From the NCBI RefSeq assembly GCF_001194135.2, contig NC_068989.1, positions 41,903,549 through 41,936,206 of the forward strand: a stretch of DNA of 32,658 bases. The letters are read 5' to 3'. This DNA is from Octopus bimaculoides. Its lineage: Eukaryota. How positions within the stretch are numbered: position 1 is the stretch's first letter; each line of letters starts with the position of its first letter. The position numbers and the translations under genes were made by a program. Below are positions 1 through 32,658 of the stretch, piece by piece. The notes under the pieces were generated by a model. The model was given only the letters and a program-made list of their open reading frames with translations. It did no database searches and had not been told where the DNA came from.

Positions 1-54
1 ACCCACACAGCAACAAAATTGGCCGCAGCGTACATATGTACGTGCCTGAATGGA

Positions 55-172
55 CTGAAAAATTTGCCAAAATTAAGCTACTTTACTCCTTCATGACTCA
101 AAATTGCGCCCCCCCCCTCAGAACTGCACCCATAGCAAGTGCCCTGCCTGCCATACCCTAGCTACACCACTG
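55..172 (-). mobile_element. End of a hAT-type MITE (CAGTGGTGTAGCTAG terminus)
   Basis: The reverse complement starting at 172 reads CAGTGGTGTAGCTAGGG. This is the same terminus type as the MITEs at 8367-8542 and 14254-14408. The other end is not seen and the left boundary is approximate. Confidence 0.45.
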
Positions 173-179
173 CTCTCCA

Positions 180-506
180 CTAATCCTCTATAAAACTCCT
201 AGGTGGAACTTCCACTGACCGCATTGCCCAACTGGCCGAAGACCGTGTGCGCTTGGAGACACTGTAGGTGCCAAGGCCCTATCTCGATCTACGCCTGATC
301 CAGGACTTCAGCTCTGTCAAGGAGAGGAGCTGCAGGAAAGCGTGTCTAACAAACAGCGACCACACCTGCTCACCGCTAAAGTATTGCTAGAGATGTCGCA
401 GCCTCAGCGCATGTCTGAGCACCATCAGCCACAGCATGCCCAGTCCTCCACGCAACGGGTGCTGACAGCAAATGGACCGTCTGTCTAGCGATATCTGATG
501 GTTGTG
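180..506 (-). mobile_element. Tx1/L1-clade LINE ORF2 fragment, post-RT region (pseudogenised)
   Basis: A minus frame not listed in the ORF track reads HNHQISLDRRSICCQHPLRGGLGMLWLMVLRHALRLRHL*QYFSGEQVWSLF. It contains the C..P..GGLG...AL.L..L motif that follows RT in L1/Tx1 ORF2, with in-frame stops. Confidence 0.7.
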
Positions 507-638
507 GAGGTTGTGGTGGTACACCATGCATAAAGTCACCTCCACACACACACACAAGCAACAATAACATCATTCCTGCCACTACCACCACAGCCTCTAT
601 AACCATCACAAACACAACATAGTCTACATACACAGCAG

Positions 639-941
639 ATGGTTTGCATTCCACCAAATGATCATAAACCAGACATTATAAAAGTCACGGCTGTAAGCAG
701 AAGAAATAACGAATTAATAGAACACATCCACAAACACATGGATATTAATGAACCCAATTATGTCACACCAACCACAAATATACCGCCACATATAAGAATA
801 TTCAAAGCTACTGAAAGCAAATACAAAATTTTGAAATCCAGATATCTCCAGTTTGTAAGGGACTTTCAAAAGGACCTCAATATCAGACTTTACAAGGAAC
901 TGCTGGGGAAAAACCCACATCCAACGAGAGGGATGAAGTAG
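639..941 (+). other. 100-aa ORF of unknown origin upstream of the Tx1 endonuclease (possible ORF1 remnant)
   Basis: Open frame in non-microsatellite sequence, ending 70 bp before the endonuclease ATG. No motif recognised. Confidence 0.2.
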
Positions 942-1011
942 GCACTCCCACTCTCCTACAAAGCTTTGATAAGTAGCTGTCTCTTACTTTCACACATTCC
1001 TATCGTCCAAC

Positions 1012-1571
1012 ATGGTATTGCTTAAAGTGGGCAGCATAAATGAACGCGGCCTGGGGTCATCATGGAAGCAAGGTCGCTTGCTCAATGACCTCAAGTAACG
1101 AAAATTAGATGCAACAGCTGCCAGTGAGACCAGGATCTCGGACACGCGCACCTTTACACCCATTTTCGATGATTATGAGATCTTTGCATCTCTTAGTCGA
1201 CCGGGAATGGGAGGTGGGGTGGCGGTGTTGTTCAGAAAAGGCCCGGATCTCGAGACACGGTCGGTCTTCCTGGACCCAGAAGATAGGATGGTGGTCCTGG
1301 ACGTGAATGATAATGAAGGCAGTGCCTTTAGACCGGTCGCTGTGTACTCCATGACCGGAGCGGGACAGCCGGATTTCTTTAAACGTTTGGAAGTCTTTCT
1401 TGGGACATCTCGCTTCTCAGTGTTAGTGGGCGACTGAGACGCTATCTTGGATGCACGTGTGGATTAAGTGGTTCTATCCGACAGAAGAGATGGGTGCACA
1501 AGCCTCGCAAATCTGCTCAGTCGTTTCCAATTGGCTGACAGGTTCAGACTGGATTTCCTGACTGCGCCAAT
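1012..1571 (+). mobile_element. Tx1/L1-clade LINE ORF2 N-terminal AP-endonuclease (pseudogene, runs into gap)
   Basis: One continuous frame from ATG 1012: MVLLKVGSINERGLGSSWKQGRLLNDLK*RKLDATAASETR...GGGVAVLFRKG...VAVYS...VLVGD*DAILD. APE motifs S-x-N-x-x-GL, ET, GVAVL and GD(W)NAILD are recognisable, with 3 in-frame stops. Confidence 0.88.
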
Positions 1572-2537
1572 NNNNNNNNNNNNNNNNNNNNNNNNNNNNN
1601 NNNNNNNNNNNNNNNNNNNNNNNNNNNNNNNNNNNNNNNNNNNNNNNNNNNNNNNNNNNNNNNNNNNNNNNNNNNNNNNNNNNNNNNNNNNNNNNNNNNN
1701 NNNNNNNNNNNNNNNNNNNNNNNNNNNNNNNNNNNNNNNNNNNNNNNNNNNNNNNNNNNNNNNNNNNNNNNNNNNNNNNNNNNNNNNNNNNNNNNNNNNN
1801 NNNNNNNNNNNNNNNNNNNNNNNNNNNNNNNNNNNNNNNNNNNNNNNNNNNNNNNNNNNNNNNNNNNNNNNNNNNNNNNNNNNNNNNNNNNNNNNNNNNN
1901 NNNNNNNNNNNNNNNNNNNNNNNNNNNNNNNNNNNNNNNNNNNNNNNNNNNNNNNNNNNNNNNNNNNNNNNNNNNNNNNNNNNNNNNNNNNNNNNNNNNN
2001 NNNNNNNNNNNNNNNNNNNNNNNNNNNNNNNNNNNNNNNNNNNNNNNNNNNNNNNNNNNNNNNNNNNNNNNNNNNNNNNNNNNNNNNNNNNNNNNNNNNN
2101 NNNNNNNNNNNNNNNNNNNNNNNNNNNNNNNNNNNNNNNNNNNNNNNNNNNNNNNNNNNNNNNNNNNNNNNNNNNNNNNNNNNNNNNNNNNNNNNNNNNN
2201 NNNNNNNNNNNNNNNNNNNNNNNNNNNNNNNNNNNNNNNNNNNNNNNNNNNNNNNNNNNNNNNNNNNNNNNNNNNNNNNNNNNNNNNNNNNNNNNNNNNN
2301 NNNNNNNNNNNNNNNNNNNNNNNNNNNNNNNNNNNNNNNNNNNNNNNNNNNNNNNNNNNNNNNNNNNNNNNNNNNNNNNNNNNNNNNNNNNNNNNNNNNN
2401 NNNNNNNNNNNNNNNNNNNNNNNNNNNNNNNNNNNNNNNNNNNNNNNNNNNNNNNNNNNNNNNNNNNNNNNNNNNNNNNNNNNNNNNNNNNNNNNNNNNN
2501 NNNNNNNNNNNNNNNNNNNNNNNNNNNNNNNNNNNNN
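1572..2537. other. Assembly gap (N run)
   Basis: 966 N. ORF-track entries that span it are artefacts. Confidence 1.
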
Positions 2538-2947
2538 CACCACTCCAGTCCGAAACGATTTTCGCTATTTTTTTTCCCACTACGCACTTAAAACCTGTAA
2601 GAGAAACATTTTCGGTTTGAAAAAAAAATTGTCAATAATTTCAGAGGAAAACGTGTGATTTAAGGGAGATCTACCTGTTGTTTCTAGCATATCCCCAAAC
2701 CACACTCCTCGATTCTTTCTCACTCATATATCTATTGATATTTTTCAATATTTTTCTCCTCATTAAACAAATTTTATGGAATGATGATGTCAAAGTAACA
2801 CACGTGTAGTCACAACAGAGCGAGGCCGTGTTATGTGTGTGTAAGAAAAAAAAAATACCTAAAAGCATCTTTAGTGTTCATATTAATCTGTCAAATGTAA
2901 TGCTTATTCGTTATTTGCTTGTAACTTTGTAAATTTTTTACCACAAG

Positions 2948-3065
2948 AGTGGCTGTGTGGTAAGTAGCTTGCTTAGTAATCACATGGTTCCGGGTTCAGT
3001 CCCACTGCGTGACACCAAAGCCTTGTGAGTGGATTTGGTAGACGGAAACTGAAAGAAGCCCGTCG

Positions 3066-3110
<45 letters not shown>

Positions 3111-3320
3111 CTGTGTTTGTGTGTCTGTGTTGGTCCCCCCGACATCGCTTGGCAACGATGCTGGTGTGTTTACGTCCCCGTAACTTAGCGGTTCGGCAAT
3201 TAGGGGACCGATAGAATAAGTACTAGGCTTACAAAGAATAAGTCCTGGGGTCGATTTGCTCGACTAAAGGCGGTGCTCCAGCATGGCCGCGGTCAAATGA
3301 CTGAAACAAGTAAAAGAGTA
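2948..3320 (+). mobile_element. tRNA-derived SINE, family A (octopus OR-type, CORE-like), with internal (TA)n/(TG)n
   Basis: Head GGCTGTGTGGTAAG...GGTTCCGGGTTCAGTCCC (A/B-box-like), body GGATTTGGTAGACGGAAACTGAAAGAAGCCCGTC and tail CCGATAGAATAAGTAC...GACTGAAACAAGTAAAAGAG. Homologous to copies at 10939, 17181 and 26083. Confidence 0.85.
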
Positions 3321-4072
3321 TACAGATTTGAAATTTTGTCCCAGGGTGCTTTATATATCACAGGTTTATAGTTATGTAATTTTAGTTGATCTTGCTGAGT
3401 AAATTTGACTTTTATGGGCAGGTAAATTTAATTAACAGGTGTAAAAGCAATAATATGGATAAACACTAAAATTGAAATTCTTAATGCATCTTACCTGTTT
3501 GGTTTGTTACTAAAATTATCCCAGATGGCAACTGACAAAAATTTTGCCACTTTTGAAGATGAGGTACATTAATTTGAATTAATTAAAATACAGGTATAAT
3601 CGGTACAAGATTTTTATCTTTCGGTAAATATTTCGTACCTCGGTGTGGAATAATTTTTTCCATAGTTTTTTTTCGAGTGCATTCAACGTATCTGACCTCC
3701 AAACCCACCGCAAGTCATTCATTTCCGGAAAAGAAAGGTGAGAGGAGTGGTGAGAACATCGAAGTTTCCCACCAAGGAGGTTTTGTTTCGCGGGTCATTT
3801 TTTCTTTTCCAGGTTAGTTTGCATGCTTTAAATGAATGTGACATCGAAGTCACGCGTAAACGGCTCTTTTTTCCAGAAAAGGAAAGATTTGGCTGCTATT
3901 TCTAGCATGCCCGGCTACTACGTAACAGCTACTTGCCTTCACACCGAAATATTTACCAACTTTTTTTCCTTCTTTTATTTTTTCCACTTTCTAGAAGTCA
4001 ATATTTTCTTTGTTGACATCTACCTCAGTTAATTTTACTCTCCACCCAGTTCTGTACTTTCTGAAAGAAAAG

Positions 4073-4192
4073 CCCTCACGTTATCTCAAAGCTACAAGAA
4101 TTCACTAACGTGATTTGTTTACTTTTTTAAAAAGATTTCGTAGAGGAATTAGATACAACAGGTTTCGGCTGGTTTAAATACTAAAGGGTTAA
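4073..4192 (-). mobile_element. Half copy of the TTAACCC-terminated (piggyBac-like) MITE
   Basis: The reverse complement reads TTAACCCTTTAGTATTTAAACC...GTAGCTTTGAGATAA, matching the left half of 8621-8840. Confidence 0.55.
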
Positions 4193-4469
4193 AAAGTGCC
4201 AAAACTATAAAATCAGCTTTTTTGCCTTTTTGAGGACTTTAGAACCCCAAAGTCATAGTTTGTTTTTCGCTTTAGAGTTAAAAGATGCTGATTTTATAGT
4301 TCTAAATTTTAAAGGGCCTAAAAAAGGCTGAAAAAATGACGTGTACAGTAAAAACAATAGAAACTTTTAAACGTTTACCGGTTTTTATGAAATATTTGGG
4401 TTAACGGATTTGAGTTTACGGAAGCTAAATGTAACGGAAGTTAATTAGTCCGATAATGATTTTCAAAAT

Positions 4470-4473
<4 letters not shown>

Positions 4474-4560
<87 letters not shown>

Positions 4561-4641
4561 ATTTATATGTGTGTGTGCCCAAGCATGACTGGAGCTTTAA
4601 AACTGAAACAATTTAAAGAATTTAAAGAATATGTGTGTGTG

Positions 4642-4683
<42 letters not shown>

Positions 4684-4690
4684 GCGCGCA

Positions 4691-4727
<37 letters not shown>

Positions 4728-4730
4728 GAG
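4474..4730. repeat. Compound microsatellites (GT)n, (CA)n, (TA)n, (GA)n
   Basis: Seen directly. (GT)n runs about 4480-4556. Confidence 0.95.
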
Positions 4731-5067
4731 AGGTAACTAGATTACTTCAGTATATAAATTATGCTACATTGGTGATGGTAATGGAGGTAGTGGTGTTAGT
4801 GGCGGGAATGGTGGTAATTGTCATTACGGCTAATTGCGATCCTGTAATGTGCGCCCAAGACACACGCGCTCCCACACACAGACGCCCACACAAACATATA
4901 CAGCATGCACGAACACATATACACACATACACATAAAGACACACACACATACAAACATATACACACACTGTCCTCTCTGCCTTCTCGTCTATCTAGTCAT
5001 TATGTCACTAGACCAATTAGTAACTATTTATATAACCATAACCAAACATTTCCGCTTTAGCTTCTAG

Positions 5068-5440
5068 TTCCCTCCCTCTCCCTCCGTTCCTCTCCCTGTC
5101 TCCTTCTCTCTGTCTATTTTCCCTCTTCTTTCCTTTTCTATCTCTTCCTTTTCTCAGTCTTTTTCTATCTCCTGTGTCTCTGTCTCTCTCTTCCTTGCTG
5201 ATATTTTCTCTCTGTCTCCCCCTTCGCTCTCTATCTTTCTCTCCCTTCCCCCTCTGTCTTTCTGTTTCTCTGTCTGTCTCTGTCTGTCTGTCTGTCTCTC
5301 TCTTTCTTGCTGATATTTCCTTCTTCTTCGTCTCTCTCTTCTTTCTGTCTCCCTTCCCCTCCTTCCATCTCCCAGTCTCTTTCTGTCTCTCTGTCTCTCT
5401 TTGACTTTCTGTCTCTGTTCTTCTCTCTCTCTTCCCGCCG
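5068..5440. repeat. Polypyrimidine (CT/TCTG-rich) low-complexity tract
   Basis: Seen directly. It explains the spurious ORFs at 5174 and 5231. Confidence 0.9.
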
Positions 5441-5833
5441 GTATTTTCTTGAGATCGTCAACTGTTGAATGTAATTTAACAGTATAATTAAGTTAATTAC
5501 TAATCAATTAAAATCGCAATTAACTAAATTGCACTTCAGAAATAACAATATACAGAATTATTCCGGATGGAGTTGTTATTATGACCGAAGTTTGATATGA
5601 TAACCGAACTGGAGTCGAGAACTCATTGGGTGGCATTATATATCCGGCATGGCGTTTTCTTCTTGAATATCAACGCCGGGAACTATCTTGGGACAACTAT
5701 GAATTATGGTAGGACTGCTCACCGCTTTTATCAGCAGTAGCACTGTAAAAGTGACGAGTGCTTTTTATATTATAGATAAGTTACCTTTACTATATATAAT
5801 GCTGTGAGTATTAAAAGCAAATTACGGGGATTA

Positions 5834-6254
5834 GGCGATCTTACGATACGAGTCCTAAATATCGGCCTTTTCCGTAAAAAGTGTCTTCGGCGATCTTTAC
5901 CAAAGATCGGTCTTTTCCGTAAAAAGTGTTGGAGAGAAAGAGGGAAACGACGTCGTAAAAGCGAAAGAGATACAGAGAGCGCGATTTCTTTTGAAGGGTT
6001 TAGGGTCAGGCTTAGGGTTAGGGTTTGGGTTTTAGGGTTTGGGTTACGGAATTCCGTCCCTAACCGTAACCGTAACCGTAACCCTAAACACTAACCCTAA
6101 CCCTAAAACCCTAACCCTGACACTAAAACCCTAACCCTAACACCGTAGTGAAGATCTTGAGGGTGTTACGGAAAAGGCCGATCTTTGGTAAAGATCGCCG
6201 AAGACACTTTTTACGGAAAAGGCCGACATTTAGGACTCGTATCAAAAGATCGCC
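5834..6254. mobile_element. Non-autonomous DNA transposon (MITE), Merlin-like, 89-bp TIRs, telomere-like core
   Basis: TIRs at 5834-5922 and 6166-6254 match at 85/89. Perfect 8-bp TSD GGGGATTA at 5826-5833 and 6255-6262. Termini are GGCGA...TCGCC. The superfamily call rests on GG termini plus the 8-bp TSD. Confidence 0.85.
5995..6141. repeat. Head-to-head degenerate telomeric arrays (TTAGGG)n / (CCCTAA)n
   Basis: Four exact TTAGGG plus variants at 5995-6046, the palindrome ACGGAATTCCGT at 6046-6057, and seven exact CCCTAA plus CCGTAA variants at 6058-6141. Confidence 0.9.
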
Positions 6255-6770
6255 GGGGATTAATATTTAAAAAAATATTCTTTCTTAGCATATGTCGTCT
6301 ACTCGAAAATACTTTTTTGAAACGTGTACAACAGTCTAAGGTGTTATAAACAACCCATCAAAGTTAGGCTGGATGTGCCAACGAATATTCGTTACAAAAG
6401 CTGCTTCTGTCGCTGATAGATAATTTGTACACGGCTCGCCAGCTTTATCCGACACCACTGGGTGTTCGGTCAGTATTATTCAATGTCGGTTTGATTGATT
6501 TTCTATCTGGCATTCGGATTTCCTAGCTGCCGCTGATGATCTGCGATATGAAGAAATCACGTGATACAGTAGTACCATTGCCGGTGTACTAACGGAATTT
6601 CATCGACAGATAATAAAATTTCGATGCGTTTTAGCATTTGTCATTTACACGAAATGTTTTTCCGGGACGTTTATTGCAGTCTAAGGCATTATAAACAACA
6701 CATCCAAGTTAGGTTCGATGTGATAATTCTACTGTCGCTAATAGCTAAATTATTTTTAGCATTTAAGTAA

Positions 6771-7192
6771 ACTGAGATATGGAGAACAACAGTTAAGTCA
6801 AATAAGCAAATACAATCATTCATCAACAGGTGCTTGCGCAGTATACTTAAAATCAGATGGCCCGAACACATAAGCAATATGGAGCTATGGCAAAGAACGA
6901 ATCAAGTTCCGATTAGAGAGCAAATATTAAAAAAAAAGTGGAAGTGGATTGGTAGCACAATTAGAAAGGACACACCAAATGCAGTGAAAAGCGCTTTACA
7001 GTGGAATCCGGATGGATATGGAAAGAGGGGTAAGCCTAAGAATTCGTGGCGTAGATCAACACAAAAGGAACTAGAAAAAGGGGGACATTCATGGCAGAGT
7101 ATAAGTACAGAAGCGAGAAATTATGCGACATGGAATTCAATTATAAGTGGCCTATACTCTGCGTTGGAGGGTTAAAGGCAAGAAGAAGAAGA
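6771..7192 (+). mobile_element. 5'-truncated RTE-clade LINE (C-terminal end plus AAG tail)
   Basis: Frame from 6774: EIWRTT...QSFINRCLRSILKIRWPEHISNMELWQRTNQVPIREQILKKKWKWIG...ALQWNPDGYGKRGKPKNSWRRS. Stop at 7175, followed by an (AAG)n tail. Confidence 0.9.
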
Positions 7193-7212
7193 TTTCAGTA
7201 AACACTAGAAAG

Positions 7213-7257
7213 AAATCTGGACGTCTTTCGGTCTTATCATATCTCGTCAGCGAACTG
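7213..7257 (-). ncRNA. Degenerate type I hammerhead-ribozyme-like motif
   Basis: Minus strand reads CAGTTCG-CTGACGA-GATATGATAAGACC-GAAA-GACG-TC-CAGATT. The core and G10.1:C11.1 are present, but the stems are imperfect. Confidence 0.4.
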
Positions 7258-7480
7258 TAGACTTCACTCTTCACCGGACTGAGTTATTTTCCCCAGGAAT
7301 TAAATTGTTTTATTTGATAACATAAATGTATGCTAATATATTCAGTCTCTCACAACTGTCTACTCATGAATTAGGTTTAACAGCGTATACTTGGCTTCAG
7401 ATTTAAGGTACGTCTGAAGCCGGACACCCAACTAGCTTTTTTTTCAATACTAAATTGAAACTAGCAATATTATTATATCG

Positions 7481-7676
7481 GGAAAATCGTTAGAGCGTCG
7501 GACAAAATGCTATGCGGTACTTCTAGCCATCTACGTTCTGGTTCCAAATCACTTCGAGGTTTAACTTTCCCTTCATTCTTTTGAAATCGATAAAATGAAA
7601 TAAAATAGCAGTCAAATTGGGCTGGGGGTGATGATATCGATCAACCACTTCCAATAAAAGAGCTGGCCATTTGAAT
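7481..7676 (+). mobile_element. tRNA-derived SINE, family B (degraded)
   Basis: AATCGTTAGAGCGTCGGACAAAATGCT...TACGTTCTGGTTCCAAAT...TCGATAAAAT... aligns by eye with 13173-13388. Confidence 0.7.
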
Positions 7677-7932
7677 ACATCGGGAACCATTATCATGTCA
7701 CAAAAAACCCGCTTGTCTTTAAGAAGTATAAACCTTTCTCCCCCTCCTCTTCTTTCTCCTTTCCCATCACTCTCTTTGTCTTTCTCTATCTTCATACATA
7801 CTTATAAATACTTCTCTCTCCCCTCATCTCTCTACATACATACATACATACATACATACATACATACATACACACACACATATATATGTATATACATACA
7901 TATACATATATGTGTATGTATATATGTATATA

Positions 7933-8244
7933 NNNNNNNNNNNNNNNNNNNNNNNNNNNNNNNNNNNNNNNNNNNNNNNNNNNNNNNNNNNNNNNNNNNN
8001 NNNNNNNNNNNNNNNNNNNNNNNNNNNNNNNNNNNNNNNNNNNNNNNNNNNNNNNNNNNNNNNNNNNNNNNNNNNNNNNNNNNNNNNNNNNNNNNNNNNN
8101 NNNNNNNNNNNNNNNNNNNNNNNNNNNNNNNNNNNNNNNNNNNNNNNNNNNNNNNNNNNNNNNNNNNNNNNNNNNNNNNNNNNNNNNNNNNNNNNNNNNN
8201 NNNNNNNNNNNNNNNNNNNNNNNNNNNNNNNNNNNNNNNNNNNN
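7933..8244. other. Assembly gap flanked by (TACA)/(TA) microsatellites
   Basis: 312 N. Confidence 1.
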
Positions 8245-8366
8245 ATATATATATATATATACATACATGTATGTGTGTGCGTATATGTAAGTGTGCACAC
8301 ACATACATGCGTATACATACGCACACAGACAGTCATTTGGAATGACTTGCTTGGTTCCCTAATTCT

Positions 8367-8542
8367 CAGTAGCGTCGCGAACAGGACCATCCCCGCGAGG
8401 GGAACGAATGAGGGTAGTCCGCCTCGGATGACGCTTTTATGGAGACATTTTGTGGGGTATGCAGTGTAAGTCTATACGTGACAAGGTATGAAAAACTGTA
8501 GGATTGCCCGGGAAGCATACACTCTAGCTACGTACGTCACTG
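8367..8542 (-). mobile_element. hAT-type MITE, same family as 14254-14408
   Basis: Termini are CAGTAGCGTCGCG and (reverse complement) CAGTGACGTACGTAGCTAG. Internal AAAAGCGTCATCCGAGGCGGAC matches AAAAGTGCCGTCCGAGGCCGAC of the 14254 copy. No TSD visible. Confidence 0.55.
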
Positions 8543-8620
8543 CAGTAGGTATGCTTTTATGTTGACAGACTTTAGCGAGTATTAAACCAATCGGGAATGT
8601 TATTCCAGTTCCACCAGAAG

Positions 8621-8840
8621 TAACCTTTTAGCATTTAAAGCTACCATATTAGGCTTAAATATTTTATCTGGCTTTGTGGTCAAACCGGCCACATCTAGTC
8701 TCTTACACCTACTTTGCACAAAGTCATTTTAAAAATAAAGAATCATTGAAATCTCGAAGCTACGAGACTATGCATGATTAATTCAAAACAACGTGAACAA
8801 ATAAGCATTTGTCAGAGTAATCTGAATGCTGAAGGGTTTA
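8621..8840. mobile_element. About 220-bp MITE with TTAACCC-type termini (piggyBac-like)
   Basis: Left end TAACCTTTTAGCATT and right end AATGCTGAAGGGTTTA form imperfect TIRs. Fragments of the same family occur at 2869-2908 and 4073-4192. The piggyBac assignment is inferred from the TTAA-CCC ends. Confidence 0.65.
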
Positions 8841-9599
8841 GGAAACAAATGCTAGTTTCTCATTGCCGAAGCCCTATCAAAAATAAAAGAACAAACGCCT
8901 CTCTTGTTTGCTCTGAGTCTGTATCTCTATATTTAACTCTTCCAACTAGCTCTTTATTTAGCGACTACCCTATAGAAGTGTTTATATATAATACGGCACT
9001 ACAAGTCTTTTATATCCGTGTTACTTAATAGTACTTCCAACATTTAACATATGAGTGCTCATTAAGTGTTGCTCTTGAGAAATGAACTGACCATATATGG
9101 TATGATACGAAGTTACATAGAGAAATCTATCTATAATATATACTTCTTATTATATATCTCGCTTTTTATGTACTCGGACACACACACACAAATACACATA
9201 TACATACACACAGACGCACACTGACATACACGGACATAAATGCTTATATATATGTACACACATTTATACCGATACTCCCATATATGTACATATCTATGTA
9301 TACACACACATATACATATATAAACGCATATATACATACATACATACATACATACATACACAAACACACACACATTTATGTATGTGTAGGTATGTATCTG
9401 TTCGAGTGTGTATGAATATACATGTACGAGTGTATATACACACACTTACAAACACAGATATGTATGTATATATATATAATATAATATAAGATATTCCATT
9501 ATAAATGCACACATACATACAGATAATGTTGAAACTGTTTATACATATATGTATTTCTCTCTTTCTCTCCCCTCTCTCTCTTCTCCTTCTCCACGCACA

Positions 9600-9625
9600 N
9601 NNNNNNNNNGACGCTCTTCCGATCT
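9600..9625 (+). other. 10-N gap followed by an Illumina adapter remnant GACGCTCTTCCGATCT
   Basis: 9610-9625 is identical to the 3' 16 nt of the Illumina read-1 primer/adapter (...ACACGACGCTCTTCCGATCT). Confidence 0.95.
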
Positions 9626-9924
9626 GTATGTATGTATGTATGTATGTATGTATGTATGTATGTATATATATATAATATAATATAAGATATTCCATTATAA
9701 ATGCACACATACATACAGATAATGTTGAAACTGTTTATACATATATGTATTTCTCTCTTTCTCTCCCCTCTCTCTCTTCTCCTTCTCCACGCACACCCAC
9801 ATATGCAGACACTCAGTCAGATATACATTAATATGCCAACGTATATCCGTATGGTAATTTTTCAAAGGTATTCAAACTGACACACAATATGCAAATTTCT
9901 TTTCACACTTGTGAACTATAAAGC

Positions 9925-9925
<1 letters not shown>

Positions 9926-9957
<32 letters not shown>

Positions 9958-10203
9958 CTTCGTATCTCTGATATTTGCTTCATCTCTCTAAAATCATCAT
10001 CATCATCGTCGCCATCACCATCGTCATCACTACCATCATCATCATCATCATCGACACAACCACTACCATCCATCATCATCATCCCCCTCCTCCTTCTCCT
10101 CCCCCTCATCATCATCATCATCATCATCATCACCATCATCATCATCACCATCATTATCATCACCATCATTATCATCATCATCATCATCATCATCTTCATC
10201 ATC
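9926..10203. repeat. (AAT)n and long imperfect (CAT)n trinucleotide tracts
   Basis: Seen directly. They give the poly-H/M/D pseudo-ORFs. Confidence 0.95.
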
Positions 10204-10938
10204 GGTGACTTCAACTCCTCCCGGTTCTTGCACACCTCTCATACACTTCCGTGTTGGTCTAGAAGCAGAGTCAGTTGCTTTTTGGGGACAGTCCGTCCCA
10301 TTTCTGACCTGTCTGCATCTATCTGATCAACTCACAAATTCACTGAAAGCTCTTCCCTTCTTTTTCATATAACATAACAAACTCCAGTCCCTAGTTAACT
10401 TCAGCATAGCACCCCGTCCCCGACCACTTCTTATTATTCAAGGGAGCTAACCCAGTCCAAATTATCAAGGCAACGGACCCGGTATATTTTCCTGCTACAG
10501 AACACATGTAATACTGAGAGGTAATGCTTATTCGCCACTTCAACGTGAATTTTCTATTACAACAAACTTTACTGCGATAGATGCCATGAGAGAAAATCTC
10601 GTATTGGCTTTTGTTGCAAAATGCACCCTTCTTTAGATCACCAGTGGGGAGATAAATACCATCCACCTCCAGCGCCGAGACTACATATCACATGATTTCG
10701 ACCTTCCCTGGTTTTATCAATGATAGATACTCGACCACTAAAGGTAGCAGTGACTCATCTCCCCGCCAGCGATATTTAGAAAAATAGTGCCAGAACAGGC
10801 GCGTTTAGCCAGTGAGAGGAAATACGTAGTTCTTACCGAGAGGATGTACGAAGTTCTTTCAGGCATAGTAGGAAGTAATTTGAAGATTAAACAAAAAATA
10901 ATCTGATAAAATAAAATACTGCTGGCGCATGCATGGTA

Positions 10939-11054
10939 GGGGCATGGCTATATGGGTAAGATCGCTTCGCAATCAAGTGTTTTCAGGTTCAATCCCACTG
11001 TGCGGCACCTAAAGCTTCCAGTCGACTAATACCTTGTGTGGATTTGGCAGACGG
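10939..11054 (+). mobile_element. SINE family A, 5' part only
   Basis: GGGGCATGGCTATATGGGTAAG...CAGGTTCAATCCCACTGTGCGGCACC...GGATTTGGCAGACGGA matches the head of the 17181 copy. Confidence 0.65.
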
Positions 11055-11572
11055 ATTTGGTAGTGTGTCAGTAGCCAAGGAAGCATGTAAAACAGCGATG
11101 GTGGAATTACTAAATCATAATTTTTGCCTTTTCATGTCATCAGTAACAAGTATCTACCATCGTCTGCTGTTGATGCACTTCTGTACCTTTTAGCACTGTA
11201 CATCTAAACGAGAAGCTTTCTCAGGACGAATAAGGCACTTTTGTGGATTTTATAGTATACTAGCTGACCATGTGCTGTCAATAATGGCGGCTAATTGTTA
11301 TATTTTGTATATAAATAAGGTACATAATAATCACACATACAAACATTCACATACTTCCCTTGTACACGTATACACACATATATTCACAGAGTTAAAACGC
11401 TGACTTTGTTTTCACCTCTTCCTTCCTTATTCATCTATCACCCCTTCCTTTCTCTCATTGCTATTACTTTCTCTCACTCCTTCTCAGTCAAGGCTAATAC
11501 TCTCACTACTCCTACTTCACTAAATTACTATTTTCTCTCCTCTTCTGCGACCGGCGTGATCCTGGACAAATA

Positions 11573-13034
11573 TCTATATATATAAAAATGAGAATGTGTG
11601 TCTGTCTGTCTGTCTGTCTGTCTGTGTGAATCCCTAAAACTCGAGAACTACGCAACCAATTTCATTCAAATTTTACACATGCCTTACTTAGGGTTCCAGT
11701 TGTGTTTTAGTCAAAAAAAAATTATTAACTTCTTGCAGAGTTCGAGCACACGGCAACATAATATCTCCTCCACTATTTAAGTATTACGTGTCAAAAGTGA
11801 AACAAAAACACTCATATCAAATACTTTCACTTTAAAAATGAAACTATTCCACTAACTGAAACAATCACATTTCGATACTGTAGTGACAGATACTTTCACA
11901 GANNNNNNNNNNNNNNNNNNNNNNNNNNNNNNNNNNNNNNNNNNNNNNNNNNNNNNNNNNNNNNNNNNNNNNNNNNNNNNNNNNNNNNNNNNNNNNNNNN
12001 NNNNNNNNNNNNNNNNNNNNNNNNNNNNNNNNNNNNNNNNNNNNNNNNNNNNNNNNNNNNNNNNNNNNNNNNNNNNNNNNNNNNNNNNNNNNNNNNNNNN
12101 NNNNNNNNNNNNNNNNNNNNNNNNNNNNNNNNNNNNNNNNNNNNNNNNNNNNNNNNNNNNNNNNNNNNNNNNNNNNNNNNNNNNNNNNNNNNNNNNNNNN
12201 NNNNNNNNNNNNNNNNNNNNNNNNNNNNNNNNNNNNNNNNNNNNNNNNNNNNNNNNNNNNNNNNNNNNNNNNNNNNNNNNNNNNNNNNNNNNNNNNNNNN
12301 NNNNNNNNNNNNNNNNNNNNNNNNNNNNNNNNNNNNNNNNNNNNNNNNNNNNNNNNNNNNNNNNNNNNNNNNNNNNNNNNNNNNNNNNNNNNNNNNNNNN
12401 NNNNNNNNNNNNNNNNNNNNNNNNNNNNNNNNNNNNNNNNNNNNNNNNNNNNNNNNNNNNNNNNNNNNNNNNNNNNNNNNNNNNNNNNNNNNNNNNNNNN
12501 NNNNNNNNNNNNNNNNNNNNNNNNNNNNNNNNNNNNNNNNNNNNNNNNNNNNNNNNNNNNNNNNNNNNNNNNNNNNNNNNNNNNNNNNNNNNNNNNNNNN
12601 NNNNNNNNNNNNNNNNNNNNNNNNNNNNNNNNNNNNNNNNNNNNNNNNNNNNNNNNNNNNNNNNNNNNNNNNNNNNNNNNNNNNNNNNNNNNNNNNNNNN
12701 NNNNNNNNNNNNNNNNNNNNNNNNNNNNNNNNNNNNNNNNNNNNNNNNNNNNNNNNNNNNNNNNNNNNNNNNNNNNNNNNNNNNNNNNNNNNNNNNNNNN
12801 NNNNNNNNNNNNNNNNNNNTTATAATCACAACAGCAAGAAAGTATGTACATGATCACCTTCTTTTACGAAACTTCATTGACTTTCATATATTTATATTGA
12901 TATACATATATATACGTGTGTTTGGGTGCGTGTGTGTATATACATCTCTATATATAAAGATGATGCGTTGTCTAGACGGCGTTTTTAGATTTCATTATTC
13001 TCTTTAACCCGGGCAACGCCGGGTATTTCTGCTA

Positions 13035-13035
<1 letters not shown>
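11573..13035 (+). mobile_element. Non-autonomous Helitron with (CTGT)n, spanning gap 11903-12820
   Basis: 5' A|TCTATATATATAAAAATG, then (CTGT)n at about 11600-11625. 3' hairpin ACCCGG-GCAACG-CCGGGT at 13007-13024, then CTAG|T ending at 13035. Inserted between A and T. That both ends belong to one element is assumed across the gap. Confidence 0.8.
11903..12820. other. Assembly gap
   Basis: 918 N. Confidence 1.
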
Positions 13036-13069
<34 letters not shown>

Positions 13070-13172
13070 AATATATAAAAACACTACGCTCATTATTATA
13101 TTAGGAGATTCTCGTTAAGTAAGATAAACAAAATTCTATTCTAAAATGACTTCATTATTATTAAGCTATTGA

Positions 13173-13388
13173 AGGGCGGTGAAATGGCAGAATCGTTAGC
13201 ACGTCGGTCAAAACGCTTAGCAGCATTTTGTTCGTCTTTACATTCTGAGTTCAAATTCCGCTGCGCTCAGCTTTGCTTTTCGTCCTTTTGGGATCGATGA
13301 AATAAGTACTAGTTGAGCACTGGAGTTGATGTAACCGACTTACCTACTCCCCGAAATTGCTGGCCTTGTACCAAAATTTGAACCCATT
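13173..13388 (+). mobile_element. tRNA-derived SINE, family B (near full length)
   Basis: GGCGGTGAAATGGCAGAATCGTTAG (A box) ... GAGTTCAAATTCC (B box) ... CGTCCTTTTGGGATCGATGAAATAAGTACTAG ... GCTGGCCTTGTACCAAAATTTGAA. Confidence 0.85.
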
Positions 13389-13983
13389 ATTTAGCTGTTG
13401 TTTGGAACATAAATGAACGTGTTGGAAGATTATAATTTAGGTCAATTTTAAAATAGAAATTTGTATCATAGAACCAAGGGAAGCCGAGGGTTGGTTGGAT
13501 TAATATTAAAAGGGTTAAGCAAGTAAGAGTATAAGGTTCTCATATGACCCCGAACAGAACGCCCGTACATCACTGGGTTTAACCAACGGTTGTAAATAAT
13601 TGCTTGGCACCTTTTCAATGAACTATTTTCATTGCAATCAATCAATTTTAATTGGGATACAGACCAATCAGTTATTACAATTAATTGTCAATTATTTTGC
13701 CTGCCGTACGTAAAAGCACAATATATCTTGGAGTGTTAGCTTCGATTTAGATAAGAGCCAGAATGATAGGAAAATAAAAGGCACGTCTTATAGTTTCAAA
13801 AACTTTATTTTCAGAAAACGTTCAAAGTTCAATTTTATTGATTTAGAATAGGGAACAAACAGCATGTATACTCTACATTGTACAGAAGTTGAAAAACAAA
13901 TAAATTGAAGGTCTTTAACTGAAAGAATTTCTCAAACGAATAGCACAACTAAAATATTCTAATATAGCAAAAGGTCATGAACG

Positions 13984-15663
13984 TTAGCAGATTTCTGAAA
14001 CTAGGTCTGCATCCCAGAAAGCGCGATTGACTTTTAGAAATAACTGCGTTTCTAAATTCATTGGTGTTAAGTATTGCCGAAAATCATTAAAAGCATAACC
14101 TGCTGAACAGAAGAAACGTTCGAAGATGTTGGACGGTGGTAACAAAAATCTACAGTTTAGATATCACCGGGGTGAAATGTATCTTTCTTGTGTTTTTTCA
14201 AACAAGCTGAAACGAAATCATCATCTTCTACAGGTACATAAGACTGTTGTGACCACTAGCAAAGGTTCAGTGTGTGGTGTCCGAGGCAGCCCTACCGTTT
14301 GCCGCCCCCAGACCCCACAAAAAAACACATATTGCTTACAGCAGACCCAAAAGTTCCACCCCTTTAAAAGTGCCGTCCGAGGCCGACCGTCACCTAACTA
14401 CGCTAGTGGTTGCGACGTGTCTGTCACCACTTTCAGCTGATGTAGAGCAGCCACTTCATCCACAGTTAGCTCTGCTTCTGCATGTAAAATTTTCACAACT
14501 CCACTTTCAAAATTTGTGCTGTGCACAATGGCTGCCGATGGAAGCAAATATTTTAAAAACTCCTCGTAAGGATACAATGCGAGAATTTCATCAAAAAGAA
14601 TTCGAGCATCTCCTAAATCTGTTTCTGTTCTTTGCAAGGCGACTGTTACTGAGTGTAACTTACCTAAATTGTCTTTTAGAGTCTGCAGATCATTATGATC
14701 GCGTGGTGTCAACAGATAATCAATCAGCTTTGAATCGTCTTGAAAAGAGTCTAAAAACAGCTTGAGTCGGATGTACCTCTCAATCATGCCATAAGCACAG
14801 GACCAACGGGTTTTATTTCTTTGTATAGGTTGCAAGTGCGTTTTTTCCCGAAGTTTACCCGCAAGTTTTAATGATTTTAGCTTGCCCATCAACATTTGAA
14901 TTTAATCAAGGAGAACTTCCTGCTTGTCGAGATAAGCAGAAACAGCTAGAGTGAATTTATGAGAGACACATTCAACCAATGGTATTCTACACAAATTCGC
15001 TATAGATTTGTTCACTTCAGTATTATCTCCGGCAATAGCTACAACATTTTCTAAATTTTCGTTATAGATACTTAAAACGTACTCTATAAATTCGACATAA
15101 TCAGAGGCAGTGAATGATACTTTATTTACCATTGGCGAAAATGCCAGCAAAACAGTGAAATAGTTATTTTGATAATTGCACGAATATGATGCAAAAAGTC
15201 CAATGAAATACGTCGAACCCTTAGTCCAACCGTCGATTACCAACGAAAGTTTACTTCGAAGGTCATCAGATATCTTCTTTTCCACTGCTCGAGTAAGTTT
15301 CTCCACGTATTTCTTTAATGTCACATTTATCATACTTCCCAAGTTTGTGTACATACGAGTCAGTGGGTTTTCAGTAAGGGAAAATGGTTTTAAACCAATA
15401 CATACCTACTCAATCCAACCATAAACATTTAAGGCCGAGCGACTGGTCACACTATTTCTTGGTGAAAGAAAACTCGCTAAAGATGGTTCTCCAGTTGCTT
15501 ATGTAGTAGAATACTCTGGATGCTGGTTTAGTATATGATTCATAATTTGTCCATCCAGTTCCTTTTTTTTCTGGATCAACTTTTTTTCCACACTTGCATT
15601 TCCATACATGTTCACTGTCTGGTTAAAATATTTTCTGACGATTTGCTCATTTTCACGCGACAT
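13984..15663 (-). pseudogene. hAT-family DDE transposase with BED-like zinc finger, about 500 aa when repaired
   Basis: Manual translation: MSRENEQ..VWKCKCGKK..KKGTGWTN/LMNHILNQHPEY (zinc finger); VIDGWT (D1); AGDN (D2); CVSH; TRWS; then YLNCRFLLPPSNIFERFFCSAG..LTPMNLETQLFLKVNRAFWD..IC* (E and dimerisation-like end). It has several stops and frameshifts and a MITE insertion. Confidence 0.9.
14254..14408 (+). mobile_element. 155-bp hAT-type MITE inserted in the transposase gene
   Basis: Termini CACTAGC...GCTAGTG. 8-bp TSD GTTGTGAC (14246-14253) / GTTGCGAC (14409-14416). Removing it restores the frame DTSQQSYVPVEDDDFVSACLKK. Confidence 0.88.
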
Positions 15664-15815
15664 GGGTTAGTTTAAGATAAAAGATATTTCGCCACAGTTT
15701 AAAATAGGAAATATTTTGCCACTCCACTGATGAAAGTCTGATTCAGTTAATATATTGGAGCAGAATTCAAGATACAACCGCGTTGCAAGCGAAGTTACAA
15801 TTTGATGACTTGAAG

Positions 15816-16100
15816 ACAGAATGTGTGAATCATTCTCGGCAGTCAGAACCAAGCAATTATTTGATAACATACGCAATAACCAATTCCCAAACACGACAGA
15901 ATGTGTGAATCATTCGAGGCGGGTCGTAACCAAGCGTCAACACTCGACTGCGGTTATTTGACAACATACACAATAACCAATACAAAGCATTACAGAATGT
16001 GTATCATTCTCAGCAGTCCGAATCAAGCATCAACACTTAACAACACACAATGATCAAGTGTGAATCATTCTCAGCAATCAGAACAAAGCGTCAACACAAT
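15816..16100. repeat. Subterminal tandem repeats of the hAT (4 imperfect units)
   Basis: ACAGAATGTGTGAATCATTCTCGGCAGTCAGAACCAAGC-like motif at about 15816, 15896, 15992 and 16058. Confidence 0.85.
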
Positions 16101-16374
16101 ACCTCAAATAATAATAGAACGCTGTATTTGCCAATTGAACGTCGAATGAATTATGAGCCATTTGAAAAAACTTTCGCTGACAATGTTACAATTAACTGCA
16201 ATTAATTGCAATTAATTGATATGATAGCTATTAATTATTTAATTGGCAGTACGACTCCAATCAATTAATTGGACCAATATATTTCAATTAATTTTTCATC
16301 AATCAATTTTTTATAGTCCTTGGGTTTAATCCCTCCAGCTACCAGCTGACAGTGACAGGGTTTTAAAAGAGAAC

Positions 16375-16489
16375 GGTGCATCACATGAAATGAAGCCCCG
16401 TGCGCAAGGTCATAATGAGCCGTCAATGCAGGAATCGAACCTACGATTTACATATCGTGAGCCTAACACCCCTGACCACTCGGCCAACT
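16375..16489 (-). mobile_element. tRNA-derived SINE head, family C (truncated)
   Basis: Minus strand has A box TGGCCGAGTGG (16476-16486) and B box GGTTCGATTCC (16431-16441), followed by a CORE-like ATGACCTTGCGCACGGGGCTTCATTTC. There is no acceptor stem, so it is not a tRNA gene. Confidence 0.7.
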
Positions 16490-16769
16490 GAATTCTTGGG
16501 GTAAAAACATATATATATATATATATATATTATCTTATACTGTAGAGAATGAAAAAGTTAGTCACCGTTGTCTTTGTTCACTACCGCCATGACGCTACAG
16601 TGACTAATGTTGTTATCATTGGACAAATACCCCACAGAGAACTTTACTGTCGTAGATGGAGTATAGACAGGAGTTTACTATGAAAGATCAGTGACTGTAA
16701 CCTCAGTGGAGAAATGATTCATGATGGCAACATAAATATGGCTTCTTTGGTGCCCAGAAAAAATACATT

Positions 16770-17160
<391 letters not shown>

Positions 17161-17180
17161 TAGATATACATACATAGGTG

Positions 17181-17493
17181 AAGGCGTAGCTGTGTGGTAA
17201 GAAGTTTGCTTCCCAACCGCATGGTTCCGGATTCAGTCCCTCCGAGTGGCACCTTGGGCAAGTGTTTTCCCCTGTAGTGCCGGGTCGACCAAAGCGTAGT
17301 GAGCGAACCTGGTAGATGGAAACTGAAAGAAGTCTGTCACCCGCAGATATATATTGATATATATATCTATGTGTGTGTGCCTTTGCGTTTGTGTTTGTTC
17401 TCAACTACCACTTGACAACCGGTGCTGGTTTGTTTACATCCCTGTAACTTGACAGTTTAGCCAAAAGCAGCCGATAGAATAAGTAGCAGACTT
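17181..17493 (+). mobile_element. SINE family A (most complete copy, retains the CORE-like segment)
   Basis: AAGGCGTAGCTGTGTGGTAAG...GGTTCCGGATTCAGTCCC...GGCACCTTGGGCAAGTG...GGAAACTGAAAGAAG...CCGATAGAATAAGTAGCAG. Confidence 0.85.
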
Positions 17494-18749
17494 ATTTGAC
17501 AAGACCCTTCAAATCTGTTTGTCTGTCTGTCTGTCTGCCTATCTGTCTGTCAGACTGTCTCTCTCTCTCCTTCCCTCCCTCCCTCTCTCTCCCTCTCTTC
17601 CCTCCCTCTCTCTGCTTCTCTCGCTCTCTCTTTAAGATCATGTCCTGTATTTTTGTTGTAGTTTTGTTGAGTAATACAGAAGATTGAGACCGGCGGCATT
17701 TGTTCACGGAACTGTGTTTTATATTCACGCAATTCATATCCGCCTCTCTCAGGAAACACGTGTACATTATATAAAGCCTGGTTCCTTTTCCATATGTACG
17801 GCGCTCAGACTCCGCATTTTTGCCTATCAAGAGTTATGGAGACTACCTAACCAGGTTGGATATAAGACTTAAATGTAGAACTGGTCTACTGTGCATGAAC
17901 CCTTTGGCAATATGTCGTGCCTTTAGGCGTATCGTTCGAATTTTTATACTCTACTGCATACACACATACACACGTACAGACGAACAGACACGTAAACAGA
18001 CATGCGCGCACGCGCCCACACACTCATGCACACACATACGTAGATACATACATACATACATACATACATACATACATTGAAATATAGATGATGGCTGTCC
18101 AGTCGTGACCGAAGAAGACCGTCACTGACCGTTAAGAATATTTTTCATACATACATGCATACATAGATACATTCATGCATACGTATGTATGTGTGTGTGC
18201 GTGCGCGCGCGCGTCCTCCTTTAGCTCTCTATACATATTAAACTTCATTGCTGTCTACCTTGGTACTGCTTGAAAAATGGAGACTGTGTCCGGTTTCTTG
18301 GCACTCCGTGAAAGAGAAACGATAAAATAAGCACCAGATTTTTGTTTAAATATGAATACTGAAGTTATTGTCATGGATTAAAACTCTTGAAGCCAGTACT
18401 TCAGCACGACCGTAGATCATATTTTTATTGAGAAAAAAAAAATCCATCGAATTACTTCAAAAAGGAAACAGAAAATTCTGAAAAAAATGGGTAGAGGAAG
18501 GAAACAACAAAAAATGGGAACAGTAACAGGTTGTAACAGTAGCTCCAGTTGAAATGGTGTGTTCAATCTCACCTTTGCATAATTGCAAAGGCGTTGCCAC
18601 CGAGAATGGCCAGCGACACTCACTGAAACAGTGACCCTACCTCGCGGATTTCATTTCTCAGACGGGCCGCTGTCACCCCGATTGTAATCGAAGGAAGCGA
18701 ATCAATCTGCTCTGTTGTTTTCTTGAGAACCCCACCATTTCTAAATTTT

Positions 18750-19784
18750 CATGTACATCTGTTGTTACATAGCCCAATGTACCTCTGTTTACAGGTACAA
18801 ATGAAATCCTGTAGCATAGATATACATACTGTAGGTTTCTCATTAGTTCTCTTTAGATGTTCTTTTTCCAATGGCTCCCATGCTGGAAAGTTGACAACCT
18901 TGATAGTCACGTTCAAGACATTTCTCACTTCAGTAAGAAAGGTTCTGGATGCTAAAGCTTCACGACGAAATATGCAATGTGTACCTACAGCAGATGAATT
19001 TTTGTCTTTCACCCTAGTAATGAATACAGACTGTAGACCAAGCATGGCTGGAGCTCCATCAGTGAACACCCCCTGCCAGCGAATCTCACGAAAGTTGGTT
19101 TTCCTGTAAGAAATTTGATACATCATGAAAAATAGCTGTTGCTGTTGTACAATTATCCATAGGGTGACAGAACAACATTTCCTCTTTTACACCGTTGCCT
19201 GATACAAAACGAGCATATACCAGTAGCTGAGAACCCTGAACGATATCAGTCATTTCGTCATACTGGATGGCAAAAACAAGAGAATCTCTTGTTTGGTCGA
19301 GAATTTGATATTTGATGTGTTGAGACAAATCACCGATCCTTCTCTTGACTGTATCGTTTGATAGTGAAATCTAGGAAAGCTTGCTTGCATTATCTTTTCC
19401 CAAAACGAGTTCTGCTGCACGAAGTAGACTTGATTTTATGAGAGACTCTCCGATGTTATGGCTCTTCTTACTCTTTGCAATCAATATGGTGATCTCACAG
19501 GAAGTCTCAATGACCATTGAAGTTTGTTGCCGAAATACTTCACTATCGTCCAACTTAGCTTGCTTCAAGGAATGTCTTTTTGTTTCAAAGAATGACTTGG
19601 GATTGTCGGCAAGGGTAGGATGTGTTGTCCTCAAGTGACGTTCCAAGCGTGAGAGTCGCATTCCATCATGGCCCAAAGTCTTGTAACATATCACACACTG
19701 GGGGACTTCTGTGTCACTCTTTTGGAGGGACACGAATCCAAATCGAATATATTCTTCAAGATACTTCCGTTTCTTTGCACTCAT
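18750..19784 (-). pseudogene. Buster/Charlie-group hAT transposase (ZBED5/ZBED8/FAM200-like), internally deleted
   Basis: MSAKKRKYLEEYIRFGF..PQCVIC..MRLSRLERHLRTTH (BED finger); ISLSNDTVKRRI; FAIQYDEMTDI (D1); FTDGAPAM (D2); THCIFRREALAS. After KVVNF it jumps to a later region, and the EVRWLS block and C-terminal E domain are missing. No matching TIR pair was found. Confidence 0.9.
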
Positions 19785-20548
19785 TGCGAATTATTTGACG
19801 TGCAGTAGACAACACAAATATGTGAACAATGATAAGGCACATGTAAGGTAATGACAAGGCTTAAGTTAGAACACTAGCCCAAGTTAGAATGCTTGGAGTA
19901 AAAAGCTCTGAAAAAAAATTGAAACAAAAAAATTCGGAATAAAAGTTAAATTTTAAAAATAAGTTATATAAATTTGTACAATAAAATATTGTATTTATTT
20001 GTACGAAAATATAAAAAATGGTTCTTTAAAAAAGAAAAGATTTTGCATAGCTTTTAGTTTTACCTAGTTCTGTCTGTAATATTTAAATCTGAATTTTAGT
20101 ATAACATTTGGCTTTATATTATAATTCTTTTCTTATAAAAAAATTTACTATATTTTTAACATAAACATTTAATATTAAAAAACTTGGTTTTATTGTTAAT
20201 TTAAAAAAAAATTCCAATCTGTGTTTTAATGCTTTTGAGACTTTATTAAATTGATCGATAGTAGAACCTATTACATACTTTTTATTTCATTTCCTATTTT
20301 TAAATATATCATACTTTTCATCGTGCTAAAATTAAAAAATATTTTTGTATTTTTTAAATTAAGTTAATATTTCTTAGTATGTTACTATAATGATTTGATT
20401 ATGTTTCAGCATGTCTCTTGATTTTTACGAATCACATTATTTCATATATATGAAAACTGTGGATCAGACTTGTTTATAATCACTTAACTGAAAAAAACAA
20501 GCGATAACTACTATATACTTGATTAACAAGAAGTAGATGTCTCTAGAC

Positions 20549-20580
20549 CAGTGGTTCTTTACTTATGGGGCGACATCCAT
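20549..20580 (+). mobile_element. Orphan Charlie-type hAT terminus
   Basis: CAGTGGTTCTTTAC is preceded by CTCTAGAC, which fits the NTCTAGAN Charlie target consensus. Confidence 0.55.
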
Positions 20581-20599
20581 TGAGAAAAAGCAGGAAGTT

Positions 20600-20990
20600 G
20601 GAAAGCAAAGGAGCTGATGCAGAGTTCTTAGGCCCATAAACTTGCTTCATAAGATGGCAAAGCTTCTTGCTGTCATTTGCATCAGTAGCAGCCTGAACAT
20701 CATGGGCAAAATCCTCCCACCAAGTGTTCTGCATCTTCCTGAGAGATCACCGCAGTAGTGATTTTATACTGTTATAGTGGGCAAGTGCTAGATTTCGCTG
20801 CACAGCTGAAAGTTCTCTGTGCAGCAATACATTGTGAGCATGGCAATTTACAACCAATAGTCACTGAAGTTCAGCATCATGTTCATCAAACCAGTCTCTG
20901 TGTCTGGCAGTAGCATATCCCAGTGTTTCAACAGCACATTGAAGAATCTGATTTCGAAAATCTTCCCATACTGTAGCAGGGGATTTATTA
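20600..20990 (-). mobile_element. Inverted 5' segment of an RTE LINE (EN-RT linker)
   Basis: Minus frame: VWEDFRNQILQCAVETLGYATARHRDWFDEHDAELQ*LL...SLRKMQNTWWEDFAHDVQAATDANDSKK..KQVYGPKNSASAPLLS. In an intact element this region lies immediately before the plus-strand segment. Confidence 0.85.
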
Positions 20991-21006
20991 AATCCCATAA
21001 TCTAGT

Positions 21007-22940
21007 ATGGGATTTACTAAATCAACAGAAATCACAGGTCGCTGGATTGAACACTTCTCTGAGCTCCTAAACCATGAGTCAGTTGTGGATGAAACAGTGA
21101 TTGATACTATGCAACAAAGACCTATCGTTGGCTCCTTAAATTCCACGCCCTCAGTAGATGAGATAATGAGAGCAATAAGTAAATTGAATCTTGGTAGGAC
21201 ACCTGGAAGGGATGGAATTTGTGCTGAGGTCTTGCGATTTGGTGGTGATTACATCATACAGTCCCTTCATGAACTTATTAGTGTAGTCTGGAGGGATGGT
21301 GCAATGCCTAAGGACTGGAAAGGTGCAAATATTCTTCCTCTCTATAAAGGAAAAGGAGCCAGAATAATATGTGGTAACTATAGAGGTATTGCTCTAATAT
21401 GAGATGCTGGCGAGGTTCTGGCAAATATTCTTCTTAGCCGCCTGAATGGGTGTCTCGTAAACGATGTCCTATCTGAATCTCAATGTGGCTTCTGATCTGG
21501 TAGAGGGACAATGAATATGATTTTTACAGCAAGACAGATGCAGGAGAAGTGCTAAGAGCAGAATATAGATCTTGTCCAGATATTTATTGATTTAACCAAG
21601 GCCTTTGATACTGTGAATAGAGCCTTGCTATGGAAAATACTTGGCAGACTTGGATGACCGAATCACTTTATATCTATAATTAAATCATTTCATGGTGGGA
21701 TGGAGGCCTGGGTCAATGTTGGAGGTGGCATGGCGGGACCCATTCTTGTAGAGAATAGTGTCAAGCAGGGCGACATCCTTGCCCCAACTCTCTTCCCTTT
21801 GTACTTTGCTGCTGCTTTTACTCATGCTTTTGCTATGGTTAACTCTCTGGAAATATGTCAGATATCGGTCTTCAGGTCGCCTCTTTAATCTGCGCTGATT
21901 TGCTGCCAATTCAAAAGTCTCTTATTCGTGACCTCCTTTATGCAGATGACTGTGACTTAGTCACTCATACAGTGGATGACATGCAAATACTTATGAATCG
22001 TATTTCTACTTCTTGCAAGGAATTTAGACTCAGCATTAGCCTGGCAAAGACTGTTGTAATGTTCCTGCCTGCACAAGGAAATCCAAACGTGGAACCAGCT
22101 AACTAAGTTGAAGGAACAATACTGAAAGTGATAGAAAAGTTTGTCTACCTGGGCAGCACACTCAACCATTCTTGCTCCCTGGATGATGAAATATCTTTCA
22201 GGCTGCAGAGAGCAACTGATTCCTTCCAGTCTCTTGAGTCTCGTGTCTAGTCTCAGCATGGCATCACAAGACAAACAAAAATTGCTGTGTACCGTGCATG
22301 TGTACTGATATCGCTCTTTTACTCATGCGAGACATGAACCCTTTACAAACGTCATGTAAAGGTCCTTGAACGTTTCCATCAGAGATGTTTGAGACACATT
22401 CTGAATGTTGGCTGGACCTTAAAAACTCCAGACACACAGGTCTTGAAGAAAGCTGATATCTTGAGGCGATGGTGCACAAGCACCGGTTACGTTGGACTGG
22501 ACACCATATTAGAATGAAGGATAGCAGGATCCCAAGACAGATGCTATATGGGGAACTTGTTAGTTGAAAGAGACCCCGGCAAAACCAAGTTTGCGATTTA
22601 CAGACTGTATCAAGTCCTCATTAAAGGCCTGTGATGTGCAGGAGACCGACGAGGAGAGCAATGCCTGTCATCACCACAGATGAAGGAGGCAGGTTAAGGT
22701 GGGGGTCGACACCTTTGAAAGAGCACGTATTCTTCATGAAGAATTTAAGCGTGCTGCTCGAAAGTACACTGCTAGCGTAGTGAATGGAGAAAGCTTGGTT
22801 TGCAATGTTTGCAGTCGTGTATGCAGGGCTCATTAGCCACCAACGGAGCCGCAAATGCAAAATATAAGTTAGTCCTAAAGCGCACAATGTTCCTAAAGGT
22901 CAGCAATGGTCTTCCTCAGTCACGAGTGGACGGCCATCAT
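21007..22940 (+). mobile_element. RTE/BovB-like LINE: reverse transcriptase and 3' end (pseudogenised)
   Basis: TKSTEITGRWIEHFSELLN; PGRDGI; CGNYRGIAL; SQCGF*SGRG; FIDLTKAFDTVNR; VKQGDILAPTLF; LLYADD; FVYLGS; ERFHQRCLRHIL; C-terminal CNVCSRVC..SH. The 3' end GGACGGCCATCAT runs into (GTAT)n. Many stops. Confidence 0.95.
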
Positions 22941-23063
22941 GTATGTATGTATGTATGTATGTATGTATGTATGTATGTATGTATGCATGTATGTATGTAT
23001 GCATGTATGTGTGTATGTATGTATGTATGTATGTATGTATGTATGTATGTATGTATGTATGTA

Positions 23064-23096
<33 letters not shown>

Positions 23097-23122
23097 CTGT
23101 CTGTCTGTCTGTATGTATGTAT
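22941..23122. repeat. (GTAT)n microsatellite at the RTE tail
   Basis: Seen directly. Confidence 0.95.
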
Positions 23123-23242
23123 ATAATAATTTAGTGTATAAATTTCGCTAGATAATTTAGTAACTGACAACGATTTTGCTGTTAGTCCGAAACAATTTTT
23201 CCTGTTTTTCAAGTTTAATATATAGGTGTAAGTAAAACAGAA

Positions 23243-23436
23243 AACTGGCAGAAGCGTAAGCACACCGGATAAAATTATTAGCGGCATTTCGTCCGCCTTT
23301 ACGTTCTGAGTTCAAATTCCACCGAGGCCGACTTTGCCTTTCGTCCTTGCGTGGTCTAGTTGAGCGTTAGATTTGATGTAATCGATTAGCCCCCGGCATC
23401 GAAATTGCTGGCCTCGTGCCATAATTTGAAACCAAT
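23243..23436 (+). mobile_element. SINE family B with an internal deletion
   Basis: CTGGCAGAAGCGTAAGCAC...TTTACGTTCTGAGTTCAAATTCCACCGAGGCCGACTTTGCCTTTCGTCC...GAAATTGCTGGCCTCGTGCCATAATTTGAAACC. Confidence 0.82.
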
Positions 23437-23821
23437 GTATAGGCGTTAGTGCTAAACTCCGTTAAACCTACATGCTGTTTGTTGAAGTTTGGGATGAGTT
23501 AAATATCCGTATCATAAAGTCATAAAAATATCTACTTTCTCTGAATAACACGTGGGAGTAAGGAGGATGAGGTACGTGTTTGCGTTACGCTGCGTTTCAA
23601 AGTATTTGGCTCAGATGATTGAAGTAGTTTTTTTTTTACAGACTTTTACTTTGTTGTAAGTAGATCAAGTAATGATATGTAATGAATGTGGATAGGAAGC
23701 TCAGCAGTGAAGAGAAGTTGTTACTTTGAAATGTATCTGTCATTAGCCTCTGCTATTAGCCTAATTTTGTTGGTGACTGTTGTAATTGCTCCAGTTCTTA
23801 GTGATAGTGGTATAAGCCATA

Positions 23822-23823
23822 CC

Positions 23824-23901
<78 letters not shown>

Positions 23902-24063
23902 TTGACTGTCTGTTTATCTCTCTGTCTCTCACTCTCGCACTCTCTCTCCCTCCCTCTCTTCCCTCTCTCTCTACACCCACACATATATATGCAAGTTAAT
24001 ATATATGTATACATAAATACATATATACAGGCATATATATAAATACATATCCATGTGTGTGCG

Positions 24064-24139
<76 letters not shown>

Positions 24140-24150
24140 CGCCTCTCTCC
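23822..24150. repeat. (CTAT)n, (CT)n, (TA)n and (CTGT)n microsatellites
   Basis: Seen directly. Confidence 0.95.
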
Positions 24151-24465
24151 CCCTGTGTGTGTGTGTCTACAGACGTGCATGAGGATGTATACGTGCGTGT
24201 GATGATGCGCGCGTATGACCGTGTTTATGTGTGCGTATGTTTTGTATGTATGAATTCATATATATCTCGGCGTGCGTACATGTGTGTTTGTGCGCGCACA
24301 TGTGCGTATGTATGAGCGCCCATGCGCGTACGCTTGTGTTTGTCTAGGACTTAATGCAAGCATCGGGAAGTCATATTGTCACATCATAATTATATCCTTA
24401 ACTGAAACGCTACCAGAAGGCATAAATACAAGAGGTCACTCTCCTTTTTTTGTTCAGTTTTCCCT

Positions 24466-24794
24466 TCGAATAATCATTTCACACAAATGAGCGAACAGTT
24501 CGTAATCATTTCACGCAAAACAGTGGACGATTCGTACGTAATCATTCCGAGCAAAACAGTGAACGGTTTGTAAATATTTCACGCAAAACAGTGAATGATT
24601 CGTAATCATTTTACGCAAAAATGTGAACGTTTCGTAATCATTTCAAGCAAAACAGTAAACTCTTCGTAATCATTTCATGCAGAACAGTGAACGTTTCGTA
24701 ATCATTTCGCACAAAACATTGAACGGTACCTAATCACATCCCGCAAAATAGAGAACGGTTCCTAATCCTTTCACGCAAAATAACGAACAGTTCG
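24466..24794. repeat. 32-bp minisatellite, about 10 units
   Basis: Consensus TTCGTAATCATTTCACGCAAAACAGTGAACGN. Confidence 0.92.
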
Positions 24795-24835
24795 TGCAAA
24801 ATTGCATTTTATCTCAGTTGAAAAACATTCTAAAA

Positions 24836-25082
24836 CAGCGGTCCTCATAGCTCCATAGCCATTCAATGCTTAAAAACTAGTTTTATAGATATTTCTTTCA
24901 AAATTCCTATTTTATTTATTATACATTAACTTGTGTAGAAGGAAATCTAGCTGTTTCTTGCATCTAAAATAAAATTGCTTTCACGGACCCTTAATGTACT
25001 TCTATGGGTCCACAGTTTACTATTTTGCTACCATGGACCCGTCCCTACCAAATCTTATATGATTCCTGGTTGAGAATCACTG
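24836..25082. mobile_element. Charlie-type hAT MITE (247 bp)
   Basis: TIRs CAGCGGTCCTCA / TGAGAATCACTG. 8-bp TSD TTCTAAAA (24828-24835) / TCCTAAAA (25083-25090). Confidence 0.8.
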
Positions 25083-25099
25083 TCCTAAAACATTAACTC

Positions 25100-26070
25100 T
25101 GGACATATCTACACAAATGCGCACCTCATCAAATTTGTTTCTTCATAACTTGTAGAAAAACGAGTATTTCTTAACGAAATTTTCCACAAATACCCGTCAG
25201 ATGGTTTAAATTCCATTTATATTGGAATTTGTTATGAAATTGTTTTCTGACATAGGTGAGGGGTTTCGGATAACTCACACGATTCGAATTTGTTTCGTCA
25301 TAACTTAGAAAACGAAAACAAAATGGTTAGTTCTTAATGAAATTTTCTACAAATACCTTTCAGGTAGTGTAAATTCTGTTTATAATGGAAATAGTTGTGA
25401 AAATTTTTTCGGAAGAGGGAAAAGTTTCAGATAAATAAAACGATTCGAATTTGTTTCTTCCTAACTTTCAAAAAGTAAAAAAAAAACAGAGACTAGTTCC
25501 TACTGAAATTTTCTACAAATATCTTTCAGATATAGATTCTGATTATATTGGAATTTGTTGCGAATTTTTTTTCTGTGGTAGAAAAGGGGTTTCGGGTAAA
25601 CCACACGATTCGTCCTTGTTTCTTTATAACCTTCAGAGATTTTCTACAAATATCTTTCTGATAGCGTAGATTACGATTAAATCGGAATTCAATATGAAAA
25701 ACAAAAACGAAAAGAAAAAATGCTGTTTGCGCACACTTGCATACTAACAGACATCGCATGTATATCTACAAAATGAAACTGGAAATTTTGAAAAAAATAT
25801 GGGATGTGTGGCAGTATGTAGGTGTGCATGGCCATCAAGTTAAAAAACAAACAAAATTACCGTAAATTCATATACAACCATAGTTAGCAACCTCTGATAT
25901 GTATTTGTAGAGATCTTCATTAAAAGATGCCTATTTTACTGAAAGTTATGAGGAAACGAAGTCGACTCGTTTGAATTGTCCGAAGATCCTCTCTCCCCAC
26001 ACCCGGAAAAAATTCACAACAGATTTCATAACAAATTCATAATCTATATCATTTGAAATGGTATTTCTCT
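25100..26070. repeat. Unclassified element built of about 160-bp sub-repeats (3+ direct, 1 inverted)
   Basis: AATTTGTTTC..ATAACTT..GAAATTTTCTACAAATA units start at about 25131, 25288, 25448 and 25612. An inverted unit lies at about 25890-26070. Confidence 0.7.
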
Positions 26071-26082
26071 TATACATTTTAT

Positions 26083-26314
26083 CTTTTATTTGTTTCTGTC
26101 ATTAGACTTCGGCCGTACTGAAGAATTATACTTGAACGAATCGACTCCCAGACTTTTCTTTTTTCTCAAAACCTGGTACTTACTCCATCAGCCTGTTTTG
26201 CCGAGCCGCTAGATTATGGAGACGTAAGCATGTCAACACCTGTACCCAAGCAGTGGTAGAAGACAAACACACACACACACACACACATTTATATATATAT
26301 ATATATATATATAT
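26083..26314 (-). mobile_element. SINE family A, 3' half, running into a gap
   Basis: TTTTATTTGTTTCTGTCATTAGACTTCGGCC...CCTGGTACTTACTCCATC..TTTTGCCGAGCCGCT is the reverse complement of the tail of the 2948-3320 copy. Confidence 0.75.
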
Positions 26315-27242
26315 NNNNNNNNNNNNNNNNNNNNNNNNNNNNNNNNNNNNNNNNNNNNNNNNNNNNNNNNNNNNNNNNNNNNNNNNNNNNNNNNNNNNNN
26401 NNNNNNNNNNNNNNNNNNNNNNNNNNNNNNNNNNNNNNNNNNNNNNNNNNNNNNNNNNNNNNNNNNNNNNNNNNNNNNNNNNNNNNNNNNNNNNNNNNNN
26501 NNNNNNNNNNNNNNNNNNNNNNNNNNNNNNNNNNNNNNNNNNNNNNNNNNNNNNNNNNNNNNNNNNNNNNNNNNNNNNNNNNNNNNNNNNNNNNNNNNNN
26601 NNNNNNNNNNNNNNNNNNNNNNNNNNNNNNNNNNNNNNNNNNNNNNNNNNNNNNNNNNNNNNNNNNNNNNNNNNNNNNNNNNNNNNNNNNNNNNNNNNNN
26701 NNNNNNNNNNNNNNNNNNNNNNNNNNNNNNNNNNNNNNNNNNNNNNNNNNNNNNNNNNNNNNNNNNNNNNNNNNNNNNNNNNNNNNNNNNNNNNNNNNNN
26801 NNNNNNNNNNNNNNNNNNNNNNNNNNNNNNNNNNNNNNNNNNNNNNNNNNNNNNNNNNNNNNNNNNNNNNNNNNNNNNNNNNNNNNNNNNNNNNNNNNNN
26901 NNNNNNNNNNNNNNNNNNNNNNNNNNNNNNNNNNNNNNNNNNNNNNNNNNNNNNNNNNNNNNNNNNNNNNNNNNNNNNNNNNNNNNNNNNNNNNNNNNNN
27001 NNNNNNNNNNNNNNNNNNNNNNNNNNNNNNNNNNNNNNNNNNNNNNNNNNNNNNNNNNNNNNNNNNNNNNNNNNNNNNNNNNNNNNNNNNNNNNNNNNNN
27101 NNNNNNNNNNNNNNNNNNNNNNNNNNNNNNNNNNNNNNNNNNNNNNNNNNNNNNNNNNNNNNNNNNNNNNNNNNNNNNNNNNNNNNNNNNNNNNNNNNNN
27201 NNNNNNNNNNNNNNNNNNNNNNNNNNNNNNNNNNNNNNNNNN
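26315..27242. other. Assembly gap
   Basis: 928 N. Confidence 1.
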
Positions 27243-27397
27243 TATATAGGTTTATGTTAGACTGAAAGAAGTTACAGACCTTGTCATTGCTAAGGAGCAA
27301 GAGAGATGACAGAAGTGGATTGGATGGTGTTTAGTCCAAGGCATCTTTTTAAGTTGTGGAATGACAAGAAAACGGAAGAGATTGTCAAAGAAAACAA

Positions 27398-27428
<31 letters not shown>

Positions 27429-27697
27429 TGTATGCATGGATGCATGCATGTATGTATGCAGGAATTAATGTATGTATGTATGTAGTTTGAATGTATGTCT
27501 GAATGAATATATGAATAACTCAATATATGTATGCATGCAGGTATGTATATATGTATGTATGTATGTATGTATGTGTGTCTGCATATATGAGTGAATGAAG
27601 ATATTTATGAATGCATGTACGTGTGTGTGTGTGTGTGTGTGTGTGCCGCGCGTGTGCGTTTATATAGGATATTCATATTCTAGTGAGTGTGGGAAAG

Positions 27698-27815
27698 AAG
27701 TCACGTTTAAGGCCGAATAAAGGAGAAAAACGTGAGCATGAACCAAGTTCATTGCTACTCTGACATTGAAAGCGAACAAGTTTTATGAACAAACATGTAC
27801 ACACACACACACACT
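27698..27815 (+). repeat. 3' fragment of the ~290-bp (CA)n-flanked family
   Basis: AAACGTGAGCATGAACCAAGTTCATTGCTACTCTGACATTGAAAGCGAACAAGTTTT followed by (CA)n. Matches about 30925-30985. Confidence 0.7.
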
Positions 27816-27992
27816 GCCGCTTCGCTTCTCCTCTGGTCCTTTTGTTTATATGCAACAAGTCTGTCAGGTAGAAAGAATATCTTTGTCTTTCCGAGGTTGT
27901 GACTCTCATAACACTAATTAATACTAATTAATGTATGCACCAAGCCTTCGCTACTGCGATACCTTACAAATCACAGCATTGCAACTGTGTAT

Positions 27993-28068
<76 letters not shown>

Positions 28069-28163
28069 TGTATGTATACACACACACGCGTGTGTGTGTC
28101 TGTGTCTGTGTGGGTGTATACATATGTATTCATATATACGCATGTGTATATATATCATTATAT

Positions 28164-28867
28164 NNNNNNNNNNNNNNNNNNNNNNNNNNNNNNNNNNNNN
28201 NNNNNNNNNNNNNNNNNNNNNNNNNNNNNNNNNNNNNNNNNNNNNNNNNNNNNNNNNNNNNNNNNNNNNNNNNNNNNNNNNNNNNNNNNNNNNNNNNNNN
28301 NNNNNNNNNNNNNNNNNNNNNNNNNNNNNNNNNNNNNNNNNNNNNNNNNNNNNNNNNNNNNNNNNNNNNNNNNNNNNNNNNNNNNNNNNNNNNNNNNNNN
28401 NNNNNNNNNNNNNNNNNNNNNNNNNNNNNNNNNNNNNNNNNNNNNNNNNNNNNNNNNNNNNNNNNNNNNNNNNNNNNNNNNNNNNNNNNNNNNNNNNNNN
28501 NNNNNNNNNNNNNNNNNNNNNNNNNNNNNNNNNNNNNNNNNNNNNNNNNNNNNNNNNNNNNNNNNNNNNNNNNNNNNNNNNNNNNNNNNNNNNNNNNNNN
28601 NNNNNNNNNNNNNNNNNNNNNNNNNNNNNNNNNNNNNNNNNNNNNNNNNNNNNNNNNNNNNNNNNNNNNNNNNNNNNNNNNNNNNNNNNNNNNNNNNNNN
28701 NNNNNNNNNNNNNNNNNNNNNNNNNNNNNNNNNNNNNNNNNNNNNNNNNNNNNNNNNNNNNNNNNNNNNNNNNNNNNNNNNNNNNNNNNNNNNNNNNNNN
28801 NNNNNNNNNNNNNNNNNNNNNNNNNNNNNNNNNNNNNNNNNNNNNNNNNNNNNNNNNNNNNNNNNNN
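28164..28867. other. Assembly gap within microsatellite-rich sequence
   Basis: 704 N. Confidence 1.
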
Positions 28868-28996
28868 TATATACACATGCGTACCCGCACACCCACGTAC
28901 ATGCGCCTATATGTATATACTCATCCACCCTCACTTGAAACACACACATACTCACCCACACATTCACCAAAAAATATATACATACCCACATACACG

Positions 28997-29042
<46 letters not shown>

Positions 29043-29439
29043 TAAAAAGGTTCATACACACGTCTGTATGCGCACATGCACAAGAAAAAACAGGGCTAAA
29101 GGCAAAATACAGAAAAAAGTGTAAAAAAGCAATAAAAGTAAAACACGTCTATATACGCACATACTCGCATGCACGCACACACACGTCTATATACACACAT
29201 ACCCGCACACATTCACAAGCGCGTACGAAAGGTTCCATATACACGTCTATATACGCACAGGAAAACTGCAAGGTGGAAGGTAGAATACAGAAAAAATATG
29301 CGTAAAAAATATGAACAATAAACCTATAAAACAATATCTCTATAGATATGTAAAAAATATAAGAAATAAATATGAAATATAAGTAAAAAGTATAGAGAGA
29401 TAAAAAGCTTGTACGTGGACACAATGTAGAAAGCAAGTC

Positions 29440-30385
29440 CTATCTGTAATCTCGGGGGACCAAAAATGTAACAAATATTTAGCCACACGTGGACATGATC
29501 CGAAAAGTTCAGTTCTTGAATTTAGACATGTGGCGGGGTCTAAGCTGCTTTTCAAGATGAATCTGAGCCATCTTTCCATATCACAAACACCGCACTTTCC
29601 GCTGCTGTTGGTGTAAGGCTTGCACTTGGCTAAGATCTTCCAATAAATGTTGTAACTAACACTTTTATCTTTTAAGGACCATATATGACTGGATAATTTG
29701 GTCGTTTTCTTTTTATCCCAGTGCCTGAAGCTCAAGGTGTGATTATTGAACCTGGCATTGAAATTCCCCTCTGTAAGGCCCTTCGTCGAAACTGTATCCT
29801 TAGTGGATATAGAGTCCACGGTAGTTTCATAAATGATGGTCTCGGACATGCAAGCTCCATTTAGCGGGCACAAATTTTTACCCCTGCATGAACAGCTGGT
29901 TTCATATTGTGGTTCTTTGTGTTGTGTGCGATTATATTTTTAAAATTAGTAGTTGAGCTGAAACTGATTTTTAAGTTATGCCTGTTGAAGAGCTTTCTGT
30001 AACTATGGTTGACTGGAAAATGCCTATCTATCAGCGCTAAGAATTACTTGCCTACATTAAAGGTCACTTCGGGTGAGTAGGGGGATGTGAACCAGATAGT
30101 TTTCCTATTCCTATGTTTCCTTTTCTTTATTATTGGACTGGTGGCAGGTGTATAGGTTATTTCCTTGCTAAATCCACTATCTTTAAGATCCTTATTATAT
30201 ACTGGGGCAACGCTATTAAAAATGTCCCTATCGGAGGAGAGGCTAGAAATTCTTTTGCTAATGTTTTAAACACTATGGGGGGATGGCAGGAACCCACATT
30301 AATATAACTAAGTCTATCGTTGGGCTTCCTATAAGATTTATAAATATTCTTATTTAGATCTAAGGATACATCTAGGAAATTGACA
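29440..30385 (-). mobile_element. Penelope-like element (Neptune-type): RT C-terminus, Cys linker and GIY-YIG endonuclease
   Basis: Minus strand: VNFLDVSLDL..YKSYRKPND..YINVGSCHPP; RKTIWFTSPYS..NVGK*FLALIDRHFP..KLFNR..LKISFS; CSCRGKNLCPLNGAC..IIY..GLTEGNF..RFNNH..SFR..LSSHIWSLK..CGVC..E..LNSRTELFGSC. It has stops and frameshifts and runs into a gap. Confidence 0.92.
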
Positions 30386-30657
30386 NNNNNNNNNNNNNNN
30401 NNNNNNNNNNNNNNNNNNNNNNNNNNNNNNNNNNNNNNNNNNNNNNNNNNNNNNNNNNNNNNNNNNNNNNNNNNNNNNNNNNNNNNNNNNNNNNNNNNNN
30501 NNNNNNNNNNNNNNNNNNNNNNNNNNNNNNNNNNNNNNNNNNNNNNNNNNNNNNNNNNNNNNNNNNNNNNNNNNNNNNNNNNNNNNNNNNNNNNNNNNNN
30601 NNNNNNNNNNNNNNNNNNNNNNNNNNNNNNNNNNNNNNNNNNNNNNNNNNNNNNNNN
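30386..30657. other. Assembly gap
   Basis: 272 N. Confidence 1.
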
Positions 30658-30704
<47 letters not shown>

Positions 30705-30705
<1 letters not shown>

Positions 30706-30990
30706 TATCGTTATCACCGCTCTAGTTAGGAATCCAGTTCAGCTAAAACTTTGGTAAATCAGGCAATGAAAAGAATAAAAATTGGAAATAAAAGATGGAA
30801 GTAAAAATCTGTGGCCCTTTCTTCCTCCTGGTACCCTAAACACGTGACTGTTTCTCTTAATGGTTATTAATCCAGCCGTGAAAGTCTGGGAACTAGTGCA
30901 GCTACATTTAAAGCCTACCACATAGTAAACGTGAGTAGATAATCAAGTTCATTGCTAACCTGACATTGAAAGTTAACTAGTTTTGGGAAA
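30705..30990 (+). repeat. ~290-bp unclassified repeat, copy 1, between (CA)n tracts
   Basis: ATCACCGCTCTAGTTAGGAATC...GTGACTGTTTCTCTTAATGG..ATTAATCCAGCCGTGAAAGT...ATCAAGTTCATTGCTAA is shared with 31318-31625. Confidence 0.85.
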
Positions 30991-31029
<39 letters not shown>

Positions 31030-31071
31030 TATGCACGGGTGCGCGCACGCACACACACATACACATACACA

Positions 31072-31238
31072 AACTTTCGGCCTTAGCATAACTACAGACA
31101 CCATCCTGACGGTTGTCAATTTCCTAGATGTGTCCTTAGATCTAAATAAGAATATTTATAAATCTTATAGGAAGCCCAACGATAGACTTAGTTATATTAA
31201 TGTAGGTTCCTACCATCCCTCAGAGTGTTTAAAACATA
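31072..31238 (+). mobile_element. Inverted partial duplicate of the Penelope RT segment
   Basis: FGLSITTDTILTVVNFLDVSLDLNKNIYKSYRKPNDRLSYINVGSYHP. 31114-31219 is the reverse complement of 30280-30385 with 3 mismatches in 106 bp. Confidence 0.9.
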
Positions 31239-31264
31239 CACACACAAACACAGACACGCACGCG

Positions 31265-31302
<38 letters not shown>

Positions 31303-31317
31303 CACACACACACACAT

Positions 31318-31625
31318 TATCATTAGTGGGGATCACCGCTCTAGTTAGGAATCTCGTTCAGCTGCAACCTTGGGAAAAGAATAAAAAATGGAAATGGGAG
31401 ATGAAAGTAAAAGTCTGTAGCCCTGTCATTCACCTGGTTCCCAGTGGCCCTATCTTGCTCCTGGTGCCCTAAACTGGTGACTGTTTCTCTTAATGGGTAT
31501 TAATCCAGCCGTGAAAGTGTAGGAACCGGTGCAGCCACGTTTAACGCCTACCATATACTAAACGTGAGCAGATAATCAAGTTCATTGCTAAACTGACATT
31601 GAAAAGTTAACCAGTTTTAGAAAAT
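31318..31625 (+). repeat. ~290-bp unclassified repeat, copy 2
   Basis: Diverged homologue of 30705-30990, preceded by (CA)n and followed by (CT)n/(CA)n. Confidence 0.85.
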
Positions 31626-32010
31626 CTCTCTCTCTCTCACTCTCTTTGCATCTCTCTCTCTCACACACATACACACTCACACGCACACCCACACACACGG
31701 ACACACACACGCACACAGACACACACAAGAAGAAGATCATAACTCTCTAAATGAATGGTTGGTATCATTCACTGGCGAGGCAAAAGTACACCGAAACCGG
31801 GGTGTCTAGGGAGTAGTATTGTTGCCCTTTTGAGGAATATATCGCTTTCTGTTGAATTCCCCAGAAATGCAAGAGTGCTAGCGCATGTAATGATTGCTTT
31901 TCAGTAAACAAATGAATAAACCCTTGTCTCCGATGTATTGAGTAGCTTACTTTAATTTCGGTTGCCTCTCATTCCAATAGAATCCCTAAATATAATTTTA
32001 TATATATATA

Positions 32011-32584
32011 TTAGGCCATGTCATGAATAAGGCAGTTTTTTTAATCTTACTTCCTTTATTTTTCAAAATTAAGATAAATAAAATTCTTTTTAAATCTAAA
32101 ATATGCTCTCCTTCATTTTCTACTATGCTCTTGGACCTATCTGGTAGCCATGCAAGGCCTCTCTTCCAAAATTCACGTATCCATGACAAAATCTATTCCT
32201 CCAGTACTCTTGTGATTCCGTCTACAGAAATTCCTATTTTTTCCGTCCAAATGATTTTGAAGACTGCGGAATAAATGATAATCAGATAGGGCAATGTCCG
32301 GCAAATATGGTGGGTGGGGCATCATTTCCCATTCAAACTGCTCCAGACTTTAGAATGTCATCCTCGCTGTATGTGACCGAGCATTATCCTAATGGAAGAA
32401 CACTTTTCGTCTTAAAAACAGAGATGGCCGTTTTCCTTCTAGCGCTGACTTAAACCGATCAAACTGCTCGCAGTAGATCTCCTTTGTTATTGTCTGGTTT
32501 GTGTTTAAAAGTTCAATGCGGATTAAACCTTTCATAATCCACCAAACAGATAACAACACATTACATGGGTGAAGAGTTCTTTAG
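32011..32584 (-). mobile_element. mariner (D,D34D) transposon 3' half with terminal inverted repeat
   Basis: A minus frame missed by the ORF track reads LHPCNVLLSVWWIMKGLIRIELL..TITKEIYCEQFDRFKSALEGKRP..FFH*DNARSHTAR..WEMMPHPPYLPDIALSDYHLFRSLQNHLDGK..FWKRGLAWLPDR..IVENEGEHI. TA|TTAGGCCATGTCATGAATAAGGCAGTTTTTT at 32011 is a mariner-type TIR after TA. Confidence 0.92.
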
Positions 32585-32601
32585 TCCGGGGATCGGGGAA
32601 C

Positions 32602-32658
32602 ATTAGACTCTGGGGGGCGATTAGACTCTGGGGGGCGATTAGACTCTGGGGGCGATTA
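32602..32658. repeat. 18-bp G-rich minisatellite running off the window end
   Basis: ATTAGACTCTGGGGGGCG x2, a 17-bp unit with five G, then ATTA. Confidence 0.92.

What the first reader, a model, noticed from the sequence alone, without database searches (positions are those of the whole stretch)
5995..6141. A transposon carrying a telomere-fusion-like cassette: (TTAGGG)n - palindrome - (CCCTAA)n
Seen: the MITE interior is a G-rich telomeric tract facing a C-rich tract across the perfect 12-bp palindrome ACGGAATTCCGT, so the whole element is a nested fold-back. Established: TTAGGG is the ancestral metazoan telomere repeat, and head-to-head arrays are the classic signature of end-to-end chromosome fusion. 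Inference: here the signature is mobile cargo bounded by TIRs and a TSD. It could spread interstitial telomeric sites, recruit telomere-binding proteins, form G4/i-motif or cruciform structures, seed telomerase healing after a break at the central palindrome, and mimic fusion scars in karyotype studies. I do not know whether this family has been described.
Basis: partly seen in the sequence, partly recalled or inferred. Interest (0 to 1): 0.82.

Follow-up and report, generated by a model that had tools for sequence, protein, structure and literature searches.

The report
Octopus foldback MITE with telomere-like core
A 421-bp non-coding transposon copy in the Octopus bimaculoides genome carries two short, decayed telomere-type repeat tracts facing each other; this is a real but probably passive oddity, not a chromosome-fusion scar, and only one copy could be examined.

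Summary
Window 5995-6141 has a degenerate (TTAGGG)n tract of 51 nt, the perfect 12-bp palindrome ACGGAATTCCGT at 6046-6057, and a degenerate (CCCTAA)n tract of 84 nt. All 15 telomere-like 12-mers of the window lie here, against 1.4 expected. The tracts sit inside a 421-bp element with 89-nt terminal inverted repeats (85/89 complementary) and a perfect 8-bp target-site duplication, GGGGATTA. The whole element folds into one hairpin (-149 kcal/mol, z = -23).

The window comes from Octopus bimaculoides chromosome CM046609.1. TTAGGG is the only telomere motif determined in a cephalopod.

My reading is a non-autonomous foldback-type DNA transposon (MITE). The telomere-like core was already degenerate when this copy inserted, so it travelled as cargo. 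The core most likely arose at an internal break or deletion junction where both 3' ends were extended by telomerase and then joined. Head-to-head ITSs of this origin have been reported in vertebrates.

It is not a fusion scar. The 12-bp palindrome is not statistically special, and no function is shown.

I found no second copy in about 150 kb of Octopus DNA or in any scanned collection, so conservation of the core across a family remains untested. A different O. bimaculoides foldback has a telomeric palindrome of opposite polarity. Interest is low to moderate.

The parts
5826..5833 (.). Left copy of the 8-bp target-site duplication, GGGGATTA
   Evidence: It is identical to 6255-6262 and directly abuts the TIR end. 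A 9-bp reading (CGGGGATTA) is possible only if the two TIR ends are offset by one base.
5834..5922 (+). Left terminal inverted repeat, starting GGCGATCTT. It holds two subrepeats, each with GGCGATCTT and CTTTTCCGTAAAAAGTGT (5867-5884 and 5912-5929). The inner 18-mer runs 7 nt past the end of the arm.
   Evidence: the repeat finder I1 gives 89 nt at 96% complementarity to 6166-6254. Direct families D4 and D9 show the subrepeats. The 19-mer occurs 3 times in the window, all inside the element, against 0 expected.
5930..5994 (+). Left spacer of 65 nt, purine-rich, with no counterpart on the right side
   Evidence: A global alignment of the left half against the reverse complement of the right half leaves it unaligned.
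5995..6045 (+). G-rich arm: degenerate (TTAGGG)n of about 8 units, 4 of them perfect. It contains a canonical G4 motif at 6015-6043.
   Evidence: TRF, pattern search, unit count, G4 regular expression.
6046..6057 (.). Perfect 12-bp palindrome ACGGAATTCCGT, formed by facing TTACGG/CCGTAA variant units around AATT
   Evidence: It is not statistically unusual, since the window has 127 palindromes of 12 bp or more.
6058..6141 (+). C-rich arm: degenerate (CCCTAA)n of about 13 units, 7 of them perfect, including (CCGTAA)3 next to the centre. A G4 motif lies on the - strand at 6095-6117.
   Evidence: TRF, pattern search.
6142..6165 (+). Right spacer of 24 nt, unrelated to the left spacer
6166..6254 (-). 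Right terminal inverted repeat. Its inner subrepeat is cut short after CCGTAA.
   Evidence: the repeat finder I1 and the alignment of the two halves.
6255..6262 (.). Right copy of the 8-bp target-site duplication, GGGGATTA

Best explanation
This is one inserted copy of a 421-bp non-autonomous, foldback-type class II transposon (a MITE) in Octopus bimaculoides. A transposase supplied in trans would recognise the 89-nt TIRs and their repeated CTTTTCCGTAAAAAGTGT / GGCGATCTT subterminal motifs, and integration duplicated 8 bp of target. The interior is a short, degenerate, head-to-head interstitial telomeric sequence that was already part of the element when this copy inserted. It is passenger DNA. 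Its most likely origin is a double-strand break or abortive gap-repair junction inside a progenitor element. Telomerase extended both 3' ends, giving 5'-left-(TTAGGG)n on the top strand and the same on the bottom strand. The two ends were then joined at the short self-complementary AATT, which gives exactly the observed 5'-(TTAGGG)n-(CCCTAA)n-3' polarity at the middle of a deletion derivative. Slippage and point mutation then degraded the arrays.

Shown: the anatomy, the TSD, the hairpin potential, the host species, and the excess degeneracy of the arrays relative to the TIRs. Inferred: mobilisation in trans, the telomerase origin, and the absence of a host function.
For: - TIRs of 89 nt at 96% complementarity, with internal subrepeats.
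- A perfect 8-bp TSD directly at the TIR ends. The chance of this at a fixed position is 4^-8.
- No coding capacity. The only long ORF (96 aa, 5804-6094) shares no words with any of 5.8 billion proteins.
- A hairpin of -149 kcal/mol, z = -23.
- The host is O. bimaculoides. The only experimentally determined cephalopod telomere motif is TTAGGG (PMC13218726; PMC6160780).
- Array substitutions (9-11 in 136 nt) exceed the about 3.1 predicted from TIR arm divergence, with P = 0.004 to 0.0003. The arrays therefore predate this insertion.
- The spacers differ in length (65 nt beyond the left inner subrepeat, 24 nt on the right) and are unrelated, and the arrays differ in length. The unit order is not mirrored. 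This fits two independently extended ends better than duplication of the whole element as a palindrome.
- There is published precedent. Short ITSs are inserted at DSB repair sites, sometimes inside repetitive elements. Three of 41 TERC-ITS loci have head-to-head arrays, explained by a second telomerase acting on the other side of the break (PMC8537989).
Against: - Only one copy was seen. None turned up in about 62 kb of further O. bimaculoides DNA or about 61 kb of O. sinensis and O. vulgaris DNA. Membership of a multi-copy family and presence of the core in the master copy are not shown.
- The TIR start GGCGA does not fit the hAT terminal consensus that I recall, so the superfamily is open.
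- TTACGG variants cluster next to the centre on both arms. The same hexamer is part of the TIR subrepeat (CCGTAA in CTTTTCCGTAAAAAGTGT). This could mean local palindromic duplication, or expansion of an element-borne motif, rather than telomerase synthesis.
- With the conservative assumption that all TIR divergence lies on one arm, the excess of array substitutions is only marginal (P = 0.16 to 0.05).
- A second octopus foldback has C-then-G polarity, which two-sided telomerase extension cannot produce.
Confidence: 0.55

Rival explanations
1. The hexamer arrays are intrinsic foldback-arm subrepeats. As in Drosophila FB or sea-urchin TU elements, the inner parts of the long inverted repeats are tandem short repeats. 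Here they would have grown by slippage from the element's own TTACGG/CCGTAA motif and drifted to TTAGGG, so the likeness to the telomere repeat is coincidental or convergent. Telomerase is not involved.
For: - CCGTAA is part of the TIR subrepeat CTTTTCCGTAAAAAGTGT.
- A perfect (CCGTAA)3 lies next to the centre, and TTACGG closes the left arm.
- TTACGGAA is shared by the central palindrome and the inner edge of the right TIR.
- The whole element is a hairpin.
Against: - Eleven units are exactly the host-type TTAGGG/CCCTAA, against four TTACGG.
- TTACGG to TTAGGG is a C-to-G transversion that would have had to spread through both arms.
- All outer units are of the TTAGGG type, and the TTACGG variant is confined to the centre.
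Confidence: 0.17
2. The telomere-like core is private to this copy. After an ordinary MITE inserted here, a break inside it was repaired with capture of an already degenerate telomeric or ITS fragment, or by telomerase addition followed by fast decay. The core was never mobile.
For: - ITSs are known to be inserted into pre-existing repeats during DSB repair (PMC8537989).
- No second copy with the core was found.
- With the conservative rate assumption, the degeneracy excess is only marginal.
Against: - With the standard assumption, the arrays are three to four times more decayed than the TIR arms allow.
- Capturing two inverted degenerate tracts in one event is less parsimonious.
Confidence: 0.12
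3. The whole element arose by fold-back inverted duplication at a replication-stalling ITS. A half element (TIR-spacer-ITS) was copied back on itself, creating the second TIR and the head-to-head arrays together, and the product then transposed.
For: - The structure is a nested hairpin.
- TTACGG variants flank the centre symmetrically.
- A second, unrelated foldback in L042 has a perfect telomeric palindrome of opposite polarity at its centre, which a polarity-blind fold-back mechanism would explain.
Against: - The spacers on the two sides are unrelated and differ in length.
- The arrays differ in length (51 and 84 nt), and the unit order is not mirrored beyond chance (p = 0.37).
Confidence: 0.08
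4. It is a relic of an end-to-end chromosome fusion, that is, a fusion-type ITS.
For: The head-to-head polarity is the same as at human 2q13 (general knowledge).
Against: - The arrays total 135 nt.
- They lie between the two arms of one 421-bp TIR element that is itself bracketed by an 8-bp TSD.
- There are no subtelomere-like flanks, and the flanking DNA is unique sequence and microsatellites.
Confidence: 0.01
5. It is an assembly or cloning artefact, such as a hairpin contig of a short-read assembly or a linker-mediated chimera. CGGAATTCCG equals a classical EcoRI linker.
For: - The assembly is short-read based, with seven N gaps in this window.
- The centre contains an EcoRI site inside a linker-like decamer (the linker sequence is from memory).
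Against: - The arms are imperfect and unequal, which is not the perfect X + rc(X) of a hairpin contig.
- No gap adjoins the element; the nearest are at 1572-2537 and 7933-8244.
- TIR plus TSD is a biological signature.
- No linker-based library is expected in this project (memory).
Confidence: 0.03
6. The cassette is functional for the host or the element. For example, it might serve as a binding platform for telomere proteins, a G4/cruciform regulatory element, or a hairpin precursor of small RNAs.
For: - Two of the three canonical G4 motifs in the 32.6-kb window lie in the two arms, one per strand.
- The hairpin is stable.
- There are weak hairpin-shape matches to miRNA precursor models.
Against: - The Rfam matches score 16-30 bits against gathering scores of 49-135, so they are generic hairpin hits.
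- The arrays are decayed rather than conserved.
- No orthologous or paralogous copy is available to show constraint.
Confidence: 0.03

Closest known systems
Foldback (FB-type) transposons and foldback MITEs (Drosophila FB, sea-urchin TU, Ciona and plant foldback elements; from memory)
   Same: The long inverted arms make up most of the element. The arms are built partly of short tandem subrepeats that therefore face each other, there is no coding capacity, a short TSD is present, and the whole element can form one hairpin.
   Different: The facing subrepeats here are the host's telomere-type hexamer. The arms are interrupted by unrelated spacers of unequal length. The TSD is 8 bp rather than the 9 bp of Drosophila FB. 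No related autonomous element is known.
Head-to-head short interstitial telomeric sequences inserted at double-strand-break repair sites (TERC-ITS loci of mouse lemur and Xenopus; PMC8537989)
   Same: Short, imperfect telomeric arrays at an internal site lie in head-to-head orientation and are sometimes inserted inside repetitive elements. The proposed mechanism, telomerase acting on both sides of one break, predicts exactly the polarity seen here.
   Different: Those loci are fixed genomic insertions, not cargo bounded by TIRs and a TSD. They are defined by an adjacent fragment retrotranscribed from telomerase RNA, which cannot be tested here because no octopus telomerase RNA is at hand. All known examples are vertebrate.
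Tandem-repeat-containing MITE-like elements of molluscs (pearl/CvA of oysters, DTC84 of Donax; from memory)
   Same: These are molluscan non-autonomous elements whose core is a short tandem array between conserved left and right arms. They show how repeats can be spread by mobile elements.
   Different: Their cores are unidirectional satellite-like monomers of about 100-170 bp plus a microsatellite, and many were later reassigned to Helitron/Helentron derivatives without TIRs. Here the core is two inverted hexamer arrays between true TIRs.
Fusion-type ITS (human 2q13; general knowledge, and PMC9498494 and PMC8537989 for the classification)
   Same: The polarity is 5'-(TTAGGG)n-(CCCTAA)n-3', with degenerate repeats.
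   Different: A fusion ITS lies between two former subtelomeres at a synteny junction. This one is 135 nt long, inside a 421-bp transposon with a TSD.
Telomere-bearing transposons of ciliates (Oxytricha TBE1, Tetrahymena Tel-1; from memory)
   Same: They are DNA transposon-like elements that carry the host's telomeric repeat in inverted orientation.
   Different: In ciliates the telomeric blocks are at the outer termini of the element. Here they are at its centre and the termini are unrelated TIRs.

Membership tests
MITE (miniature non-autonomous class II TIR element) | Terminal inverted repeats at both ends | tested here: met
   Arms 5834-5922 and 6166-6254, 89 nt, 96% complementary.
MITE (miniature non-autonomous class II TIR element) | Target-site duplication directly flanking the TIRs | tested here: met
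   GGGGATTA at 5826-5833 and 6255-6262.
MITE (miniature non-autonomous class II TIR element) | Small size and no coding capacity | tested here: met
   The element is 421 bp. Its longest ORF of 96 aa has no relative among 5.8 billion proteins.
MITE (miniature non-autonomous class II TIR element) | Many dispersed copies forming a family; empty sites | tested here: inconclusive
   There is no second copy in the window, in about 62 kb of further O. bimaculoides DNA or in about 61 kb of O. sinensis and O. vulgaris DNA. Metagenome, prokaryote and viral scans gave only chance hits. The whole octopus genome could not be searched.
Foldback (FB-type) element | Inverted arms occupy most of the element, so the whole element folds back on itself | tested here: met
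   Minimum free energy -149.2 kcal/mol, z = -23.3, with the TIR arms and the array arms both paired.
Foldback (FB-type) element | Arms composed of tandem subrepeats | tested here: met
   There are two subrepeats per TIR arm (families D4, D5, D9, D10), plus hexamer arrays of about 8 and about 13 units.
hAT-superfamily MITE | 8-bp TSD | tested here: met
   The TSD is 8 bp. A 9-bp reading is possible only with offset TIR ends.
hAT-superfamily MITE | TIR termini of the YARNG type and a related hAT transposase partner | tested here: not met
   The TIR starts GGCGA (the consensus is from memory). The hAT-like ORFs in the window (14398-15354 and 18749-19784) have no sequence matching the MITE TIR near them. 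The superfamily is left open; Merlin, MULE and P remain possible on TSD length.
Fusion-type ITS | Head-to-head (TTAGGG)n(CCCTAA)n | tested here: met
Fusion-type ITS | Lies between former subtelomeres of two ancestral chromosomes at a synteny junction | tested here: not met
   The arrays lie between the two arms of one TSD-bounded element. Synteny itself is not testable with these tools.
Short ITS inserted by telomerase at a DSB (including TERC-ITS) | Short array of exact or near-exact telomeric hexamers at an internal site | tested here: met
   Arrays of 51 and 84 nt, with 11 perfect units of about 21.
Short ITS inserted by telomerase at a DSB (including TERC-ITS) | Sudden appearance relative to an orthologous or paralogous empty site | not testable with these tools
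   No orthologous locus and no other copy of the element could be retrieved.
Short ITS inserted by telomerase at a DSB (including TERC-ITS) | Adjacent fragment derived from telomerase RNA | not testable with these tools
   No cephalopod telomerase RNA is available. An Rfam scan of 5780-6310 gave no telomerase RNA match.
miRNA precursor | Match to a curated family at its gathering score | tested here: not met
   The best match is mir-766 at 30.3 bits against a gathering score of 110. All matches are generic hairpin hits.

The most novel reading that the evidence does not exclude
Octopus genomes may hold one or several multi-copy foldback-MITE families whose conserved core is a head-to-head telomeric repeat, born by two-sided telomerase healing of a break inside a transposon. 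If so, transposition rather than chromosome fusion or local repair would disperse many short inverted ITSs, G4/cruciform-prone sites and pseudo fusion scars across cephalopod chromosomes. The second, unrelated foldback with a telomeric palindrome in L042 would be another instance.
Probability: 0.22. Interest if true: 0.6.

Novelty: new member of a known kind. Interest (0 to 1): 0.3.

Why it matters
If the telomere-like core is shared by a whole family, this would be a clear case of a DNA transposon spreading interstitial telomeric sequences. The abundance of such sequences on metazoan chromosome arms is still called a mystery (PMC9071541). It would also warn people who read head-to-head TTAGGG/CCCTAA junctions in new chromosome-scale assemblies as fusion scars. 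Cephalopod karyotype evolution is an active topic, so the warning is timely. As a single decayed copy, the element is mainly a curiosity and a pointer to a cheap genome-wide check.

Tried and rejected
1. **Metagenome scan.** I scanned JGI/ENA metagenome contigs with the 18-mer CTTTTCCGTAAAAAGTGT. All 38 loci are 18-26-nt chance matches and none is a copy. L008 and L033 also hold a telomere-like stretch 1.7 kb away but are unrelated.

2. **Prokaryote and viral scans.** A two-box TIR pattern gave 0 viral hits. It gave 3 hits in Saprospiraceae MAGs, which are arrays of a bacterial TTTCCGTAAAAAGTGTTATA motif with no further similarity.

3. **ORF search.** I searched the protein collection with the 96-aa ORF that spans the left TIR and G arm, hoping for ORFs called on other copies. 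There were no candidates.

4. **More octopus DNA through TE-protein look-ups.** I fetched L039-L044 and L048, plus L049 from an unidentified ENA assembly. No copy was found. The third protein search, with the ORF at 29340-29873 that I took to be Penelope-like, returned one short hit and gave no new loci. Look-up of a window hAT ORF showed it is not on record. Cluster look-up gave no new places.

5. **Paralogous empty site.** I looked for one by BLAST of the rejoined flanks. The flanks are unique in the accessible data.

6. **Mirror-copy test.** I asked whether the two arms are mirror copies, using unit-order shuffling. The result was not significant, with an observed score of 27 against 25.6 +/- 3.4 (p = 0.37).

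7. **Rfam.** Nothing reached gathering scores in the window. Only weak generic miRNA-hairpin hits appeared in the element.

8. **Literature.** Eight searches (seven by topic, one for a 14-nt TIR string) found no description of a TIR element with a head-to-head telomeric core and no paper containing the TIR sequence. Repbase and Dfam could not be queried.

9. **Rejected explanations.** I rejected a chromosome-fusion scar, an EcoRI-linker or hairpin-contig artefact, and any significance of the 12-bp palindrome by itself.

Full report
**Where the window comes from.** The window is eukaryotic. It has seven runs of N, more than 100 microsatellite or tandem arrays and no Rfam match at gathering scores. 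The ORF at 19371-19784(-) is found, residue for residue, on record CM046609.1 of assembly GCA_001194135.2, at 41.92 Mb of a 96.9-Mb chromosome. Proteins on other chromosomes of that assembly are named Octopus bimaculoides by NCBI. The only experimentally determined cephalopod telomere motif is TTAGGG, found in Amphioctopus areolatus (PMC13218726; PMC6160780). The repeat in question is therefore the expected host telomere repeat. That expectation is an inference for O. bimaculoides itself.

**The observation.**
- A period-6 G-rich array runs from 5995 to about 6045, and a period-6 C-rich array from 6058 to 6141.
- All 15 near-matches to TTAGGGTTAGGG in the 32.6-kb window lie here, G-strand on the left and C-strand on the right. 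Shuffles give 1.4 matches on average.
- Both arrays are degenerate, with 72% and 78% matches by TRF. There are 4 and 7 perfect units.
- The palindrome ACGGAATTCCGT is perfect and lies at 6046-6057.
- It is not unusual in itself, since the window has 127 perfect palindromes of 12 bp or more. Its outer eight bases are simply a TTACGG variant unit facing a CCGTAA variant unit.

**The element around the core.**
- The inverted arms 5834-5922 and 6166-6254 are 89 nt long and 96% complementary.
- Each arm contains two subrepeats carrying GGCGATCTT and CTTTTCCGTAAAAAGTGT (families D4, D5, D9, D10). The 19-mer occurs three times, only here, against 0 expected.
- GGGGATTA lies directly outside both ends, at 5826-5833 and 6255-6262.
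- The element is 421 bp long and has no credible coding capacity.
- As single-stranded DNA it forms one long hairpin, at -149.2 kcal/mol and z = -23. The core alone gives -42.5 kcal/mol and z = -7.5.
- The fold-back is imperfect. Past the left inner subrepeat there are 65 nt of spacer before the array, but only 24 unrelated nt on the right. The right inner subrepeat is cut short after CCGTAA.

TIRs plus a TSD are the signature of cut-and-paste integration, so I read the element as a foldback-type MITE. The superfamily is open. An 8-bp TSD fits hAT, but the GGCGA terminus does not fit the hAT consensus as I recall it. Merlin, MULE or P-like elements remain possible.

**Is the core cargo or a later addition?** I could examine only this one copy, so I compared internal clocks.
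- The two TIR arms differ at 4 of 89 positions. If they were identical at insertion, each lineage has changed by about 2.2%.
- That rate predicts about 3 substitutions in the 136 nt of arrays. The arrays show 9-11 departures from TTAGGG by substitution alone, giving P = 0.004 to 0.0003.
- If all TIR divergence is charged to one arm, the result is only marginal, P = 0.16 to 0.05.

The arrays were therefore probably already decayed when this copy inserted, which favours the view that they travelled with the element. This is indirect evidence. It does not exclude later capture of an already degenerate telomeric fragment.

**How the core may have arisen.** Three observations argue against a simple duplication of half an element as a palindrome.
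- The spacers are unrelated.
- The array lengths are unequal.
- The order of variant units in the two arms is no more similar than in shuffled orders (p = 0.37).

The polarity 5'-(TTAGGG)n-(CCCTAA)n-3' is what results if both 3' ends of one break are extended by telomerase and then joined. This mechanism has been proposed for head-to-head arrays at 3 of 41 vertebrate TERC-ITS loci, and some TERC-ITSs lie inside repetitive elements (PMC8537989). MITEs are commonly thought to arise by internal deletion during gap repair of longer elements (general knowledge). That puts a repair junction exactly where the core lies.

I therefore favour telomerase healing of both ends of an internal break in a progenitor, with joining at the self-complementary AATT. 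I hold this step with modest confidence. Two observations pull the other way.
- TTACGG variants cluster at the centre on both arms, and CCGTAA is also part of the TIR subrepeat. This allows a local palindromic duplication or an element-borne origin of the hexamer.
- A second foldback in O. bimaculoides has a perfect 50-nt telomeric palindrome of the opposite polarity at its centre, between 32-nt arms that are 91% complementary (L042:1-255). Telomerase extension cannot produce that polarity, whereas polarity-blind fold-back duplication at an ITS can.

**What it is not.** It is not a chromosome-fusion relic. The arrays total 135 nt and lie between the arms of one TSD-bounded element. It is unlikely to be an assembly artefact. 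The arms are imperfect and unequal, and no gap adjoins the element. The Rfam hits to miRNA precursors score 16-30 bits against gathering scores of 49-135 and reflect hairpin shape only.

**Function.** Nothing here shows a function. Each arm does contain one canonical G4 motif, at 6015-6043 on the + strand and 6095-6117 on the - strand. These are two of only three in the window. The hairpin or cruciform potential is high. The decay of the repeats speaks against selection on TTAGGG identity.

**Search for other copies.**
- There is no second copy in the window.
- None appears in about 62 kb of further O. bimaculoides DNA, about 61 kb of O. sinensis and O. vulgaris DNA, or 20 kb of an unidentified ENA assembly.
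- Scans of metagenome, prokaryote-genome and viral collections gave only chance matches.
- A protein-space search with the ORF spanning the TIR found nothing.
- Eight literature searches, one of them for a 14-nt TIR string, found no description of such an element.
- Repbase and Dfam were not available.

The whole octopus genome, the obvious target, cannot be searched with these tools.

**Verdict.** The feature is real and correctly described. It is best filed as a new member of a known kind: a foldback-type MITE with a tandem-repeat core, the core being a head-to-head short ITS. The fusion-like look is a by-product of how the core formed and not evidence of any fusion. Whether the cassette is conserved and spread by a family is open. 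I put that at about one in five. A single genome-wide BLAST would settle it.

Noticed in passing
L042:1-255 (O. bimaculoides CM046601.1, about 93,888,411-93,888,665): This is a second, unrelated foldback. Arms 1-32 and 224-255 are 91% complementary, and at the centre lies a perfect 50-nt palindrome (TAACCC)4TA|TAGGG(TTAGGG)3TTA. Its polarity is C-rich then G-rich, opposite to the window element. It sits directly right of a 76-N gap, and the left arm is cut by the locus start.
   Followed up: partly
L042:25000-27420: About 2.4 kb is enriched in C-strand telomere-like 5-mers (CTAA-rich, very degenerate, for example 27286-27318 with TAACCC x5.5). It looks like an old, decayed interstitial telomeric array.
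   Followed up: partly
window 18749-19784 (-): This is a ZBED/FAM200-like, hAT-derived ORF, an annotated O. bimaculoides protein (P0001). Its closest relatives are in decapod and stomatopod crustaceans (Macrobrachium, Homarus, Oratosquilla) at 77-81% amino-acid identity, as close as or closer than the Octopus paralogues at 73-79%. This may reflect horizontal transposon transfer between cephalopods and crustaceans.
   Followed up: no
window 29340-31348 (-): I read these by eye as pieces of a Penelope-like retroelement. The 177-aa ORF at 29340-29873 looked to me like a GIY-YIG-type endonuclease domain, but Pfam gave no match and it has only one homologue in the collection. Two copies of the motif NFLDVSLDLNKNIYKSYRKPNDRLSYINVGS lie at about 30.2 and 31.1 kb. 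No link to the MITE was found.
   Followed up: partly
window 14398-15354 (-): Two adjacent ORFs (165 and 150 aa) look by eye like parts of a hAT transposase (DGWT motif), probably one frameshifted copy. Pfam gave no hAT match. No sequence like the MITE TIR lies near them, so they are not its evident autonomous partner.
   Followed up: partly
L045:1-230, L046:6430-7250, L047:1470-1910 (Saprospiraceae MAGs): These hold irregular arrays of a bacterial motif, TTTCCGTAAAAAGTGTTATA, that happens to share 15-17 nt with the MITE subterminal repeat. There is no further similarity, so I treat it as coincidence. The arrays themselves look like clustered protein-binding sites.
   Followed up: partly
window 24471-24795, 25168-25571 and 32602-32658: Three minisatellites: a 32-nt unit x10, a 163-nt unit x2.5, and an 18-nt unit ATTAGACTCTGGGGGGCG x3.2 that runs off the window end.
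   Followed up: no
window 6285-6377 and 6631-6722: A 93-nt direct repeat at 77% identity lies just right of the MITE. Its nature is unknown.
   Followed up: no
window 6047-6056: The centre of the palindrome, CGGAATTCCG, equals a classical EcoRI 10-mer linker (from memory). I consider it coincidence, because the arms are imperfect and the element has a TSD.
   Followed up: partly

What the first reader, a model, noticed from the sequence alone, without database searches (positions are those of the whole stretch)
13576..16330. Complete hAT whose transposase looks oomycete-type: horizontal-transfer candidate
Seen: a TIR- and TSD-bounded 2.74-kb element encoding a repairable transposase of about 500 aa. 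It has a compact CKCG...GWTNL.NHI..QHP finger, NVYGWIE, LLAFSP, GDN, CVSHKF.LAV, TRWS, AAIVHSTNFESGVVKI and RFLLPPSN.FERFF..LFLKVNR.FWD. From recall, this motif set is characteristic of abundant hAT-like proteins of Phytophthora and Aphanomyces rather than of animal Ac, Buster or Tip100 elements. Inference: a patchily distributed hAT lineage, possibly exchanged between marine stramenopiles and a mollusc. Integration is supported by the animal-repeat flanks and a nested host MITE, which argues against contamination.
Basis: partly seen in the sequence, partly recalled or inferred. Interest (0 to 1): 0.75.

Follow-up and report, generated by a model that had tools for sequence, protein, structure and literature searches.

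The report
Dead hAT transposon in octopus genome
This is a decayed copy of a cut-and-paste (hAT) jumping gene that has lived in octopus genomes for a long time; its wider family also occurs in water moulds, a diatom and a sponge, but nothing shows that the octopus got it from a water mould.

Summary
Window 13584-16322 is a 2,739-bp hAT element on the minus strand. It has 8-bp target-site duplications (7/8 match), decayed terminal inverted repeats and a broken ~505-aa transposase gene. A 155-bp insertion with its own repeats and duplication sits inside the gene. An intact 510-aa copy with a perfect duplication lies on an Octopus sinensis chromosome (85% identical).

hAT membership is shown three ways: a profile match to Hermes transposase (E=2e-13), a confident model whose 12 best PDB matches are all Hermes, and conserved BED-finger, D/D/E, CxxH and RW residues.

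Named relatives include Phytophthora nicotianae, P. palmivora and the diatom Nitzschia. But they share only 34-40% identity with the octopus protein, no more than a sponge (Ephydatia) cluster does (41%).

Octopus, Argonauta and two unlabelled sequences form a clade with 100% bootstrap. Its nearest relatives (49-55%) come from unlabelled AT-rich contigs that share the same terminal repeat. The stramenopile sequences fall outside that group.

Contamination is excluded. A direct stramenopile-to-mollusc transfer is not supported. An ancient horizontal origin remains possible but was not tested.

The parts
13576..13583 (.). left 8-bp target-site duplication, GGTTTAAC
   Evidence: Matches 16323-16330 at 7 of 8 positions. 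Its place is fixed by alignment of the terminal repeat to the intact O. sinensis copy.
13584..16322 (-). whole hAT element, 2,739 bp, gene on the minus strand
   Evidence: blastn against O. sinensis L001: window 16296-14409 is 85.5% identical and 14252-13632 is 85.8% identical. The ends were aligned.
13584..13606 (+). terminal inverted repeat at the 3' end of the gene, CAACGGTTGTAAATAATTGCTTG
   Evidence: Extended by one base, it matches 21 of 24 positions of the L001 repeat CAGGGGTTGTAAATAATTGATTGG.
13975..15663 (-). transposase pseudogene of about 505 codons. ATG at 15663; position of the reference stop at 13975.
   Evidence: 83% identical to O. sinensis LOC118767407 by BLASTP over 343 residues and 85% over 459 aligned columns. 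Lesions: indels near 15621, 15587, 15570, 15545 and 14180; an in-frame 3-nt deletion near 14485; stops at 15499-15501, 15406-15408, 14902-14904, 14164-14166 and 13984-13986. The first catalytic Asp (DGW) is at 15232-15234.
15510..15600 (-). BED zinc finger (CxC...HxxxxH), scrambled by four small indels; coordinates approximate
   Evidence: Pfam zf-BED is found in 8 of 8 intact relatives, best E=5e-6. C24, C26, H44 and H49 are invariant or nearly so.
14254..14408 (.). nested 155-bp insertion with 7-bp terminal inverted repeats, CACTAGC...GCTAGTG
   Evidence: Absent from L001 at exactly this point. Coordinates. No second copy was found in the window or in the four loci (L001-L004) held at that point.
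14246..14253 (.). target-site duplication of the nested insertion, GTTGTGAC. The second copy, GTTGCGAC, is at 14409-14416.
   Evidence: The empty site in L001 reads ATCACAAC in gene orientation.
15815..16115 (.). subterminal tandem repeats upstream of the gene, four units spaced 61-94 bp
   Evidence: the repeat finder families D1, D2 and D4. The same region is repeated in L001.
16189..16294 (.). cluster of CAATTAATTG motifs near the 5' end. A further copy lies at 13678-13687 near the other end.
   Evidence: All 7 matches in the 32.6-kb window (at most 1 mismatch) lie inside the element, 6 of them within about 140 bp of an end. 2.7 were expected and 1 of 100 shuffles reached 7.
16300..16322 (-). 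terminal inverted repeat at the 5' end of the gene, CAAGGACTATAAAAAATTGATTG as reverse complement; decayed
   Evidence: Matches 16 of 23 positions of the L001 repeat and 17 of 23 of the window's left repeat (sequence).
16323..16330 (.). right 8-bp target-site duplication, GGTTTAAT
   Evidence: Matches 13576-13583 at 7 of 8 positions.

Best explanation
Window 13584-16322 is an old, dead copy of an autonomous hAT cut-and-paste transposon family that is resident in octopod genomes.

By analogy with Hermes, an intact copy would work as follows (inferred). The ~510-aa transposase binds the element ends: the 23-bp terminal repeats that start CAGGG, and probably the subterminal CAATTAATTG motifs through its N-terminal BED finger. 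It cuts with an RNase-H-fold D/D/E site, helped by the CxxH and RW residues, leaving hairpins on the flanking DNA. It then reinserts the element and creates an 8-bp duplication.

The window copy inserted beside a SINE-like, tRNA-like repeat and then decayed neutrally. It picked up frameshifts, stop codons, eroded terminal repeats and a second small transposon inside the gene.

The family belongs to a deep, very large hAT lineage of compact BED-finger transposases. That lineage is found in cephalopods, a sponge, oomycetes, a diatom and many unlabelled environmental eukaryotes. The octopod branch is a lineage of its own within it, not an offshoot of the oomycete branch.
For: **hAT identity**
- The 96-sequence profile A3 hits Hermes transposase at E=1.9e-13. 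The alignment covers DxW, the second Asp, CxxH, TRWS and the C-terminal S..ER.FS.
- The AlphaFold model of the O. sinensis protein has pLDDT 92. Its 12 best PDB matches are all Hermes, full length, E down to 4.5e-11, TM-score 0.50-0.63.
- D214, E463, C233 and H236 are invariant, and D145 and W288 at least 90% conserved, across the 96 sequences.
- zf-BED is found in 8 of 8 intact relatives.

**Transposon anatomy**
- Perfect 8-bp duplications and near-perfect terminal repeats occur in L001 (O. sinensis), L003, L004 and L015.
- The window copy has a 7/8 duplication.

**Decay**
- Differences between the window and L001 are nearly even across codon positions (9.3, 7.7 and 11.8%). L001 against L002 gives 17.6, 13.2 and 31.6%, which shows purifying selection between active lineages.
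- The lesions are listed.

**Residence in octopods**
- The copies are 83% (O. sinensis), 69-79% (O. vulgaris fragments on three chromosome-sized contigs) and 59% (Argonauta hians) identical to the window fragment.
- The cephalopod clade has 100% bootstrap.

**Breadth of the lineage**
- 12,939 representative clusters reach E<1e-3 and 1,608 reach E<1e-30.
- Named members are Phytophthora, Nitzschia and Ephydatia.
- All pairwise identities between these labelled branches are 32-47%.
Against: - The hosts of the closest non-cephalopod relatives are unknown, so the sister group of the octopod clade cannot be named.
- No named gastropod, bivalve or squid homologue appeared. Simple vertical inheritance from a molluscan ancestor is therefore not shown either.
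- The tree is neighbour-joining on a Kimura distance. Only 100 bootstraps were run, and only one distant outgroup was used.
- Pfam's hAT dimerisation model is matched only weakly: 4 of 8 relatives, best E=0.013.
- The role of the CAATTAATTG motifs as binding sites is inferred.
- The Argonauta copy has an intact reading frame but no recognisable terminal repeats.
Confidence: 0.85

Rival explanations
1. One reading: the octopod element descends from a horizontal transfer between marine stramenopiles (oomycetes or diatoms) and a mollusc.
For: - Apart from cephalopods, the species-named proteins among the best 120 hits of the consensus search are all stramenopile: two Phytophthora species and Nitzschia.
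- No other mollusc or bilaterian was named, so the distribution looks patchy.
- hAT elements are known from the literature to transfer horizontally, for example BuT2 in Drosophila (PMC3942097, title and abstract listed).
Against: - The octopus protein is only 34-40% identical to the stramenopile proteins. That is no closer than to a sponge cluster at 41%.
- The stramenopiles are not sister to the cephalopod clade.
- The Phytophthora copy has GC3 of 0.65 and no recognisable terminal repeats. The octopod branch and its nearest relatives have GC3 of 0.28-0.37 and, except for L002, share a CAGGG... terminal repeat.
- Repeat-masked animal annotations under-report transposases, so their absence from named proteomes is weak evidence.
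- No relative was found in viral contigs, so no vector is in sight.
Confidence: 0.05
2. An ancient horizontal acquisition by the octopod lineage from some other, possibly animal, marine eukaryote. The donor would be represented by the unlabelled group at 49-55% identity that shares the terminal repeat.
For: - The clade of cephalopods plus these unlabelled sequences has 79% bootstrap.
- About 115-130 bp of terminal and subterminal sequence is still 75-77% identical to the window.
- Those elements look recently active, with perfect duplications and repeats.
- One identical 507-aa protein was recovered from at least six independent samples.
- No squid, gastropod or bivalve was named among the hits.
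Against: - 49-55% protein identity is compatible with very old vertical divergence.
- The hosts are unknown.
- One unlabelled sample (ERZ25074608) carries at least three diverged lineages (P0180, P0216, P0278). That pattern speaks for long residence in that host as well.
Confidence: 0.1
3. Contamination or misassembly: the element is not part of the animal genome.
For: None was found. The window has several N gaps, 4,109 N in all.
Against: - The element has a target-site duplication and sits between animal-type repeats and microsatellites.
- It carries a later nested insertion.
- Related copies lie within scaffolds of 33-135 Mb in three octopod assemblies.
Confidence: 0.01

Closest known systems
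Hermes transposase and element (hAT superfamily, Musca domestica; PDB 2BW3, 4D1Q, 6DWW, 8EDG)
   Same: - Same overall fold: full-length structural match at TM-score about 0.6.
- Same catalytic layout: DxW, second Asp, CxxH, RW and a C-terminal Glu within S..ER.FS.
- N-terminal BED finger, 8-bp duplication, and short terminal repeats that start CAG or TAG.
   Different: - Only 13-16% identical over the structural alignments.
- The protein is more compact: about 505 aa against 612.
- Pfam's hAT dimerisation model is barely matched.
- The terminal and subterminal sequences differ (CAGGGGTTGTAAA..., CAATTAATTG motifs).
Octopus sinensis LOC118767407 (P0001) and the element around it on chromosome CM016879.1 (L001)
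   Same: - Same family: 85% identical in protein and in DNA.
- Same terminal repeats and the same upstream tandem repeats.
   Different: - L001 is intact: a 510-aa reading frame, a perfect duplication CCTGAGAC, terminal repeats matching at 20 of 23 positions, and no nested insertion.
- The window copy is dead.
BED-type domain-containing proteins of Phytophthora nicotianae (F443_10683, P0254) and P. palmivora (PHPALM_11737, P0269)
   Same: - Same deep hAT lineage.
- Similar length, about 500-520 aa.
   Different: - 34-38% identical to the octopus protein.
- GC-rich coding sequence, GC3 0.65.
- No terminal repeats recognised around the gene, which seems to contain an intron.
- They lie on a different branch of the tree.
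Ephydatia muelleri (freshwater sponge) multi-copy proteins in the 90% cluster of P0257 (for example KAL5509598.1)
   Same: - Same lineage and of animal origin.
- 41% identical to the octopus protein, as close as any stramenopile.
   Different: - A separate branch of the tree.
- Element ends not examined.
ZBED1-type domesticated hAT genes (Pfam PF27039, ZBED1_RNase-like_helical)
   Same: Precomputed Pfam hits to this helical insertion-domain model occur in many family members.
   Different: The octopod copies are bounded by terminal repeats and duplications and are multi-copy, so they are transposons rather than host genes. No comparison with ZBED1 itself was made.

Membership tests
hAT superfamily of DNA transposons | 8-bp target-site duplication | tested here: met
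   The window has GGTTTAAC/GGTTTAAT, a 7/8 match. Perfect 8/8 duplications occur in L001 (CCTGAGAC), L003 (TGGTATGA), L004 (GTAAAGAC) and L015 (CCTCCCCC).
hAT superfamily of DNA transposons | Short terminal inverted repeats beginning YARNG | tested here: met
   L001 has TAGGGG.../CAGGGG.... L003, L004, L005 and L015 have CAGGG.... The window copy is eroded to CAACG.../CAAGG..., with 17 of 23 positions matching between its two arms.
hAT superfamily of DNA transposons | RNase-H-fold D/D/E catalytic core with CxxH and RW motifs and an all-helical insertion domain | tested here: met
   The profile matches Hermes at E=1.9e-13 across these motifs. D214, E463, C233 and H236 are invariant and D145 and W288 at least 90% conserved in 96 sequences. 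The window copy keeps DGW, GDN, CVSH, TRWS and FERFF.
hAT superfamily of DNA transposons | Overall fold like a solved hAT transposase | tested here: met
   The model has pLDDT 92. The 12 best Foldseek matches in the PDB are all Hermes, with 478-588 aligned columns and TM-score 0.50-0.63. The next hit is the P element transposase at E=3e-3.
hAT superfamily of DNA transposons | N-terminal BED zinc finger | tested here: met
   Pfam zf-BED is found in 8 of 8 intact relatives, best E=5e-6 and above the cut-off for P0001. In the window copy the finger is split by frameshifts.
hAT superfamily of DNA transposons | C-terminal hAT dimerisation domain (Pfam PF05699) | tested here: inconclusive
   The Pfam model matches only 4 of 8 relatives, best E=0.013, and the window fragment not at all. 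The same stretch does align to the Hermes C-terminus in the profile search (domain E=0.015), and the Foldseek alignments to Hermes span nearly the full length of both proteins.
Ac, Buster or Tip subgroup of hAT | Subgroup-specific duplication consensus (Ac nTnnnnAn, Buster nnnTAnnn; consensus patterns recalled from the literature) and placement with reference transposases | tested here: inconclusive
   The five duplications (CCTGAGAC, TGGTATGA, GTAAAGAC, CCTCCCCC, GGTTTAAC) fit neither consensus. No Ac, Buster or Tip100 reference sequences were on hand. The only anchors are Hermes (Ac group) and precomputed ZBED1-type Pfam hits.
Horizontally transferred element of oomycete or stramenopile origin | Recipient sequences nest inside the donor clade | tested here: not met
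   In the neighbour-joining tree with 100 bootstraps the cephalopod clade has 100% support. The Phytophthora and Nitzschia sequences lie outside the clade, supported at 79%, that holds the cephalopods and their nearest relatives.
Horizontally transferred element of oomycete or stramenopile origin | Similarity far higher than host divergence predicts | tested here: not met
   The octopus protein is 34-40% identical to the stramenopile proteins and 41% to the sponge cluster. No comparison of synonymous divergence with host genes was possible.
Horizontally transferred element of oomycete or stramenopile origin | Patchy taxonomic distribution | tested here: inconclusive
   The named hosts are only octopods, Ephydatia, Phytophthora and Nitzschia. 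Most of the hundreds of hits are unlabelled, and transposases are often masked out of annotations.
MITE (the nested insertion at 14254-14408) | Short, non-coding, with terminal repeats and a duplication, and present in many copies | tested here: inconclusive
   It is 155 bp, has 7-bp terminal repeats and a 7/8 8-bp duplication, and is absent from the L001 site. No second copy was found in the window or in loci L001-L004. Copy number in the host genome could not be measured with these tools.

The most novel reading that the evidence does not exclude
The octopod branch of this hAT lineage was acquired horizontally, long ago, from a non-molluscan marine eukaryote. This compact BED-hAT lineage as a whole would then move between kingdoms (stramenopiles, sponges, cephalopods), which would explain why no other mollusc shows up among named relatives.
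Probability: 0.15. Interest if true: 0.45.

Novelty: new member of a known kind. Interest (0 to 1): 0.2.

Why it matters
As it stands, this is ordinary repeat annotation: one dead hAT copy in an octopus genome.

Three things have modest value.
- The family is defined by its ends: a terminal repeat of the form CAGGGG-TG--AA-AATTAATTG, an 8-bp duplication, and a BED-finger transposase of about 505 aa.
- An apparently intact copy exists in O. sinensis and could be tested for activity.
- The same deep lineage occurs in oomycetes, a diatom, a sponge and many environmental eukaryotes. That makes it a reasonable data set for a proper study of cross-kingdom transposon spread.

It does not by itself document a horizontal transfer.

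Tried and rejected
- **Pfam on the window's own fragments** gave nothing significant: DUF659 at E=0.52 and no hAT dimerisation hit.
- **PDB sequence search with the 8-sequence profile** found nothing. Only the 96-sequence profile reached Hermes.
- **Homologue search with the 87-sequence alignment** was swamped by its word prefilter and gave 38 hits with no new names. A single consensus sequence worked better.
- **Three cluster look-ups** gave only one new eukaryotic label, Ephydatia. One member is filed under a Bacteroidota MAG, which is surely mis-binned.
- **A paper search for the sample and run accessions** found nothing.
- **Papers on hAT in Phytophthora or in octopus** gave no description of this family.
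- **Guessing the hosts of L002-L004** from shared repeats (blastn, tblastx) or from CpG depletion gave nothing usable.
- **An empty-site search** for the joined flanks inside the window and the two loci held at that point (L001, L002) found no copy that spans the junction.
- **An exact look-up of a window ORF** to identify the source assembly found nothing.
- **Viral contigs** hold no relative.
- **Terminal repeats** could not be found around the Phytophthora, Nitzschia, Argonauta or L002 copies.
- **tRNA and Rfam scans** of the window found no tRNA gene and nothing at Rfam gathering thresholds. The flank gives only a weak tRNA-like match.
Full report
**1. What is in the sequence**

Three stretches stand out.
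- The longest run, from NVYGWIE to TDTSQPLA, reads in one frame and is interrupted by two stop codons.
- The N-terminal finger (WKCKCGKK...GWTN / IMNHILNQHPEY) is split between frames.
- The C-terminal block (RFLLPPSNIFERFF...LFLKVNRAFWD) is separated from the rest by extra DNA.

A search with the 343-aa central part found cephalopod proteins as the best named hits:
- Octopus sinensis LOC118767407 (P0001, 510 aa): 83% identity, E=5e-181.
- Fragments annotated on three O. vulgaris chromosome-sized contigs: 69-79%.
- An Argonauta hians protein (P0004, 504 aa): 59%.

**2. Boundaries and anatomy**

The O. sinensis gene lies on chromosome CM016879.1 (locus L001). blastn aligns window 16296-14409 to L001 at 85.5% and window 14252-13632 at 85.8%. 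The window DNA in between is missing from L001.

In L001 the element has:
- terminal repeats TAGGGGTTGTAAAAAATTAATTG and CAGGGGTTGTAAATAATTGATTG;
- a perfect 8-bp duplication, CCTGAGAC.

By homology the window's boundaries are as follows.
- The left repeat CAACGGTTGTAAATAATTGCTTG starts at 13584.
- The right repeat, read as reverse complement, is CAAGGACTATAAAAAATTGATTG and ends at 16322.
- The flanking octamers GGTTTAAC and GGTTTAAT match at 7 of 8 positions.
- The element proper is 2,739 bp.

Two kinds of subterminal repeat are present.
- All seven CAATTAATTG sites in the window (at most one mismatch) lie inside the element, and six are near its ends. 2.7 were expected by chance.
- The region upstream of the gene carries four tandem units spaced 61-94 bp.

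The extra DNA inside the gene is a 155-bp insertion at 14254-14408. It has CACTAGC...GCTAGTG termini and its own 8-bp duplication, GTTGTGAC/GTTGCGAC. I could not show that it is multi-copy, so calling it a MITE remains unproven.

Against the intact reading frame the window copy has:
- five frameshifting indels;
- one in-frame 3-nt deletion;
- four internal stop codons, plus one three codons before the normal stop;
- the nested insertion.

Differences between the window and L001 are spread almost evenly over codon positions (9.3, 7.7 and 11.8%). This indicates neutral decay. The two intact copies L001 and L002 differ mostly at third positions (17.6, 13.2 and 31.6%), which indicates selection on a working transposase.

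**3. Is it a hAT?**

Pfam alone is weak. zf-BED is found in 8 of 8 intact relatives, but the hAT dimerisation model matches only 4 of 8, with best E=0.013. Three other lines of evidence make membership solid.
- A profile of 96 family members hits Hermes transposase at E=1.9e-13. The alignment runs through DxW, the second Asp, CxxH, TRWS and the C-terminal S..ER.FS.
- The AlphaFold model of P0001 has pLDDT 92. Its 12 best PDB matches are all Hermes, nearly full length, with TM-scores of 0.50-0.63.
- The catalytic and zinc-binding residues are invariant or nearly so across the family.

Four further copies have perfect 8-bp duplications and terminal repeats that start CAGGG or TAGGG: L001, L003, L004 and L015. 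The mechanism I give is inferred from Hermes and was not tested here: cut-and-paste transposition with flank hairpins and an 8-bp staggered insertion.

**4. Who else has it**

An exhaustive profile search found 12,939 representative clusters at E<1e-3 and 1,608 at E<1e-30. This is a very large lineage.

A search with the family consensus gave 482 hits at E<1e-10. Among the best 120, the named ones were:
- Octopus sinensis and Argonauta hians;
- Phytophthora nicotianae (P0254) and P. palmivora (P0269);
- the diatom Nitzschia inconspicua (P0273);
- two EukProt entries without a species name.

Aphanomyces was not seen. A cluster look-up added an animal: the 90% cluster of P0257 consists largely of Ephydatia muelleri (sponge) gene models, nine of them named. 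Most other hits come from unlabelled metagenome or SRA contigs.

**5. Is the octopus element 'oomycete-type'?**

Over 459 well-aligned columns, P0001 has these identities:

| Compared with | Identity to P0001 |
|---|---|
| Window copy | 85% |
| P0002, unlabelled | 83% |
| P0003, unlabelled | 73% |
| Argonauta hians | 62% |
| Unlabelled group of about 18 | 49-55% |
| Everything else | 44% or less |
| Ephydatia cluster | 41% |
| Nitzschia | 40% |
| P. nicotianae | 38% |
| P. palmivora | 34% |

The two Phytophthora proteins are 39% identical to each other.

In a neighbour-joining tree with 100 bootstraps:
- the five cephalopod-type sequences form a clade with 100% support;
- that clade plus the 49-55% group has 79% support;
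- the stramenopiles are scattered elsewhere.

The nearest relatives differ from the Phytophthora copy in several ways.
- They share the terminal repeat, and about 115-130 bp of terminal and subterminal sequence is still 75-77% identical to the window.
- They are AT-rich, with GC3 of 0.34-0.37 against 0.65 in the Phytophthora copy.
- Three diverged lineages (P0180, P0216, P0278) lie on contigs of 124-436 kb at about 100-120x coverage in one ENA sample. The 18-kb stretch fetched around P0180 holds one reverse-transcriptase gene and otherwise only genes with no Pfam hit.
- I read that as a large eukaryotic host genome, but I could not name the host.

**6. Verdict on horizontal transfer**

Contamination is excluded.

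The positive evidence a transfer claim needs is also absent. There is no nesting inside a donor clade, and no similarity beyond what host divergence predicts. The octopod branch is as far from oromycetes as from a sponge.

The presence of diverged copies in Octopus and Argonauta, and the old dead copy described here, speak for long residence in octopods. An ancient horizontal origin of the octopod branch from an unknown donor remains possible; I put it at about 0.1-0.15. A direct exchange between stramenopiles and a mollusc is unlikely, at about 0.05.

**7. Novelty and interest**

hAT elements are already reported in octopus repeat annotations, for example as an hAT row in the repeat table of PMC13282606. 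Horizontal transfer of hAT elements is also well known (PMC3942097, listed).

I found no description of this particular family, so it counts as a new member of a known kind. Interest is low, about 0.2. It would rise only if the unlabelled relatives and a proper divergence test revealed real cross-kingdom movement.

Noticed in passing
window 18749-19784 (minus strand): Two ORFs, at 19371-19784 and 18749-19126. The first has a weak BED finger (Pfam zf-BED E=0.0065); the second contains the motif GTHCIFRREALAS. From recall this looks like a second, unrelated hAT remnant of the Buster/ZBED5 type, 2.4 kb from the first.
   Followed up: partly
window 16423-16491 (minus strand): A weak tRNA-like match (Rfam tRNA, 20 bits, E=0.96) with A-box-like and B-box-like sequences lies about 90 bp to the right of the hAT. 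It is probably the head of a tRNA-derived SINE beside which the hAT inserted. ARAGORN finds no tRNA gene.
   Followed up: partly
window 6058-6141: An interstitial telomere-like (CCCTAA)n array of about 13 units.
   Followed up: no
window 21007-21402 (+), 30157-30717 (-) and 30983-31348 (+): An ORF that looks like a reverse transcriptase, with no Pfam hit at E<=0.01. Separately, a peptide VNFLDVSLDLNKNIYKSYRKPNDRLSYINVGS.HP is encoded twice, on opposite strands, next to AC microsatellites. These are probably retroelement fragments.
   Followed up: no
window, several blocks (about 1570-2540, 7930-8270, 11900-12820, 26300-27250, 28160-28870, 30220-30650): 4,109 N in blocks that mostly adjoin microsatellites. 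These are assembly gaps or masked simple repeats, and they explain the very low GC values.
   Followed up: no
L005-L010 (P0024): One identical 507-aa transposase occurs on seven contigs, six of them shown and each from a different metagenome or SRA sample. The element is 2,424 bp long, and some contigs start or end exactly at a terminal repeat. This is a young, high-copy element in some widespread unidentified organism.
   Followed up: partly
ENA sample ERZ25074608: L003, L014, L015: Three diverged members of the octopod-related clade (P0180, P0278, P0216) lie on contigs of 124-436 kb at about 100-120x coverage in one assembly. Two of them have perfect 8-bp duplications. The host was not identified.
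   Followed up: partly
L013 (Argonauta hians BAAFZT010000027.1, 18301797-18308311): The Argonauta relative has an intact 504-aa reading frame, but no terminal repeats could be recognised around it. Either its ends have diverged or it is an immobilised, possibly domesticated, copy.
   Followed up: partly
cluster of P0277: A member of this eukaryotic transposase family is deposited as 'MAG: hypothetical protein [Bacteroidota bacterium]' (MEY5045776.1). It is most likely a eukaryotic contig mis-binned into a bacterial genome.
   Followed up: no
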